Below, one piece after another: positions 1 through 64,000 of a stretch of DNA of 64,000 nt. The DNA is taken from IMG/VR virus record IMGVR_UViG_3300033076_001518, positions 1,526-65,525 of that record. One strand, written 5' to 3'. A program made the translations under genes and the position numbers. The stretch's first letter is position 1, and each line of letters starts with the position of its first letter. Source of the stretch: a virus (Duplodnaviria; Caudoviricetes). The notes under the pieces are model-generated. The model was given only the letters and a program-made list of their open reading frames with translations. It was not told the DNA's origin and made no database searches.

Positions 1-119
1 CGTCCGAACGGGTCCAGGCTTTGAAGGACGCCGGCACCTGGGACGACCCCAAGCTTCGCGCCGACGCGATCCGTCGCTATCGGCAGTACGATGCAGAGCA
101 GGCCGCCCAGCGCCGCTGA
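1..119 (+). CDS. 3' end of probable scaffolding protein (partial)
   Basis: Frame 3 reads SERVQALKDAGTWDDPKLRADAIRRYRQYDAEQAAQRR* (TGA 117-119). It lies upstream of the capsid cluster and resembles C-termini seen there in related podoviruses. Confidence 0.55.
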   Translation, partial: SERVQALKDAGTWDDPKLRADAIRRYRQYDAEQAAQRR

Positions 120-165
120 TTCATCGCAGCTTTCCATTCACTTCTGTCCAAGGAGTACTGACAAC

Positions 166-765
166 ATGGCCACCTCCAAGCCCCGCCGCAACGCTCTCGG
201 CGCCGCCGATCCCCGCGAAGACACTCGCCTCCATCACGACCCCGCGACCGCGGTGCGTGGGGCGCGAGGAATCGCCGAGGACCAGGCGCGCACGTCCGAC
301 GCCGGCACGGCGCTCACTGCCGAGCAGCTGAGCAGCATGATCCGCGACGAGTTTCGCCAGGAAGCTCTCCCGCGGGTCCCGGAACTGCCGGGCTGGCACC
401 TCTGCTGGCTGTCGACCACCAACAGCTACGACCCGATCCACAAGCGCATGCGCCTCGGCTACGTGCCGGTGAAGGTCGAAGAGCTCGCGGGGTTCGAGTC
501 GATGCGCATGAACTCGGGCGAGTTCGCGGGCTGCGTCTCCTGCAACGAGATGCTGCTGTTCAAGATCCGCTCCGAGCTGTACCTGGCGATCATGGACCAG
601 TTCCATCACCAGATGCCGCTCGAGGAGGAGGAGAACCTCCGCAGGCAGCTCGAAGGCGACGGCATGACCGACCGTACCGGCAAGCCTCTTGTCGGCGCGA
701 CCGAGGACAGCGACGGCCTCGCCGAACTCGGCAAGAAGCGCGCGGGTCAGTTCGCGGTGCATTGA
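166..765 (+). CDS. conserved hypothetical head-region protein
   Basis: ATG 166 within ORF 91..765; GWHLCWLSTTN...RMRLGYVPVK segment; lies between scaffold and capsid genes. Confidence 0.7.
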   Translation: MATSKPRRNALGAADPREDTRLHHDPATAVRGARGIAEDQARTSDAGTALTAEQLSSMIRDEFRQEALPRVPELPGWHLCWLSTTNSYDPIHKRMRLGYVPVKVEELAGFESMRMNSGEFAGCVSCNEMLLFKIRSELYLAIMDQFHHQMPLEEEENLRRQLEGDGMTDRTGKPLVGATEDSDGLAELGKKRAGQFAVH

Positions 766-826
766 AGCGCCGAACGTCCAGGCCCGAGCATCTCCCCTCT
801 TCACTTCACCAAGGAACCAGAAACCC

Positions 827-1396
827 ATGAGCGCCTCTCTCGCTCCCTTCGGTTTCCGGCCCGCGTTTCACCCGTCGGGTCTGGACCGTGCCATGAAGTT
901 CACCATCGCTGGTGGCTATGGCAGCGTCATCTACAAGAACATGCCGGTGAGCCTCAACACCAACGGCACCATCGTCCAGGGGGCCGCCGCGTCGGACCTG
1001 CTGGGCGTGTTCCAGGGCGTCGAGTTCATCGACGGCACCGGCCGCCCCGTGCTGAGCAACTACTGGCCCGCAGGCCAGGCGGTTCAGGCCGGCTCGGTGC
1101 CGACGGCCTGGGTGTACACCGACCCCGCGATCGTCTACGAGGTTCAGGCCGACGGCTCGATCCCGCAGACCGCGATCGGCGACCAGGCCGACGTGAGCAA
1201 CGTCACCGCCGGCTCGACGTCCACCGGGCTGAGTGCGGCGACCCTGTCGGCCACGCTGGCCGGCGCGGGCGTGCAGGGCCAGTTCCGCATCGTCGACTTC
1301 GGTCAGCAGCTCGACAACCTGCCGGGCGACGCGTTCACCATCGTCCGGGTGCAGATCGCGCGGCAGCAGTTCGTGGCCAACAAGGTCGCGGTCTGA
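827..1396 (+). CDS. putative capsid decoration/minor head protein
   Basis: ATG 827 after AAGGA; Gly/Ala/beta-rich 189 aa (APFGFRP...GVFQGVEF...YEVQADG) immediately upstream of the major capsid gene. Confidence 0.65.
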   Translation: MSASLAPFGFRPAFHPSGLDRAMKFTIAGGYGSVIYKNMPVSLNTNGTIVQGAAASDLLGVFQGVEFIDGTGRPVLSNYWPAGQAVQAGSVPTAWVYTDPAIVYEVQADGSIPQTAIGDQADVSNVTAGSTSTGLSAATLSATLAGAGVQGQFRIVDFGQQLDNLPGDAFTIVRVQIARQQFVANKVAV

Positions 1397-1439
1397 CGCT
1401 CACGAGCTGAGCTTCCAACAGGAAAGGAATCGAAAGATC

Positions 1440-2459
1440 ATGGAAACCCTCTTCAAGCTGCTCCCCTGGGCGTTCTTCGCTCTGGCGCTGGGTGGCATCA
1501 TGGCGGCGCTGGCCGCCGCGATGGACTACCGCACGCTCGTGAGCCCGGCGGCGCCGATGCGTTCCACCGACTTCCGCTCCATCGTCGAGCCCATCCTGAA
1601 CCAGGCCTTCGACGGGGTGTACGATCTGCGCCAGGACGAGTACAAATCGATCTTCTGGGAAGGGCCGGGCATCGCGCGCGCCTACCACGAGGAGCCGGTG
1701 CTGTACGGGTTCGGTGCGGCGCCTGAGCTGCCGGACGGCATGCCGGTCACGTACCAGCAAGGCGGCATCCTCTTCAACAAGCGCTACGTCTACAAGGTGT
1801 ACGGCCTGGCGTACGCGATGACGAAGGTGCTGGTCGAGGACGGCGACCACGTGCGGCTCGGCACGACCTACGCCAAGCACCTGGCGCAGTCGCTGATCGA
1901 GACCAAGGAGACCAAGTGCGCCAACGAGCTGAACCGGGCGTTCAACGGCTCGTACGTGGGCGGTGACGGTGTCGCGCTCTGCGTGAACAACCATCCCATC
2001 ATCGGCGGCACGCTGAGCAACCTCCTGACCACGGCCGCCGCGCTGTCCCAGACCTCGCTCGAGCAGATGCTGATCCAGATCCGCCAGAGCAGGGACAACA
2101 ACGGCAAGAGCATCCGCCTGAACCCGAAGAAGCTGGTGGTCTCCCCCAGCAACATCTTCCAGGCCGAGGTGCTGCTGAAGAGCGTGCTGCGCGCCGGCAC
2201 CAACAACAACGACATCAACCCCGTGAAGTCGATGTCGGTGCTGGACGCCGACCCGGCCGTGCTGAGCCGCCTCACGTCGCCGACGGCCTGGTACGTCAGC
2301 ACCAACGCTCCCGAGGGGCTGAAGGTGCTGACCCGGCGCAAGCTCGAGAAGTCGATGGAAGGCGACTTCGAGACCGACAGCGTCCGCTACAAGGCCACCG
2401 AGCGCTACGAGACCGGCTGGACCGACTGGCGCGCCCTCTGGGGCACCCCCGGTGCCTGA
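1440..2459 (+). CDS. major capsid protein (Mu gpT-like family) with hydrophobic N-terminal extension
   Basis: AAPMRSTDFRSIVEPILN, LNPKKLVV, DFETDSVRYKATERY motifs; AGGA about 11 nt before ATG 1440; strongly biased codon use. Confidence 0.9.
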   Translation: METLFKLLPWAFFALALGGIMAALAAAMDYRTLVSPAAPMRSTDFRSIVEPILNQAFDGVYDLRQDEYKSIFWEGPGIARAYHEEPVLYGFGAAPELPDGMPVTYQQGGILFNKRYVYKVYGLAYAMTKVLVEDGDHVRLGTTYAKHLAQSLIETKETKCANELNRAFNGSYVGGDGVALCVNNHPIIGGTLSNLLTTAAALSQTSLEQMLIQIRQSRDNNGKSIRLNPKKLVVSPSNIFQAEVLLKSVLRAGTNNNDINPVKSMSVLDADPAVLSRLTSPTAWYVSTNAPEGLKVLTRRKLEKSMEGDFETDSVRYKATERYETGWTDWRALWGTPGA

Positions 2460-2499
2460 TCGCGTGGCGGCCCGCTGAGGGTCGTACGCGTACCGCCTG

Positions 2500-2546
2500 G
2501 CGACCCGCGCACCGAGTGTTCATGCACCGCGCGGGTCGCTGTTTCT
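2500..2546 (+). terminator. putative intrinsic terminator after capsid gene
   Basis: Perfect 11-bp inverted repeat gcgacccgcgc (2500-2510) / gcgcgggtcgc (2529-2539), followed by tgtttct (weak U-tract). Confidence 0.55.
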
Positions 2547-2575
2547 CCTAGAAGCTCTTTCAAGGGAACTTCATC

Positions 2576-3325
2576 ATGCAGATCTCCGACGACATCTTCC
2601 TCGGACCCGCGATCGCGAACGGCCAAGGCATGCTGGAAAGCGCGTCCGGCCCTTCGCGCATGGCGCAGGGTGTGGGCCCCATGGGCCGCGTCTTCGTCTG
2701 GGACTTCGTCCCGCTCACGCTCCAGGCGGCGGGGCTCGCCACTTCGCAGAACCCGGGCTCTGGCGCGTCGTTCTCGCTGGCCGCCGGCACGGGCGTCACG
2801 GTGCGGACGTTGCCGGACGGCACGCTCTCGTACGTGCTGGACGTGCCGCGTTGCGTCACGATCACCGCCGCGGGCGCCAACACCGCCACGTACCGCGTCG
2901 AGGGCTACGACCAGTACGGTCAGTTCATGACCGCCAACGTCGCCGCCCCCAGCACCAGCACGGTCGCCACGACCAAGGCGTTCAAGGAAGTGACCCGCGT
3001 GGTCAACACCAACGCCGCCGCCGGCACCAACGGGCTGACCGTCGGCTTCAACAACACGTTCGGCCTGCCGATCCGGGTGACCGACCCGGCCTACCTCGTT
3101 TCGGTGAAGTGGGACGCCACGCTGGCCGACAACGCCGCGACCTTCGTCGCCGCGGTGACGACCGATCCCGCCACGGCGGCGACGGGCGACGTGCGCGGCA
3201 CCATCGCGTTCGCTGGCAACGCGGCCAACGGCACGCGCCGGGCGGTGGTGGCGATCGCGGTGCCGGCGATCGGCTGTGGCCCGAACGCCACGCGCGTGGG
3301 CGCGTTCGGCGTGACGCAGGCGTGA
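2576..3325 (+). CDS. virion structural protein
   Basis: 249 aa, Ala/Thr/Gly-rich and beta-rich; directly after the capsid gene; capsid-like codon bias. Confidence 0.7.
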   Translation: MQISDDIFLGPAIANGQGMLESASGPSRMAQGVGPMGRVFVWDFVPLTLQAAGLATSQNPGSGASFSLAAGTGVTVRTLPDGTLSYVLDVPRCVTITAAGANTATYRVEGYDQYGQFMTANVAAPSTSTVATTKAFKEVTRVVNTNAAAGTNGLTVGFNNTFGLPIRVTDPAYLVSVKWDATLADNAATFVAAVTTDPATAATGDVRGTIAFAGNAANGTRRAVVAIAVPAIGCGPNATRVGAFGVTQA

Positions 3326-3332
3326 GGCCCGC

Positions 3333-3650
3333 ATGAGCAGCGCTGCGCAACAGATCGCGCGGACCGGCATCGGCAACAGCGCTGCGCTGGCGCTGGATCC
3401 GAACACCGTGGGTCAGCCACCCACGGTGATGCTGATCCCAGGCGCCGGGGCCACCGTCACAGCGCAGGTGACGCTGGACGACCCGGCTTCGGGTTCAGCC
3501 GTCTGGGCCGCAGCGCCCACCGCGGCTTTGGTCGGAGCCACGGCGACAGTGGTCGCTTCGCTGGGGCTGCACGCCCGCGCGGTGCGGTTCAACCAGTCGG
3601 TAGGGGCTTCGGAGTCGACGATGAAGGTGCTGACGCCCGGCATTCGCTGA
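3333..3650 (+). CDS. hypothetical structural protein
   Basis: 105-aa ORF tightly packed in the virion operon. Confidence 0.6.
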   Translation: MSSAAQQIARTGIGNSAALALDPNTVGQPPTVMLIPGAGATVTAQVTLDDPASGSAVWAAAPTAALVGATATVVASLGLHARAVRFNQSVGASESTMKVLTPGIR

Positions 3651-3674
3651 GCGCAGAGAAGGAGAGGTTCTCTC

Positions 3675-4682
3675 ATGGCGTCGAGCCTTGCGGATACTTC
3701 CAAGACCGTCGGGCAGACGGTGCTCGATGTCACCTCGGTGATCGAGCATGCTGTGCGCCGCTGCGGCGTCTCGGCCTCGATCATCACGGCCGAGCAGCAG
3801 ATGTCGGCGCGAGAGAATCTCTTCCTCATTCTGTCGAATCTGGCCACCAAGGGCTTGAAGCTCTGGTGCGTTCAGAAATTGACTGTCGCGCTCGAGGCCA
3901 ATCGCTACGAGTACGCCATGCCGCCCGGCACGGTGGACGCGCTGACGGTGATGTACCGCCGAGTCGCCAACCGGTATACGTCCGCGACGGGCTCCTTGGG
4001 GGTCAACGCTACGACGCTGGCCGCCCCAGATACGATCTTCAGCGTGACCGTGGCCCTGCCGACGGCGGGGCGCTACGATCTCGTGTTGGAGTACCTGGAC
4101 GGCGCCACGTGGGTCGCAGTGGGCGGGGCTACCCTACAGAACGTGCCCGGCGTGTCGTACGGGCTCGACGCCACGAAGTTGGTTTCTGCGACTCAGTGGC
4201 GCGTTCGCGACACGTTCAACCCGACGCGCGCGTTCGGGGCCGCGGTGTTCATGTCGAACGCGGGGCTCAGCGATACGGAGATCAGTAAGTTGTCGCGAGA
4301 CAACTACGCGCTTCTGCCGAACAAGACGTCGACCTCGCAGTGGCCGCTGCAGTTCTGGTACGACAAGCAATTCGACCAGCCCCGCATGGTCTTGTGGCCG
4401 GTTCCGGCCTCGGACTGCGCGATGCGCGTCTACCTCCAGCGGCAAGTGCAAGATCCCGGGGCGTACACCAACGCTATCGAGGCGCCGCAACGCTGGCTCG
4501 ACGCGGTGATCTCGCTCCTGGCGCCGCGCGTCTGTCTCGAGCTGCCGGCCCAGATTGTGCCGCCGGGTCGTTACGAGATCCTGACCGGCATCGCCGAGAA
4601 AGCCGAGGCCGAGGCTGCGGGCTCTGAGAGCGATGGGGCCCCGATCACACTGGCGCCCCGCATCGGGAGCTACACCAGGTGA
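3675..4682 (+). CDS. putative head-tail adaptor / tail tubular protein A-like
   Basis: DVTSVIEHAVRRCG...LILSNLATKGLKLW N-terminus, FWYDKQ...VLWPVP core; GAAGGAGAGG ribosome-binding site. Confidence 0.6.
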   Translation: MASSLADTSKTVGQTVLDVTSVIEHAVRRCGVSASIITAEQQMSARENLFLILSNLATKGLKLWCVQKLTVALEANRYEYAMPPGTVDALTVMYRRVANRYTSATGSLGVNATTLAAPDTIFSVTVALPTAGRYDLVLEYLDGATWVAVGGATLQNVPGVSYGLDATKLVSATQWRVRDTFNPTRAFGAAVFMSNAGLSDTEISKLSRDNYALLPNKTSTSQWPLQFWYDKQFDQPRMVLWPVPASDCAMRVYLQRQVQDPGAYTNAIEAPQRWLDAVISLLAPRVCLELPAQIVPPGRYEILTGIAEKAEAEAAGSESDGAPITLAPRIGSYTR

Positions 4683-5602
4683 GCCTCTTCCTCGACACCC
4701 GCGGGCTGCCGACAGTCGGCATCGGCATCTGCGATCGGTGCAAGATGAAGGTGCCGTTGGCGTCGATGCGGAACGACGGCAACTCTCCTGGGCTCCGTGT
4801 GTGCGACAAGCCTGGGTGCTGGGATCACTTCGACCCGTGGCGCTTGCCGGCGCGGAAGACCGAGGATATCACGCTGAGGTACCCTCGGCCGGAAGTCGAG
4901 CTCATCCCGCAGCCGCCCATCAGCATCTTCGAGCACATCGGGGTCGCAGCGGACGGGGTCGTCTTCTCGGACAGCGCGCTCTCCGTAGCGCCGACTCCAG
5001 TCGTCACGGGCCGCGCCAACACGCCGAAAGCGTTCGTTGCCTCTTACCCCGTGAACCTCCCCGCGGCGGCGCCGGGCGAAGTGCTCGTTGTGGCCCATGC
5101 CTCTCAGAGTGGCGGCACGTCTTACGGCGCTACCGGTTGGACGAAACTCGTCGAGGATGGGTCGTCTACCGCGCTTCGACTCACGATTCTTGCCCGAGTC
5201 GCCACCGGCGGCGATTCCTGCGTTGTGACGGGCGGCGGTTCGCTTTGGCAGTACGCCAGGGCTTTCTCTATCGCGAATTGCGGCTCGTTGGCGAACATCT
5301 ACAGCGCGATCGCCTTCAACGGAGCTGCGCCGCCGGATCCGCCTTTGTGCGCGCCGGGGGTTGGAGTCCAGAGCTTCCTTGCGCTGGCAATCGGAGGCCA
5401 CGACGGCATTCATAACGCTACCGCGGCGCCGGCTGGGTTCAGTCAGCTGTACGGTCCTGGACCAAATGGACAAGAGATAGAAGTCCTGGTCTGCAGTGCA
5501 GAGCGCGACGTCGTTGCTTCGCAAGAAGACCCGGGTCCGTTTACGATGTCGAGCGGCGTGGGGCTTCTGACCGCGTCCGCCACGATTCTCCTCAGGGGAT
5601 AG
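4679..5602 (+). CDS. Cys-motif (ICDRC...VC..GC) virion-associated protein fused to a C-terminal beta-rich domain
   Basis: GTG start overlaps the upstream stop (GTGA); N-terminal ~75 aa carries CxxC...CxxxC, followed by a ~230-aa extension. Confidence 0.6.
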   Translation: MSLFLDTRGLPTVGIGICDRCKMKVPLASMRNDGNSPGLRVCDKPGCWDHFDPWRLPARKTEDITLRYPRPEVELIPQPPISIFEHIGVAADGVVFSDSALSVAPTPVVTGRANTPKAFVASYPVNLPAAAPGEVLVVAHASQSGGTSYGATGWTKLVEDGSSTALRLTILARVATGGDSCVVTGGGSLWQYARAFSIANCGSLANIYSAIAFNGAAPPDPPLCAPGVGVQSFLALAIGGHDGIHNATAAPAGFSQLYGPGPNGQEIEVLVCSAERDVVASQEDPGPFTMSSGVGLLTASATILLRG

Positions 5603-5603
5603 C

Positions 5604-6986
5604 ATGCCCGCCACCTACATCGATCCTTTCGGCGGAGGCGTCGTCCGCCCGTCCCCTGTCTCCTATCGCTCGCTTGTAGCGGGAGTGAACCCGCTGCAGC
5701 TCGTGTGGGCTGGGTACGACGAATCCTCGTATTATGTTGCGAGCAAGATCGACGTCACCAGCGCGCTTTCTGGGCAGATCATCTACCTTCCGCCGGCGAA
5801 CGTTGTCTCGGTAGGGGAGTCGATCCTTTTCTCCAACCTCTCATCCGAGACCATCGAGATCCAGACTTACCAGTTCGTCACCGTCGGCACCATCGCGCCG
5901 GGGGCCTCGCGACTCGTATACCTGGTCTCCAACACGACGGAAGGCGGCGCGTGGCGGACGGTGCTCTACGGCGTCGGGTCTGGCTCGCTGGACGCCGCTG
6001 CGATTGCGGGAGCTGGGCTCGAGGCGTCCGGCGCGTTGGTGCGACTCGACTGGCCCGTCGAGTCGAAGACCACGAACTTCACCGTTGACGCAACTTACCG
6101 CGCCAAGACCCAGGTGTGGCAAGGTGGGACCGGGACCGCGTCGTTCGACTTCGCTTCGGCGCTTGGCAGCGGGTTCCTCATGGGTATCCGCAACCAGGGT
6201 ACGGGTGCGCTGCTTCTTGACCCTGCTTTTTCCGACTTCATCGACACGTTCTCGGCTGGGTTCGTGATACAGCCCGGAGATTCTTGCCTCGTCTACTGCG
6301 ATGGGGGCGTCAATCTCTGGACTATCGGGCTCGGGCGTAAACTCCAGTTCAACTTCACGCGGCTCGAGAAATCAATCTCTGGCAGCGTCGCGCTGACGTT
6401 GAACGAGGCCTCCAACGTCGTACAGGAGTACACCGGTTCGCTCGCGGGCCCAGCTACGATCACGCTGCCGGGAACGATCCAGGTCTACTACGTAACGAAC
6501 TCGACTCTCGGCGGGTTCGCGCTGACGTTCACGTGTGGTGGGCTCACGAGTCTCGTTGCCGCGGGGGCTTCGGCCGTTCTAGTCTGCGACGGCATCAACG
6601 TTCGGCAGATCGCTGGCGGCGGACTCGTCGCAGGCGAGGGGACGTTCACTCCCACGGTGCTCGGAGCGACGACCGCGGGCGTCACGACCTACACGAAACA
6701 GGCTGGCGTCTATCAGAAAATCGGCAGCTGGGTGCATTTCCAGCTGGACGTACGCTGGTCCGCCGCCACCGGCACCGGGCAGCTCATCGTCGATGGGCTG
6801 CCGTTCCCCATCGCAGCTTCCCCGGCTGCGCAGTCGTTCCCGGTATTCAGCCAAGGTGCTGCAGATTTGTTCGCGCAAGGGCGGACTGGGACGCAGATCG
6901 ACTTCTTCAACAACAATGCGTTCACTCAGTTCGCGATAACCGGCACGGGAAACCTGCGCATTTCCGGCTCGTATTTGGCAGCATGA
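5604..6986 (+). CDS. tail fibre / tail structural protein
   Basis: 460 aa, beta-rich with repeated LYCDG/LVCDG segments; C-terminus (GVYQKIGSWVHFQL...GLPFP) resembles fibre tips. Confidence 0.6.
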   Translation: MPATYIDPFGGGVVRPSPVSYRSLVAGVNPLQLVWAGYDESSYYVASKIDVTSALSGQIIYLPPANVVSVGESILFSNLSSETIEIQTYQFVTVGTIAPGASRLVYLVSNTTEGGAWRTVLYGVGSGSLDAAAIAGAGLEASGALVRLDWPVESKTTNFTVDATYRAKTQVWQGGTGTASFDFASALGSGFLMGIRNQGTGALLLDPAFSDFIDTFSAGFVIQPGDSCLVYCDGGVNLWTIGLGRKLQFNFTRLEKSISGSVALTLNEASNVVQEYTGSLAGPATITLPGTIQVYYVTNSTLGGFALTFTCGGLTSLVAAGASAVLVCDGINVRQIAGGGLVAGEGTFTPTVLGATTAGVTTYTKQAGVYQKIGSWVHFQLDVRWSAATGTGQLIVDGLPFPIAASPAAQSFPVFSQGAADLFAQGRTGTQIDFFNNNAFTQFAITGTGNLRISGSYLAA

Positions 6987-6993
6987 GTTAGCG

Positions 6994-7146
6994 ATGGCGC
7001 GCGGCAAGTTTCAGCATGAGCTGGGGCTCATTCGCAGCAGAAAGAAAGCGAAACGCGCGCATTTCAAAGAGGTAGCAAAGAAGAAAGCCGCAGCGACCCT
7101 CAGATTGAAGAAAGAGACCAGAAAATGCCAGCCGCCGCAGTCATGA
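6994..7146 (+). CDS. small, very basic 50-aa ORF (absent from the ORF track)
   Basis: Hand translation MARGKFQHELGLIRSRKKAKRAHFKEVAKKKAAATLRLKKETRKCQPPQS*; fills the gap between two structural genes. Confidence 0.4.
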   Translation: MARGKFQHELGLIRSRKKAKRAHFKEVAKKKAAATLRLKKETRKCQPPQS

Positions 7147-7766
7147 CCTACGACTCTTTGGTGTCGTCCATCAAAGAGTACTCCGACAAGACGAACGACG
7201 ACGAGCTGATCGCCGAGATTCCGAACCTCATTCTTCTCGCCGAGAACGAAGTCGCGACAGATCTGAAGGTGCTCGGTAACGAGCTGGTTGTGCAGGCAGC
7301 GCTGACGATCGCCGATCCCATCGTCGAGAAACCGTCGTACTGGCGCAACACCGTGAGTTTCACGATAAACTCCCCAGACGAGGGTTGGCGTCCGGTTCTG
7401 AAACGTACGCTCGAGTACGTGCGCAACTACGCCCCCGTCAACACCATCGCTAGCCGAGGCGTGCCGCGGTTCTACGCCGAGTACAACGTCAACAATTTCC
7501 TTCTCGCGCCGGCGCCCGCAGGCGGCTACGACTTCGAGTTGGTCTACAACGCGCGCCTCGATCCACTCAGCAGTTCGAACCAGACCAACTGGCTGACCGC
7601 CAACGCGCCGCAGCTCCTCCTGTACAACTGCATGAAACACGCACAGTTGTTCCTCAAGAACTACGGCGAGTCCGATCGCTGGAGCGTTCAGTACGTCGCC
7701 GCGCTCACCTCGATGACGGCCGAGGATGCCCGCCGCAGCTCGGATCGGACCACGCAAGAGAGCTGA
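7125..7766 (+). CDS. podovirus adaptor / head-closure protein
   Basis: YDSLVSSIKEY...IPNLILLAENEV, G.PRFY, NWLTANAPQLLLY pattern; precedes the nozzle-like gene. Confidence 0.7.
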   Translation: MPAAAVMTYDSLVSSIKEYSDKTNDDELIAEIPNLILLAENEVATDLKVLGNELVVQAALTIADPIVEKPSYWRNTVSFTINSPDEGWRPVLKRTLEYVRNYAPVNTIASRGVPRFYAEYNVNNFLLAPAPAGGYDFELVYNARLDPLSSSNQTNWLTANAPQLLLYNCMKHAQLFLKNYGESDRWSVQYVAALTSMTAEDARRSSDRTTQES

Positions 7767-7771
7767 CCCCT

Positions 7772-9562
7772 ATGCCTCCGCCGCAGCAAAACGAAGCTCC
7801 TCCGCCCGCGACCGTCTTCCCGCTGCGGACCAAGCCAGGGGTTCGTCGCGACGGCACGGTGCTGGATAGCCAGTTCTACTCCGACGCAATTTGGACCAGG
7901 TTTCAGCGTGGGCTGCCGCGTAAGATGGCGGGCTACAAGCTCATCGCGAACACGCTAGAGGGCGCCCCGCGAAGCGTCTTCGTCTCGGCGGGTACGACGA
8001 TCAACGCAGCCCATGTTTTCTCGACTCGTGGCGTCGACAAGGTCACATTCGACATTCACGGTGGCGGCGGCGGAGCGACGTCTCGCAGCCCCTCGCCCGC
8101 GATGACGTTCAACGACCAGGTGAACTGGCAGGCGACCTCGCTTTTCGATTCTGGCGGTAGCGGCCAAGTGTTTCTCATCGCGTCCGCCGCGTACGACGCC
8201 GAGAACATCGCCGACGAGACCCCCGGCGGGATCTACTATGGAGGGCTCGATGCGGCAACGCCGCTCGTCCCCGTGGCGGACGGCTCGGGTCCCATCACCA
8301 CGGCGGGCGGAGTTTGCGTTCTTCAACCGTTCCTCTTCGTTTACGGCGCTGACGGGCTCATCAGAAACTCTAACGCCAACGACATCTCGGTCGCGACAGG
8401 GTGGTCTGGCGGTTTGACCAACACAGCGAATGTGGCCGCCACGAAAATCGTGAAAGGCCTCCCGATGCGCGGGGGCGGCCAGTCGCCGGCGGGGCTTTTC
8501 TGGGCACTCGACTCGCTCATTCGGGTGACACTGGTCAACGACGGCACCGTGGTGTGGCGGTACGATAGCATCTCGACCGACATCTCGATCATGGGCAAGA
8601 ATGCTGTGGTCGAGTACAACGGCATCTTCTTCTGGCCGGGGGTCGATAGGTTCTTCATGTACAACGGCACAGTTCAAGAGTTGCCGAATGACATGAATCT
8701 GAACTTCTTTCTCGACAACATCAATCGGCGGCACGCCAACAAGATGTTCGGGTTCAAGGTGCCGCATTTCGGCGAGATTTGGTGGGTGTTTCCATTCGGA
8801 GACGCGACCGAGCCGAACCACGCGATCATCTTCAACGTCCGCGAAGGCGTTTGGTACGACACGCCGATCGGCCGTTCCGCGGGCGCCTCGCCTCAGGTTT
8901 TCCGCGCTCCGGTTCTCGCTGGCGGAGATGAGCGCCCTTGCCAGATCGCACGCGTTCTTCTCAGCGGCATCCTCGCAGTAGGCCAGAACGTTCAGGGTGC
9001 GACTTCGGGGGCCCAAGGGCGTGTTGTTCGGGTTGAGGGAGCCGCGAACGACGAGATCTACATCGAAAACACAAGTGCGGCGCGGTTTCAGCTCGATGAG
9101 ACGATCGTCACAGTGGCGTTTGCGGGCGGTTCTGGGCTCATCATCGGGCTCGAGACGACGACTTTGAACTCCATCTGGATGCACGAGACCGGTACCGATC
9201 GTGTCTATCTCGACGAGGTCACCGCGATCCCCTCTGCGTTCGAGACCGATCGTTTCAATTTCATGTCGGGCGGCCCAGGTGGCGGCGCTCCCGCAGGGCC
9301 GAACGTTCAAACACGGATCACTCGCATCGAGCCCGACTTCGTCCAGACGGGCGGGATGACGGTCACGGTTCGTGGCACCAGCTACGCGAACAGCCCAGTC
9401 GTGACCTCAGAGCCTTACGTTTTCGACCCTTCTACGGAGAAGATTGATCTTCGCGAGCAGCGCAGACAGCTCTCGCTGCGGTTCGAAAGCAACGTCGCGG
9501 GCGGTGACTACCAGATGGGTCACGTTCAGATCACGCTCGCGCCGGGGGACGCGCGAGGATGA
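7772..9562 (+). CDS. tail nozzle / tubular protein B-like (stabilisation protein)
   Basis: 596 aa, beta-propeller-like composition; RFQRGLPRKMAGY, FFWPGVDRFFMYNGTVQELP, EIWWVFP motifs. Confidence 0.75.
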   Translation: MPPPQQNEAPPPATVFPLRTKPGVRRDGTVLDSQFYSDAIWTRFQRGLPRKMAGYKLIANTLEGAPRSVFVSAGTTINAAHVFSTRGVDKVTFDIHGGGGGATSRSPSPAMTFNDQVNWQATSLFDSGGSGQVFLIASAAYDAENIADETPGGIYYGGLDAATPLVPVADGSGPITTAGGVCVLQPFLFVYGADGLIRNSNANDISVATGWSGGLTNTANVAATKIVKGLPMRGGGQSPAGLFWALDSLIRVTLVNDGTVVWRYDSISTDISIMGKNAVVEYNGIFFWPGVDRFFMYNGTVQELPNDMNLNFFLDNINRRHANKMFGFKVPHFGEIWWVFPFGDATEPNHAIIFNVREGVWYDTPIGRSAGASPQVFRAPVLAGGDERPCQIARVLLSGILAVGQNVQGATSGAQGRVVRVEGAANDEIYIENTSAARFQLDETIVTVAFAGGSGLIIGLETTTLNSIWMHETGTDRVYLDEVTAIPSAFETDRFNFMSGGPGGGAPAGPNVQTRITRIEPDFVQTGGMTVTVRGTSYANSPVVTSEPYVFDPSTEKIDLREQRRQLSLRFESNVAGGDYQMGHVQITLAPGDARG

Positions 9563-9798
9563 GCCTTCTGTCCTCGTACGTCGACCCCTACACCACGCCT
9601 TTCGAGCGCTGGGCAGCGGAGCTATGCGAGCAGTTGGCGAGCTATAATCCACCCTACCCTGGACCGGAAGCCGCATGGGTTTCGTGGGCCGAGCAGCTGT
9701 CTGCGCTGCCAGCCCTGTCTACGTTGGCAACTCCGCTGCCCCGTTCGTTCTCTTCTTGGCGGGTCTGGGGCGCGGCTCTGATGCAGGTAGCCGCATGA
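9559..9798 (+). CDS. hypothetical protein
   Basis: 79-aa Trp-rich ORF coupled by ATGA overlaps on both sides. Confidence 0.65.
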   Translation: MSLLSSYVDPYTTPFERWAAELCEQLASYNPPYPGPEAAWVSWAEQLSALPALSTLATPLPRSFSSWRVWGAALMQVAA

Positions 9799-12164
9799 AC
9801 TCTCCGCTGACGATGCTCGCGAGATTCGCCGACGGTGGAGCGGTCGATCCTTACGCAGCTATCCGCACGCTCAACCTGCAGGCGCCGATTGCTCGACGCT
9901 TCGAGCAGTACAGGCTGGATCAAGGACCGGACGGCTCTGGCGCGAGCTACGACTGGGCGGGCGTCCAGAACGCAGGTGCGACGCAAGACGAGATTGGCCT
10001 TTTGATGTCGGGCGCGGCGAACGACTGGGGTTTCGACCCACGGTGGCGCTCCGGCGATCTCGCGCAGTTCGGCTCCAAATACGAGGGGATCCGAGATCTT
10101 GGTGATGGGCGCGTCGCTGTCACGATGCAGCGGCCCGGCGGCCACAAGTACGACACGATGGACGTGACGTATCAGCAGGGGCCGAACGGCTGGCAGATGG
10201 TGGGCGAACCGACGATGACGCGTCAGGTGTCGTCGATGCAAACCAATTTGCACGACAACATCGACGCCATCGCACCCATTCTCATCGCTGCTGGCCTCGG
10301 CGCTGCAGGCGCGACGTATGGCGGCGCCGGCGCAAGTGCTGCAGAAGCCGGTGCTGCAGGCGCGGGATCGACTGCTTCTAGCGGAGCCGCCGCACAGCAA
10401 ATGGCGACCACCGCCGCGCGCAATGCGCTGATCAACGGTACGCTCGCCGAGGCGCGCGGTGGGAATTTCATGGACGGCGCGCGAGCGGGCGCTCTCTCCG
10501 GGCTGGCCGCGCCGATCGGTGCCGCTGCTTCTGGCGCAGCGACGGGCGCGGGTTTCGGCTCCACCGCCGCAGCGGCGTTGGGCGGCGCGGCCGCAGGCGC
10601 GTCGGGCGCGGCATTGAGCAGCGCAGCGCGCGGCGACGACCTCGATCTCGACGCCATCCTTGCCGGCGCCGCTAGCGGCGGCACGGGCGCGGGCGTGAGC
10701 GACGTGCTAGGCGGCGGGTTCGCGGGCTCGCTCGGCGGGAGGACCGCCAGCGGCGTAGTAGCCGGACGCGACCTTGACGACGCGTTCGCAGGTGCGCTGC
10801 GCGGAACGCTCACAAACCCCAACTCATATCGTGGTGGCTCTTCTTCGAGCCAAGCAGAGGGCAGCATGGACATCCCGGAAACCGACATGTGGACCTACGG
10901 TGACGACAGCCTGCCGGAAACCGACACGTGGGACTACGGCGAGCCCGCGCCGGCAGCTGTCGACGACTTCGACTGGGGCAGTCGCGAGGGCAACAACTAC
11001 GGCGACCCGGGCTTGACGCAGGGTTCCGGCGGTTCGCCTTGGAACAGCAGCGAGCCGAACTGGTGGGACGGGATCGCCGAAGCGGGCGGCGGCGCACTGA
11101 GCTCCATCGGCAACTGGCTCGGCCAGATCTGGCAGGGCAACCCTCAGTCGCGCAACCAAGCGAACGCGCTCCTCGGCCTACTGGGCGCTTACCAGGCCTA
11201 CCGCGCCAACTCCGGGAGCCAAGGCGCGGTCGGCGGAGCAGGGCGCCTGTCGCCGCAGCAGTTGCAGAGCATGCTCCCGGGCAACAACGCCAACGCGACG
11301 TGGAATGCCGCGCAGCAAGCGGCTTCGCAGCGCTTCTTCACCTCGCCTCTGACTCAGCCAACGCAGCCTTCGGGCGCCACTGCGCTTCAACGCTACGGCG
11401 TCGATCCGATGGCGCCGAAGTACGCCGACGGTGGTGAGGTGCTGCCGGCGCCGCGCACCGGGTTCTACGACCGCGTGCAGCAGATGTCGCCGCTCGAGAT
11501 CATGCGTCTCCTCAGCTCAACGATGGGGCAGGGAGTCTTGACGGACCGCGACCGCCAGATGCTCACGCGCATGATCTACGAGCCGCCGCCGCATCCGCTC
11601 AATCAGCTCGCGCGCCCCGGGGACGCCTACGCCGACGGTGGCGAGGTGCTGCCGGCGCGACGCCCCACGGACCCGGTGCCGGGGACCCGAGGTCCGATTC
11701 GGAGGCCGAACGGGGCCTCCCCCGCAGAGGAGGCCGCGCTCCGTGCTGTTTACCAGCGCGGGGCTGCGACGCCTCCGCGTTCGGCTGCCAGCGTTCCGAT
11801 GCCAGGCCCCGGCGCCCCGCGCGTCACGGTCGAGAGGCTCCGCCGTGCGGGCGAGTACGCCGCGGGTGGCGAGGTCATGGAAGAGGGCCCGCTGAGCATG
11901 CTCGGCGGTCCGCAGCATGAAGGCCCCGGGTTCGTGATGTCGGGCGAAGGCGGCGGCCAAGACGACCAGGTCGACGCGGCACTGAGCCCGGGCGAGTACG
12001 TGTTCGACGCGGACGTGGTCTCCGCGCTCGGAGACGGCTCAAACGACGAGGGCGCGCGTATCCTCGACGAGATGCGCGAGAACATCCGGCGCCACAAGCG
12101 CTCCGCACCTCCCACCGAGATCCCGCCCAAGGCCAAACCGCCCGAAGCCTACCTCCCGAGCTGA
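9795..12164 (+). CDS. internal virion / DNA ejection protein
   Basis: ATG 9795; Gly/Ala-rich hydrophobic core; four [FY]AxGG motifs; C-terminal DDQVDAALSPGEYV resembles tape-measure C-termini. Confidence 0.7.
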   Translation: MNSPLTMLARFADGGAVDPYAAIRTLNLQAPIARRFEQYRLDQGPDGSGASYDWAGVQNAGATQDEIGLLMSGAANDWGFDPRWRSGDLAQFGSKYEGIRDLGDGRVAVTMQRPGGHKYDTMDVTYQQGPNGWQMVGEPTMTRQVSSMQTNLHDNIDAIAPILIAAGLGAAGATYGGAGASAAEAGAAGAGSTASSGAAAQQMATTAARNALINGTLAEARGGNFMDGARAGALSGLAAPIGAAASGAATGAGFGSTAAAALGGAAAGASGAALSSAARGDDLDLDAILAGAASGGTGAGVSDVLGGGFAGSLGGRTASGVVAGRDLDDAFAGALRGTLTNPNSYRGGSSSSQAEGSMDIPETDMWTYGDDSLPETDTWDYGEPAPAAVDDFDWGSREGNNYGDPGLTQGSGGSPWNSSEPNWWDGIAEAGGGALSSIGNWLGQIWQGNPQSRNQANALLGLLGAYQAYRANSGSQGAVGGAGRLSPQQLQSMLPGNNANATWNAAQQAASQRFFTSPLTQPTQPSGATALQRYGVDPMAPKYADGGEVLPAPRTGFYDRVQQMSPLEIMRLLSSTMGQGVLTDRDRQMLTRMIYEPPPHPLNQLARPGDAYADGGEVLPARRPTDPVPGTRGPIRRPNGASPAEEAALRAVYQRGAATPPRSAASVPMPGPGAPRVTVERLRRAGEYAAGGEVMEEGPLSMLGGPQHEGPGFVMSGEGGGQDDQVDAALSPGEYVFDADVVSALGDGSNDEGARILDEMRENIRRHKRSAPPTEIPPKAKPPEAYLPS
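11421..11657 (+). repeat. 30-nt direct repeat (11421-11450 and 11628-11657) encoding YADGGEVLPA
   Basis: tacgccgacggtggtgaggtgctgccggcg versus tacgccgacggtggcgaggtgctgccggcg, 29/30 identical. Confidence 0.9.
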
Positions 12165-12179
12165 TCGCGGAGCTTCATC

Positions 12180-13178
12180 ATGACGATCCTCGACAATCTG
12201 ACCAACAATCCGCAGACCGCGAACACCACGGCCACCGCCACGCAGCAGACGCTGCCGGCCTGGTACACCGACTTCCTGCAAAACATGGCAGGGCGCGGGA
12301 TCGACATCGCGAACCGCGGTTACACCCCGTACGAAGGTGCGCGAGTGGCGGGGCTCTCCCCGCTGCAGCAGGCGGCCATCACGATGGTGCAGAACGGCGC
12401 GGGCTCAGAGGCGCCGTGGCTGACGCAGGCTCAGTCGGCGATCACCGGCGCGCTGGGTCAGCTCGGCGCCGCTGGCACGCCCCGTACTTGGCCCGGCGCG
12501 GCTCAGGAGTACATGAGCCCGTACACCTCGCGGGTCGTGGACGATATCGCGCGACGTGGAAACCAGAACTTCAACGAGCGACTGCTTCCATCGATCCAAG
12601 CTTCGTTCGCCGCCAACGGGCAGTTCGGCTCCACGCGGTTCGCGGACGCCGCGACGCGGGCCGCGCGGGACGTCCAAGACAACATCTCCGGCACCCAGGC
12701 CAACGCGCTCGAGTCGGGTTACCGGTCCTCGGCCGACATCTTCGGCGCGGACGCCAACCGCGCAATGACCGGCGGGCTCCAGTCGGCGCAGATCGGGCTC
12801 GGCGCGGGGCAGCAGCTCGGAGCACTTGGCCAGATGAGCCAGAACCTCCGCATCGGCGACGCGAACGCGCTCACGGGCCTCGGCGGGCTGCAACAGCAGA
12901 ACCAGCAGCTCGGCCTGAACACCGCGTACACCGATTGGCAGACGCAGCAGGGCTGGGACATGAACCAGCTGAACCAGCTGCGAGGGCTCATCTCCGGCAT
13001 GCAGCTGCCGGGCGGCGCCACGTCGGTTTCGAACGCTCCCGGCACCCCGCAAGCCAGCCCGCTGCAGTGGATTGGCTCGTTCATCAATCAGATCCCTCAG
13101 GGCGGACTCTTCCCGCAACAGCAGCCCGGCGCGGCAGCGGGCACGAACGTCGGGAACACGCTGGGCGACCGCCCGTAA
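12180..13178 (+). CDS. DNA pilot / ejection protein
   Basis: 332 aa, Gln/Gly/Ala-rich; YMSPY, QFGSTR, AYTDW...Q motifs typical of podovirus core proteins. Confidence 0.7.
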   Translation: MTILDNLTNNPQTANTTATATQQTLPAWYTDFLQNMAGRGIDIANRGYTPYEGARVAGLSPLQQAAITMVQNGAGSEAPWLTQAQSAITGALGQLGAAGTPRTWPGAAQEYMSPYTSRVVDDIARRGNQNFNERLLPSIQASFAANGQFGSTRFADAATRAARDVQDNISGTQANALESGYRSSADIFGADANRAMTGGLQSAQIGLGAGQQLGALGQMSQNLRIGDANALTGLGGLQQQNQQLGLNTAYTDWQTQQGWDMNQLNQLRGLISGMQLPGGATSVSNAPGTPQASPLQWIGSFINQIPQGGLFPQQQPGAAAGTNVGNTLGDRP

Positions 13179-13193
13179 CGCGAGAGACGGCCA

Positions 13194-14582
13194 ATGGACG
13201 AAGAAGATCTCTCTCCAGGCGACGAAGCCGAAGCGCCCGGACCGCGGGCCCCCTCGGCCGCGCCGCGTACGCCAAACTCTCCGCTTTCTCTCCTGGCGGA
13301 GTCGGGCGACGTCTTCGGGGGCCTCACGCCCGAAGCGCTCATGGGCGAGGCGCGGAAGTTCACCGACCCGGAGGCGCCCTTCCAGGCGCGGGCTGCTGCC
13401 TGGATGAAGCCCGCGACTAGTTTCAGCGAGGCCTACGGCAACGCGCTGGCGGGATACAGCGACGCGAAGACGAAGCAGGACGCGCTGGCCGCCAAGTACT
13501 TCCCTGTGGTGGCCCGCGTGGCCCAGCAGCGACAGCAGGCCATGCTCGCTCAGCAGGCGAACCAGCGCGCCACGCTCGACGCCGCGGCGGGCGCCTCGCT
13601 CATGGACCCGCAGCTGTCGCACGAGCGGCTCGAAGCGCAGATCTCCGGTCTCGTGCAGCAGGGACGCGTGCCCGGCGCGATGGCGGAGAAGTTCCTCGCC
13701 AGTCTGCCGCGCGATCCCGCCGAGCTTCGTCAGTCTTTGACGACCGCCGCGCTCACGCGCCTCGACCCCTATCGCGCGGTTCAGAAGCCGGAGTTGCATA
13801 AAGTCGGCGCCGACACGAACCTGGTCTCGATCAACCCGGTCACGCAGAAGAGCACGACGATCGCTAGCGGCGGCGAGAAGCGGCTGCCGTTCGAGAAAGC
13901 GCTCGCGAAGCTGCTAGAGACGGCGCCTGGAAGCCCGGATCGTCAATACTGGCAGACGTACGTGAGCAAGCTCATGACGCATCAGCCGGCGCCGCAGGTC
14001 AATGTCAGCACCGAGAGGCCGCTGCTGAATTCCTTCATGGACGTTGTCGGCAAGACGTTCGGCGACGCGCACGCGGGGGCCCAGGGCGCAGTCGGCACGA
14101 TCGGCACAATCAACACGCTTCTCACCGCGCTGGACGCGCCGAACATGGTTGGTCCTGGCGCGACGGCGGCACAGGTCCTCGGGCGGTTGGCCGAAGTTGG
14201 CGGGTTTGGTGGCAAGGACAATCGCGAGCGGCTTGCGAATACCAAGATCGTCCTGCAGCAGCTGGCCCAGCTAGAACTTGACGCCGGCTCTCAGATGAAG
14301 GGTCAGGGCGCCATCACGGACAACGAGCGCGCGATCTTGAAGAAGGCCCAAGCCGGCGACTTGTGGGACGATCCGCGGGAGATTCGCGCAGGTCTGCTGA
14401 CCTTGGCGCAGCGCGCTCGTAAACGCATCGACAACTACAACACCCGCGCTCGCCAGATCATGGCTATTCCGGGGCTGGAGCGAGTAGCTCCGCTGATCAT
14501 GATCGATCCGAACGATCCGACCAGCACGCCGAACGTGGTCGACTTCGACGCGCAGGGCCGCCCGCTGCCGCCGAAGAAGTAG
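13194..14582 (+). CDS. internal virion / ejection protein
   Basis: 462 aa, predicted helical; C-terminal QMKGQGAITDNERAIL; part of the ejection-gene run. Confidence 0.65.
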   Translation: MDEEDLSPGDEAEAPGPRAPSAAPRTPNSPLSLLAESGDVFGGLTPEALMGEARKFTDPEAPFQARAAAWMKPATSFSEAYGNALAGYSDAKTKQDALAAKYFPVVARVAQQRQQAMLAQQANQRATLDAAAGASLMDPQLSHERLEAQISGLVQQGRVPGAMAEKFLASLPRDPAELRQSLTTAALTRLDPYRAVQKPELHKVGADTNLVSINPVTQKSTTIASGGEKRLPFEKALAKLLETAPGSPDRQYWQTYVSKLMTHQPAPQVNVSTERPLLNSFMDVVGKTFGDAHAGAQGAVGTIGTINTLLTALDAPNMVGPGATAAQVLGRLAEVGGFGGKDNRERLANTKIVLQQLAQLELDAGSQMKGQGAITDNERAILKKAQAGDLWDDPREIRAGLLTLAQRARKRIDNYNTRARQIMAIPGLERVAPLIMIDPNDPTSTPNVVDFDAQGRPLPPKK

Positions 14583-14591
14583 GAGCTCGCC

Positions 14592-16808
14592 GTGGACGAA
14601 GACCGCATCATCGAGCAGCTTCCGGACGGTCGGATCCTTCGCTTCCCGAAAGGCACCTCGCCGGAGGTCATCGCTCGTGTGAAACAAGAGCAGATGGCTG
14701 CTGCCGCACCAGCTACCGCGGCTTCTGGGCCCGCTGCTGCGGCGCCTCCAGCCCGCGCGGAATCGGCCCCGCAACGCGGCACCGGCAAGCCTGGCGCGTT
14801 GGCCGACAGTTTTCTGGAGCGCGCGGCGCGCGGCGCGGTGATCAATCGCATCGACCCCGCGGCCGAGATGGCGGCTCGTCTCGGCGCGCGCGTCGGCCTG
14901 GCGTCGGAGGACGACGTGCGACGCGTTCAGGGGATGAACGCCGAGCGCCGAGAGCTGCAGAAAGAGTCTCGCGCGCGCGCCGGCTCCGAGGGTTTCGACT
15001 GGGCGGCGCTCTCCGGCACGGTTCCGCTCGACGTGCTGACGTTGCGAGGTCTCTTCGGGCTCTCGGGAAGCCGAGCGCTCCAGAACCCGCAGGATTTGAT
15101 GGAGATCACGAAGGCCGGCGCCGCTTCGGGCGCGGTGACGGGGCTCGTAGGCCCTTCGGAAGACAGCGAGAAACGCTCGGACCTCGGGCTGCTGTGGGAC
15201 AAGACGAAGCAGACCGCCATGGGCGGCGCGTTCGGCGCGGTAGCGGCTCCGCTCGTCGCGCTCGGCATCAACAAGGCGACCGAAATCGGCCAGAACGCAG
15301 TGGGCGCCATCAAGCGGACAGCCCAGCGGATGGTCGCGCCCAGCGTCGACCAGAAGACGGTCGCGGATCCGCGGTCGTTGGAAGCGTACCTCACCGAGCA
15401 AGCACAGCGTAACAACATCGACTGGGCCAAGCTTCCGGAGACCGTCCGAGCTTCGCTCCGCGAAGCCACGCGTCGCGCCGTGAGCGTGACGGGTGAGCTT
15501 CCGAACGCCGCAGTGAGGAACCGGTTGATCGCCGAGGCGGAAGGCCTCCCGCCACTGACGCTCGGTCAGGCGACTCGCGACCCCATGCAGTTCAGCCGCG
15601 AAGCGAACTCGCCGGAAGAGACTCTGCGTACGTATCTCGCCAGCCAGCGCGACACGGCCACGGCCCACCTCCGCGAGCGCGGGGGCGCGTTCGGCCCACA
15701 GAAATCGCCCTACGAAGTCGGTACCGCTATCGGCGACGATATCGCAGCGCAAGCCGCGGCGAAACGCAAAGCGATCGATGCGCTGTACAGCGAGTTGAAG
15801 TCGGACGCCGCGGGCTACCATCGCATCGCGAACACTCCCGATTTCGTTCGCAACGCGGTCTCTAACCTGAAAGTCCAGCAGCTCTACGACGACCTGCCGC
15901 CTGCTTTCAGGAAGCAGCTTGAAGCTCTCGAGACCGAAGGCGGGAAGCTCAGCATTCGCGACGCGGTTCAGCTCTGGCAGAACATCAACAGCTACTACGG
16001 CGCTACCGTCGGTACGCCGCAAGGCGTAGCGTTGAACTCGCTGAAGGCTGATCTGCGAGCTTTGCTCGACGACGCCAAGTTCACGAACACGGACAAAGGC
16101 AGCGCCGTTCTAGACAAGTTCCGCGCTGCGAACCAGGCCCGTCGTCAGATGGGTGAGTGGGAAGAGACGTCGGCAGCGATCGCAGAGCTGGCCTCCCGGA
16201 AGCCGGCGATCGCGGCGGAGCGCGTCTTCACCCGGTACATCATGAACGGCAGCGTGAAGGACTTCACCGGCCTGTGGAGCACACTGCCGCAAGAGACGCA
16301 GGGGCTGATCCGTCGCCACTTCGTCGACACGGTGGCCTCCGCAGCCATGAACAAGACAGAGTCCACCGCGGTAGGCGCCGCGGGCTCGGCGATGAAGATG
16401 CTGCGCGATTTTCCGAAGGAGAAACTCTCGCTCATGTTCAAGCCAGAGGAGCTGAAAAGCCTCCGCAACACGCTCGAGTACTTGCGGCTCACCGCCGAAG
16501 CGCCGAACGGTAGTTTCGTGAACCGTTCGAACTCGCTGGTGGATCTGAAAGACTTTCTCAGCCGTACCGAGCATTTCCCGCTCGTCGGGCCGTGGGCTAC
16601 GGGGCCCGCCAAGCGGCTCATGGAGCAGAATGCGGCCCGGCGCGCCATCGAAGGCAACGGGCTCGCTGTCGGGCCGCCTCAAACGACGGTGCCGGCGGCG
16701 GTGCGCCACATCGAGCAGCTTACGCCTCTGCTTGTCGCTCCTCGCGGACGCGACGCGGTGGGCGGTGGGCTGGAGTTCCTACGTCAAACCGAGCAGGAGC
16801 GGCCATGA
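14592..16808 (+). CDS. large internal virion / ejection protein
   Basis: 738 aa from GTG after AGGAG; N-terminal LPDGRILRFPKGTSPEVI motif; helical. Confidence 0.65.
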   Translation: MDEDRIIEQLPDGRILRFPKGTSPEVIARVKQEQMAAAAPATAASGPAAAAPPARAESAPQRGTGKPGALADSFLERAARGAVINRIDPAAEMAARLGARVGLASEDDVRRVQGMNAERRELQKESRARAGSEGFDWAALSGTVPLDVLTLRGLFGLSGSRALQNPQDLMEITKAGAASGAVTGLVGPSEDSEKRSDLGLLWDKTKQTAMGGAFGAVAAPLVALGINKATEIGQNAVGAIKRTAQRMVAPSVDQKTVADPRSLEAYLTEQAQRNNIDWAKLPETVRASLREATRRAVSVTGELPNAAVRNRLIAEAEGLPPLTLGQATRDPMQFSREANSPEETLRTYLASQRDTATAHLRERGGAFGPQKSPYEVGTAIGDDIAAQAAAKRKAIDALYSELKSDAAGYHRIANTPDFVRNAVSNLKVQQLYDDLPPAFRKQLEALETEGGKLSIRDAVQLWQNINSYYGATVGTPQGVALNSLKADLRALLDDAKFTNTDKGSAVLDKFRAANQARRQMGEWEETSAAIAELASRKPAIAAERVFTRYIMNGSVKDFTGLWSTLPQETQGLIRRHFVDTVASAAMNKTESTAVGAAGSAMKMLRDFPKEKLSLMFKPEELKSLRNTLEYLRLTAEAPNGSFVNRSNSLVDLKDFLSRTEHFPLVGPWATGPAKRLMEQNAARRAIEGNGLAVGPPQTTVPAAVRHIEQLTPLLVAPRGRDAVGGGLEFLRQTEQERP

Positions 16809-17020
16809 GCGAGCCGACGGATAGCGGACCAGTCCCTCTCACCGACGCGCAGATGGAGCGGATCGCCGAGAAAGCGGCCGCCAAGGCGGTGCAGAAGATG
16901 ACCGGCAAGATGTACGAGGAGGTTGGCCGCAGCGTCGTCTCCAAGGGGTTGACCGTGCTAGGCGTGGTTGCCGTGGCCGCGCTCTCGTACCTCTACAGCA
17001 AAGGTTTCATCAAGCTATGA
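16805..17020 (+). CDS. small membrane protein (one C-terminal TM helix)
   Basis: ATGA overlap; RIAEKAAAKAVQKM...GLTVLGVVAVAALSYLYSKG. Confidence 0.6.
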   Translation: MSEPTDSGPVPLTDAQMERIAEKAAAKAVQKMTGKMYEEVGRSVVSKGLTVLGVVAVAALSYLYSKGFIKL

Positions 17021-17988
17021 GCGGCGAAGGGCCGCTGGCCAAACTCCTCACCGCGCTCATCAACGGCGCGAGCGCGCAGAAGAAACTCGAGCGCGCCGTC
17101 GGAGAAGAGTTCTACCGCGCAGCGGACGACGTGCCGGACATGTTCCGTCGAGGCCGTCGCTACGGACAGTCGCGAGCTGATCTCGAGAATCAGTTCGGGG
17201 TTCAATTCCGCGACTATCCGGGTTCGACCAGCGTCACCGTGCCCGGCGCGGCGGGTAAGGCTTCGATGGACTACGTGATGAGTCCCGGGCCAAGCGACAC
17301 CGCCACTTTTCCGCGGTACCGGCCGCGGGTCATGTTCGATACGTCTATGCTCGCTCCTCCAGGCACCTCTAGCGGCGCGGGTGCGGGGCGCGGAGCCTAC
17401 GCAGCGATGTTCGGTACTTTGCTCGAGAATCCCGAGCTCGTCAACATGGTCGATTCGACGGGGCTCACTCGCCGTAACGAGCACCGGCGCAACCTCAACC
17501 AAGCCGCAGCGCTACTACGCGCTCCGGAGCTGAGCCGTCAGATCGCACTCGATCCATTCCAGTTCGCTCACCAACGCAGGGTCGATCCAGAGCAGTTCAT
17601 GAGGCGATCCCCCGTAGAACAGGTCGGAGCACTGCAGGCAGAGGGCGCGCTGCAGACGATCCGCCGCATGGACGAAACGGCGCACGCAGCAAAAGGCAAA
17701 GCAGGAGGAGAGGAATTCGCAGCAAAGCTGCAGGAAGCTCGGCGTCGGGCTTTCCGAAGCTCCGACCCGGCAGATTTCAGCGTGCTGGCTACGCTACTGA
17801 GAGAAGGCGAGAGCCTCGGCATCCCCAAGAGTCTTTACGACACCATTGGCGAGGGCGCCCTCCGCCGCGCCGCCTTGGTGAGCGACATCGTCGATGGGCG
17901 CCCCGGGGCGCGCGCGAACCTGTACTCAGGTCTGGAGTTCGCTCGCGGCGGCGGCGTTCGCAACGGCCGCGGCTTCTTCCGCCGCTAG
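17017..17988 (+). CDS. hypothetical late protein ending in an FARGG motif
   Basis: 323-aa ORF with ATGA coupling; last gene of the + strand arm. Confidence 0.6.
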   Translation: MSGEGPLAKLLTALINGASAQKKLERAVGEEFYRAADDVPDMFRRGRRYGQSRADLENQFGVQFRDYPGSTSVTVPGAAGKASMDYVMSPGPSDTATFPRYRPRVMFDTSMLAPPGTSSGAGAGRGAYAAMFGTLLENPELVNMVDSTGLTRRNEHRRNLNQAAALLRAPELSRQIALDPFQFAHQRRVDPEQFMRRSPVEQVGALQAEGALQTIRRMDETAHAAKGKAGGEEFAAKLQEARRRAFRSSDPADFSVLATLLREGESLGIPKSLYDTIGEGALRRAALVSDIVDGRPGARANLYSGLEFARGGGVRNGRGFFRR

Positions 17989-18798
17989 ACGACGCGCCAG
18001 CAGTCCGCTCGCCAGCCGCGCGACGCGGCCGGTCTCGGCGTGAAGTCGGTAGGTCTCCGCGCCGTTGTAGCCCCCCGCCAGGTTCCAGACGATCGGGGTG
18101 CGGGTGGTCATGGCGGTCAGGAAGACCATCTCGTCACGGTCGCGCCAGTCGTTGTCGGTGAGGTAGCCCACCCCGTACGGGTCGTTCTCGTGGGCGTCGG
18201 CGCCTGCCTGGTACAGGATCAGGTTCCACGGGCCGTCGCGCAGCGCGGCGTCGATCCGGTGGAACCAGGTCGTGCGGCTCATGCGCGTCACGTTGCGGAT
18301 GTACGCGCCGAGCCCCAGCCTCGCGATCACGTCGTCGGTGCCGTCGCCGTAGTGGCCGTCGCCGTCGATGATCAGCACGCGCCCCACGATCGGGCAGCCG
18401 AGCGCGACGAGGGCCGCCAGCACGAGCCCGTTGAACGTGCAGTAGCCGTGGCCGTCCGCGAAGCCTGCGTGATGGAACCCGCTGACGGGCGCCAGGATGG
18501 GGTCGCCCGGGTTCTTCAGCGCCAGCTCGGCCGCGGTGCGCATGGCGCCGTTGGCGGCCAGGACGTGCGCCAGCGTACGCTGGTCCTGGGTGCCGAACCC
18601 GTTGCGGCGCGTGCCGTTGAGGACGCTGTCGACGTAGTCCATGCTGTGCACGCTCACCAGCTCTTCGCGGAACGCGGGCGGGGCGAGGGCTTCCTCGTCG
18701 TCCGGGCCGAAGATGGCGTCGACGACGCGCTTCGGCTTCGACAGCGAGATGAATGCTTCGGGCATGGCAGCGAGCGCAGGGTTCCAGGTGAACTTCAC
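17926..18798 (-). CDS. histone deacetylase (HDAC/AcuC/APAH) family Zn-dependent deacetylase
   Basis: GTG 18798 with AGGAGG, overlapping the upstream stop; SGFHHA, GYCTFN, IIDGDGHYGDGT, AGADAHENDP and AGGY motifs in canonical order. Confidence 0.9.
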   Translation of the reverse strand: MKFTWNPALAAMPEAFISLSKPKRVVDAIFGPDDEEALAPPAFREELVSVHSMDYVDSVLNGTRRNGFGTQDQRTLAHVLAANGAMRTAAELALKNPGDPILAPVSGFHHAGFADGHGYCTFNGLVLAALVALGCPIVGRVLIIDGDGHYGDGTDDVIARLGLGAYIRNVTRMSRTTWFHRIDAALRDGPWNLILYQAGADAHENDPYGVGYLTDNDWRDRDEMVFLTAMTTRTPIVWNLAGGYNGAETYRLHAETGRVARLASGLLARRLAAEEAAAVANAAAASELQT

Positions 18799-19184
18799 GG
18801 GTAGACCTCCTTGATGAAGGCGTTCAGTATATCCCGGATTTCGGCAAGTTCGTCGACGCGCCCCCAGCAGTAAAGCGCGCCGAGGATGCGCTTTTCTGCG
18901 GACGTCAGCTGGGGCCGCGCGGCGATGTAGCGGGCGAGCGGCGTCGTGCCGTGACGGTGGCGCCCGTGCGGATGGTAGCGCCCCTGGTTCACGACCTCGA
19001 TGAGCTTCTCGAGGTAGTGGCTGGCCTTCTCCAAGTCCTGGCGCCCGGCCTTCTTGGCGTGGCGGTCCAGGTACTTGGTGAACTGCCCCTCGAGGTAACT
19101 GAGGTTCGCATCGACGACGAAGTCCCAGTGCTGGTACGGGGCCGCGTAGTGGGTACCGCCCACCTGGCGTTCGTTGGCGCTCAT
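18795..19184 (-). CDS. DUF3310/SaV-like nucleotide-modification-associated protein
   Basis: RQVGGTHY...QHWDF...KYLDRHAKKAGRQDLEKASHYL. Confidence 0.75.
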   Translation of the reverse strand: MSANERQVGGTHYAAPYQHWDFVVDANLSYLEGQFTKYLDRHAKKAGRQDLEKASHYLEKLIEVVNQGRYHPHGRHRHGTTPLARYIAARPQLTSAEKRILGALYCWGRVDELAEIRDILNAFIKEVYP

Positions 19185-19735
19185 TCCATCTCCCTGAGTT
19201 CGGCGAGGATCGCACGCGCTGCGCCGAGGTCGAAGTTCGGGCGGTCGTCGTGCAGCCGGGCCAGCTTGGCGAAAGCGTTGCCGGTGTAGGCAAGATAGTT
19301 TTCGAAGATGGGGTCTACCAGCTTGTTGCCCATGAGCCGCTCGCGCCGGCAGAAGAGCAGCCCTTCGAGCTTGTCGACGAAATCGGCCACCGCCGCCTCG
19401 AAGCCAGAAAGCGGCGGCGGGACGTAGTCGACACGTTCACGCAGCAGCTCGGCCTCGACGTTGTCGATGTTGCCCTGACTGTGCGCATCGAGTCTTCGCT
19501 TGAAGTTGCCCGGGATGTCGCCCGTGAACCGCTCGCCTGCATCATGGCCCAGCAGGTGGAGAAGAAGCGCGCCCGGCGGCTCGTCGCGGTAGAACGTCGT
19601 CGCGAGCCAGATGAGGTTGTAGACGTGCTGCGCCACGTCCTGACGGCGGATGAGCCCGCCGAGCGAGGTGTGGTAGCGAAGGGTCTCGCCGCAGCGCAGA
19701 CGGCCCTCGACGAGTGCTAGCGAAAGGCTGCCCAT
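19181..19735 (-). CDS. HD-domain deoxynucleotide hydrolase (YfbR-like)
   Basis: RYHT...QDVAQH...HDAGERFTGDIP...DKLEG; ATG 19735 just after the upstream stop. Confidence 0.8.
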   Translation of the reverse strand: MGSLSLALVEGRLRCGETLRYHTSLGGLIRRQDVAQHVYNLIWLATTFYRDEPPGALLLHLLGHDAGERFTGDIPGNFKRRLDAHSQGNIDNVEAELLRERVDYVPPPLSGFEAAVADFVDKLEGLLFCRRERLMGNKLVDPIFENYLAYTGNAFAKLARLHDDRPNFDLGAARAILAELREME

Positions 19736-19737
19736 GA

Positions 19738-20760
19738 TCAGCGCACCTCCGCCGTCGGCACGGACTTCTTCAGCCGGCGCTCGAGCCACTCGTAGCCCGC
19801 CGCGTGCCAGAGGTAGACGTCCGGCGCCAGCAGCTGCATCGCCTCCTCGGTCTTGCCGGCCTTGTGCAGCTTGTGCGCCACGAACATCGGCAACGCCACC
19901 TCGTTCAGGAACGGGAACCGCCAGAACGGCGGCTCCGGGTCCTCAGGGTCCTTGAGGAACATTTTGAGCGCGCGATCGAACGTGTCCCAGTCCCGGGGCT
20001 CCGTGAAGAGGGGCGGGTTCTCGAGCTGATGCGTCCGCGTCTTGGGTTCGTCGGCCCCGTTCATGAGCTTGCGAACGTCGTCCCGATCGATGTACGCGTG
20101 GTAGTTCCAGCTCACCTGGGTGAACGTGCCGACCGCCTTGCCAATCGCGCAAGCCAGGTACTCCTGGAGGAAAGTGAAGTGGACGACGTTGGCTCCGTAG
20201 GCGCCCCAGACGATGTCGTTGGACCGGCACATGACCATCAGGTCCAGCAGCGCGCCGTTCACCCGCACGTACACGTGGGTGTTGCAGGGGACGTCGCGCG
20301 AGAAGTTCGGGTTGCTCAACATGCCGGCCGAGAGGTCCTTGGCGCCGTCCCACATCGCGATCACCACGCGACGCGAGCTCGGGTTGTTGCGCAGCTCGGA
20401 GATGACGTCGTAGAGCTGATCATGACCGAAGTGGTACCGCCACCGGTAGCCGTAGGCCCCGTTGAGCGTCTGCCCGTCGTCGGAGAACTCGGAGAACCGC
20501 GGCACGAAGCGCGTCAGGAACTCGAGGTCGTTTCGCCCCACCAGCATCCACAACGCTTCGAACAGGTGGAAGAACGGGTTGGCATCGCGGAGCGGCGAGA
20601 GCGCGACTCGATTGCGAGGCGCCGGGTAGACGGTCGTGACGGGCTGAGGCGAGACGAGCACGGTGCCGTTGCGGCTGGACTCTTTCGCGCCGGTGCTACC
20701 GAGCAGAGAGAGTCCTTGACGCAGCGCGTCGTCGGGGTTGAGGGCAGTGATGTGGAACAT
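19738..20760 (-). CDS. thymidylate synthase-fold enzyme, probable dUMP hydroxymethylase
   Basis: SRRVVIAMWD, DVPCN (catalytic Cys), RSNDIVWGAYGAN (Asn at the dUMP-specificity position), NYHAY; adjacent to a 5hmU-kinase-type gene. Confidence 0.85.
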   Translation of the reverse strand: MFHITALNPDDALRQGLSLLGSTGAKESSRNGTVLVSPQPVTTVYPAPRNRVALSPLRDANPFFHLFEALWMLVGRNDLEFLTRFVPRFSEFSDDGQTLNGAYGYRWRYHFGHDQLYDVISELRNNPSSRRVVIAMWDGAKDLSAGMLSNPNFSRDVPCNTHVYVRVNGALLDLMVMCRSNDIVWGAYGANVVHFTFLQEYLACAIGKAVGTFTQVSWNYHAYIDRDDVRKLMNGADEPKTRTHQLENPPLFTEPRDWDTFDRALKMFLKDPEDPEPPFWRFPFLNEVALPMFVAHKLHKAGKTEEAMQLLAPDVYLWHAAGYEWLERRLKKSVPTAEVR

Positions 20761-21633
20761 TCATACTCCTGGGTAAGTGGCGCGGGGGCGGCCCTCGCCT
20801 AGTCTAGCGCGTTCGTACTTGTCGAATTCGCACAAAGAGTGCTCGATCTCGCGCATCTCCAGCGCGGGCTTGAAGGGCCACGTCGGAAACAGTTTCGCGT
20901 AGACCGCGCGCATGGCGTCCAGTGCTCGGCCGTCGCTCATGGCGTTGCGAACCGGCAGGCCCATGAGCCGATTCAACCCCCGCTTGGCGCCGGGCCCCGC
21001 GTGGGCCCACCCGCGGGCGTCTTGTAGCCACGGCACTTTCTGCCCGTAGCGCGTGTAGCGCGCGTCGCACACTACCTCGTAGGCAGTGAACCCGCCCCAT
21101 CCGTGGTACGGCAGGAGCGCGGCGTGCGCCTGCTGCATGCTGCCGTACTCGAACGCCTCGCGGACCTTCTTTCGGTCCTGCCACACGCTATCTAGCACGA
21201 GCTTCGTGGTGAAGAACGCCTTGTCTTTCGGGTCGTCGGGCTTCGTACCGTGCGCATTGAGCATGTACGCGCCCGTGTACAGCTTCTCGCCGCGGGCCTG
21301 CCGCGCCAGCATGATCTTGCGGATCTCGCGCCAGTCGTAGTTGCCGCCCACCCGGAACTTGGCGCTCTCAGCGTAGATCTCGGCCAGCGTTTCGGGCCAG
21401 TTGATCTGTCGCGCCATGCAGAGCCGGAACCAGAGATTCGGGCAGTCGGCGTAGGGCTCGCGGATGTTCTCCCGAATCCAGATCGTGACCGTGTCCAGCT
21501 CGCGGTAGACGTTGCAGAACCGGTAGCGCTGCAGGACCGGGTCATCGGTCCAGGGCTTCGCTTCTCCGGCGTCGCGCTTCAGGTAGATGTTGTGCCGCTT
21601 CATCATGAAGCGGCGGAGCGGGTCGATCTTCAT
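20761..21633 (-). CDS. 5-hmdU DNA kinase helical domain / aGPT-Pplase1-family protein
   Basis: PWTDDPVLQRYRFCNVYRELDTVT, GFTAYEVVCD, GPGAKRGL, IEHSLCEFDKY.R motifs; ATG 21633 overlaps the upstream stop. Confidence 0.85.
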   Translation of the reverse strand: MKIDPLRRFMMKRHNIYLKRDAGEAKPWTDDPVLQRYRFCNVYRELDTVTIWIRENIREPYADCPNLWFRLCMARQINWPETLAEIYAESAKFRVGGNYDWREIRKIMLARQARGEKLYTGAYMLNAHGTKPDDPKDKAFFTTKLVLDSVWQDRKKVREAFEYGSMQQAHAALLPYHGWGGFTAYEVVCDARYTRYGQKVPWLQDARGWAHAGPGAKRGLNRLMGLPVRNAMSDGRALDAMRAVYAKLFPTWPFKPALEMREIEHSLCEFDKYERARLGEGRPRATYPGV

Positions 21634-22343
21634 TTGACCGCCCTTTCGGCGACGGCCATCTGCTCCGGCGTGCCGACAGGGTGCCAGCCGTTCACTTCGA
21701 CGGCGCCGCAGCCGAGAGACAGAAACGAACTCATAGACCGCTCGGAGCCGCCGAGCAAAACGGACGCAGCACGAGAGCGGAAGTAGCCGAAGCTCGGAAA
21801 TCCGTAGATCCCAGTGCCGACCAGCCAACTCCCGAGAGAAGGCTCGTAGTTGAACCCGCGTTTCTCGTTCATGTCGAGCGCGGAGCCCTCGCACACTCGA
21901 GCACAGCAGAAACTCGTCGCCGACAGCCAGACCGGCTGCGGAGCCACCGTGAGGAACTGGTCCCCGATCGGCAGCTGCTCGATCCACCCCCGCTGATCCG
22001 GCGCGTAGTAGTTGTCGCAGTCCATGAAGACCACGGGCTCGTCGGGCGGGAGATGCGCGCCGGCCAGCAGCGCGCTCGCCGCGGGGCCGGGCTGCGTGAT
22101 GCTGACGGGGACCATGTAGTCTTCTTCGAAGTACGGGGCGTCTTGACGGGCGAATTTCGCGACTTCCGGGGTCACGACGAAGACGAGACGCTCCGGCTTC
22201 ATCTCGATTGCCAGCTCGGCGGTGTGATCGAGCAGCGTCTGGCCTCTGAACGTCAGCAGCGGCTTCGGCGTCGTTACGCCTGCAGCCGAGAACCGTTCGC
22301 CGCGCCCGGCGGCCAGGATGACGACGTTAAAGGCGCGTGGCAT
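21630..22343 (-). CDS. sugar-phosphate nucleotidyltransferase (NTP_transferase family)
   Basis: VILAAGRGERF...TPKPLL, VFMDCD, GIYGF, WHPVGTPE. Confidence 0.85.
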   Translation of the reverse strand: MPRAFNVVILAAGRGERFSAAGVTTPKPLLTFRGQTLLDHTAELAIEMKPERLVFVVTPEVAKFARQDAPYFEEDYMVPVSITQPGPAASALLAGAHLPPDEPVVFMDCDNYYAPDQRGWIEQLPIGDQFLTVAPQPVWLSATSFCCARVCEGSALDMNEKRGFNYEPSLGSWLVGTGIYGFPSFGYFRSRAASVLLGGSERSMSSFLSLGCGAVEVNGWHPVGTPEQMAVAERAVK

Positions 22344-23052
22344 AGCTCATGACCTTTTCGTAGAACTCGGTTTGGCGAGGGAAGAACGGCGGCTCCTTGG
22401 CGGCTACTCGCACCGCGTGCGACACGAGGTAGTAGCCAAGGAGCGCCAGATCCGGCCGGTACTCACGCATTAGCCGCTCGACCTCGCGCCAAAGCGCGCG
22501 CGAACGAGCGCCGTCGGTGTCGAATCCGAGTGCGCTGAACATCATCTTCGACAGATCGACTTCGAACTCCGGCGGCGCTGCGCGCGGGGAGAAATCGATG
22601 AGACGGACGCCATCGCGGGTCCAGACTGCGTTGGACAGCGTCGCGTCGCCATGAACGAAGGCGTTCTGCGAGATGGGCAGCCCCGCCATGCTCGCGTAGT
22701 GGCGCCCGAGCGCCGACAGGAGCGAGGTGCGGAGCCCGTTGCGGACTTCGGAGCGCTCCATCTGCGTTGTCACGTAGCGATGGTACGCCTCCCGCGTGCA
22801 GGCGGCCCGCGGCGAGTTCTCGCGCCAGAGCCGCTCGAAGCAGTGAGCGAAGTCGGTGATCGAGCCGAGCGGGATGGGCGCCATCGCCAGCGGCATCGCG
22901 AAGCTCGTCCGCGACATCGGCTCCACCGCCATGGCAACGGTAGCCGGCGCGGCCACCATGATGCGGTACTGCGCCTCGCACTCGGCCACGGACTCGAACG
23001 TCTTCAGCACGCTCAGTCGCGCGCCGCTGGGTCTCTTCTCACTGCTGCTCAT
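22327..23052 (-). CDS. APH / choline-kinase-fold phosphotransferase
   Basis: HGDATLSN catalytic loop, LIDF metal-binding motif, DLSKM. Confidence 0.75.
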   Translation of the reverse strand: MSSSEKRPSGARLSVLKTFESVAECEAQYRIMVAAPATVAMAVEPMSRTSFAMPLAMAPIPLGSITDFAHCFERLWRENSPRAACTREAYHRYVTTQMERSEVRNGLRTSLLSALGRHYASMAGLPISQNAFVHGDATLSNAVWTRDGVRLIDFSPRAAPPEFEVDLSKMMFSALGFDTDGARSRALWREVERLMREYRPDLALLGYYLVSHAVRVAAKEPPFFPRQTEFYEKVMSYATRL

Positions 23053-23848
23053 TGATGCCGCTCTCCAGCGCTTTCTTCCACGAAACGACCACCTCCTTGC
23101 GAGGGGTGCCCTTGTAGTTCTTGTCGACCACGCGCACGAAGCCAGGGTGAAGCGCGGCGAGCTTGTGCGCGGCGGCGTCGCTGGCGGAGACCGTTCTCTC
23201 GCCGCTACAGCCGCCGGGAGCGCCGTAGGCCCCCGGGGCGACGCACCAGTCGTAGCACTGAATGCTCTCTTGACCGGCGCGCAGCAGCGTGAGCGCCATG
23301 TGGAAGTCCTCGCGGAAAGCGACAGCGTTGAACTTGAACTTCATCTTCACCAGCTCTTTCCGCCGGTAGCCGAAGGCGTGCATGAGCCGATTGGCGCCGC
23401 GCTTCCAGTCGAGAGGCTCCAGGTCATTGCCGAAGCGGCTGCTGATGCCGACGGACGAATGGTCGGAGTTCAGCCCGAACTCCAGCTCTTCGAACAGCCG
23501 CTGGACGCCTCCGTCCGTCACGTAGTCGAGGCTCAGCGTCTTGTGCCCAGGGCGGGCCTTCCAGCGCCCGTCGCGGTAGTCGCGGTAGTGCATCTCGCAC
23601 CGCTTGTAGAAGACCATGTCGTCGTCCAGCATGAAGACGTCGTCCTTGACGTTCTCCAGAATCCACTGGCGTTTGTCGGCGATGGTCTTGACCGGCGCGT
23701 TCTTCACGTGCCGATGGGTCCGCCGCAGAGCTTCGTGCTCGGCTGCGTCAGACGTGATGAGAAGAACCTCCCGGCGCAGCGCGTCCGGGAGGGCGGCCAG
23801 AGTCGTCTGCTTGGCGACTCGACCGTAGGTTGGGATGACAATCCGCAC
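23039..23848 (-). CDS. GT-A fold glycosyltransferase (TET-associated TAGT/GREB1-like)
   Basis: IVIPTYGR, KRQWI, FMLDDD (DxD), REDFHMALTLL, GGCSGER. Confidence 0.8.
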   Translation of the reverse strand: MRIVIPTYGRVAKQTTLAALPDALRREVLLITSDAAEHEALRRTHRHVKNAPVKTIADKRQWILENVKDDVFMLDDDMVFYKRCEMHYRDYRDGRWKARPGHKTLSLDYVTDGGVQRLFEELEFGLNSDHSSVGISSRFGNDLEPLDWKRGANRLMHAFGYRRKELVKMKFKFNAVAFREDFHMALTLLRAGQESIQCYDWCVAPGAYGAPGGCSGERTVSASDAAAHKLAALHPGFVRVVDKNYKGTPRKEVVVSWKKALESGINEQQ

Positions 23849-23891
23849 TTGCTCGCTCCTCGTGCGGCACCGAAGCCGCGGGCCCGTCGGG

Positions 23892-24596
23892 CTACTTGAC
23901 TTCGATGAACTCCATCTTGACGTCCCAGTTCACGTCGGCCCGGGTGCCGCCGGCCGCGATGTACTCGTCGACGGTCATGCCGTTCTTGTACAGCGCGAAG
24001 CGGGTCGCGGCGGCCGCACGCTTCGGGTTCTCCTTGACGAGGATCTTGATCTTGGCCGAGCCGTCGATGTTCGGCTTGCGGCCGCGCGTGCCGGCCTCCT
24101 CGGCGGCGGGGGCCTTCTTGGCGGCGGGCTTGTCGGCGGACTTCTTCGCGGCGGGCTTGTCGGCCGCCTTCTTCGCGGGGGTTGCGGCCTTCTTGGCCGC
24201 GGAGGTCTTGGCGGATGCCATGATGTCGTCTTCTCCTGGTTCGGTGACGGGGTTGGTGGGGGTAGACGCTGGAATGTCGACGTCCGGCAGCTCGACCTTG
24301 CGATCGAACTTGCCGTCCGCGATTCGGCCGAGTAGCGTACGAACCTCGGCTGAAACTTTGGGTGAGTAGCCGTCCTCGACGCTCAGGTAGCGCTGGGCGG
24401 CACGGCCGGGGGCGTAGTCGGTCTTCTCGAAGCGGCGGAAGAACGCGTCCTGCGACTCGCGCTGAACGACGAGCTCGACGGGCGAGTACGCCACGAAGCG
24501 CACGTACTTGCGGTCGACGCCGAGCAGGATGCAGCTGTGGCGACCCGCGTCGCGGTAGACGGCGCACTCGTCTTTGTGAACGTCGAATTTGTTCAC
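23892..24596 (-). CDS. protein with Lys/Ala-rich histone-H1-like linker and conserved C-terminal domain (paralogue of 44798-45430)
   Basis: GTG 24596 overlaps the upstream stop; AAKKAATPAKKAADKPAAKK followed by NPKR...RFALYKNGMTVDEYIAAGG. Confidence 0.7.
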   Translation of the reverse strand: MNKFDVHKDECAVYRDAGRHSCILLGVDRKYVRFVAYSPVELVVQRESQDAFFRRFEKTDYAPGRAAQRYLSVEDGYSPKVSAEVRTLLGRIADGKFDRKVELPDVDIPASTPTNPVTEPGEDDIMASAKTSAAKKAATPAKKAADKPAAKKSADKPAAKKAPAAEEAGTRGRKPNIDGSAKIKILVKENPKRAAAATRFALYKNGMTVDEYIAAGGTRADVNWDVKMEFIEVK

Positions 24597-24787
24597 AGCT
24601 GACCCTCCGCGATTGCCTTGGCGATCAACGCCAGGAGCTTCTCCGCCGGCATCTTGGCGAACTTGGCCAGCGGCTCCAGCTCCAGGCACATAGCGTAGCG
24701 CGCGTTCTCGTCCGCCATCATGATGGCGTCGGCACCGTGCTTCTCGATGAAGCGAGCGCGCTGCTCTTTGAACTGATCCATGTTCAT
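24593..24787 (-). CDS. hypothetical protein
   Basis: Short ORF coupled to the downstream gene. Confidence 0.55.
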   Translation of the reverse strand: MNMDQFKEQRARFIEKHGADAIMMADENARYAMCLELEPLAKFAKMPAEKLLALIAKAIAEGQL

Positions 24788-24824
24788 AGTGGCGCTCACT
24801 ATAGTCTAATTTCGTAGCCTCGTT

Positions 24825-26366
24825 CTACGCAAGAAGACCGGTGTACTTACGGCGAGCTGAGTAGTTCTTGAGCGCGTCGTGTAGCCGCTGCTGCGTAGAG
24901 CCCTTGCGCTGCAGCGCTGCGTAGACAAGGTCGTCTACGGTGTCGCGCGACATGATGTGGTGGACGAACACGCGCGCGGCTTCGTTCCCCTGGCGGCGCA
25001 GCCGGCGGATGAACTGGTCGTAGTTCTCGAAGTTCCACGTAAGCCCGAAGACTGCGATCTGGTTGGCGCTGCCTTTCTGGAAGTTCAGCCCGTGGCCCAT
25101 CGAGTTCGAGTGCCCGAAGAGCAGCGGGATCCAGTTGCGGTTCCACGCCTCCTGGTACTCCAGCGCCTTCTTATCGCTGGTGCCGCCGCCGATGAATGGG
25201 GTGTCTTTGCCGAACCTTTTCAACAGTCGCTCGAGGTCGTGCCCGTACTCGTACATGACCAGTAAGGGCTGGCCATTGAGCTCGTCGACGAGGTCCTCGA
25301 GGGCCTCGAGCTTCTCGTCGTGAAGAATCTCGTACCGCCGCTTCCCGGTGCGCGGCATGCCGGTCTCGGGGTCGACACGGTCCTCGTAGAGCGCGCCGTT
25401 CGCCATCTGGCGGCATTTCTGGCTCAGCGAAGCGGCGCTCTCCGCGGTGAAGATCTGACCGTTCAGCTCTACCATGAACTCAGCCTCAATCTCGTCGTAC
25501 GCAGCGCGGGCTTTCTCTGGCAGATCGACGAAGATGCGATTCGGAATGAGCTTCGGCAGCTTGATGTGGTCCTCGGCGTCGATGCGCAACACGAGGTTCG
25601 CTATCCTGGCGTAGATGGCCTCTTCAGCCCCCGGCTTGATGGCGTAGCCGGGGTGCATCTCGTCGCCGTAGGCGTCGAAGTACTGGAACCGGAAGTGGGT
25701 GATGAACCGGCCGAGCGACTTGCCGAGATCTAACGTGTAGCACTCTCCGAAAAGATCCATCAGTCCGTTGGCGGCCGGGGAGCCCGTGAGCCCCCAGCGG
25801 CGTTCGAACTTGTCAAGCCACAGCTTGACCGTCTTGTAGCGGGCGGTGTGCTGGTTCTTCATCTTCGACAGCTCGTCGAAGACGATGTTGTGCACCTTCT
25901 TAGCCCGCAGCGCGGCTTTCAGTCGCCCGGTTTTGATGAGCCACAGGAGTCCATCGTACGTGACGACGTAGACGTCGTGCTCGGCGTCCCAGATCTCTTC
26001 GCGGCGAGGTCCATGAACGAGGCCGACGCTGATCTCGGAGAACTCTTTCCAGATGCGCTGTTCTTCTGGCCACACACCCACCGCGGGGCGGCGCGGCGCG
26101 ACGACGATCGTTCGGTGGCCGAGGTTCGCGCGCTTCAGTACGCGGATGGCCGCGTACGTGACGGACGTCTTACCGAGGCCGGGATCGAGGAACAGCCCTG
26201 CGCTTCGTCGCTCTAGCAGGAACTTGAGTGCTTTCAGCTGGTAGCGATGAGGCTTCCAGGTCTTGGGTGGCTCGGGTTTTGAGGACAACCTTACCGCGGC
26301 CAATCGCTGCGACAACGTGAGCGAAGGCTTCCTCAACGGTGTCGCAGACTTCAACCTGGTAGCCAT
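24825..26366 (-). CDS. SNF2-family (SF2) helicase
   Basis: PHRYQ, DPGLGKT, VFDELS, LTGSP, GHGLNFQ, QFIRRLRRQG; start uncertain because of overlap with the VRR-NUC gene. Confidence 0.9.
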   Translation of the reverse strand: MATRLKSATPLRKPSLTLSQRLAAVRLSSKPEPPKTWKPHRYQLKALKFLLERRSAGLFLDPGLGKTSVTYAAIRVLKRANLGHRTIVVAPRRPAVGVWPEEQRIWKEFSEISVGLVHGPRREEIWDAEHDVYVVTYDGLLWLIKTGRLKAALRAKKVHNIVFDELSKMKNQHTARYKTVKLWLDKFERRWGLTGSPAANGLMDLFGECYTLDLGKSLGRFITHFRFQYFDAYGDEMHPGYAIKPGAEEAIYARIANLVLRIDAEDHIKLPKLIPNRIFVDLPEKARAAYDEIEAEFMVELNGQIFTAESAASLSQKCRQMANGALYEDRVDPETGMPRTGKRRYEILHDEKLEALEDLVDELNGQPLLVMYEYGHDLERLLKRFGKDTPFIGGGTSDKKALEYQEAWNRNWIPLLFGHSNSMGHGLNFQKGSANQIAVFGLTWNFENYDQFIRRLRRQGNEAARVFVHHIMSRDTVDDLVYAALQRKGSTQQRLHDALKNYSARRKYTGLLA

Positions 26367-26580
26367 AGGTTCGCCAACGTCGATGTACGAGAGCTTGAAG
26401 CTTAGTCGGCTCTTCGCCAGGGCGCTTGAACTCGATCAGAAGCGGCCAGCCCGGCACGAGAAAGAGCCGATCGGGCCGCCCCCGTTTGCGCACGAGCTTG
26501 AGGTTCTCGATGCCCAGCTCCATCTGCGCGCGCTCGCAAGCGCGGCGCTCGATGCTGGACTCAAGCGGTCGCCCAGCCAC
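26170..26580 (-). CDS. VRR-NUC domain nuclease
   Basis: ESSIE...GRPDRLFL...LIEFKRPG...TKLQ motif; usual position upstream of an SNF2 helicase. Confidence 0.85.
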   Translation of the reverse strand: MAGRPLESSIERRACERAQMELGIENLKLVRKRGRPDRLFLVPGWPLLIEFKRPGEEPTKLQALVHRRWRTYGYQVEVCDTVEEAFAHVVAAIGRGKVVLKTRATQDLEASSLPAESTQVPARATKRRAVPRSRPR

Positions 26581-27373
26581 CGGTGTGGTTCAGGATCGCG
26601 ACCGCGTGCTGCGCCTGCGCCACCGCGTCGTCGAGCGCGTGATGCGGCCGCACGGGTTCGGCAGGGGCAGCCACGCCGCTCAGGGCACGCAGCGTGCGGA
26701 AGCAGCGCGAGTGCTTGTACTTCCAAGGCGGCGCGGAGTTGAACGCGTGGCACAGCGCAGCGAGGATCGGCTCGTCGAAGCTGGCGCCGTTGCCCCAGAG
26801 CCGCATCGTGCGCCAGTTGGTGTTCGCGGCGATCCACAGCCGGAAGTTCTCCAGCGCCATGGCGGGGTGCTGCTGGTCTTGCTCGAACACCGCCTGCAGC
26901 GCCGGATCGTGCCGCCCCCACCAAGCGATCGTCTCCGGCTCGGCGAAGAGCCCGTGCTCCGCCTGCGGCGCGAGGGCGAAGTTTACGTAGAAGCGCTCTC
27001 GCAGGCCGGTCGGTGAGAAGAACACCGCGCCTAGGCTCCGCACCTGGCACCCCGGGCGCGTGCCGTAGGTCTCGAGATCGATCATCAGGTGGTCGTGATC
27101 CGGGACCAGCGCGTACGTCAACGTCGTAGGGCGACTCGGCGAGATGGCGTGCCGCAACGGCTCCGCGGGGTTGATCGCGTGGCGCGCGCCGAACCAGGTT
27201 GACACAGTGTACCACGCACCGTCCGGATTCGGCGCCACCGTCAAACGCAGCGGCTCGCGAATGTACAGATCGTTCTCGACGTTCAATGCGCGCTGCACGA
27301 AATTGAGCGTCTGGAAGGCCGCTTCGGCCTCCGGCTTGGTCGGGAACTGCAGTTGGATCGCAGGGGTCTTCAT
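26561..27373 (-). CDS. DEDDh 3'-5' exonuclease with N-terminal extension
   Basis: HLMIDLET, WGNGASFD, RCFRTL, HHALDDA. Confidence 0.85.
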   Translation of the reverse strand: MKTPAIQLQFPTKPEAEAAFQTLNFVQRALNVENDLYIREPLRLTVAPNPDGAWYTVSTWFGARHAINPAEPLRHAISPSRPTTLTYALVPDHDHLMIDLETYGTRPGCQVRSLGAVFFSPTGLRERFYVNFALAPQAEHGLFAEPETIAWWGRHDPALQAVFEQDQQHPAMALENFRLWIAANTNWRTMRLWGNGASFDEPILAALCHAFNSAPPWKYKHSRCFRTLRALSGVAAPAEPVRPHHALDDAVAQAQHAVAILNHTGGWATA

Positions 27374-27386
27374 CTTCGGTTGCTCC

Positions 27387-28103
27387 TCAGTACTTGCAAG
27401 GGCCGCCGTTGCTCTTGCGGTAGTGGCAGAACCGGCAGGCGTCGCCGGGCGTGGGGTTGAAAGCGCGATCCGCGAACATCTTCTTCACGCGCGCTTCCCA
27501 CTTCTTGCGCATGTCTTTCGCGTCCTTGCGGAGGAACTCGATCTCGGGCTCGTCCTGCTCAGGGTCCGGGTAGATGCGCCCCTGGTCCAAGTACCACAAC
27601 CGCGGGCTCACCACGTCGACCGTCGGCACCTGCACGAAGCCGGCCGTGCCGTAGAGGTCCAGCTGCAGCAGGTACTCGGCGTTCTTCTCTTCGCGGAACT
27701 TGCCGGTCTTGTGGTCGATCGGCACCAGCGCGTTGTGCTCGACGTTGGTGTAGTGAACGTCGAGCTTGACCCGCAGCCAGCATCCGGTCCAGTCGTTCCA
27801 GCTGGTCAGCGTCCAGTCGCTCTTGAACGCCCACTGCTCTTCGACGCCTTTGACCTGCTGCTTCCGGAGGCGGGCGAACTCCTCCTTGAAGAGCGCCAGG
27901 TCCTTCGGCAGCGTACGCAGCTTGCCGTTCGTGTAGTCCTCGGCCATCTTGTGGATGGCTGTGCCGCGCGCCATGGCCGCGCTCGGAGGTTCGACCAGCT
28001 TCTCGAGATGCTTGTACTTGAACTTGGCCGGGCAGGCCTGGTAGTCCTGGTAGCGAGAGAACGACCAGGAAGTGACGACGTTGGCTTTCGGATTGCTAGG
28101 CAT
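27387..28103 (-). CDS. PD-(D/E)XK (Cas4/AddB-like) exonuclease
   Basis: WSFSRY...CP, RGTAIH, IDHKTGK, CRFCHY...C. Confidence 0.85.
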   Translation of the reverse strand: MPSNPKANVVTSWSFSRYQDYQACPAKFKYKHLEKLVEPPSAAMARGTAIHKMAEDYTNGKLRTLPKDLALFKEEFARLRKQQVKGVEEQWAFKSDWTLTSWNDWTGCWLRVKLDVHYTNVEHNALVPIDHKTGKFREEKNAEYLLQLDLYGTAGFVQVPTVDVVSPRLWYLDQGRIYPDPEQDEPEIEFLRKDAKDMRKKWEARVKKMFADRAFNPTPGDACRFCHYRKSNGGPCKY

Positions 28104-30054
28104 ACGCGATGTTCCAGCGGGAGAGGTCAGGAGCGGGCTCCTCGAGATCCTCGAGGTCGCCCAGGGTTGGCCCGATCTCGCCATCGGACATGAGAGGCAC
28201 GTCTAGTTCGATCGACATCATCGCCTCGCGCAGCCGCAGCATCTCGGCCTTCATGGCCTTGGCTGGCGCGCAGATGTCGTTCTCATCGTAAACGGTGAGT
28301 ATGAAGCGCCCTTCTTTCCGCACGTCGTGGTAGCGGATGATGGACTCTTTCGTGATGTCGGCCGAGCTGCCCTGAACCAGATAGTTCAACAGCTTGTAAT
28401 CGAACGTGAGAAGGCGGTTGAGCTCTTCGCTGAACCGCGGCGGCTCGACGAAGTATTGACGACCGCCCCAAGTACGGATGGCCTCGCCTGAACGGGCGCG
28501 GAACTTCAGCGCATCGCTCAGCGTCTTGAGCCCTGGCAGCACGCCCATCTGCGCCGCACGGAACGCTTTGACGTCTTCGACCGTGCGGTCCATGCGCTCG
28601 GCCAACGAACCGAGCCCTTGGCCGTAGATATAGCCGAAGTTCAGGGTCTTCGTGATGCCGCGGTCGACCTCGATGCCGAGATCCTCGATGATGCGCCGCA
28701 TGAGGAAGTCGTGAACGTCGAGCCGCGGGTTCTCGAGGTACGCGGCCAGCAGCGCGCCGTCCTCGAAGTGCGCCAGCACGCGGAGTTCCTGCTGGTTGTA
28801 GTCGCGCCGCCCCACGAGCCAGCCCTTACGGTCCGGTAGGACGTAGCTTCGCACCTTCGGAAGTTCTGGGAGCCCCGGGAGGTGCGTCGGCATCGCGAAG
28901 CCGCTCATCTCGCCCTCGCGGACCTTCTTCGGCATGTTGAGAAAGTTCGGCGTGTCGCTGCTCGGGCGCCCAGTGCGTGTGCCGCCCGTGTCGCGATCCG
29001 ACTTGGCCTGGCGCACCTGGTTCCAGTTGGTGTGCATCCAGCCGTCGATCGTGTAGTTCAGCCATGGGCGAATGAACGTCTCGAGCGCGGTGGCGCAGCG
29101 CTGGCGGTAGCTGTACGCGGCGGCCAGCTTCGGATCGCGGAAATGTGAGAGCTTGAGCGCTTTCTTGCTCACGCTGAGCCGGCCGGTCTTCGTCGTGCTC
29201 CACTGGGTGACCGCGTCTGCTTTCTGCAGCGCTTTGGCGACCTCGGCGTCTTTGTCGAGATCGAGCGACGGGGCCTTCAGTTTCTTGCGGATCCAGTCGT
29301 CCGCCATCTTCTGCGCGGCGGTGAACTTCGGTTCGTCGGCCTCGAGCCGGGCTACGTCGGTGCGGATGCCCTGACGCTCGTTCTCGAGCAGTATGGGCAG
29401 TAGGCGCCGCTCGCGGTCGTAGGCTTCGCGCATGCCGCGCTCGACCGTGACCTCTTCGTACTTCAGCGCGAAGAGCTTCTCGGCGCGCACGAGGTCGCCG
29501 ATAGCGTAGGGACCGACGATCTCCGGCGGGGCGTAGGCGATGAACGCCCCGGCGGTAGAGGGCTTGATGCCGCCGTAGTCGCGCGTGATCTCTGGGAACT
29601 GGGCCTCGAGCTGGCGCTTGTTGCTCAGGATCCACTCTTCGACCTCGTCGCGCTCGGACTGAGGCATGCCGAGCAGGCGAGCCGCCGCGGGCTTCAGCCC
29701 AAGCTCACGCTGATGCGGGTCGTCTAGGAATAGCAGGAACATGGGGTCGTGCCATACGTGCCACGGCGGAACGCGCAGCTCCATGTGCTCTTCGGCGACC
29801 TCCAGGTCGAATTTGGCGTTGAACGCCAGCAGCGGCTCGCGCTCCGAGGCGGTCTCGTACAGCTCTTTGAGCGCGCGACGCCCCTGGTCGAACGTGTGGG
29901 TGTTGCGCCCGGTAAGATGCCCCCACGCGAAGTACTGCGGTTTCGTGCTGCCCTTCGGACGCACCGCCACGCCCACGGGCTTGGGCGGGTAGTGACGCGG
30001 GCGGAGCCCGATCGGCAGGGTCTCGAAGTCGAGCGGGCGCGGACGTATCTTCAC
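28096..30054 (-). CDS. family A DNA polymerase with 3'-5' exonuclease domain
   Basis: DFET, FNAKFD, TGRPSS..PNFLN, DYNQQELR (motif A), KTLNFGYIYG (motif B), VYDE (motif C); GTG overlaps the upstream stop. Confidence 0.95.
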   Translation of the reverse strand: MKIRPRPLDFETLPIGLRPRHYPPKPVGVAVRPKGSTKPQYFAWGHLTGRNTHTFDQGRRALKELYETASEREPLLAFNAKFDLEVAEEHMELRVPPWHVWHDPMFLLFLDDPHQRELGLKPAAARLLGMPQSERDEVEEWILSNKRQLEAQFPEITRDYGGIKPSTAGAFIAYAPPEIVGPYAIGDLVRAEKLFALKYEEVTVERGMREAYDRERRLLPILLENERQGIRTDVARLEADEPKFTAAQKMADDWIRKKLKAPSLDLDKDAEVAKALQKADAVTQWSTTKTGRLSVSKKALKLSHFRDPKLAAAYSYRQRCATALETFIRPWLNYTIDGWMHTNWNQVRQAKSDRDTGGTRTGRPSSDTPNFLNMPKKVREGEMSGFAMPTHLPGLPELPKVRSYVLPDRKGWLVGRRDYNQQELRVLAHFEDGALLAAYLENPRLDVHDFLMRRIIEDLGIEVDRGITKTLNFGYIYGQGLGSLAERMDRTVEDVKAFRAAQMGVLPGLKTLSDALKFRARSGEAIRTWGGRQYFVEPPRFSEELNRLLTFDYKLLNYLVQGSSADITKESIIRYHDVRKEGRFILTVYDENDICAPAKAMKAEMLRLREAMMSIELDVPLMSDGEIGPTLGDLEDLEEPAPDLSRWNIAYA

Positions 30055-30593
30055 AGACTCACCCGTGCGATCTCGGAGCCTTCCATGAAGTGGGATGACA
30101 AAGCGCCGCAAGGCACCACGTCGCTCGTGAAGCGGCAAGAGACGGCGATGATCGTCTCAGTGGGCGGCGGTGGCGGTGGCGCGAGGCCATCCTCTTTCGC
30201 GCATTTCATTTCGTGCTCCCAAGCCCAGAGCGAACGCTTTGGGTCGCACGAAACTTCGTACTCGTCTAGTCGCGGGTGGCGCTGCCAGCAGATGGTCCCG
30301 TGGGGAGCCGGCCAGCCGGGGCGCAGCGAGTCCAGGAAAAGTTCCAGGAGTCGCGCGATCTGAGCATCCTTCGGCTTCGCCGGGTCGACTCGCGCAGCAA
30401 GACCGAACGAAGAGTAGACGTACTCCTCGCCGTTGATCTTCGTCGACCACGTGGTGCCGACTTCCGAATGTACGTAAAGGAAGAGCCGTTCGATCGCACG
30501 CTTCAGATCGTTCAGCTGGCGCGCGCGGGCGGCAAAGGGTGCGGGGCGGGGGTCGTCGACAACGTCGAGCGTCATGTTCGGCGACATCCTCAT
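30051..30593 (-). CDS. hypothetical protein
   Basis: ATGA/GTGA coupling on both sides. Confidence 0.55.
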   Translation of the reverse strand: MRMSPNMTLDVVDDPRPAPFAARARQLNDLKRAIERLFLYVHSEVGTTWSTKINGEEYVYSSFGLAARVDPAKPKDAQIARLLELFLDSLRPGWPAPHGTICWQRHPRLDEYEVSCDPKRSLWAWEHEMKCAKEDGLAPPPPPPTETIIAVSCRFTSDVVPCGALSSHFMEGSEIARVSL

Positions 30594-31099
30594 TTCGGCC
30601 CCCAGATCCGGGCGTCCTCCACGTCGTCCGGCTCGCAAGCGTCCAGCAGCACCTGGGCCACGTTGGGCGGACGGTAGTTCGGGCCTTTCACGACCTTGCC
30701 GTGACCGTCGTGGATCGGGCGCCCATCGGCGCCGAGCTTGGACATGTTGGCGCGGTGGATCTCGGCCACAACCGCCTCGGCCGGGAACCCGAAGACGAGG
30801 TTCGCCCCGGCGCAGACGTAGTCGATGTCGCCCAGCGCGTCGGCCGCCGCGGGTAGATTCACTGGCGCCGCCGGGTCGATCGAGAACGCCGACAGCACCT
30901 CCTTCACCTTCGCCTCGAAGTCCTCTTCCGAGCCTTCGGTGAGCGGCGCCACGCCGGAAGCCCGCCCGAACTCCAGAACCTCCTCCAGGAGGAGCCGAAA
31001 ACGGAGCTCACGCTCCTTGGCCGAGGGGGTGCGGGGGACGTGATGAACGGGATGGGAAAACGCGAGGTGGAAGAGCCTGACGAGTTTGATGGTGTGCAT
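30590..31099 (-). CDS. MazG-like / PRA-PH-like dNTP pyrophosphatase
   Basis: RFRLLLEEVLE, DALGDIDYV, EIHRANMSK...GKVVKGPNY. Confidence 0.85.
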   Translation of the reverse strand: MHTIKLVRLFHLAFSHPVHHVPRTPSAKERELRFRLLLEEVLEFGRASGVAPLTEGSEEDFEAKVKEVLSAFSIDPAAPVNLPAAADALGDIDYVCAGANLVFGFPAEAVVAEIHRANMSKLGADGRPIHDGHGKVVKGPNYRPPNVAQVLLDACEPDDVEDARIWGPK

Positions 31100-31243
31100 T
31101 GGCGCCGTCCTCAGAGTGAAATTGGCGGTGGTCCGGCGTTGGCCTTTCGCCGGGGTCCTTTACTTCTAGACGCGCCCGTACCCGCGCGCCACGCAGAACT
31201 CAGCCGTCGCCGGGTCCACGTTGCTGCAGCCGTCGCTGCAGAT

Positions 31244-32215
31244 TCAGTACTTCGCCTTCTTGGCCGGCGCCGGAGCGGCTTTCGCCGGGGGCGCCGCAGG
31301 CTTGCCGCCCGCCGCCTTGGCCATCGCCTGCGCGGCGCGGCCCACGGGCTTCATGGGCGCCGCCTTGGCCATCGCCTGCGCGGCGCGGCCCACGGGCTTC
31401 ATGGGCGCGGCCGGAGGCTGGCGAGCCGGCGCGCGACCACGCGGCGCCGGAGCGGGCGCCGGGGCCTCCATCTGCACGTACGGCGTGGTCAGCTGGGGCT
31501 TGACCTTCTCGATGAGCTTCTCGAGCGCGTCGAACGTCTCGTCCGTGAAGTCGACCAGCTCCTTGAACGTGAACAGGATCTTGAACTGGGACTTCGCGTC
31601 CGGCACGACCTTCACCGTCGTGACCACGCCCCAGTACGGGCGCCCCAGCTCCTTCAGGTCCTGGCGCACGTAGGTGGCCCAGCCCTTGACGCTCATCACC
31701 GGCACCTTCAGCACCCGCACCTCGGCGGACGCGATGTCGTCGGCGGAGCTGACGCAGTCGGCCGTGATCAGCGCCAGGCGCCGCACGTTCTTGCAGGCCT
31801 TGCCCTTGCGGCCCGGCGTCGGGTCGGAGCCCATGGCGTTCGCCCAGCAGCCGGCGCACAGCCCGTTGTCGTCACCCTGCTTGTCGGAGGCCTCCTCGTG
31901 CGGGGCCATCGAGCCCTCGGGGTCCTCGGCGTCGGGGTCGCCGAACGAGTAGCAGGACGGGATCTGGTGACTGTCGGGGTTGTACGGGCCATCGAATTTC
32001 TGGTTCTCGTGCACCGCCACGAGGACGACCACGTCGAGCTCGTTGCCGGGCACCGGCCGCTCGTCGACGGTGAGCACGCCGCCTCGCGTACTGATGCCGC
32101 TGAGCATGCTGACGGGGCGTTCGGCCTTGGCCGACTTCTCGGCAGCGGTGGCCATCTTGGCCTCCCACACCGTGAGCGAGCGCGAGGCGGAGGGCTTGAC
32201 TTTGGAACTGGGCAT
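31244..32215 (-). CDS. putative single-stranded-DNA-binding / replication accessory protein
   Basis: 323 aa in the replication block; C..C..N..GS...GKACKN.RRLA motif; low-complexity Ala/Pro/Lys tail. Confidence 0.55.
   Translation of the reverse strand: MPSSKVKPSASRSLTVWEAKMATAAEKSAKAERPVSMLSGISTRGGVLTVDERPVPGNELDVVVLVAVHENQKFDGPYNPDSHQIPSCYSFGDPDAEDPEGSMAPHEEASDKQGDDNGLCAGCWANAMGSDPTPGRKGKACKNVRRLALITADCVSSADDIASAEVRVLKVPVMSVKGWATYVRQDLKELGRPYWGVVTTVKVVPDAKSQFKILFTFKELVDFTDETFDALEKLIEKVKPQLTTPYVQMEAPAPAPAPRGRAPARQPPAAPMKPVGRAAQAMAKAAPMKPVGRAAQAMAKAAGGKPAAPPAKAAPAPAKKAKY
31311..31406 (-). repeat. 48-nt perfect tandem duplication encoding APMKPVGRAAQAMAKA twice
   Basis: gccgccttggccatcgcctgcgcggcgcggcccacgggcttcatgggc at 31311-31358 and 31359-31406. 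Confidence 0.9.
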
Positions 32216-32305
32216 GGGAGAATCGTCCTTTGCGACAGTGAACAGTGGAACAGAGAGGGCTCCGGAGAAACTTAGGCGGCGCCTCTCCGTGGGCGCCCGG
32301 CGAAA

Positions 32306-32551
32306 CTATACCTCGGGGTTGACGAGCAGGGCGCGGTACTCAGTCGGAAATTCTGCGTAGTTCGTCCAGCCGAACGCGTATCGTTTCGTGATCTTGAATT
32401 TGATGTTGTCCTCATCACGCAGCCTACGCAATCCTGGCTGCAAAACTCGTGGCGCCGCGTCGATCGGATCGTAGAAACACCCACAGTAGCTGCACTTTGG
32501 CTTGGGTTCGCGCGGCGCTCCACAATGGGTGCATTCGTCGCTGCTATGCAT
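32306..32551 (-). CDS. small Zn-ribbon protein
   Basis: CTHCGAP...CSYCG; lower GC than its neighbours. Confidence 0.6.
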   Translation of the reverse strand: MHSSDECTHCGAPREPKPKCSYCGCFYDPIDAAPRVLQPGLRRLRDEDNIKFKITKRYAFGWTNYAEFPTEYRALLVNPEV

Positions 32552-33182
32552 CGCGATACTCCGCCACGTCGCGCAACCAGGAGGGCGGCGCGCGGCGCGT
32601 GTACTTGAGCAGGTGGCGCTTGCCGTCGCGGTAGTACGCGCGGTAGCTCGCCACGGGGTCGCCGCGCCGCTTGAACTCGTCCGGCATCGCGAGCGCGGGG
32701 CCCTTAGGTCCGTTCACGGGGAGCTTAGGCGGCGGGAACTCGAGCGTGCGCAGGATGGGCGTCGTGGCGTGGTCCTTGCGGTAGCGATGGGTGTACTCGT
32801 CGAGAAGGTGCATCCCCAGCCGCCACGCCCAGTCGTACTGCTCGCGGCCGCTTCGGACCCAGATCGCGCACGGGTGTTCGCGATGGGTGCAGGCGTAGAT
32901 GCGCTGGTTGCCGGCGAGGTAGTACTTCGTGTCGAACGGCAGGTTCGCCGCGCGGGCGCGGGCGACGTCGGAGCGGGGGAAGGCGGGGTCGGTGCTGTCG
33001 ACGTCGGTCTCGATCGCGTGCGGCGCCACGACGTGCCACGCGGTGCTGAGCAGCTGCGCAGTCTCGAGGATCATCTTGACCACGTGGCGATCGCAGTGAG
33101 CGCGGGCCGCTGCGGCGGGGTCGGAGTCGAGGTAGAAGATGTTCACTTCGCGGAGGTCTTCAATCGTGGCGCCGTCGTTCAT
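32544..33182 (-). CDS. pyrimidine-dimer DNA glycosylase-like (DenV-related) protein
   Basis: NIFYLD.DP..AA..HCDRHVVKMILETAQLLSTA, THREHPC..W, YTHRY.K.H, YRAYY...K. Confidence 0.75.
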   Translation of the reverse strand: MNDGATIEDLREVNIFYLDSDPAAAARAHCDRHVVKMILETAQLLSTAWHVVAPHAIETDVDSTDPAFPRSDVARARAANLPFDTKYYLAGNQRIYACTHREHPCAIWVRSGREQYDWAWRLGMHLLDEYTHRYRKDHATTPILRTLEFPPPKLPVNGPKGPALAMPDEFKRRGDPVASYRAYYRDGKRHLLKYTRRAPPSWLRDVAEYRDA

Positions 33183-33586
33183 TTTAGCACTTCGATCGTG
33201 ATCGCGACTGTGTCGGACTCGGGTCCATCGGACTCGTGCACTTCTCGCGTGAGTTTGAAGCCCGCGCGCCGTAGTCGTTCATCCAGCATCTCGGCGTACA
33301 CGGTCTCCTTGACCCACCAGGCGTCCCCGAAGTCGCGGCAGGTGAACTGGCTGGATCCATTCGCGAACGCCCGATCCAACAACTCACGAAGCTTATTGCT
33401 ACGCAGCCACTCGATGAAGTGTCGCTGACGCGCGATCGCGCTCGTGACTTCTTCGCGCAGTTTGCTCGCCTCGTTCAGCGCCCGATCGACGTTGACGTAG
33501 ATGACCCGAACCTCGGGCGTCGGCGTTTGCACCGCACCTCCGGCGTAGCCGCCCCAAGCGTTCAGCAGATTTCGAAGCCAGCTCAT
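33179..33586 (-). CDS. hypothetical protein
   Basis: ATGA coupling on both sides. Confidence 0.55.
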   Translation of the reverse strand: MSWLRNLLNAWGGYAGGAVQTPTPEVRVIYVNVDRALNEASKLREEVTSAIARQRHFIEWLRSNKLRELLDRAFANGSSQFTCRDFGDAWWVKETVYAEMLDERLRRAGFKLTREVHESDGPESDTVAITIEVLK

Positions 33587-34023
33587 AGCTTCGTCACGCT
33601 GATGACGTCGATCATGCCGATCCGCGCGCCGATGGCAGCGCCCTTGCCCGCGGCGATCAGCTCCTTGGCGGTGGCATCGTTGAGCCGGCGCTGCAGCAGC
33701 GACCACACGCCGGGGTCTTTACCCGCGTTCTTGCGGATGTACTCGTACACCTTGTCGAACCGGTCGCCCGTGTCGGAGCCGGTGCCGTACAGCTCGACGA
33801 TCTCCTTCTGCTTGATCGTGGCCACGCCCAGCCTACCCTTCATACCGGTGGCGCCGGACTTCGGGAGCTCTTCGAGCAGGTGCTGCACGATCTGGGTCTC
33901 GAGCGCCTGCATCGCTTCGACCTCCTTCTGCAGCTTGAGGCGGTCCTGGCGCGTCGTGTACAGCAGGTCGGCGCACGCGGCCAGCGACTTCGGCAGCTTG
34001 ACGGGCTTCTCAGCGGCGGGCAT
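33583..34023 (-). CDS. conserved phage replication-region protein (coiled-coil N-terminus)
   Basis: LAACADLLY..RQDRL.LQK; 146 aa with strong codon bias. Confidence 0.65.
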   Translation of the reverse strand: MPAAEKPVKLPKSLAACADLLYTTRQDRLKLQKEVEAMQALETQIVQHLLEELPKSGATGMKGRLGVATIKQKEIVELYGTGSDTGDRFDKVYEYIRKNAGKDPGVWSLLQRRLNDATAKELIAAGKGAAIGARIGMIDVISVTKL

Positions 34024-34252
34024 TCTTCATCTCCTCGAGAGTGGCACGGATGTCGTTGATGGTCTCGGCGCAGCGACGCCCGGCGCGATCCAGGACGCGA
34101 ACGTCCGAGTTCAGCAGCGCGAAGGCGTTCGTGCGGCGGAGGTGGACCAGGTTCGCGAACATGCCCTCCGCGATGTAGAGCATGAACGCCAGCTGCTGCT
34201 GACGGAGCGCTTCCTGTGAGAACCGCTGGCGGCGTGGAACTTTCTGCGTCAT
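34010..34252 (-). CDS. hypothetical protein
   Basis: Short ORF between the primase gene and the next gene. Confidence 0.5.
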   Translation of the reverse strand: MTQKVPRRQRFSQEALRQQQLAFMLYIAEGMFANLVHLRRTNAFALLNSDVRVLDRAGRRCAETINDIRATLEEMKNARR

Positions 34253-34307
34253 GAACTTCTCGCTCAAGTTAAGACGCGCTCATCTTACTGCCGTTTTCGG
34301 CAGAACG

Positions 34308-36443
34308 CTAGAACTTCTGCGGCTTCGCAGCGGGGGCCTTCATCGTGCGAGTGCGCTCGTACTCTTTCCGCAGCTCTTCGGTCGTCGCACGAACCCACTT
34401 AGCGTGGTTGCGCAGGGCGCAGAGTCGCACCAGCTTGCCGCCTGCGTATATCTGCGCGTTCGAGGGGTTGTCCCGCGGATAGAGCGGATCGACTCCGAGC
34501 TCCTTGAGCTTCCGACTCATCAGGTTCGGCGATGCGTGCTTGTGCCCCTCGGCCTCGTACAGCATCGCCAGCTCCGACAGCGTTATCAGATCGGAGTTGT
34601 TGAACCGTTTCAGCACCATGTCGGGGTGGTCCCGCACGCCCGCCAGCCAAGTCTCAAGCTCGGTGCGAGTGTGCGCGATCATCTCCAGCTTGGCGCTCGT
34701 GTCGGGCGGGCGCGCCATGGGGTCGAACTGCGAGGTATCGACCTCGTGCAGCAGGTGATGCATGAGCGCGGCGCGGCCCGCGTCGGAGCGGCGCCACTTG
34801 TCGTAGTCGTTGTAGAACGCCCGCTCAAGCGGGCCGCCGCGCACCTCGTGAATGAAGAACCGGCGATCGTCGTCCTCGAGATAGAAGCAGTCGGGGGCGT
34901 TGGCTGTGAAGTAGTAGTTGATGACGTCGGCGAGGCGGTACTGAGGGATGTTCTTGATGTTGATCTCTACCTTCTCGCGAGTGATCATCGTCTTGAGCTT
35001 GTTCGCGACGCGGCGCGAGTCGTTACCGGTGATGTCGTCGCCCATGACGAACTGCCGGCTTCGCGCCCACTCGTTGAATTGAACCTGTCCTTCGATGTGC
35101 GAGTCGTCTATCTCGTAGAAGTGCTCGCCGTACAAGTCCCCCAGCGTGTAGCCGATGAGGCTCTTACCGGTGCCTTTGCGGATGCCCCATATCGCTACTG
35201 CGTTGCGGAGTTTAGTCCCGGGGTACTGGATGGGGAACGCGGCCCAGGCTTCGAAGTACCGGCGGGCGTCGGGCTCGCCGTCGAAGATGTAGTCCAGCAA
35301 CCGGCGCCAAGGGTCGATCGAGCCGCGCTTCGGTAGGTAGGGCCACCCTTTCCAGGTGTTCAGCTCACGGGCGAGCGTGATCTCTTCCTCGCCGGGAGCG
35401 AACACCATGCGCTTCGCCACCGCGCGCAGCGGCCACTTGACCCAGTCGGGGGCCAGTTGGCGGACCTCCATTTTCGGCATGCCCTTGGCGTCGAACGCCT
35501 GGCGCGTGTACTGGCGGTCGGCGTAGCGGTGGGCGGTGAAGTCGTGGGCGCGTACGATCTGGCCGTCCGACCTCACGACCATGAAGCCCGGGTCCTGGAC
35601 GTAGATGACCTCGGCGTTGAGCCGGTGAAGCTCCCTCCCGAGCGAGTAGGGCTCGGACGACTCCGACAGCTCTACAAACCGCTCCACGCCTTCGGCGACT
35701 AGGTAGTCGTCTAGCGCGCATTTCTCACCTTCTACAAGTTCCGGCAGTCGCACGATCTTCACGATCGCTCCGGCGCGCGTCAGCTCTTCGGCCAAGGCCT
35801 GCTCGGCGCGGCAAACGTCGGTGTTGAGCGCGGCGTCCGAGTCGTAGGCGATCAACACCGTGCGCTCGTCCCACTGAACGCTCGCTAACTCGGGCAGCAG
35901 ACGCGCTCCCATCTTCTTGCTACGGAAGCTCCACACTCCTCCGAGCCCCACAGTGGGGAGCCCGAGCTTGGTCGCGATCGCGGCTTTCTTCTCGCCCTCG
36001 GTTACCACGAGCGGCACCTTCGCGTCCGCCAGCACCAGATCCCAGCGCGTGAACGGAGCCCAGTACACGCCGGGCGGCGAATCGGGCGGTTGGGAGTAAC
36101 GGCGGGCTTTCTTACTCCCTAGGATCGCGAAGCCCTTGCCGCGGGTGTCCTCCAGGTAGCGGTAGCGGTACGTGTCGGTGCGCTCGGCGCCCTCCACGGT
36201 GAAGTAGGGGATGCGGTAGCCGGCGCCGGGCGGTAGGATCTCCGGAAGCTCGCCGCGTTCGTACGGCCGGAGCTTCATGACGCGGGCGTCCGCCTCGTCT
36301 AGACCGCTACGGGCGAGGTCCTCGAGCATGCTCGCCCACAACGCAGCGGGCGGCGATCCAGACTTTGTCTTAGGTTTGGCGGGGACGGCGTCCGTGGCGT
36401 TGCGACGGGCGGCCGCACGCGCAGCGGGGGATGGCTTGGGCAA
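34308..36443 (-). CDS. primase-helicase fusion (DUF3854 Toprim plus SF3/DUF5906 NTPase)
   Basis: VVTEGEKKA, LGGVWSF, IAYDSD, CALDDYL (Toprim); GIRKGTGKS Walker A, VMGDD, KLKTMIT...INIKN, FTANAPD; TTG start. Confidence 0.9.
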   Translation of the reverse strand: MPKPSPAARAAARRNATDAVPAKPKTKSGSPPAALWASMLEDLARSGLDEADARVMKLRPYERGELPEILPPGAGYRIPYFTVEGAERTDTYRYRYLEDTRGKGFAILGSKKARRYSQPPDSPPGVYWAPFTRWDLVLADAKVPLVVTEGEKKAAIATKLGLPTVGLGGVWSFRSKKMGARLLPELASVQWDERTVLIAYDSDAALNTDVCRAEQALAEELTRAGAIVKIVRLPELVEGEKCALDDYLVAEGVERFVELSESSEPYSLGRELHRLNAEVIYVQDPGFMVVRSDGQIVRAHDFTAHRYADRQYTRQAFDAKGMPKMEVRQLAPDWVKWPLRAVAKRMVFAPGEEEITLARELNTWKGWPYLPKRGSIDPWRRLLDYIFDGEPDARRYFEAWAAFPIQYPGTKLRNAVAIWGIRKGTGKSLIGYTLGDLYGEHFYEIDDSHIEGQVQFNEWARSRQFVMGDDITGNDSRRVANKLKTMITREKVEINIKNIPQYRLADVINYYFTANAPDCFYLEDDDRRFFIHEVRGGPLERAFYNDYDKWRRSDAGRAALMHHLLHEVDTSQFDPMARPPDTSAKLEMIAHTRTELETWLAGVRDHPDMVLKRFNNSDLITLSELAMLYEAEGHKHASPNLMSRKLKELGVDPLYPRDNPSNAQIYAGGKLVRLCALRNHAKWVRATTEELRKEYERTRTMKAPAAKPQKF

Positions 36444-36466
36444 CTTCTATTCTCGCTCAACAGAAG

Positions 36467-36660
36467 GAAGGCTCAGAAGTGGGGCGTAGACCGCGCGCCG
36501 TACGCTACCAGGCCGGTTGGCCGTTTCGCGGCCATCACGCCTACAGCGCCCTGCGAAGAACGGCTGGAGAAGCGGAGCCACAACCGGGAGCGAGCCGGAA
36601 CAGTCAGTCGAGCTGGGGTTCGTCGCGTCGTGCGCACGGGCGCCCCACTCCTGAACCTTC
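36467..36660 (-). ncRNA. candidate structured RNA / 5' leader closed by a 20-bp stem
   Basis: 36641-36660 and 36467-36486 form an 18/20 inverted repeat; both mismatches are G:U pairs only on the minus strand; internal hairpins present. Confidence 0.5.
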
Positions 36661-36669
36661 GGGGTGACG

Positions 36670-36699
36670 ATTATAGTGCGTCGCGCCACTCCCATCCAA
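36670..36699 (-). promoter_or_regulatory. sigma70-like promoter upstream of the primase leader
   Basis: Minus strand TTGGAT (36699-36694), 18 nt, TATAAT (36675-36670). Confidence 0.55.
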
Positions 36700-36856
36700 G
36701 CAACCACCGCGCCATGAGGCGTTGTAGGCGATTCGGGCGATGGAGTAGCCCGATCCGCGTCCACTCGCCCACGCACCAGTAGCCGACGGGCGTCGGCGGC
36801 CCCGATAGCCGGGTGTGGCGCGCGGCGATCAACGGCGGGTTGCGTTCAGGTGTCAT
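36671..36856 (-). CDS. hypothetical protein
   Basis: 61-aa ORF, Trp-rich C-terminus, overlaps the upstream stop. Confidence 0.45.
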   Translation of the reverse strand: MTPERNPPLIAARHTRLSGPPTPVGYWCVGEWTRIGLLHRPNRLQRLMARWLLGWEWRDAL

Positions 36857-37154
36857 CGCGGTACACCCGGCTGCGGCTACCGGGTCGAGGCGGCAGGACG
36901 TCGTCCGGTGCGAACGGCAGCCAGAACCAGCCCACTACCAGCAGGATCGCTGTGAACCCGAGGAGCGCGATCGCGATCGCGGGCCACGCGATGAACAGGA
37001 AGATCTTCCACCCGGTTGTCATGCTCTTGTCTTTCTCCTGAAAAATCTCCGGCTCGTGTTCACACCAAGGCGGGAGCCCGTCGGCGTGACGCGGCGTACC
37101 GCGCGACGTGAAGACGACCTGTCGGCCGCAGATACGACAGCTCGGAAGCGCCAT
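36846..37154 (-). CDS. hypothetical membrane protein (possible internal start at 37022)
   Basis: CRICG N-terminus, then IFLFIAWPAIAIALLGFTAILLVVGWFWL hydrophobic helix. Confidence 0.5.
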   Translation of the reverse strand: MALPSCRICGRQVVFTSRGTPRHADGLPPWCEHEPEIFQEKDKSMTTGWKIFLFIAWPAIAIALLGFTAILLVVGWFWLPFAPDDVLPPRPGSRSRVYRDDT

Positions 37155-37165
37155 GCCCGCCTCGC

Positions 37166-38056
37166 TCACATGAGCCCGTAGAACCGCGCGTATCGCGGCC
37201 GATCCTTGATGCCGTAGCCGAAGCAGCGCCAGTGACACACGGCTCCGATCAGCGAGCGCCCTCCGTTCTCGAAGTGAGCCTTGCGCTCGGCGTGTGACAT
37301 GATGCCGGGGCTCAACCGCATCGGGCCCCACTTTTTGTCCTTGGCGAGGATCGTGCCGATCATGCCTTTGCCGATCTTGCCGGCCTTGGCGCTGCTGCGC
37401 TTGGTGCGACCGAGCACGTCGCGGGTGGCCTCGTTCGTGTTCTCTTCGGCCTCTTCGTAGCCGGTGATCACCGCCTCGCCGTCGATGAATCGCTTGAGCT
37501 TGACCAGCCACTCTTGCCGCAGCGAGCTGCGCCCGTTCTTGTAGGGTGCCGTGGGATCTCGCAACATGATACCCTCGTAGCCCTGCTCGATGAAGTAACG
37601 CTCGACGTTCTCGGCCTCGAGGGCATCGGCGACATTCAGGTGCGGCACGATCTCGATGCGGTCGCAGCCAGCGAACTCCTCGGACAGAAAAGTGAAGTTG
37701 GCTTCGAACTCCGGGGCCAAACGCTCCGGCGAGTCGAACAGGTGGAACGTGAAGTCCGGCGTGCCGTCGCGCCGCTTGATCCCCGACATCGTCCGCCCCA
37801 GCACCGTCCCCTCGCCGGTCTCGACCGGGCTGCCGACGATCAGCTCCCCGTCGAGGTTGTGCAGCCCGTTGGCGCGCACCCAGTCCTGAAGGTACCCGTT
37901 CGGGAGAGGCTCCGCGTTGCGCGAGTACGCGACGCCTTCCCAGATGACGCAGCGCAGCCCGTCCAGCTTGGGACTGCCGAGCTTGGGGTACCGCAGCGTC
38001 GTGAGGTCGTTGTTGACCTTGGCCAAGTCGGCCGCCAGCATAGGCTTGAACTTCAC
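37166..38056 (-). CDS. ATP-dependent DNA ligase
   Basis: SPKLDGLR (motif I), LDGEL, FHLFD, EGIMLR, VKLK. Confidence 0.92.
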   Translation of the reverse strand: MKFKPMLAADLAKVNNDLTTLRYPKLGSPKLDGLRCVIWEGVAYSRNAEPLPNGYLQDWVRANGLHNLDGELIVGSPVETGEGTVLGRTMSGIKRRDGTPDFTFHLFDSPERLAPEFEANFTFLSEEFAGCDRIEIVPHLNVADALEAENVERYFIEQGYEGIMLRDPTAPYKNGRSSLRQEWLVKLKRFIDGEAVITGYEEAEENTNEATRDVLGRTKRSSAKAGKIGKGMIGTILAKDKKWGPMRLSPGIMSHAERKAHFENGGRSLIGAVCHWRCFGYGIKDRPRYARFYGLM

Positions 38057-38265
38057 TCGACGTCCTGTGGTTGAATCTTGAACATCCAATCCGAGTCCAA
38101 CGCATCGGGCGCGCAGAACTCGGCCCTCGGAAACTCGCGCAAAACCGCGGAGCGGAAATCGGCGATCCTCATCTCCGGCCATCGCCCGGACCACGCCAGC
38201 ACCCAAGCGTTAGCGGTTCGGGCTTCGTTACGAACCCAGGCGCAGAAGATAGCGAACCGACTCAT
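38053..38265 (-). CDS. hypothetical protein
   Basis: ATGA/GTGA coupling on both sides. Confidence 0.5.
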   Translation of the reverse strand: MSRFAIFCAWVRNEARTANAWVLAWSGRWPEMRIADFRSAVLREFPRAEFCAPDALDSDWMFKIQPQDVE

Positions 38266-38702
38266 TTCTTCACAAGCCCGCTGCCCTCGCACGTGTCGCA
38301 CAGTGCCCACGTGCCGCCAGTGTAGCCCTTCTTGCGCAGCACCTCACCCTCGCCTCTGCACGCTCCACACTCGCGGTGAGTCTTCAGCAGCCCGGCGCGG
38401 TACATCCTGTGGCGGGCGGGGTCCGTCAGCGTCTCGTACGCCACGTTCGCCGCGCTCGTCACGTCGTGCGCCAGCATCTGCAACTCCTGGTCCGCGTTGA
38501 CGAACCAGTCCGGGTGAGCGCGGGCGGCGATCTTCTTGCGCGCAGCGTTAAGCTCAGACACGTCGCCTTTCTTCACGCCGCGATGCGTGGTCTCGAGCCG
38601 GTCGTAGTGGTTCTGGTCCGGCGCGAGCATCTCCCGCAGCTCCAACCTCTCGCGCGCCCAGGGGTCGGTAGCCAGCAGCGCGGTGCGGCGACGGCGGGTC
38701 AC
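38262..38702 (-). CDS. DnaJ-like protein (J-domain plus CxxCxGxG zinc repeats)
   Basis: ARKKIAARAHPD, AANVAYETLTDP..R..Y, CGACRGEG, CDTCEGSG. Confidence 0.8.
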   Translation of the reverse strand: MTRRRRTALLATDPWARERLELREMLAPDQNHYDRLETTHRGVKKGDVSELNAARKKIAARAHPDWFVNADQELQMLAHDVTSAANVAYETLTDPARHRMYRAGLLKTHRECGACRGEGEVLRKKGYTGGTWALCDTCEGSGLVKK

Positions 38703-39007
38703 CACGGCTTGGGCTCCAACCCGTAGCGTTGGAGAGCCTGGCGGAGAAGCTCGGCTCCGATCAGGAGCGCGCTCGCGGCCGCTTCGGTTCGTACCGTCTG
38801 GCGAGAAGGGAGCGACTCGTCGAGGTGGTGCATCGCGCCCGAGATGAGCAGCATAGCTGCCGCATAGTCGGCGTCGGGCGACTCGGCGGGCCGGATCGTG
38901 AAGCCGGCGGCCGGCTCGCGCCGGACGCTCTCCGCGATCTTGAGCATCTCGTTGCCGCGGCGCAGCGCCACGGAGACGAGGCGAGGGGGTTGAGTGGGAT
39001 CGTTCAT
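38699..39007 (-). CDS. hypothetical protein
   Basis: 102-aa ORF coupled to the J-domain gene. Confidence 0.5.
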   Translation of the reverse strand: MNDPTQPPRLVSVALRRGNEMLKIAESVRREPAAGFTIRPAESPDADYAAAMLLISGAMHHLDESLPSRQTVRTEAAASALLIGAELLRQALQRYGLEPKPW

Positions 39008-39030
39008 GGTGGGTGAAGTCTAGTCCGGTT

Positions 39031-39324
39031 TCATCGCCAGTAGGTGACCCCGTCTTTGCAGAGCCACGCGGTGCGCGCCGGGGTCGTGCCCACACCGAAG
39101 GTCGTCACGACCTGACCGTTCGGGCCTACGCCCGTGCCGATCACGGGGACCACCGAGCTGGGTACGCGCTCCACCACGCGGCACTCGTTCGCCACGCGGA
39201 ACGCCTCCCAGCGCTCGGCGTCGCGCTGCGCTGCGTGGAGCATGAAAGCGATGAATGCGAGTACCGCCAAGATGAGCCCGATAGGCACGATTACCTCGAG
39301 AAATGTGTCGACGAGATCTGACAT
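39031..39324 (-). CDS. hypothetical membrane protein
   Basis: N-terminal TM (VIVPIGLILAVLAFIAFML), then WEAFRVANECRVV...WLCKDGVTYWR. Confidence 0.6.
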   Translation of the reverse strand: MSDLVDTFLEVIVPIGLILAVLAFIAFMLHAAQRDAERWEAFRVANECRVVERVPSSVVPVIGTGVGPNGQVVTTFGVGTTPARTAWLCKDGVTYWR

Positions 39325-39335
39325 TCTATTTCTCC

Positions 39336-40895
39336 TCACTTCGCCGGCATCAGGACCAGCTCAACCTTCGCGCGGGTGGCCGCCACGTAGCACAGGTTGT
39401 CCTCCTGCGCACGTTCCCAGTCCAACCGGGCCCAGGGCGAGGCGCCCGTCTCGAGCCACACCACGCGGCCCCACTCGCGGCCCTTGGCCTTGTGAATCGA
39501 GCTGAACGTGACCTGCGGGCGGGGCGTGCCTTCGGCGGTGTCGGCGAAGAGGGCGTCGATCTCGGCCAGCAGGTCCGCCACCGCCCCGGCGCCGCGGGTC
39601 TTCTCGCGCACGCGGGCGATCAGCACATTCAGGCAGGTGACCTTGTCCTCGAGCGTTACCGCCTGGGACTCCTTGTCCTTGGCGCGCAGCTTCGCGGTCT
39701 CCGACTCGGCGTAGGTCTCCAGGTAGGAGGCGAGCTTCGTCAGCGACTCGGTCTTCCAACGGGTCGCGAGGTCCTTCAGCCCTTGGCCGATCTCGCGCCC
39801 CTCGATCCGCGCGGGAATGCCGGCGGCGATGAGCGCGTACACGTGCGTCACGAGCGGAGCGTTGAACCGGCACAGCACCGCGTCGCCCGGCCGGGCTTCC
39901 TTGGCCAGGTCCTTGATCCCCGCGTTGCGCACCACGCCTTCGGGCGCGGTCGCGTGCGCTTGGATGTGATCGACCCAGGTCTGCGCGAACTCGACCACCT
40001 TCTTCGGGCAGCGGTACGTCACCGTCAGCGGCAGGCGGATGGCGTTGGTGCGCGCGGCGATCAGGTCCAGCGCGTCGAAGTCGGCGCCCGTGAACCCGTA
40101 GATGGCCTGGTGCGGGTCGCCCACCGCGACCAGGCGGCCGGACTTCTTCAGCATCCGCAGCGCCAGCTCGCGGCGCGTGGCGTTGGTGTCTTGGGCCTCG
40201 TCGACGAGCACCCAGTCGTGGGCCCAGACGCGGGCGTTGTGCACCAGCGGGGCGTAGATCATGTCGTCGTAGTCGATCACGCCGCTGCAGGTCTCGTTCG
40301 AGATGCGCAGGACGCGGCTCGCCAGGTCAACCGCCTCGGTGGTGCGGTCGGTGCCGCGGAGCTGATCGCGCGGAATCTCGAGGTTGAAGTGCTCGATGAG
40401 GCCGTCCCACGCCTCGCGGGTCTCGGCCTGGAGGACGTGAAGCCCGGCCTGCTTGGCGAGGCTCACCAGGCGCAGCACCGGGGCCTCCAGCGGGCGGAGC
40501 GCCGGGTTGGCGCCGCTGAACGCGCTGCGGAAGATGTCGCGGCACTTGGCGCCCTCGACCTTCACGTTCGGGGCGGCGCGGCGCCAGAAGCGGAAGCCCG
40601 CGGCGTGGAACGTGCTGACGTCGACCTTCGCGGCGACGTTCGCCACGCGGGAGCGGATCTCCTCGGCGATCGCCTTGTTGTAGGCGCCGAAGAAGACGTC
40701 GCCGCGCATGAGCCCGAGCGCGTGGACCAGCGTGGTGGTCTTGCCGGCGCCGGCCACCGCCTCCAGGACGCAGCTGCCGCTGCCGTTCTGAACCCAGCCG
40801 AAGAAGTCGGCCTGCTGGGGGCTGGGGGTGAAGACGGCGGGGGCCTTGGCGGCGCCGCCAAGCTTGGCGAGACGATCGGCGGAGAGGGCGGTCAC
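39336..40895 (-). CDS. UvrD/Rep-like superfamily 1 helicase
   Basis: AVAGAGKTT, STFHA, LVDEAQD, VGDPHQAIYGF, TYRCP, SSIHKAKGREW, NLCYVAATRAK. Confidence 0.92.
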   Translation of the reverse strand: MTALSADRLAKLGGAAKAPAVFTPSPQQADFFGWVQNGSGSCVLEAVAGAGKTTTLVHALGLMRGDVFFGAYNKAIAEEIRSRVANVAAKVDVSTFHAAGFRFWRRAAPNVKVEGAKCRDIFRSAFSGANPALRPLEAPVLRLVSLAKQAGLHVLQAETREAWDGLIEHFNLEIPRDQLRGTDRTTEAVDLASRVLRISNETCSGVIDYDDMIYAPLVHNARVWAHDWVLVDEAQDTNATRRELALRMLKKSGRLVAVGDPHQAIYGFTGADFDALDLIAARTNAIRLPLTVTYRCPKKVVEFAQTWVDHIQAHATAPEGVVRNAGIKDLAKEARPGDAVLCRFNAPLVTHVYALIAAGIPARIEGREIGQGLKDLATRWKTESLTKLASYLETYAESETAKLRAKDKESQAVTLEDKVTCLNVLIARVREKTRGAGAVADLLAEIDALFADTAEGTPRPQVTFSSIHKAKGREWGRVVWLETGASPWARLDWERAQEDNLCYVAATRAKVELVLMPAK

Positions 40896-40927
40896 TTCGA
40901 GAACTCCGGTGGAGTGGTTGGTGCGTG

Positions 40928-40994
40928 AATTATGCCGCGGTTTTGCGCAGCACGGGGAGCAATCCCTACTGCGCAACCGGGCTATTTCGGCAGC
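40928..40994 (-). promoter_or_regulatory. phage promoter cassette, copy A
   Basis: Minus strand CTGCCGAAATAGCCCGG-N5-CAGTAGGGATT...CCCCGT-N17-CATAAT; upstream of the helicase gene. Confidence 0.65.
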
Positions 40995-41278
40995 TGGTCG
41001 CGCAGGTCGGAGCAGCAGCCCGGGCAGAGTCGGCCGGACCAACCACGTAGGCTGATGACCGTGATCTCCTCGACGCGCTCGTTGCAGGCGTTGCAGCGAC
41101 CCTCGTCGACGCCGCGCCCCTGGTAGACCCGGATGTCGCGCTCGCCCATCTCGGGCGAGAACCCAAGCTGCCGCGCCACCCACACGGGGTCGGACGCGGT
41201 GCGCTCGGCGACGTTCTGGATGGAGCGGCGCACGCCGTGTCGCCCGCGCTCTTCCTGGTACATCTCGAAGAGGGTCAC
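40982..41278 (-). CDS. hypothetical protein
   Basis: 98 aa with CNAC...CPGC; ends in LPK*. Confidence 0.55.
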   Translation of the reverse strand: MTLFEMYQEERGRHGVRRSIQNVAERTASDPVWVARQLGFSPEMGERDIRVYQGRGVDEGRCNACNERVEEITVISLRGWSGRLCPGCCSDLRDQLPK

Positions 41279-41709
41279 AGCTCACCTCGCGCCAGTCGCC
41301 AGCCGAGCTTGACCTGCTCCAGCGCGTCGGCGCCGTACTTGAAGCCGCGCGCCTCCATCTTCGCCCAGGTCCGCGTGAACGCGTCGTCGGAGGTCTCGGG
41401 TGGGGTTGGCTCCGGCTTCTTCGACTGCGCCGCGCTCGGCACCTCGATCTCCGGAACGGGCACGAGCGGCACAGTCGCGGTGTCCTCACCGAGGAGGAGT
41501 TTCTTGGCCGTGTTCGGCAGCGTCAACGAAGCCGAGTAGCGCGGCTGGGGCGCCCCACGCAGCCCTCCCATCTTGTCGGGCCAGACCCAGGCGCGGCGCC
41601 CGCCTTTGTTGACGCCGGTATAACACAGGCGCGTGCTGCGTGGCAGCTCGACTCGCACGAAGCCGCGGGCTTCGAGCGCGCGGATGATCCGTTCCGTTTT
41701 CGTCGTCAT
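41275..41709 (-). CDS. hypothetical protein
   Basis: 144-aa ORF, coupled. Confidence 0.55.
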   Translation of the reverse strand: MTTKTERIIRALEARGFVRVELPRSTRLCYTGVNKGGRRAWVWPDKMGGLRGAPQPRYSASLTLPNTAKKLLLGEDTATVPLVPVPEIEVPSAAQSKKPEPTPPETSDDAFTRTWAKMEARGFKYGADALEQVKLGWRLARGEL

Positions 41710-41722
41710 CGCGCGGGCCGCC

Positions 41723-42229
41723 TCAGAAGCTCGGGTTACGTTCGTTGCGCTCGCCGTGAACCAGCGTCCACGTGCCGCCGGCCTGAACCCAGCGGGCCGA
41801 CTCGCCGCGCCGGTAGAACTTCAGCTCTTCACCATCGCCGCACGTGGTGATGACGCGGAGGTTGGTGCTCACCTTCACGACGCGGCCCACGGGGTAGTAG
41901 TCGCCGTTGAAACCCTTCGACACCACGTCGTTCACCATCGGCGCGGCGACCACGTCGTACCGCGGGTAGCAGCCGGGGCCGTTGTCGATCGGGATGTACA
42001 GCTGGTACGGGATGGTGCCGTTGGCGCCGCGCTTGGCGTTCTCGGTCGCGGCGTCGGCCACACGACGGGCGAACTCCATCGTCGGCATGTCGTTGCGGTT
42101 GAGCCAGCCACCCTTGCCGGTGGGCTTGCCGTTGATGTCGAAGTACCACTGCTGCTCGGTCTGCGGCTGCTTGCTTTCGAACGCGATCGCCGTGACCTGG
42201 TCTTCGGGAGTGAGGCGGAAGTAGAGCAT
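41723..42229 (-). CDS. hypothetical early protein
   Basis: ATG 42229; strong phage codon bias. Confidence 0.6.
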   Translation of the reverse strand: MLYFRLTPEDQVTAIAFESKQPQTEQQWYFDINGKPTGKGGWLNRNDMPTMEFARRVADAATENAKRGANGTIPYQLYIPIDNGPGCYPRYDVVAAPMVNDVVSKGFNGDYYPVGRVVKVSTNLRVITTCGDGEELKFYRRGESARWVQAGGTWTLVHGERNERNPSF

Positions 42230-42230
42230 C

Positions 42231-42419
42231 TCAGAACACCTCGCCCAGCTGCTTAGCGATGGCGCGCCCGGCTTCTTCCACGCGCAACGCTTGGCGATCG
42301 ATGATGTCCAGAACGGTCTCGCTGTTGGCCACACGGCGCTCAGCCTGCAGCGTGTAGCGGCGGTCGCGGAGCGCGATCAGCGTCTCGCGAGCGATGTCTT
42401 CGGGGAGGGAGATGAGCAT
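42231..42419 (-). CDS. hypothetical protein
   Basis: 62-aa helical ORF downstream of cassette B. Confidence 0.5.
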   Translation of the reverse strand: MLISLPEDIARETLIALRDRRYTLQAERRVANSETVLDIIDRQALRVEEAGRAIAKQLGEVF

Positions 42420-42449
42420 TTCGCAGGGCTCCGAGTGAGTTGGTGCCTG

Positions 42450-42516
42450 AATCATACTGCGGATTTCCGCAGAGCGGGGACCAATCCCTACTGAAATGCC
42501 GGGTTATTTCGGCAGC
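42450..42516 (-). promoter_or_regulatory. phage promoter cassette, copy B
   Basis: Minus strand CTGCCGAAATAACCCGG-N5-CAGTAGGGATT...CCCCGC-N17-TATGAT. Confidence 0.65.
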
Positions 42517-42749
42517 GAGTCGAGCGCGGCTTGGCCCTCCGGGGTCAGCTCGAACCCGACGGCCGTGTCGTCGCCGTGCGCGATGTTCAATCTAAGCAGC
42601 CCGGCGTCTAGCAGATCTCTGGCTGTGGCGTAGCGCACGTCGCCGCGCACATCGCTGCTGCCCCAGCGACAGTCTCGCCGTTTCACAAGCAGCACCACGT
42701 CGTCGCGCGCATAGCGCAGCGCACGCAACCTAGCAGGCGTAAGCTTCAC
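42504..42749 (-). CDS. hypothetical protein (possible winged helix)
   Basis: ATARDLLDAGLL...FELTPEG pattern; ends in LPK*. Confidence 0.5.
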   Translation of the reverse strand: MKLTPARLRALRYARDDVVLLVKRRDCRWGSSDVRGDVRYATARDLLDAGLLRLNIAHGDDTAVGFELTPEGQAALDSLPK

Positions 42750-42991
42750 GCTACTGTTTCCAGCTTGAACTCACTTCGGGCGCCGCCCACGCTCACCGAG
42801 TAGTCGTTCAGCTCGCGCCAGAACTTCAACCGCTCTTCTGGGTCGGCCCCGGGCTTGAGGGATCTCATGTCCTCCAGCGGCGCCCAGGCTGTCCACACTT
42901 GCGCCTCGCTGAAATTGCACCCGTCGTAGCAGCGCCGCTGCGGATCGGTGTTCACGACCACCTGCATACGCTGCCAGATGACGAGATTCAT
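42746..42991 (-). CDS. hypothetical protein
   Basis: VNTDPQRRCYDGC...W..W motif; TGATG coupling. Confidence 0.6.
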   Translation of the reverse strand: MNLVIWQRMQVVVNTDPQRRCYDGCNFSEAQVWTAWAPLEDMRSLKPGADPEERLKFWRELNDYSVSVGGARSEFKLETVA

Positions 42992-43380
42992 CACGGCGCC
43001 ACCTCCACCGCCAGCGTCACGGGTTGCGTGCGCTGCAGCGGCACCCACAGCACGCGCCCGCCCACGCCGCTGCCGCCGAATCGGTAGCTCACCGCGGCGT
43101 AGACCGTGGGGTACTTAGACGTCGGGTCGCTGGCCCATCCACGCTTCGTCGAGGGGTAGCCGCTCACGAGCCCGCCGCTTAGGGCCCACCCGCCGCTCAG
43201 TTCGTACGTGTAGCCGAGCTGGAGGCTCGTGCGACGGAGCGTGTTGCGGTAGGCCCCGGCAGTGAACCCGCTCGGCGCGACGACGTAGACGCCCGGTGTG
43301 GCCAGCGTCCGCTCGGCGCCGACGTTCATGTCGCCGAGGTGGGTGCTGAGCAGCATGACGCCGATGATCAGCTCGTTCAT
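42991..43380 (-). CDS. putative small beta-barrel / envelope protein
   Basis: Alternating beta-strand patterns with aromatic residues (TPGVYV, AGAYRNT, LQLGYTY, GGLVSGY). Confidence 0.5.
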   Translation of the reverse strand: MNELIIGVMLLSTHLGDMNVGAERTLATPGVYVVAPSGFTAGAYRNTLRRTSLQLGYTYELSGGWALSGGLVSGYPSTKRGWASDPTSKYPTVYAAVSYRFGGSGVGGRVLWVPLQRTQPVTLAVEVAP

Positions 43381-43550
43381 TGCCTGCCTTTCGTGGGGCT
43401 GTACTTATTGCGTACTCGCTGGATCAGCAGCGGAAGGTCCTCCGAGAACGCGACGGGTTTCGAGGCGTCGCGGCGCAGGAAATAGCCCCAGACCCACACG
43501 TTGAGGGTGAGGATATACCAGCGTCGAACATGACCGCGGTGTTTCATCAT
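43377..43550 (-). CDS. hypothetical protein
   Basis: 57-aa ORF, coupled. Confidence 0.45.
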   Translation of the reverse strand: MMKHRGHVRRWYILTLNVWVWGYFLRRDASKPVAFSEDLPLLIQRVRNKYSPTKGRQ

Positions 43551-43789
43551 GTCGACTTCTCCGTGGACTTCAGCAGGTTGCGCGCGCCGTTCAACGCGAG
43601 GATGCGGCGCGCGACACGCTGGCAGTGGGCGCACCGCTCCTGCGGCACGACCCCGACGTGGCACGGCGCGTCGGCCGCGGGCATGGAGTACGCGCCGGGC
43701 GAGGCCTCGATCGCCTCGACCAGCTCACGCAGCACCTCGAGAACGTCGGACCTCTCGTCTCGCAGCCGCTGAACACTGTGCCGGTTCAT
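43547..43789 (-). CDS. hypothetical protein
   Basis: 80 aa with CH...CAHC; coupled. Confidence 0.5.
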   Translation of the reverse strand: MNRHSVQRLRDERSDVLEVLRELVEAIEASPGAYSMPAADAPCHVGVVPQERCAHCQRVARRILALNGARNLLKSTEKST

Positions 43790-44493
43790 GCGCCGAGCCT
43801 CAGCTGGTCCTGGTCCTTGTGCATCGCGCGGTACAGGCTCGCACCTTCGGCCGCCGCTGCTCCGGCCGAACGGGCCGCGTGGCTGTTGACGACCTGGTCG
43901 GCCTTCTTCTCCTTCGCCATGCGGCCGCCGGTCGCCTCCTCGTACCGGAGCCGGATGGCCTCGGCCACGGCGGCATCGCCCACGTAGTCGGTGATCTTGC
44001 GGCTCAGCGCATGCACGAACCCGACTCCGAACGCGTCGGCCTCCGCCGCCTTGCGCGGGCGCGTCCACCACTCCGGCAGCGTGGCGACGTACTCGGCGCG
44101 GGCCTTGATCAGCTGGCGGCGCAGCACGTCGGTCGCGTAGCTGATCAGCTCGATCTGCACCTTCGGTGCGTAGATCGTGTAGTGACCCTTCGTGCGGAAC
44201 CCCTTGGGGCCGCTCCCGCCGGTCCAGGTGAAGCGCGCACCGAACGCGCGGCAGACCTGGTGCAGCAGCGCGTTCTCCCACGGCGGCGGGGTGTCGGCGC
44301 GAGAGGTGCCGATGCGAAGCGAGTCCACCTCGCTCGCGGCCAACGTGCCCTCGCTGAGCCCGTGCTCGGCCATGAGCTTCTGCGCCATGCGCATGGCGTT
44401 CGCGGCTTCCGCCTCGTTGCCGCGGCCGTCGGAGGCCATCGCCAGCAGCTTCTTGAGCCGGCGCATCACGTTCTCGGGGATCGGGGAGCTCAT
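43786..44493 (-). CDS. DUF2786-domain protein
   Basis: RRLKKLLAMA...NEAEAANAMRMAQKLMAEHGL N-terminus. Confidence 0.8.
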   Translation of the reverse strand: MSSPIPENVMRRLKKLLAMASDGRGNEAEAANAMRMAQKLMAEHGLSEGTLAASEVDSLRIGTSRADTPPPWENALLHQVCRAFGARFTWTGGSGPKGFRTKGHYTIYAPKVQIELISYATDVLRRQLIKARAEYVATLPEWWTRPRKAAEADAFGVGFVHALSRKITDYVGDAAVAEAIRLRYEEATGGRMAKEKKADQVVNSHAARSAGAAAAEGASLYRAMHKDQDQLRLGA

Positions 44494-44801
44494 TGCTCGC
44501 CACCTCCATCTTCCAGAGTGAACAGGTACTCGTCGCGGATCGCGGTCAGGGTCGGCGCGCCCTCGACGCTCCACGCCTCGGGCTTGACCTTCGGGTCCAG
44601 CGTCACCGGCACCACGTAGGTGGCGTCCGCGCCGCGGTACACGTGCAGCACCTGGGCCCCCTCCGCAGGGCGGAGCCCGGTGCCGATCTGCTGCGGGGCG
44701 ACGGTCGCGACCAGCGAGGTCAGCTCGCGCTGGCTCGCCGGGTCCGTGACGATGAACTCCCGCACGCGCACCCCGGTGTCGTAGGGGCTGCGCGCGCTCA
44801 C
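44490..44801 (-). CDS. hypothetical protein
   Basis: GTGA coupling; strong codon bias. Confidence 0.55.
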   Translation of the reverse strand: MSARSPYDTGVRVREFIVTDPASQRELTSLVATVAPQQIGTGLRPAEGAQVLHVYRGADATYVVPVTLDPKVKPEAWSVEGAPTLTAIRDEYLFTLEDGGGEQ

Positions 44802-45430
44802 TTCGGCTCCGCGGTCTTGATCCAGCCCATCTTCTGGTCCCACACCACGTCGCGGCGCTGGCCGCCCGCGGCGATGTAGGCGGCGACGGTCATGCCGTTG
44901 CGGTAGAGCGCGTAGCGGTCGGCCGCGGTGCCGCGCTTGGGGTTGTCGCCCTTGTGCACCACCGTGATGATCGCGTCCTCGGTGAAGCTGGCGCGACCAC
45001 CGCCGGCCTTCTTGGGCGCGGCGGGCTTGGCGCTCTTCGCGGCGGGCTTGGCGCTCTTCGCGGCGGGCTTGGCGGTCGACGGGTGAGCGCCCTGCGACGC
45101 GAGGACGCGCGCCATGTGCTCGGCGGCGGAGGGCGTCGCGGGCTTCTTGACCGTGAGCATGTCGCCGCTGCCGCCCAGGTTGAAAGCGAGCTTCCCGGCA
45201 GGCTTCTCGGCCTTCTTGATCAGGGCCTCGACACGCGGGTTGCCCGCGGGGTCCTTCGGCTCGCCCTCGGCCTTCGCGGCGATCAGCGCGGTGGCGCGCT
45301 CGACGCCCTTGGCGCGGGTCTCGAACTTCTTGATCGGGGGCTTGCCGCTGTGCTCGTTGACGAACGCCACGAGCTCCGCCATCGACGCGGCGGCGACTTC
45401 GACCTTGGTGGACTTGAGAGTCAGGGACAT
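44798..45430 (-). CDS. Lys/Ala-rich histone-like protein (paralogue of 23892-24596)
   Basis: AKPAAKSAKPAAKSAKPAAPKK, then NPKRGTAADRYALYRNGMTVAAYIAAGG. Confidence 0.7.
   Translation of the reverse strand: MSLTLKSTKVEVAAASMAELVAFVNEHSGKPPIKKFETRAKGVERATALIAAKAEGEPKDPAGNPRVEALIKKAEKPAGKLAFNLGGSGDMLTVKKPATPSAAEHMARVLASQGAHPSTAKPAAKSAKPAAKSAKPAAPKKAGGGRASFTEDAIITVVHKGDNPKRGTAADRYALYRNGMTVAAYIAAGGQRRDVVWDQKMGWIKTAEPK
45018..45074 (-). repeat. 21-nt tandem repeat (about 2.7 copies) encoding KSAKPAA
   Basis: gcggcgggcttggcgctcttc twice, plus a partial third copy. Confidence 0.85.
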
Positions 45431-45489
45431 GATGCTGGGGCCTCGCTCGCCCGGGACAGAGGGGTAGTTGAGTTCTCTGTCGCTGGCGC

Positions 45490-45551
45490 AATTATGCTCC
45501 ATCTGCAGGATCTGCGGGAAATCCCTACTGATTTGCAGGGTTTTACGGCAG
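45490..45551 (-). promoter_or_regulatory. phage promoter cassette, copy C (more diverged)
   Basis: Minus strand CTGCCGTAAAACCCTG-N5-CAGTAGGGATT-TCCCGC-N17-CATAAT. Confidence 0.6.
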
Positions 45552-45812
45552 GTCGCCGAACTTGGTCCTTAGCTTGAACTCACTCGGCGGGCGATGGCGC
45601 TGGTTCGGGCTGGGTGCGCGCTTGCGCTCATACAGGATGAGCTCCTCCGCTAGCTGCTGCAGCCGATTGCGCAGCGTCGCGGTGTCTTCGGTGAAGCCGG
45701 CTTCCGTGAGCAGGTCGTTGGCCTCCGTTGCGGTGATCCAGCCGCGCCCCTCCAGCAGCTTGAGCAACCGAGCGATGCGCTTCGTGTGCGCCGAGGAGCC
45801 GAGTCTAGCCAC
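45543..45812 (-). CDS. putative winged-helix DNA-binding protein
   Basis: RIARLLKLLEGRGWITATEA...TATLRNRLQQLAEELIL; start uncertain (45812 or 45824). Confidence 0.5.
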   Translation of the reverse strand: MARLGSSAHTKRIARLLKLLEGRGWITATEANDLLTEAGFTEDTATLRNRLQQLAEELILYERKRAPSPNQRHRPPSEFKLRTKFGDLP

Positions 45813-46347
45813 GGCGCCGAGCACCCTTCACGTTAGGGCGGAGCGCCTCGACCACCGCGATCAAGTCGTGGATCAACGCCTCGTCGGGGCGAGCGCGTCG
45901 CCGCTCCTCGCGCAGCAGCGTGAGCGCCGTCGTGTAGCGCGTCTTCACTAGGCCCGACGTCACGCGGGCGAGAAGCTGGTTTCTACGCGCTTCGGGAGTG
46001 GGCCGCGGCACGACGGGCGCGGGCTTACGGCGTTGAGCGCGCTCTTGCATCAGCCGAGTGCGCCACGCGTGCTCGCGACGCTGCTGCGCTTGAACGTTGC
46101 GTAAGAACGCTCGCCACGCAGACGCCATGCGCTTGAACGAACGCCGCTTGGCACGCACGCTGCGGCGCCCGTGCTTCGAGAGGTTAGGCGTGAGCTCATG
46201 CTCGGAGGCGGCTTTGACGAACTTGTCGATCTCGGCCTGCGCATGCTTGCGCCAACCTTCCAGCTCTTCGGGCGTGAGCTGTCGCAGCTGAGCCTTCGTC
46301 AGCCCCACGGAGGGCAGCGGCGGAGCGGCGGGAGCCTTGGGCCTCAC
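45805..46347 (-). CDS. Arg-rich basic hypothetical protein
   Basis: 180 aa, GTGA coupling. Confidence 0.5.
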   Translation of the reverse strand: MRPKAPAAPPLPSVGLTKAQLRQLTPEELEGWRKHAQAEIDKFVKAASEHELTPNLSKHGRRSVRAKRRSFKRMASAWRAFLRNVQAQQRREHAWRTRLMQERAQRRKPAPVVPRPTPEARRNQLLARVTSGLVKTRYTTALTLLREERRRARPDEALIHDLIAVVEALRPNVKGARRRG

Positions 46348-46718
46348 GTTCTCAGTTCTCCGTCGTCTTGGTAGTCTTCTAGGTACTCGAGAAAAGGCAT
46401 GCCGCCCTCGGTCTCCGGCACCCAGATCCCGACCACCGTGCCGGCATAGCGAGCGTTCACCGAGTGTTCGGGGTGACCCTCGCCGTCGGAGTAGCGCACG
46501 ACGTCGCCGGGCAGCACTTCGACCCGCTGAGGGAGATCGCGGCGCGTCCAGAGTTGGTCGGAGCAGACGATCTCGAACATCGGCGGCTTCCTCGGTTCGA
46601 AGACCGTAAAACGGCGGGTCTCCGTCTCTGGGGCGAAGTTCGGCTCGGCCGGCTTGGGTCGCACCACGAGGAGCGCGGCGAACGCGCCGAGAAGGGCGCG
46701 GCGGGTGAGGGTGGTCAT
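46344..46718 (-). CDS. hypothetical protein with twin-arginine-like N-terminus
   Basis: MTTLTRRALLGAFAALLVV; ATGA coupling. Confidence 0.5.
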   Translation of the reverse strand: MTTLTRRALLGAFAALLVVRPKPAEPNFAPETETRRFTVFEPRKPPMFEIVCSDQLWTRRDLPQRVEVLPGDVVRYSDGEGHPEHSVNARYAGTVVGIWVPETEGGMPFLEYLEDYQDDGELRT

Positions 46719-46993
46719 AGCGTGAGTCCGGTCTTGGAGTCGTGAAGGATCAGCTCGATCTTCGTGCGCAACACGGGGACGCCGAGTTGCTTGAGCTCGT
46801 GAACGACGCGGTCCATGGCGGACGTCATCAACGTGAGCGAAGAGCTGTGATGTGTGAGGTAGAAGTACGTGTCGTTGCCGAGCAAGGGGTCGCGTGCGAT
46901 CTCGGAGGTCTTCCAACCCTTCCAGCCCGCGGCGACGCGCTCACCGTTGAGCGAGTGACTCGCGGGGATCGTGATGTGGCACTCGTAGTTCAT
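46715..46993 (-). CDS. hypothetical protein
   Basis: YECHITI...LRTKIELILHD; coupled. Confidence 0.6.
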   Translation of the reverse strand: MNYECHITIPASHSLNGERVAAGWKGWKTSEIARDPLLGNDTYFYLTHHSSSLTLMTSAMDRVVHELKQLGVPVLRTKIELILHDSKTGLTL

Positions 46994-47133
46994 CGGCCGT
47001 TTTCCTGCCACCAGTTGCAACGAGGCGTGATGCAGTTCCAGTTGCCGCCGAAGCGAGAGAGCGGCTGGCGGCATCGCTCGCAGCGATAGACGGGCGCCGC
47101 GGGTTCGCGGAGGACGAAGAGACGGGTGAACAT
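46990..47133 (-). CDS. small Zn-finger-like protein, first gene of the leftward arm
   Basis: CERC...C...C; ATG 47133. Confidence 0.5.
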   Translation of the reverse strand: MFTRLFVLREPAAPVYRCERCRQPLSRFGGNWNCITPRCNWWQENGR

Positions 47134-47149
47134 CGGAGTGGGCTCCTTA

Positions 47150-47870
47150 TCGAGGGAGTCTAGTATGCGGGCGTTTCTTACGCAGCGCTCGGTTCTGCGA
47201 CGCCGCAATCCCGCTGGATTTAGTAGGGATTGTTAACGTCTTGAAACTCTGCTCTAGACAGAAACTTGACAGATCCCGCGGTAGTGTCGTTTCTAAGAGT
47301 TGCAAGACCTTACTGCAGAGTAGGGCTTACATAGACAGGAGACTTCTGGAAGTGGTATTCGCTACGCCGCGCGACGAAGCGAAAAATCATCGAATACTAC
47401 TGTAGCGAAAGTCGGTCTATTGACGCAGCACCTCGTGCACGTCCGTAGGTTTCTGGTTCTCGGGATCCTTATCGCGGGAAGTTCTCCGCTGCGTAGTATT
47501 CGATGTTTTGAGTCAACTCCCGTGGAGCCTAAATTGACCCTATAACCTAGTAGGGCAGAGGGGCTTTATTGCAGGCCGGTGAACTGAGTCTAAATCTACT
47601 ACTTTATCGAAAGTTCGAATACTCCCTTGTTAGTGGCCGAGGTGGAGATCTAGATCCTAGACTTTTCGATGAGACCATTCGCCGCCGCCATTCGATCCGC
47701 CTGCCGAGGTGCGACGTAGTGAAAGTCGCCGCCGCAGTAGACAGACGTGGACGCCACGAACGGACGCCGCTTTACTCTCGTGACGTGGGCCGGGTATACT
47801 CGCGCGCGTGCCGGCGTGTGTGCGTGCCGGCCTCCCTCAACCGACTGAGGATCTTCTCCTCCCCACCCCA
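47150..47870. promoter_or_regulatory. divergent AT-richer control region with inverted and direct repeats
   Basis: No credible ORF; AGTAGGG three times, CGAATAC four times, 13-bp perfect inverted repeat 47388-47400 / 47493-47505. Confidence 0.65.
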
Positions 47871-47872
47871 CG

Positions 47873-48130
47873 ATGGAGCTGCGGTTGCCGAGCGTACGGA
47901 TCGACAGTGAAGATCCACGACTCACAGAGCCCGAGAAGCTCGTGCTGAACAGCATGCTAGAGCTTCGTGAGCGCTATCTGCGTGAGAATCGGCCCCGTGA
48001 AGCGCATGCTACGACGCGCTGTGCGGTCATCTTCTGGTTCGGGTTGACGCAAGAGTCTCAGTTCTTCGTCGACAGCACGCGACTCAGTGCCTTCGACGAG
48101 CTCAACGACGGAACAGGAGCGAAGACATGA
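47873..48130 (+). CDS. hypothetical protein
   Basis: 85-aa ORF coupled (ATGA) to the holin gene. Confidence 0.5.
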   Translation: MELRLPSVRIDSEDPRLTEPEKLVLNSMLELRERYLRENRPREAHATTRCAVIFWFGLTQESQFFVDSTRLSAFDELNDGTGAKT

Positions 48131-48351
48131 AGCTGATCGAGCAGGCTGCGGCCTGGTACAAGATGTTCAGCATGCAGGCGATGATCGCCGGCGGCGTGCT
48201 GGTGAGCGCGTGGCTCATGCTGCCCGTGGAGTGGCAGGCGGCGATCGGTGTCAAGCCCATCGCGTACGCGGCGCTCACGTGCTTCGTGCTCGGTGGCCTC
48301 GGCCGCCTCATCAAGCAGGACAGCGTCAGCGGCCCCGACGATCCGCAGTAG
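48127..48351 (+). CDS. holin
   Basis: 74 aa with two TM segments; AWYKMFSMQA N-terminus; LGRLIKQ C-terminus; upstream of the endolysin gene. Confidence 0.75.
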   Translation: MKLIEQAAAWYKMFSMQAMIAGGVLVSAWLMLPVEWQAAIGVKPIAYAALTCFVLGGLGRLIKQDSVSGPDDPQ

Positions 48352-48353
48352 CC

Positions 48354-48551
48354 ATGGAGCTGTACCAGTCACGCGTCCTCGACGAGAAGCGTGAGCTGGA
48401 CGAGCGGCTCGAGCGTCTCGTGACGTTCATCAAGTCGCCGGCCTTCTACCGCGTCACGCAAGAGGAGCGCGACCTCCTTTCCGAGCAAGAGGCGCACATG
48501 ACGCGGTACTCCGACGTGCTGCGGCGCCGCATCGCGAGGTTCACGACGTGA
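48354..48551 (+). CDS. small conserved coiled-coil protein
   Basis: YQSRVLDEKRELDERLERL..FI...F......LL..Q...M..YSDVL.RRI. Confidence 0.7.
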   Translation: MELYQSRVLDEKRELDERLERLVTFIKSPAFYRVTQEERDLLSEQEAHMTRYSDVLRRRIARFTT

Positions 48552-49423
48552 TTCCCAACTTCCGCTACCCATCGCGCGCCCTTCCGTGGCCGGAGGATCT
48601 GGACTACGAGGAGGACGTGTGCGGGATCGCGGAGGAGGAGGCCGGCCCTCGCATCCCGGGCGAGCCCGGCGGCCCGGCGCTCGTGGCCTACAAGTGCCCC
48701 GCCAAGGTGTGGACGATCGGCTACGGCGAGACGATGGGCGGCAGCGTCGTCGAGGGCATGACCGCCACGCTGGAGCAGGTCGACACGTGGTTCCTCGCCT
48801 CGCTCGCCAAGCGCGTGGCCGCGGTGAGGAAACTCTGCACGCACTCGGGCACCACGCGCTCGCACGTCGCGGCGCTCGTCTGGTTCTCGTACAACGTGGG
48901 CGTGGGCGCGCTCGCCACGAGCAACGTGCTCAAGCTCCACAACGCGGGTCGCTTCAACGAGGTGCCGAACGCGCTGCTCCAGTGGGTCTGGGCCACAGAC
49001 CGCGAGACGGGGAAGAAGGTCAAGCTGGCGGGGCTCGTCAAGCGACGCGCCAAGGAGGGCGCCCGCTACATGAAGCCCGAGTACGAAGCGCTGGCCAAGC
49101 CCACGCCTCAAGCTGTCGCGCCCGAGAAGCCGCTCGCCGCGTCGCCGACCATGGTCACCACGACCAGCACCGCGGGGCTCGCGGGTGTGGCCGCGCTGGC
49201 CGAGAGCGCGCCGCCCGTCGGACCGCCACCCTCAGACGCTCCGCATCAACCCATCTGGGGCGCGATTGCGGAGGCCGCACGCGACGTTCTGACGCAGGTG
49301 AAGGCCGGCGTCTCGGCGCTGACGGGCGTTCCGGAGCGCTACGTCCTGCCGCTGGCGCTGCTGGGTGCGCTGGCCTTCGTGGCGTACCGGCGGTGGAACC
49401 AGCGGCGCCAGGGGCTGGCATGA
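48548..49423 (+). CDS. endolysin (GH24 lysozyme) with C-terminal membrane segment
   Basis: AYKCPAKVWTIGYGET, LVWFSYNVG, GLVKRRAKE; C-terminal LPLALLGALAFVAYRRW. Confidence 0.88.
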   Translation: MIPNFRYPSRALPWPEDLDYEEDVCGIAEEEAGPRIPGEPGGPALVAYKCPAKVWTIGYGETMGGSVVEGMTATLEQVDTWFLASLAKRVAAVRKLCTHSGTTRSHVAALVWFSYNVGVGALATSNVLKLHNAGRFNEVPNALLQWVWATDRETGKKVKLAGLVKRRAKEGARYMKPEYEALAKPTPQAVAPEKPLAASPTMVTTTSTAGLAGVAALAESAPPVGPPPSDAPHQPIWGAIAEAARDVLTQVKAGVSALTGVPERYVLPLALLGALAFVAYRRWNQRRQGLA

Positions 49424-49713
49424 GTGCGCAGGTGTTGAAGCTCGTCGAAACGGGGCGCACGCTCTGCTTCAAAGATCTGCCTGCGTGTCTTCGTGCGCTC
49501 GCCGACGACATCGAGCGCGGCGGCCACGGGATCGCGGAAGCCAAGGAGCTCCACGGCGACAACGCCATCGCACGTTGCGTCGTCGTGCTGCGTGTGAGCA
49601 ACCAAGAGCCCGCGGTCTTCGCCTACGGGTCGATGGAGAACGTGGCGCAGGCGTACATGGATCTACACGCTGGCGCGCAAGAGCTCATGAACATGGGAGC
49701 GCCGGGACGATGA
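49420..49713 (+). CDS. hypothetical protein
   Basis: 97 aa (LRALADDIERG); ATGA coupling. Confidence 0.6.
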   Translation: MSAQVLKLVETGRTLCFKDLPACLRALADDIERGGHGIAEAKELHGDNAIARCVVVLRVSNQEPAVFAYGSMENVAQAYMDLHAGAQELMNMGAPGR

Positions 49714-50228
49714 ACCCGCTGGGGTTCGTGCCGATGTGGGTCTGGGTCGTCGTGGCCGCGCTCGCCTACGGCCAGTTCCGTAGCTGCCAGGCCCGCGACG
49801 CCGAGGCCAAGGTGCAGGGCACCGTCATCGCCGTTGCAAACGCTCGCGCCGAAGCCCTCGCGCGCGACCTCAAAGAGCAGGAGAAGATCAATGACGCACA
49901 ACGACGCGCGACGCTCGCTTCAGAGCGTGCGCGCGACGCCGCCGAGGTGGCCCGTCTGGCTGCTGAGCGCTCTGGTAGCGAGCTGCAGCAGCGCGCCCGT
50001 GATCTTGCCGCCCGAGCCTGCGCGCCGACCGCCGCCGCCGCTTCCGGAGTCGGCCCGGCAGCCCACGACGCCGGAGGACCCGCTGTGCTCGCCGACGTGC
50101 TTGGAAGGCTGGAAGAGGCTGGTCGACGAGTTGCTTCGGTCGCCGACGACCGGCGCATCCGCGGCGCCGAGTGCCAAGCCCAGTACGACGCGTTGAGGGG
50201 CGGAGGCGACGATGCCACGAGGCGTTAA
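49710..50228 (+). CDS. Rz: inner-membrane spanin (Rz, DUF2514-like)
   Basis: N-terminal TM, coiled coil, ADDRRIRGAECQAQYDAL C-terminus. Confidence 0.8.
   Translation: MNPLGFVPMWVWVVVAALAYGQFRSCQARDAEAKVQGTVIAVANARAEALARDLKEQEKINDAQRRATLASERARDAAEVARLAAERSGSELQQRARDLAARACAPTAAAASGVGPAAHDAGGPAVLADVLGRLEEAGRRVASVADDRRIRGAECQAQYDALRGGGDDATRR
49891..50196 (+). CDS. Rz1: outer-membrane spanin lipoprotein (Rz1), fully embedded in Rz in the +1 frame
   Basis: CAGGAG before ATG 49891; lipobox LVAS-C; Pro-rich mature region. Confidence 0.72.
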   Translation: MTHNDARRSLQSVRATPPRWPVWLLSALVASCSSAPVILPPEPARRPPPPLPESARQPTTPEDPLCSPTCLEGWKRLVDELLRSPTTGASAAPSAKPSTTR

Positions 50229-50742
50229 GCGAATGGAAGAGCTCGCCAACGCGGCTCGCAAGGCGGCTCGAACGCCGAAGGAGCGCCCGCCGCCCGCGCG
50301 GCGCAAGTCCGTTGCTGCGAAGACGGAGGCCGACGCGCCTCCGTTGCCGCATTTGACCCCTACGGACGACCCGAGCGTGTTCGTCAACGCCATGGGCCAG
50401 CGCGTAGACGCTAACGGCGTGCTGCTGCGGTTCCTCACGCCCGACAACGAAGAGGAGTACGGGGCGAAGATCATCGGCGAGGCCGTCGACACGCCCGCCA
50501 AGGTGATGAAGCGCATCGCGCTCGATCCGTTGCTCCCGCTCTCACTGCGGCTGGACGCGGCGAAGGGCGCCGCGCCGTACTTCGACAAGAAGAAGCCCAT
50601 CGCCATCGAGCAGAAGAACGAGGACACCTCGTTCGACGTGGCTGCGATCGCGTCGCTGCCGCGCGCCAAGCGCATCGAGCTGCTGCGCATGCTGGGTGAG
50701 ATCGGCGTCGATGTGAGCGCTCTGGACGTGCTGAAGAAATGA
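50212..50742 (+). CDS. terS: terminase small subunit
   Basis: RLDAAKGAAPYF motif; directly upstream of the large subunit with ATGA overlap. Confidence 0.7.
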   Translation: MPRGVKRMEELANAARKAARTPKERPPPARRKSVAAKTEADAPPLPHLTPTDDPSVFVNAMGQRVDANGVLLRFLTPDNEEEYGAKIIGEAVDTPAKVMKRIALDPLLPLSLRLDAAKGAAPYFDKKKPIAIEQKNEDTSFDVAAIASLPRAKRIELLRMLGEIGVDVSALDVLKK

Positions 50743-52313
50743 GCCAGAACCCGCCGCGTCTCGCCAAGCTCGCGCTCGCACTCGAGGCCTCGCTCCTCGA
50801 GGAGTCGCTAGCGGACTTCGCCCGCGCGGCGTGGCCGGTGCTGGAACCGAGCACCGACCTCAAGTGGGGGTGGGCGCTCGACGCTATCTGCGAGCATCTC
50901 GAGGCGGTCAGTCACGGCAAGATCACACGACTGCTGATGAACGTGCCGCCGGGCTGCATGAAGTCGCTGCTGACGAGCGTGTTGTGGCCGGCGTGGGAGT
51001 GGACGCACAAAGACTGGCGTCATCTGCGGTACATCGGCACGTCGCACATGCAGACGCTCGCCATCCGCGACTCGATGAAGTGCCGCCGACTGATCCAGAG
51101 CGAGTGGTACCAAGCGCGATGGCCGCTCGGGCTCACGAGCGACCAGAACGCGAAGACCAAGTTCGAGAACGAGTTCACGGGCTTCCGCGAGGCCATGGCG
51201 TTCACCTCGATGACGGGCTCGCGCGGCGACCGCGTCATCCTCGACGACCCGTTGAGCGTGGACGACGCGCTCAGCGAGGCCGAGATCCTGAACGCGAAGA
51301 CCACGTTCCTCGAGTCGTTGCCGACGCGGGTCAACGATCCCGAGAAGAGCGCCATCGTGATCATCATGCAGCGGCTGCACGAGGAGGACACGAGCGGCAT
51401 CATCCTGGACATGAAGCTCCCGTACGAGCACCTCATGCTCCCGATGGAGTTCGAGCCCGAGCGCCGCTGCAAGACCTCGATCGGGTTCGTCGATCCGCGC
51501 AAGAAGGACGGCGAGCTGCTCTTCCCCGAACGATTCTCGGAGAAGGCAGTCGCCGCACTGAAAGTCCCGCTCGGCGAGTACGGCACGGCTGGCCAGCTGC
51601 AGCAGCGTCCGACGCCGCGGGGTGGCGGCCTCTTCAAGACGAAGTTCATCAACCTCTGGCCCGCCGAGGCCCAGCTACCGGACCTGGTGTTCGCGCTGCA
51701 GAGCTACGACACTGCGTTCACAGAGGAGACGGCCAACGATCCGACGGCGCAGATCGCGCTGGGCGTGTTCAAGCATCCTAAGCTCCACGTCAACTGCGTC
51801 ATGCTGTTGGACGCTTGGGATGAGCATCTCAATTACCCCGAGCTGCGTAAGCGGGCGCTGAAGAACTACCGCGCGATCTACGGCGGCACGCCCGGCGACC
51901 AGCTTCATCCGGGCCGCCGGACGGACGTCGTCCTGATCGAGAACAAAGGCTCCGGCATCAGTCTGATCCAGGACCTGCGTCAAGCGCGGCTGCCGGTTCA
52001 CGTGTACAACCCGGGCAAGGCCGACAAGTACACGCGGGCGCAGGCGGTGCTGGCGCTGTTCGAGCTCGGGCTGCTGTACATCCCCGAAAGCAAGAAGAAC
52101 CCTGGGAAGTGGGTCACGTGGGCCGAAGCCTTCGTGCGCCAGCTGACCACGTTCGGCTACGGAGTGAGCGCGCACGACGACTACGTCGACACGCTGACCC
52201 AGGCACTGATCTACCTACGCGACGCGGGCCTTCTCCAGCTTCCGGAAGTCGAGCCGGAAGAGGAGACGGAGCGCGAGTACCGCGGTCGGAAGAGGAATCC
52301 GTACGATGCGTAA
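50739..52313 (+). CDS. terL: terminase large subunit
   Basis: NVPPGCMKS, GSRGDRVILDDP, IIMQRLHEED, QQRP, SYDTA, IENKGSG, HDDYVD. Confidence 0.95.
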   Translation: MSQNPPRLAKLALALEASLLEESLADFARAAWPVLEPSTDLKWGWALDAICEHLEAVSHGKITRLLMNVPPGCMKSLLTSVLWPAWEWTHKDWRHLRYIGTSHMQTLAIRDSMKCRRLIQSEWYQARWPLGLTSDQNAKTKFENEFTGFREAMAFTSMTGSRGDRVILDDPLSVDDALSEAEILNAKTTFLESLPTRVNDPEKSAIVIIMQRLHEEDTSGIILDMKLPYEHLMLPMEFEPERRCKTSIGFVDPRKKDGELLFPERFSEKAVAALKVPLGEYGTAGQLQQRPTPRGGGLFKTKFINLWPAEAQLPDLVFALQSYDTAFTEETANDPTAQIALGVFKHPKLHVNCVMLLDAWDEHLNYPELRKRALKNYRAIYGGTPGDQLHPGRRTDVVLIENKGSGISLIQDLRQARLPVHVYNPGKADKYTRAQAVLALFELGLLYIPESKKNPGKWVTWAEAFVRQLTTFGYGVSAHDDYVDTLTQALIYLRDAGLLQLPEVEPEEETEREYRGRKRNPYDA

Positions 52314-54996
52314 GCTCAAGTTTGCAGAAGGCGGTGGCGTGAAGAACTTCAAGCCTCAGACGCGTGCGCCCAAGGGCGCGCTGTGCGCGTGCGGCGACGC
52401 GCTCGGGCCGCACTTCCTGGCGGCCGACGGCGGCTCCGTGCCGGAGAGCCGCGCGCCATGGGCGCCGCAGCCGGGCTTCACCGACCCGACGTGGGGGCGC
52501 GTGTGGGAAGAGATCAAGTCCCAAGGCCCGGAGGCGGTGAAGGCTTGGTTCCGCAAGCAGGCCGAGTACATGGCGCGTCGTGCCGCGCCGTACTACGGCG
52601 GTCAGCGTGGCGTGAACGGCGCGGCGAACTTGAAGGAGCAGCTCGACATGCTCGCCGGCACGGCGCGCGGCGCCACCGCGGCGACGCTCGGCCTGCCGGG
52701 GGATCTTCAGAGCCTCGGGCGCGGCGCCATGAGCGTGCCGCAGGGCCCGCTCGCCACGCTGTCCGCGATGCAGGAGCACACGCTCTTCCCCAAGTCCGAC
52801 GAGCTGAAGAAGGGCGAGCGAGGCTTCCTGGCGCGCGGCGCCGGCACGCCTGGCGAGGCGGCGGGCGAGACCCTGGGCGACTTCGTCCCGCTCATCCCGC
52901 CGTCCGCCGTCCGATCTGGGGCTCGCGCCGTGGGCCGCGGGGTCGAGGCGGTCGGCCGAAGGGCCGAGCGTGGCGTGGAGAGAGCCCTGGAAGACCCCGG
53001 GATCATCGGCGACATCACGCGGGCCGCCGGGCGGACGTTCGCACCCGCCCCCACGACCCATGCGGTGAAGCCGAAGGGTGGGAACTTCGCTGAGAACCGG
53101 CTGGCTGCGTATTTGAACGAGCTCGGCGCTTGGACGCCGGAAGCTGACATGTTCGGCATCGAGCCGCGCGCCCAAGGCCCCTCCGAACCGGTCCAAACTT
53201 GGATGACGACGCAGCTGCGTAACTACCTGCGGAAAGATCTCGGCGCGCCGACGGACCCGCTGCTAGCGGTGGAGCGCGAATCCCCCGGTCTACATCTCCC
53301 GGAGGGCGCACTCGATACCGGCACCTGGGCCGCGGACGATGCGCGGCGTCTCAATGCTTTTCTCGCGGATCCGAACCGTTCCGAAACAACGGTGATGCGA
53401 GCGCTCGCGCATAAGCATCGCGAGCTAACAGACCAGCCCGCGACGCCTTGGGGAATGCTTTCGGGCTCGATGCTACATAGAGTCGACCCTTTCGACTACG
53501 CAAACGACATCGGGTTTCACGTTGGCTCCAAAGGTACTGCGATCGACGTGCCGGGAATGCTGCGTGATACTTTCGGCGACGATGTTCCAGCGCCTTTGCG
53601 TTGGTTGGAGAAGGCACCACCCGACACGAAAATCTGGAGTCTTACGGAGCCGTATCAGGATCAGCTTGGATTCGGTCACGTCCGCGACTACCTCGAGGCT
53701 GCGACGGAGGCGCATCAGGGCATCCGTCGTGCGGGCGCGGGGCTCGGCGAGCCATACTTGCGGCACGGCATCGCGAACCCGAACGCGATCGGTAACGCAG
53801 AGCGACAAGAAGCGATGAGGTGGCTCGCGCTGCAAGACGCCGGGCTCACGCTCGACCCTGCCTCGCTCCCCCGACTCAGCGTGGCGGACGCGGTGCGGAA
53901 GACGGCGCAGTGGAACAAGTTCATGTCGGAGCAGGCGGCCGTCGACGGTCCGCTGACGAAGGGTTGGAAAGAGTTCAAAGCGTATCCGGACAAGGGCATG
54001 AAGTGGGTGGAGTTTGGGAGCCCGGAGACCCCAACTGACATGTTCACGCTCCCTGAGGGTTACAAGCTCAAACCTCTGCACGAACAACTTCCGCCTGGTC
54101 AGACTCAGGCTTGGAAAGTTGTCGGTCCCGATGGCGCAGACGCAATGCCGAGCATGGGATGGAGCGGCCACGGCAATCGGTACTCCGAGGACCCCATCAT
54201 CCGCGAGGGTGGCGAGCGAGCCGCGATCTACCAGTTCAATCGCCTGCGTGGCGAAGAGGACCTCCGAGCGGGCCTCGGCGCCGAGGGCGACGCGATGGGC
54301 CACTGCGTTGGCGGATACTGCGACGACGTGTTGACGCGCGGCACGAAGATCTACTCGCTGCGGGACGCCAAGGGCAAGCCGCACGTGACGATCGAGGTGA
54401 GGCCTCCGAACGAGCACCCGAACGCAGCTTTCGATCGTTTTGCGGCTCAGGCGACACCTGAAGAGAAGAAGCGACTCGGCGATGCGTACGCGGTTTACAA
54501 AGCCGCGCAAGACGCGGCCGGCAACGGCGCGATGGGCATAGCCCAATTCGCACACAGCAGAAAATTGATCCCACCACCACCGCCCGAGATCATCCAGATC
54601 AAGGGCAAAGGCAACGCCGCGCCGGTCGCGGACTACCTGCCGTTCGTCCAGGACTTCGTCCGCAGCGGGAAGTGGGGGCGTGTGGGGGACCTCGGGAACA
54701 CGGGGTTGGAAGACGTCACTAACTTGACGCGCGATGCAGCCGAGCAGCGTCTCATGTTTCATCCGTTCGAAGACGTCACTATCGCCGAGGTAAATCGCTG
54801 GAGAGATGCGAACCCGCAGGCCCGATATCTATCGGCAGAAGATTTGAGCAAATTTCTCGGAAGAGAAGTGCGTGCGGGGCGTCGCGGCGTGCGCTACGCT
54901 TCCGGCGGCTCCGTCGAGAAAGACCCTGAAGGCTTCCTGCCGCGCAACATCGACGAGGCGACCGACTACGTGCTGCGCGTCTTCGGCAAGCAGTAA
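52306..54996 (+). CDS. large (896 aa) putative virion-associated protein with PcfJ-like domain
   Basis: EGDAMGHCVGGY...IYSLRDAKGKPHVTIEV...QIKGKGN; [FY]AxGG motifs at both ends. Confidence 0.65.
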   Translation: MRKLKFAEGGGVKNFKPQTRAPKGALCACGDALGPHFLAADGGSVPESRAPWAPQPGFTDPTWGRVWEEIKSQGPEAVKAWFRKQAEYMARRAAPYYGGQRGVNGAANLKEQLDMLAGTARGATAATLGLPGDLQSLGRGAMSVPQGPLATLSAMQEHTLFPKSDELKKGERGFLARGAGTPGEAAGETLGDFVPLIPPSAVRSGARAVGRGVEAVGRRAERGVERALEDPGIIGDITRAAGRTFAPAPTTHAVKPKGGNFAENRLAAYLNELGAWTPEADMFGIEPRAQGPSEPVQTWMTTQLRNYLRKDLGAPTDPLLAVERESPGLHLPEGALDTGTWAADDARRLNAFLADPNRSETTVMRALAHKHRELTDQPATPWGMLSGSMLHRVDPFDYANDIGFHVGSKGTAIDVPGMLRDTFGDDVPAPLRWLEKAPPDTKIWSLTEPYQDQLGFGHVRDYLEAATEAHQGIRRAGAGLGEPYLRHGIANPNAIGNAERQEAMRWLALQDAGLTLDPASLPRLSVADAVRKTAQWNKFMSEQAAVDGPLTKGWKEFKAYPDKGMKWVEFGSPETPTDMFTLPEGYKLKPLHEQLPPGQTQAWKVVGPDGADAMPSMGWSGHGNRYSEDPIIREGGERAAIYQFNRLRGEEDLRAGLGAEGDAMGHCVGGYCDDVLTRGTKIYSLRDAKGKPHVTIEVRPPNEHPNAAFDRFAAQATPEEKKRLGDAYAVYKAAQDAAGNGAMGIAQFAHSRKLIPPPPPEIIQIKGKGNAAPVADYLPFVQDFVRSGKWGRVGDLGNTGLEDVTNLTRDAAEQRLMFHPFEDVTIAEVNRWRDANPQARYLSAEDLSKFLGREVRAGRRGVRYASGGSVEKDPEGFLPRNIDEATDYVLRVFGKQ

Positions 54997-55028
54997 ACTA
55001 GCGATCACAAGGACAAAGGCTTCCGCCC

Positions 55029-57932
55029 ATGGCCAAGAAACCTGCTCCGGCGCTGCGCGCCGACGATGTCACCGCGCGTCAACCCGCTCTCGCTGCGCAA
55101 CAAGGGCCCCGCGTCGGCGCTCCCGACGGGGAAGCCTCGACGCTGGGCGTAGAGGAGATGCCGGACGGATCCGCCGAGGTGGAGTTCGAAGACTCTGTCT
55201 TGCCTGAGATCGAAGAGCTGCCGGACGGTTCGGCAGTTGTCCGCGAGCCGGAGCCCGAAAAGAAGGCCTCGCTCGATGGCGACAACTTCTACGAAAACCT
55301 GGCAGCCAAGATCGACTCCGCGGAACGCAGCGACCTTGCGCGCCGACTGCTGGAGGCGATCGAGCGCGACAAGGAGGACCGCACCGAGCGCGACAAGCTC
55401 TACGCCGAGGGTTTGAAGCGCACCGGCATGGGCGGCGACGCGCCGGGCGGTGCAGAGTTCGAGGGCGCGAGCCGCGCGGTTCACCCCATGCTGATCGAGG
55501 GCTGCGTGGACTTCGCGGCTCGCGTGATGAAGGAGATCTTCCCGCCCAACGGACCGGTCAAGACGCAGATCATCGGCAAGTCGAACCGCTCCAAACTGGA
55601 GCGCGCCGAGCGCAAGCGTCAGTTCATGAACTGGCAGTGCACGAAGCAGGTTCGCGAGCTTCGGCCGAGCGTCGAGACGCTGCTGACCCAGGTGCCGCTG
55701 GGCGGCTCGCAGTACATCAAGATCTGGCACGACCCGCGCTACGGACGCCCGCGGGCGGAGTTCGTGCCGATCGACAAGTTCTTCATCCCCGCGGCGGCGG
55801 CCGACTTGTACTCGGCGGCGCGCAAGACCCATCAGCAGGACATCACGCGTCTCGAGTTCGAAGCCCGAATCGCCAGCGGGCTCTACGACGAGGCCACCGT
55901 CGTCAACACGGACTCCGCCACGCTGCCCGAGAAGTCGGAGGCCGAGAAAGCCAACGACAAGATCCAGGGCGTGGCCGAGACCGGTTACAACGAGGATGGG
56001 CTCCGTACGGTGTACGAGACCTACGTCCTGCTGGAGCTGGACTCGGACCCCAAGGCCCCCAAAGGCCGCGTCGCGCCGTACATCGCCACGGTGGACGAGT
56101 CGTCGAACCAGCTGCTGGCGCTGTACCGCAACTGGGAGGAAGACGATCCGCTGTGCCTCGAGCTGGAGTGGGTCGTCGAGGGAACGTTCATCCCCTGGCG
56201 CGGCCCTCAGGGCATCGGCCTCATGCACCTCGCGGGCAGCTTGGCCGGCGCGGCCACAGGAGCGATGCGCGCGCTGCTGGACTCGGCGCTGATCGCGAAC
56301 TTCCCGGGCGCGTTGGCGTTGAAGGGCGCTGGCACCGCGGGTCAAGCGAAGAGCGCGGGGCCCACGGAGATCACTCAGCTCGAGTCGCCCGCCGGGGTGG
56401 ACGACATCCGCAAGCTGGTCATGCCGTTCCCGTTCCCGGGGCCGTCCGCGGTGCTGTTCGAGCTGTTGAAGTTCACGGTCGAGAGCGGCAAGGGGGTGAT
56501 CAACACCGCCGAGGAGAAGATCGCCGACGCCAGCTCCACTGCGCCGGTCGGCACCACGCTGGCGATGATCGAGCAGGGCTCGCTAACTTACAGCTCGATC
56601 CACAGTCGCATGCACGGGATGATGGAGCGGATCCTCGCGATTCTCCATCGTCTCGACGCCAAGCATCTCGACGACGAGATGACAGTGGCCGAACTCGGCG
56701 ACTTGAACGTCTCGCGGGCCGATTTCGAAGGCCCGATGGACGTCGTCCCGGTCAGCGACCCGAACATCTTCAGCGAAACCCAGCGCTACGCCCAGCTTCA
56801 AGCGGTGCTGATGTTGCGTGGACAGTTCCAGCCGGGCTCGTTCAAAGACAGCGCGCTGCTGGAGCAGTCGCTGCGGTTGCTGCACTTCCCGGGCTACGAG
56901 GACGTGCTGAACACGCCGCTCGAGGCGGAGGAGCGCAACGCGCTAGACGAGAACGTCGTCGCCTCCAACCCGCAGGCGACGCTCGAGGTCTACGAGCTGC
57001 AGGACCACCTCTCGCATCTGAAGACGCACGTGCGCTTCATGGCGAGCCCGGTTTTCTGCGCCAACCCGATGATGGCGCCGATCGCGCTGCCGAAGCTGCT
57101 AGAGCACTGCCGCAAGCATTTGCTCGCCTACTACCAGGAGAACGTGAAGGCCGCAGCCGACGCCATGATGCCGCGACTGGCGGAGCTCGGCATCCGCGGC
57201 GACAACTCCGACGAGGTGCTGGAGGCGGCCACGAGCTCGGCAGACAAGAAGATGGCCGAAGAGCTGCAGGAGATCTTCCCGGTCATCCAGCAGCTTCAGC
57301 AGCAGCTCCAGCAGCTCATTCCGCCGCCGCCGATGCCGGAGATGGGCGTGGAGCAGATTCGCCAGCAAGGCGAGACTCAGCGGCTTCAAGCGCGCGAGCA
57401 AGCCGAGACGGCACGCGAGCAGCAACGGCAAGCGTTGGAGGACCAGCGCGAGCAGCGACGCGAGGCCGCGGAGAAAGCCCGCGAGGACGCCAGGGCCCAG
57501 GCCGAAGCCGCGCGTCACACGGAGGAGATGGCGGTCGCGGCTCGCAACGCCGAGATCGCCGAGCAGAGCGAGCGTGACAAGCAAGAACGCGAGCAGGCGA
57601 TGGCTCAGTTCCGCGAGCTGATGGAGAACGTTCGCGAGACTCAGCGCAACCAGACCGACATCATCGTTGCCCAGATGAAGGAGGTCACCGCAAGAATCCA
57701 GGCTCAGGAGGACCGCGTCGCCGCGGAAGCTGCCACTGCCGCCGAAAGCGCCAAGCAGAACGAGGCGAAAGCCACCGAGTCGGATGACACGATGGCGTTG
57801 TTGGTGCAGGCCATGACGAGCATTCTCAAGGCTCAGACGACCCCGCGTCAATACGCCATCAACAAGGACCCCGCCACCGGGCAAATCATGCTGAAATCGT
57901 TCGCTGGCGGCGAAACAACTGAAGGAACCTGA
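55029..57932 (+). CDS. portal protein
   Basis: FEGASRAVHPMLIEGCVDF, YSSIHSRMH, VVPVSDPNIFSETQR; long C-terminal coiled coil; downstream of the terminase genes. Confidence 0.88.
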   Translation: MAKKPAPALRADDVTARQPALAAQQGPRVGAPDGEASTLGVEEMPDGSAEVEFEDSVLPEIEELPDGSAVVREPEPEKKASLDGDNFYENLAAKIDSAERSDLARRLLEAIERDKEDRTERDKLYAEGLKRTGMGGDAPGGAEFEGASRAVHPMLIEGCVDFAARVMKEIFPPNGPVKTQIIGKSNRSKLERAERKRQFMNWQCTKQVRELRPSVETLLTQVPLGGSQYIKIWHDPRYGRPRAEFVPIDKFFIPAAAADLYSAARKTHQQDITRLEFEARIASGLYDEATVVNTDSATLPEKSEAEKANDKIQGVAETGYNEDGLRTVYETYVLLELDSDPKAPKGRVAPYIATVDESSNQLLALYRNWEEDDPLCLELEWVVEGTFIPWRGPQGIGLMHLAGSLAGAATGAMRALLDSALIANFPGALALKGAGTAGQAKSAGPTEITQLESPAGVDDIRKLVMPFPFPGPSAVLFELLKFTVESGKGVINTAEEKIADASSTAPVGTTLAMIEQGSLTYSSIHSRMHGMMERILAILHRLDAKHLDDEMTVAELGDLNVSRADFEGPMDVVPVSDPNIFSETQRYAQLQAVLMLRGQFQPGSFKDSALLEQSLRLLHFPGYEDVLNTPLEAEERNALDENVVASNPQATLEVYELQDHLSHLKTHVRFMASPVFCANPMMAPIALPKLLEHCRKHLLAYYQENVKAAADAMMPRLAELGIRGDNSDEVLEAATSSADKKMAEELQEIFPVIQQLQQQLQQLIPPPPMPEMGVEQIRQQGETQRLQAREQAETAREQQRQALEDQREQRREAAEKAREDARAQAEAARHTEEMAVAARNAEIAEQSERDKQEREQAMAQFRELMENVRETQRNQTDIIVAQMKEVTARIQAQEDRVAAEAATAAESAKQNEAKATESDDTMALLVQAMTSILKAQTTPRQYAINKDPATGQIMLKSFAGGETTEGT

Positions 57933-57934
57933 TC

Positions 57935-58663
57935 ATGCAGAAGCAAGTTTCCGCGGCCGAGAACCCGGCGGCCAAAGCCCCCAACGTCTTCCGTTCCACG
58001 TGCTTGCGGCCGCGTCCCGACCTGAGCACGGAGGAGCGGACGCGTTTCGACGCCATGTTCGCGGCGCGGAACGCCGCTATGGAGGCCCAGGGCATCACGA
58101 CCGAGATGATGTTCGACGCGATCCGTCGCGGCGACAAGGGTGCCGAGACCACCCACCGCGAGGAGCTGGAGCGGCTCAAGCTCGAGGAGGAGCGGCTGTC
58201 GCGCGACATGCGCCCGCTGCAGTTCAAGGCCTGGGAGCGCGAGGACGCCAACCTCGTGACGAACGTCGGCCGCAATGACATCCTCGACAAATACTGGCGC
58301 GGCAGCAGCTACACCCAGACCGTCGTCATGGGTCTGAAGGGCACGGGCGCCCCCGCCGCCGGCGACACCCAGGCGTCGCACGCTGGCTGGCTCGAGGTGG
58401 GCGGCACCAACGCGCCCGCTTACACCGGCTCGCGCAAGGCGGTGACGATGGGCGCGGCGTCGGCGCAGTCGTCGGTGAGTCCGCAGCAGACGTTCGCCAT
58501 CACCAGCACCGGCACCGTGAGCGGCCTCTTCATGAACAACGGCGGCAGCAGCACCAAGGACGACACCACGGGCGTGCTGGTGAGCGCGGTGAACTTCACC
58601 GGCGGCGACGAGGCGGTGAACAACGGCGACTCGCTGCTCGTGACCTACACGTTCAACGGCTGA
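57935..58663 (+). CDS. virion structural protein with N-terminal extension
   Basis: NLVTNVGRNDILD...SAVNFTGG...VNNGDSLLVTYTF. Confidence 0.65.
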   Translation: MQKQVSAAENPAAKAPNVFRSTCLRPRPDLSTEERTRFDAMFAARNAAMEAQGITTEMMFDAIRRGDKGAETTHREELERLKLEEERLSRDMRPLQFKAWEREDANLVTNVGRNDILDKYWRGSSYTQTVVMGLKGTGAPAAGDTQASHAGWLEVGGTNAPAYTGSRKAVTMGAASAQSSVSPQQTFAITSTGTVSGLFMNNGGSSTKDDTTGVLVSAVNFTGGDEAVNNGDSLLVTYTFNG

Positions 58664-58691
58664 TCGTACGTAGAAGAAGGGAGGCCCGCCC

Positions 58692-60038
58692 ATGGCGCAC
58701 CAGACCGAACCGCGCGTTCTCGAGACCTCGACCACCGTAGGCACGGGCGCGCTCACGACCGCGGGGTCGGTCACGGGATACCAGCCTTTCTCGGCTCGGT
58801 GCAGCGTGGGCGACACCTTCTTCTACAACGCCGAGAGCGTCGACGCCAACGGCAACGCCACGGGAGAGTGGGAGTACGGGCTCGGCACGTACTCCAGCGC
58901 AAACACCGTGACGCGCACCACGCCGATCAGGTCTTCGAACGCAGACGCCGCGGTGAATTTCAGCGCAGGCACGAAGCGCGTGATGATCACCGCGGCGATG
59001 ACCGAGATCTTGTCTGCGGCGCCGAGTGCGAACCAGAACGACTACAACGCGGGGAGCCTCGCTGCGCTGCTCTCCTGCAAAGGGCTCCGCCTCAGCATCA
59101 CGGCCACTCTCAAGCTCACGGGCCTGGCGGCGACGTATGACGGACACGAGATTGTCATCGCCAACAGCAGCACGGACTTCCTTCTCTGGCTCGAGCATCA
59201 GAACACCGCCAGCGCTGCCGCGAACCGATTCGACCTTCCGAACGGGTTCCCTTATTTCTTGATGCCGGGCGACCGCATCACGCTCCGGTACAGCGACATC
59301 AGCGCGCGTTGGCAGGCGATCAACGCCAGCAGCAACATGTCGCAGATGGGGCTGACGTTCTTCACGGACTTGATCGGCGGCACCGCCACCGCCAACCTCG
59401 GCAACGCGGGCGGCGGGCTTACGATCTTCGTGAGCGGCACGGGCGCCGCAGCGGCCACGTCAACCTACCTCGCCAACACCACCGAGCGCCCGCTCGGCAT
59501 CATGCAGCTCACCAGCGGCACCACGGCCACGGGTCGTGCGGGTGTCGGCGACAACGGCACGGACCAGATCATTCCCACGTTGGGAGCAGCGCTCTCCGTG
59601 GCTCGCTTGGCCGTACAGGCCACGGTGAGCGGCACCGAGACGTTCCAGGTTCTGAGCGGGTTCATCGATGTCCTGGCCGCGGGCGCGACGACGGACGGAG
59701 TCGCTTGGAACAACCGTTGGAACGGCGCGGCGGCCGAGTGGTCGCAGGATCGCTGGGCCGCCACGGTGCGCACCGGCACAGTGACCGGCAGCCCCACGCC
59801 GGACAACAACTACATCTGGCTCGTCGTGTTCGTGAACCCGGGCTGGACGCGCGCAGACTTCATCTACTCGACCGACTCGGTGAGTTTCCTCGTCGCGAGT
59901 AGCCCGACGACTGGGTTCCCGTCGAATACGCAGCGCACAAGCTGGTGTCCTGCCGGCATCGTCAAGTCCGTCGGCACGACTGCACGGCTCATCGCGGTCG
60001 ATTTGGCCGGGTACCGTGTTGACTACGTGAGGGGATGA
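58692..60038 (+). CDS. tail fibre protein
   Basis: RVLETSTTVGTG...EWEYGLGTY...TRTT..RSSN N-terminal anchor; beta-rich C-terminus. Confidence 0.7.
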   Translation: MAHQTEPRVLETSTTVGTGALTTAGSVTGYQPFSARCSVGDTFFYNAESVDANGNATGEWEYGLGTYSSANTVTRTTPIRSSNADAAVNFSAGTKRVMITAAMTEILSAAPSANQNDYNAGSLAALLSCKGLRLSITATLKLTGLAATYDGHEIVIANSSTDFLLWLEHQNTASAAANRFDLPNGFPYFLMPGDRITLRYSDISARWQAINASSNMSQMGLTFFTDLIGGTATANLGNAGGGLTIFVSGTGAAAATSTYLANTTERPLGIMQLTSGTTATGRAGVGDNGTDQIIPTLGAALSVARLAVQATVSGTETFQVLSGFIDVLAAGATTDGVAWNNRWNGAAAEWSQDRWAATVRTGTVTGSPTPDNNYIWLVVFVNPGWTRADFIYSTDSVSFLVASSPTTGFPSNTQRTSWCPAGIVKSVGTTARLIAVDLAGYRVDYVRG

Positions 60039-60526
60039 TGGAGATCAGCGACGAAGAGTCCAACGTTTTCGTACGCGTCATGCGTTTCGCCAAGAAAGGC
60101 GACGCTATCAGCGTACACGCGCACAACTTTCCGCATCTTCACTACGTTCCGCGTGGCCGGCTGCGGGTTCAAAGGTACGAGACAAACTACGGCAGCGGCT
60201 CCGCTTTGGAGCGTGAAGCGGGGCTCCGGCTTGAAGCGCGCATTCGACGCTGGCGCGACGCGCCGGGCTGGATCTTCTGGGCTCCGTGGTACGCCGAATG
60301 GCTCTGGAAACGTTGGCGCGTGCTGACCAGCGGCCCGGGACGCCTCTTAGACGAGGTCGTCGTTGACGCGAATGAGCCTTTCAACTTCGTCTTGATCCGG
60401 GCGTTCACGTTCCACAGCATGGTCGCGGAGCAGGACGACTCGATCGGCCACTGCGTGTTTGCGCACCGCACGCCGCAAGGCGAGGTGGTGCAGAAACGTA
60501 ACGGCTGGGGTCAGGCGTACGTCTGA
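60035..60526 (+). CDS. cupin-fold protein with Trp-rich insertion
   Basis: HAHNFPH...RG and H.MVA..D....CVFAHR cupin motifs flanking a ~55-aa insert. Confidence 0.6.
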   Translation: MMEISDEESNVFVRVMRFAKKGDAISVHAHNFPHLHYVPRGRLRVQRYETNYGSGSALEREAGLRLEARIRRWRDAPGWIFWAPWYAEWLWKRWRVLTSGPGRLLDEVVVDANEPFNFVLIRAFTFHSMVAEQDDSIGHCVFAHRTPQGEVVQKRNGWGQAYV

Positions 60527-60536
60527 AGGCGAACAA

Positions 60537-60938
60537 ATGGCCGACCTTCTTATCCGCATCCGCGATAAAGAGAGCAGCGGGGACGCCTTCACAGACGAAC
60601 TACAGTTCAAGCGCGGCGACGTGATCGACGTGAAAGAGTCCCCCGGCATCTGGGGCGAAGAGCTGCGCAATCCGGACTGGAGAATTCTTCGGCTGACCAA
60701 CGTCTCTGCGGCGGACGTCATCGAGCTGCTTCGTGAAGAACGCGCGGCTGACCAGACGCTGATGCGTAAACGAAAGGCTCGACTCAACATCGACAGCGCT
60801 GCGTTGCCGCTAGCGGTGAGGACTTGGCTTCAAGACGACACGCGCCAATCGCCGATTCTGACTGTCGGGCTCTCTCGCGCGGCGGTTCTTGCGCTCGTAG
60901 AGAACAAGGTTCCTCGCTTCCGTTTGCGAGTGCTGTAA
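60537..60938 (+). CDS. hypothetical protein
   Basis: ATG 60537; FKRGDVI...WG..E..NPDWRIL. Confidence 0.6.
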   Translation: MADLLIRIRDKESSGDAFTDELQFKRGDVIDVKESPGIWGEELRNPDWRILRLTNVSAADVIELLREERAADQTLMRKRKARLNIDSAALPLAVRTWLQDDTRQSPILTVGLSRAAVLALVENKVPRFRLRVL

Positions 60939-63413
60939 ATGCCGACCCCCGTCGTCTCAGTTATTTCGACGACCAACAACGACCACGGCACCGGTCTGAC
61001 GGTGTACACGTCGTTGCAGGCGTGGGAAGACGCGGCGCCTGCCAACCTCGTTACCGCTGATCAGATTTGGCGCGGTGAAGCTTGGAACGATGGTGAATTT
61101 ACCGGGGCTTTGACGATCGGGGGTTCCACCTCCGATGCAACTCGCTATAAAGAACTCGTCACTGCCGCGGGGCAGTCGTTCGCCGATAATTCGAGCAAAC
61201 TCTCCAACGCTCTTCGCTACAACCAGGCTAACGGCGTCGGCCTGAATGTGACCGCGGGCTACACCGATGCGATCACGATCACCGAGAACTACGCCAGGGT
61301 TGGCAAATTCCAGGTAACGCGGAACACGGGTGGTGGCGCGAGTCGTGCGATCGTCATTTCTGGCTCAACCGACAACTTGGTTGAGCAGTGTCTCCTAGAG
61401 GCGACGACTCCTGCCTCCGTTTTGCTTGCGGATACGAATTCGCAGATTTCGTCTTCGCTATTTGTCTCTCGCTCCTCTTCATGTCCCGCAGTCATCACCG
61501 TAGCTGGATCTGGCGGCACGGTCGTAAACTGTACACTGACAGTTCCGTCGGACCTGACGCCTGCGACGAAAGGTGTCGCGCGATCCTACGCGTCGTCTTG
61601 GACAGTCAAGAATTGTGGCATTTTCGGCGTAAGCGACACGGGCGACACGACCGGCATCACTTACGTCAATTGCTACAGCGACGACGCCAGCCCGCCTAGT
61701 GGCGTCACGACGATTGCGTACGATACAAGCACGGGCAGCGGGTTCCAAGCGACCACCGACGCGGCTCGCGACTTCAGGCTCAAGAACACTTCGGGGCTCA
61801 TCGCGGCCGGGACGTCCTCGGGTGCGCCGGCAGTCGACATCGTCGGCACTCCCTTCGGCAGCCCACCGAGCGTTGGCGCCTGGGAAGGTAAGCTCCCTCC
61901 GGCCGCGAACGACACGGTCACGTTCTCCGACTCGGCCGTCGTCTCCGTAACGCGGATCCCGTCTTTCCGCTCCGTGATGGAGCTCGGGGGTGGCCCGCTC
62001 GGCTCGGGCACGTTCGGCGCATATACGCGCAGTAACTCGGGCGGTGGCGGCGCTGTAGCAGATGCTACGGACACAGTCACCTTCTCCGATAGCGGGGTCG
62101 GAGTCTCGACGCGCATCGCGGCCGCGACCGACACGCTTACGCTCACTGACAGCGGGGTCGGGGTCTCGACGCGCATCGCGGCCGCGACCGACACGTTCTC
62201 GCCGACCGACTCGGCGGTAGGGGTCTCCACGCGGGCCGTGACGGCCACGGACGGCCTCACGCTGACCGACAGTGGCGACGCTTCGCTCGCGTTCGCCGCC
62301 AGCGCGAGCGACACGCTGGCGCCTTCCGATAGTGCGGTCAGCACGACCGACCGAGTCGCCGCCGCGACGGACGGGCTGACGCTGTCCGATTCTGCAGCCA
62401 GCACGACGGATCGTGCGGCCGTGGCTACGGACTCGCTTTCGTTGTCGGACTCCGCTGTGGGGGTCTCGACGCGTGTCGCGGGCGCGACCGACGCGCTCTC
62501 GCTGACGGACTCGAGCGAAGGGTTCGTCGCGGTACCTGCCGAAGCATCCGACAGCCTTTCGCTTACTGACAGTGCTGTAGGGGTCTCGTCGCGCACTGCC
62601 GATGCCGCGGACTCCTTTACGCCGACCGACAGCGCAACGAGCGTCACCGATCGTGTCACAGCCGCCACGGACACGTTCGCCCCGGCTGATAGCGCGGTCA
62701 GCACGACGACGCGCGTTGCGGACGCAAGCGACTCGCTCTCGCTGACGGACTCGGCAGTCGGAACCGCCGTAGCCGGCGCGGCCGCAACGGCCACGGATAC
62801 GCTGACGCTGACCGACTCGGCGGCGGGAGTGACGACGCGAGTCGCAACGGCGAACGACACTCTGTCGCTCTCGGACTCTGCTGCAGCTGATCGGATTGCG
62901 GTCGCGACGGCCACCGACGGGATCACGCCGACCGACTCGGCCATCGGACTCGTGCCTCGCGACGCGGAAGGCGTCGATGCGATCACCTTCAACGACACCG
63001 CTACCGCGGTCGTCGTGCCGCCGACACCAACGACGGGCGGAGGTCGTGCGTGGCTGCGTGCTTGGCTTCAGCAGCAGTACACCAAAGACTTCGAAGAGTA
63101 CGAGCGACGCCGCGCCGAGCGTAACCGTGCGCCGACCGCCCCTGCAGCTCCTGCGGCGGTAGCCAAGCGTGCTGAGATCGCGTCGAAGTCGGCTCCGCCG
63201 CGACGCCAGGTCGAGGCGAAAGAGCTCGCAGTTCTTGTTCATCAGTTCGCAGCCGCAGTGAGCGCGCCGCCGCCTCTCCAGATCGATCTACCAACGGTAC
63301 CTTCTGTCGAAGATGTGCGCGCCGTAGCCAAGAAACCTTCTGCCGCAGCGTCGGAGTTCACTGCGGAAGACGAGGAGCTGGTGCTCCAGATTGCCCGAAC
63401 TCTAAATCTGTGA
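60939..63413 (+). CDS. large fibre/spike-like protein: beta-helix-like N-terminal half, 20-aa repeats, charged C-terminus
   Basis: 824 aa; AWEDA..A N-terminus; DxLxLTDS repeat array. Confidence 0.7.
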   Translation: MPTPVVSVISTTNNDHGTGLTVYTSLQAWEDAAPANLVTADQIWRGEAWNDGEFTGALTIGGSTSDATRYKELVTAAGQSFADNSSKLSNALRYNQANGVGLNVTAGYTDAITITENYARVGKFQVTRNTGGGASRAIVISGSTDNLVEQCLLEATTPASVLLADTNSQISSSLFVSRSSSCPAVITVAGSGGTVVNCTLTVPSDLTPATKGVARSYASSWTVKNCGIFGVSDTGDTTGITYVNCYSDDASPPSGVTTIAYDTSTGSGFQATTDAARDFRLKNTSGLIAAGTSSGAPAVDIVGTPFGSPPSVGAWEGKLPPAANDTVTFSDSAVVSVTRIPSFRSVMELGGGPLGSGTFGAYTRSNSGGGGAVADATDTVTFSDSGVGVSTRIAAATDTLTLTDSGVGVSTRIAAATDTFSPTDSAVGVSTRAVTATDGLTLTDSGDASLAFAASASDTLAPSDSAVSTTDRVAAATDGLTLSDSAASTTDRAAVATDSLSLSDSAVGVSTRVAGATDALSLTDSSEGFVAVPAEASDSLSLTDSAVGVSSRTADAADSFTPTDSATSVTDRVTAATDTFAPADSAVSTTTRVADASDSLSLTDSAVGTAVAGAAATATDTLTLTDSAAGVTTRVATANDTLSLSDSAAADRIAVATATDGITPTDSAIGLVPRDAEGVDAITFNDTATAVVVPPTPTTGGGRAWLRAWLQQQYTKDFEEYERRRAERNRAPTAPAAPAAVAKRAEIASKSAPPRRQVEAKELAVLVHQFAAAVSAPPPLQIDLPTVPSVEDVRAVAKKPSAAASEFTAEDEELVLQIARTLNL
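62070..63003 (+). repeat. about 15-16 degenerate 60-nt (20-aa) tandem repeats
   Basis: Consensus DTLTLTDSAVGVSTRVAAAT; the first two units are nearly identical in DNA. Confidence 0.9.
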
Positions 63414-63422
63414 GGTAACGTC

Positions 63423-63611
63423 ATGAAGCAGAAACCCACCAACATGCACAAGCGTCTCGCGATGGGCGACACCGTGAAGGGCTACGCCAAGGGTGGCTCG
63501 ATCGGGTGCGACCCCGCGGTCACGGCCAGCGGTGGCTCCAAGCAGCCGCTGGTCACCGCGCGCCGCAACAACGGGGTGAAGGGGATGAAGTCCGGCGGCA
63601 AGACGTGCTGA
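63423..63611 (+). CDS. small basic protein with YAKGG motif
   Basis: GAGG before ATG; GYAKGGSI...GMKSGGK. Confidence 0.65.
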   Translation: MKQKPTNMHKRLAMGDTVKGYAKGGSIGCDPAVTASGGSKQPLVTARRNNGVKGMKSGGKTC

Positions 63612-63784
63612 TCGACGCCAACAAGCTCCTGCGTGCGCTCGAGGACCAACGTCAGAAGCTCATGCAGGACACGTTCACAACTCCCCCGGCCGACTACGCG
63701 AGTTTCCAACGGGCGGTGGGAGTCTACAGCCAGATCAAGCGCGACATGGCTTTGATCCAGGAACTCGCAAGGAAGGAAGACTGA
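63605..63784 (+). CDS. small hypothetical helical protein
   Basis: GTG 63605; PADYASFQRAVG.Y motif. Confidence 0.65.
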   Translation: MLIDANKLLRALEDQRQKLMQDTFTTPPADYASFQRAVGVYSQIKRDMALIQELARKED

Positions 63785-64000
63785 TGAAGATCCGGATCAC
63801 CTATCCGAACGGCACCGTCGAGGAGGCCGTCCACGAATCCAGAGAGGGCTTCCTGAACGAGAAGTTCGGCATGCCGTCGGTCTACGACGCTTTCGTCGAG
63901 AGCGGCGGCGAGATCGAGTGGGAGCCCGCAGCCTCTGCGCAGGACTCGCAGGACTCGCAGGACTCGCAGGACTCGCAGGACTCGCAGGACTCGCAGGACT
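63784..64000 (+). CDS. hypothetical protein (partial; runs off the window)
   Basis: TGATG coupling; MKIRITYPNG...EPAASA followed by (QDS)n. Confidence 0.6.
   Translation, partial: MKIRITYPNGTVEEAVHESREGFLNEKFGMPSVYDAFVESGGEIEWEPAASAQDSQDSQDSQDSQDSQDSQD
63939..64000 (+). repeat. 9-nt tandem repeat (gcaggactc)n, about 6.9 copies up to the window end
   Basis: Perfect copies encoding in-frame QDS repeats. Confidence 0.95.

Follow-up and report, generated by a model that had tools for sequence, protein, structure and literature searches.

A probable strand-specific structured leader with a predicted promoter upstream of the primase-helicase gene of an uncultured tailed phage

The primase-helicase gene of an uncultured tailed phage (Duplodnaviria; Caudoviricetes) is preceded by an untranslated stretch of 225 bases whose sense strand closes into an exceptionally long helix directly downstream of a promoter-like site. 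Judged from its sequence and from that of its relatives, this leader is probably a real control element, since the same layout is found, with unrelated sequences, in related phages. The reading that fits best, and to which we assign a probability of about one half, is that of a cis-acting 5′ leader of the primase mRNA, a structure that would protect the 5′ end of the message, is a probable target of RNase III, and would fix both the 5′ terminus and the stability of the transcript and keep its translation low.

Genome setting and start of the primase-helicase gene

The window analysed here is a stretch of 64,000 nucleotides with a GC content of about 66%; it corresponds to bases 1526-65525 of the IMG/VR record IMGVR_UViG_3300033076_001518, which is 65.5 kb long and has direct terminal repeats. 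The element belongs to a replication module on the minus strand, where it lies between small ORFs on the ligase side and the primase-helicase gene (Table 1). In the database call this gene starts at ATG 36329 (673 aa). Its true start is probably TTG 36443, as a first-pass annotation of the window had assumed, because the 38 N-terminal residues read from this codon are kept in the homologues P0003-P0017 (59-73% identity) and because a stop codon (36449-36447) lies two codons further upstream. The full product would then probably be a protein of 711 aa with an N-terminal tail rich in Lys, Ala and Pro.

On the other side of the leader, the 61-codon ORF 36671-36856 looks coding by its GC3 of 0.77 and is a possible gene; a search for a family match to it found none. 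From the ligase stop to the TATAAT box the window has approximately 490 nt (36676-37165) that are missing in the three related loci L082, L084 and L085, where the ligase gene adjoins the promoter. Two successive frames of this segment, ORFs 36846-37181 and 36671-36856, show a coding-like GC3 but no family match; the segment also contains a 15-nt motif three times (at 36855, 36946 and 36976) as well as several short inverted repeats.

Table 1. Positions of the leader, its parts and its surroundings in the window, and of related elements in other phage loci (locus or accession given)
Feature	Position	Strand	Basis or remark
5′ arm of the 20-bp closing helix	36641-36660	minus	pair probability at least 0.96
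3′ arm of the 20-bp closing helix	36467-36486	minus	sequence read, fold, helix scan
Helix extension, 5′ side (8+2+4+2 bp past a 1-nt bulge)	36622-36639	minus	first 14 pairs at 0.92-1.0
Helix extension, 3′ side	36491-36508	minus	partition function
Enclosed interior, branched, poorly determined (113 nt)	36509-36621	minus	helix probabilities 0.4-0.9
Pyrimidine-rich tail CUUCUGUU and 8-bp hairpin	36444-36466	minus	-6.9 kcal/mol, probability 0.97-0.99
-10 box, perfect TATAAT	36670-36675	minus	contains the TAA stop (36673-36671) of the 61-codon ORF
-35-like hexamer TTGGAT, weak	36694-36699	minus	18-nt spacer to the -10 box; 3/6 matches to TTGACA
Predicted transcription start, about 36663	36660-36665	minus	placed by the usual distance from -10 to +1
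Primase-helicase (DUF3854 Toprim-like and DUF5906)	34308-36443	minus	Pfam and PHROG matches; TTG start 36443
Possible 61-codon gene	36671-36856	minus	GC3 0.77, frame plot shows high third-position GC; stop inside the -10 box
Two small possible ORFs	between DNA ligase and the element	minus	replication module
DNA ligase	37166-38206	minus	replication module, Pfam/PHROG matches
Helicase	39336-41489	minus	replication module, Pfam/PHROG matches
DNA-binding protein, DNA polymerase (28096-30138), second helicase	beyond the primase-helicase in the module	minus	Pfam/PHROG
Conserved untranslated leader, phage AXL3	L239:741-968 (MT536174.2, about 46805-46578)		
Conserved untranslated leader, phage PW916	L238:2186-2413		
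Inverted repeat arrays	L011:1759-1868, L052:2363-2463, L056:2611-2720		

The closing helix and the fold of the leader

On the minus strand, the two arms of the closing helix pair over 20 uninterrupted base pairs. Two of these are G:U pairs (U36655-G36472 and G36650-U36477), and the plus strand would have C:A mismatches in their place. This pairing had been noticed in the first-pass annotation, and it is confirmed by the sequence itself, by RNAfold and by a helix scan against shuffled DNA. Of all the helices that the 64-kb window can form on either strand with loops of 3-300 nt, it is the longest with few G:U pairs, the sole longer one being a 21-bp match on the plus strand that includes eight G:U pairs; in five block shuffles of the window the longest helix had 17 bp and none reached 20 bp. 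The next-best long-range helix in the window has 18 bp with two G:U pairs and lies on the minus strand (1389-1372 with 1255-1238), and a 16-bp near-perfect inverted repeat at 42715-42731 and 43021-43037 is pairable on both strands.

Folding of both strands, a check proposed together with the original observation, sets them apart. For the 241-nt region, RNAfold yields -112.2 kcal/mol on the minus strand (z = -4.2, with none of 200 shuffles as good) and a z of -2.3 on the plus strand; for the predicted transcript of 223 nt the scores are z = -4.8 in the sense and -2.2 in the antisense orientation. Past the 20-bp helix the pairing continues, and the partition function gives a basal rod of about 34 bp (20 + 8 + 2 + 4) at pair probabilities of 0.92-1.0. 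The 154 nt enclosed by the 20-bp helix are branched. As for the interior helices that had been suggested, the GCAG/CUGU region is part of the minimum-energy fold, CCGGUUG/CAACCGG has a probability of about zero, and for the UGGCCG hairpin the ensemble prefers another pairing.

The 20-bp helix ends 23 nt before the TTG of the primase gene. Within this short segment a second, small hairpin (36466-36459 with 36451-36444) starts right beside the big helix and reaches down to the base that adjoins the TTG; its loop holds a weak Shine-Dalgarno-like GAG.

A promoter-like site in front of the helix

The perfect TATAAT is situated 9 nt upstream of the 20-bp helix. A -10 box usually lies 7 nt from +1, and the start of transcription that we infer in this way would leave 0-5 unpaired nt before the helix. 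The first-pass annotation had treated TTGGAT and TATAAT as a promoter: the hexamers and their spacing stand, whereas the promoter call itself is not established by the window alone, given the weak -35 box, a silent promoter scanner and a TATAAT count at chance level (two exact copies in the window, about the number expected for 64 kb). The scan called no promoter-like site on either strand of 35800-37400; it passes over the present site because the -35 box matches the consensus at only three of six positions, and the TTGGAT hexamer is not conserved among relatives. The case for the predicted promoter comes from the relatives described below and not from the window's lone TATAAT. The other exact TATAAT is found on the plus strand at 9643, 26 nt before the ATG (9675) of an 829-codon gene; it is bracketed by an inverted repeat of 15-16 bp (9456-9471 and 9695-9710), the 3′ arm of which lies inside the gene.

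Elsewhere on the minus strand, three promoter cassettes (40860-41010, 42380-42530 and 45420-45565) have a common box and -10 elements of the CATAAT/TATGAT type, and lead into short leaders without long helices. The possibility that the primase promoter is another copy of this thrice-repeated cassette was rejected: the conserved box is absent from it, and no long helices follow the cassettes. Since the primase promoter is without the cassette box, the phage appears to use at least two promoter classes.

Recurrence of the layout with unrelated sequences

The leader DNA has no match among GenBank phages, and comparison by blastn and nhmmer with about 240 loci encoding primase relatives detected no sequence relative; the contigs of the closest primases, P0002 (88% identity) to P0011 (64%), are not among these loci. 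The Rfam search suggested in the first-pass annotation brought no family for the leader up to an E value of 10 (the larger interval 35500-37500 gives two weak hits, at E 2.9 and 6.6, both inside the primase gene), and none for the leaders of seven relatives up to E 1. A riboswitch-type aptamer was considered and rejected, as the leaders of different lineages share no detectable sequence core.

It is the layout that recurs. In the relatives, a -10 box is followed within 4-9 nt by a helix of 12-29 bp around 42-154 nt, then by a pyrimidine-rich tail and, 22-30 nt from the helix, by the start codon. The search required a -10-like box (at least 5/6 positions), a helix of 12 bp or more beginning 3-10 nt after it, and an in-frame primase start 15-45 nt past the end of the helix. 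The full layout was found at 6 of 172 non-redundant related loci, L084 and L085 included, and at none of the control positions, which were placed 900 nt inside the gene. In six lineages the helix begins 9, 5, 4, 7, 7 and 6 nt after the -10 box, which would leave 0-3 unpaired nt at the head of the transcript, and it ends 23, 22, 23, 27, 28 and 30 nt short of the start codon. Taken alone, helices of 12 bp or more near the start are barely enriched (31 loci against 23 controls), and the full layout or strong helices are needed to see the effect; the strongest stem of the entire locus falls within 200 nt upstream of the primase start at 13 of 132 loci, where about 4 would be expected.

The closest accessible relative, L082 (primase 59% identical), has a 26-bp helix with three G:U pairs and an exact TATAAT 32 nt upstream. 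L084 (52% identical) has a 17-bp helix and L085 (51% identical) a long imperfect rod. All three have the gene order ligase, leader, primase, with the helix in a ligase-primase gap of 150-190 nt, and all three have an exact TATAAT upstream of the helix in DNA of 62-65% GC. This box lies 4-7 nt before the helix in L084, L085 and L041; in L084 and L085 the TAA stop of the ligase gene is inside it, just as the stop of the small ORF is in the window. TTG serves as the start codon of the primase gene in the window, L084 and L085. Small hairpins after the big helix are also seen in L082, L085 and L041, and that of L041 pairs with an AGGAGG ribosome-binding site. The same arrangement is found in the more distant lineages L041, L064, L013, L230 and L125. 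In L013 (2806-2899) and L230 (2878-2977) the outer six helix pairs (GUCAAC with GUUGGC) and the next ACC are common to both, and the inner helix sequences are wholly different yet complementary, which suggests covariation in an alignment too poor for compensatory changes to be scored.

A constrained leader in two cultured phages

Stenotrophomonas phage AXL3 and Pseudoxanthomonas phage PW916, the only pair of relatives that can be aligned, encode primases 39-40% identical to that of the window and have a looser version of the layout in the 300-nt gap before the primase gene. Here, a promoter-like site (TTTACG, 17-18 nt, TAAATT) is followed after 6 nt by a helix of 16 bp with one bulge that encloses approximately 65-70 nt, and then by a pyrimidine tail and two further hairpins. 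In AXL3 the predicted transcription start, near position 46795 of MT536174.2, falls at the foot of the closing helix (46794-46782 with 46711-46699). The two leaders are 96-97% identical, the identity over 5.6 kb being 85%, and they match in conservation the best-conserved core of the primase protein. The -35 and -10 hexamers are kept and the spacer between them has diverged. Within the predicted helices, the substitutions comprise one compensatory change in the closing helix (U-A to C-G) and three one-sided changes, and no pair is broken. By these comparisons the leader is a strongly constrained non-coding element; the paper describing the AXL3 genome makes no mention of the region (PMC7504290).

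RNA or DNA

The strand specificity proposed for the structure is supported, in the window and in the relatives, by the longer helices of the sense strand and by an excess of G:U pairs. The uninterrupted helix measures 20 bp in the sense and 10 bp in the antisense strand of the window, and the corresponding values are 26/15 in L082, 17/16 in L084, 15/9 in L013, 15/8 in L041, 20/10 in L064, 17/7 in L230 and 29/10 in L125. The sense helix is longer in eight of ten lineages, tied in L085 and AXL3 and reversed in none, a comparison that is biased insofar as several lineages were found by a search permitting G:U pairs on the sense strand. In an unbiased search, which accepts both kinds of transition mismatch, the top stems beside the primase start contain 26 G:U and 9 A:C, and those in other places 164 and 156, respectively. 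In L084 it is the antisense strand that has the better fold (z = -3.2; sense, -2.2). The excess of G:U over A:C beside the primase start points to the sense strand folding as a single strand, most naturally as RNA and less probably as displaced DNA.

Alternative explanations

Could the leader be an attenuator or leaky intrinsic terminator? In that case most transcription would stop some 20 nt short of the primase start and release a stable RNA of about 200 nt, and the primase would be made from read-through transcripts alone, possibly under regulation. We consider this unlikely, although several features speak for it. A pyrimidine-rich, U-enriched tail directly follows the helix in every lineage (five of eight nt are U in the window), with similar tails in L082, L064, L125 and AXL3, and a canonical terminator occupies the same position, some 20-25 nt before the primase/helicase start, in L081 and in Pseudomonas phage P3_CHA of the PAK_P3 group. 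ONT-cappable-seq has revealed 42 terminators inside phage 5′ UTRs and, upstream of the PAK_P3 primase/helicase gene, a short RNA that shares its start with the mRNA (PMC10914365). An intrinsic terminator, however, combines a hairpin, normally with a loop of 3-8 nt, with a U run, whereas the arms of the leader helix are 42-154 nt apart (154 nt in the window) and the tails are C/U mixtures, about half U, in which the U residues are interrupted; in L084 and L085 the tail is poor. A scan calls no terminator there, a small ribosome-binding hairpin takes up the tail in the window and L041, and a terminator has no need of a 5′ arm at the first bases of the transcript. The PAK_P3 gp49 5′-UTR RNA (PMC10914365), which is conserved within its genus, resembles the leader in the succession of a promoter, an RNA of about 160-200 nt and an end about 20 nt before the primase/helicase start; unlike the leader, it stops at a canonical terminator that has a short loop and a U run, and a small annotated gene overlaps it. 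The primases and RNAs of PAK_P3 and the window are not visibly related in sequence, and the window is without a canonical terminator. In P3_CHA (L240:3100-3335; KC862296.1, about 31100-31335) the primase/helicase start is preceded, at a distance of about 20 nt, by a canonical intrinsic terminator, which sits where the published short RNA of PAK_P3 is reported to end, as judged by comparing coordinates between the two phages.

Origins of replication often adjoin the gene of their initiator, as the leader adjoins its primase-helicase gene. An origin, or a primer or origin-activating transcript, would act through a primer or an R-loop, or the RNA or the displaced sense DNA hairpin would load the primase-helicase; we regard a role of this kind as rather improbable. 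The sense strand does fold significantly with DNA parameters as well (z = -3.5), and the leader of AXL3 and PW916 is more conserved than coding sequence, as origins are within a lineage. In some distant relatives, inverted arrays of tandem 8-9 nt repeats (GTTACAC or GATACA type) lie 150-260 nt upstream of the primase gene; they look like iterons or operators, not RNA helices, and they may be origins for this primase-helicase family. The nearest parallel is the ssr7036/asRNA1 locus of Synechocystis pSYSA, which, like the leader (where transcription is predicted), is transcribed, is structured and immediately precedes a gene for a DUF3854-type primase-helicase, slr7037; it is heavily transcribed and required for replication, and its authors infer that it primes replication and compare it to ColE1 RNA I/RNA II (PMC9978351). 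The region upstream of CyRepA2 is also needed for autonomous replication (PMC10079941). In the pSYSA locus, though, an abundant antisense RNA pairs with a small mRNA that codes for a protein, and RNase E cleaves there (PMC9978351), whereas the leader contains no small coding gene and no promoter is called on either strand around it. Nor does the leader have the features of origins of the ColE1, pSYSA or T7 types: there are no iterons, direct repeats or AT-rich unwinding element in or beside it, and the cumulative GC skew passes 36.5 kb without inflection. A helix at +1 and a fixed distance of 22-30 nt between helix and start codon are features of an mRNA, and G:U pairs, about 13% of the helix pairs, are typical of RNA and costly in DNA.

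The arms also form an inverted repeat with 18 Watson-Crick matches in 20 and show no sequence conservation between lineages, as might be expected of a protein operator or cruciform palindrome, of the remnant of an inverted-repeat mobile element, or of a chance repeat. An element that acts only as DNA, or has no function, is nevertheless very unlikely: both mismatches are G:U on the sense strand, with the same bias across lineages, the helix is longer than in all shuffles, and the layout recurs beside the same gene in independent lineages. A miniature inverted-repeat transposable element was rejected, there being one copy in the 65.5-kb genome and no target-site duplication at its flanks. Least credible of all is a protein-coding function. 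The first-pass annotation had named ORF 36447-36776 (109 codons) as the rival functional element, and ORF 36473-36637 (54 codons) is a second candidate; both frames are open, and the shorter has an AGGAG 9 nt before a GTG start. Neither is coding-like, their GC3 being 0.64 and 0.69, respectively, against about 0.85 in the real genes of the phage, and GC3 is coding-like in no frame of the enclosed interior. The 109-codon ORF has no Pfam match, the relatives have no conserved upstream ORF, and long open frames are expected by chance at 66% GC.

A proposed 5′ leader of the primase mRNA

The reading as a leader of the primase mRNA is favoured because the helices are longer on the sense strand, because a -10 box precedes the helix closely in several lineages, and because the spacing between helix and start codon is fixed. 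The first-pass annotation had offered an ncRNA, a translational-control leader, a replication primer RNA and a single-stranded DNA origin structure; a strand-specific leader acting at the RNA level survives, with control of mRNA fate or translation fitting best, and the primer and origin readings lose ground for want of iterons, an AT-rich element or a GC-skew inflection. That the function concerns the end of the mRNA is indicated by the position of the helix at the predicted first bases, by the fixed 22-30 nt to the start codon, which is about the reach of a bound ribosome, and by the ribosome-binding hairpin stacked on the helix.

In the mechanism that we propose, the first bases of the RNA would pair with a segment about 155 nt downstream and so seal the entire leader with a rod of about 34 bp. 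Left outside the rod would be the 23-nt ribosome-binding segment, held in its small hairpin before the weak TTG. The helix at the 5′ end would shield the transcript from 5′-end-dependent decay, and the near-perfect duplex of 17-29 bp would be a substrate of the host's double-strand-specific RNase III. Cleavage would set the mature 5′ end and the lifetime of the primase mRNA, and also the 3′ end of the read-through ligase mRNA, and the stacked ribosome-binding hairpin together with the TTG start would hold translation of the primase-helicase low.

The elements of this scheme have precedents. E. coli ompA-type mRNAs owe their protection from 5′-end-dependent decay to a helix at the very 5′ end. 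The leader would be like these stabilisers in that its helix starts, by prediction, only a few nt from the 5′ end and leads into a short single-stranded ribosome-binding segment; it is unlike them, short local hairpins as they are, in that its helix is long-range and far longer than protection requires. RNase III requires about two helical turns of duplex, and the leader offers 20 uninterrupted bp within the rod of about 34 bp (12-29 bp in the relatives), as against the duplex of about 20 bp or more expected of such a site. In phage T7 several promoters lead directly into RNase III sites, and the sites R1.1, R1.3, R3.8, R4.7 and R6.5 each fold into a compact hairpin of 50-60 nt that has an internal loop. 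As in these sites and in the lambda N leader, the element would be an intercistronic or promoter-proximal RNA duplex of about two helical turns in the replication or early region of a phage; and as in T7, the duplex comes right after the promoter, so that, by analogy, promoter-born and read-through transcripts would share a processed end. It differs from the compact T7 hairpins in closing over a branched insert (154 nt in the window, 42-154 nt among the lineages) and in beginning at the predicted first bases of the transcript, and it has no sequence relationship to them.

It is important to point out what the preferred reading leaves unexplained. A 5′ cap needs just a short hairpin, and neither the inserts of 42-154 nt nor the near-invariance of the AXL3/PW916 leader follow from it, which leaves room for a more specific role of the leader. 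One candidate, tentative and on balance unlikely, is a dedicated replication-control RNA, in which the phage's own primase-helicase would recognise the enclosed, lineage-specific domain, either to regulate its own synthesis through an operator or to load or prime there, with RNA and initiator as a co-evolving pair. Such a pair would explain why the sequence is near-frozen within a genus (AXL3 and PW916) and unrecognisable between genera, and why structured leaders recur before phage replication-initiator genes.

Significance for phage replication control

A phage has to produce its replication initiators in the proper amount and at the proper time, and, to our knowledge, little is known about their control after transcription outside a few model phages. 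Structured 5′ leaders and processing helices are a familiar kind of element in phages; this one is described in no database or paper that our searches covered. The predicted promoter, 5′ helix and ribosome-binding module in front of a DUF3854/DUF5906 primase-helicase gene make a clear and testable example, with the same layout in unrelated sequences of several uncultured phage lineages and a looser version in two cultured phages that are open to work at the bench. Because such leaders share no sequence, annotation pipelines miss them. A practical gain is a corrected start codon for the primase gene and a likely promoter in the genome of an uncultured phage. Taken together with the published case of PAK_P3, the findings suggest that structured leaders before replication-initiation genes may be a general feature of phages.
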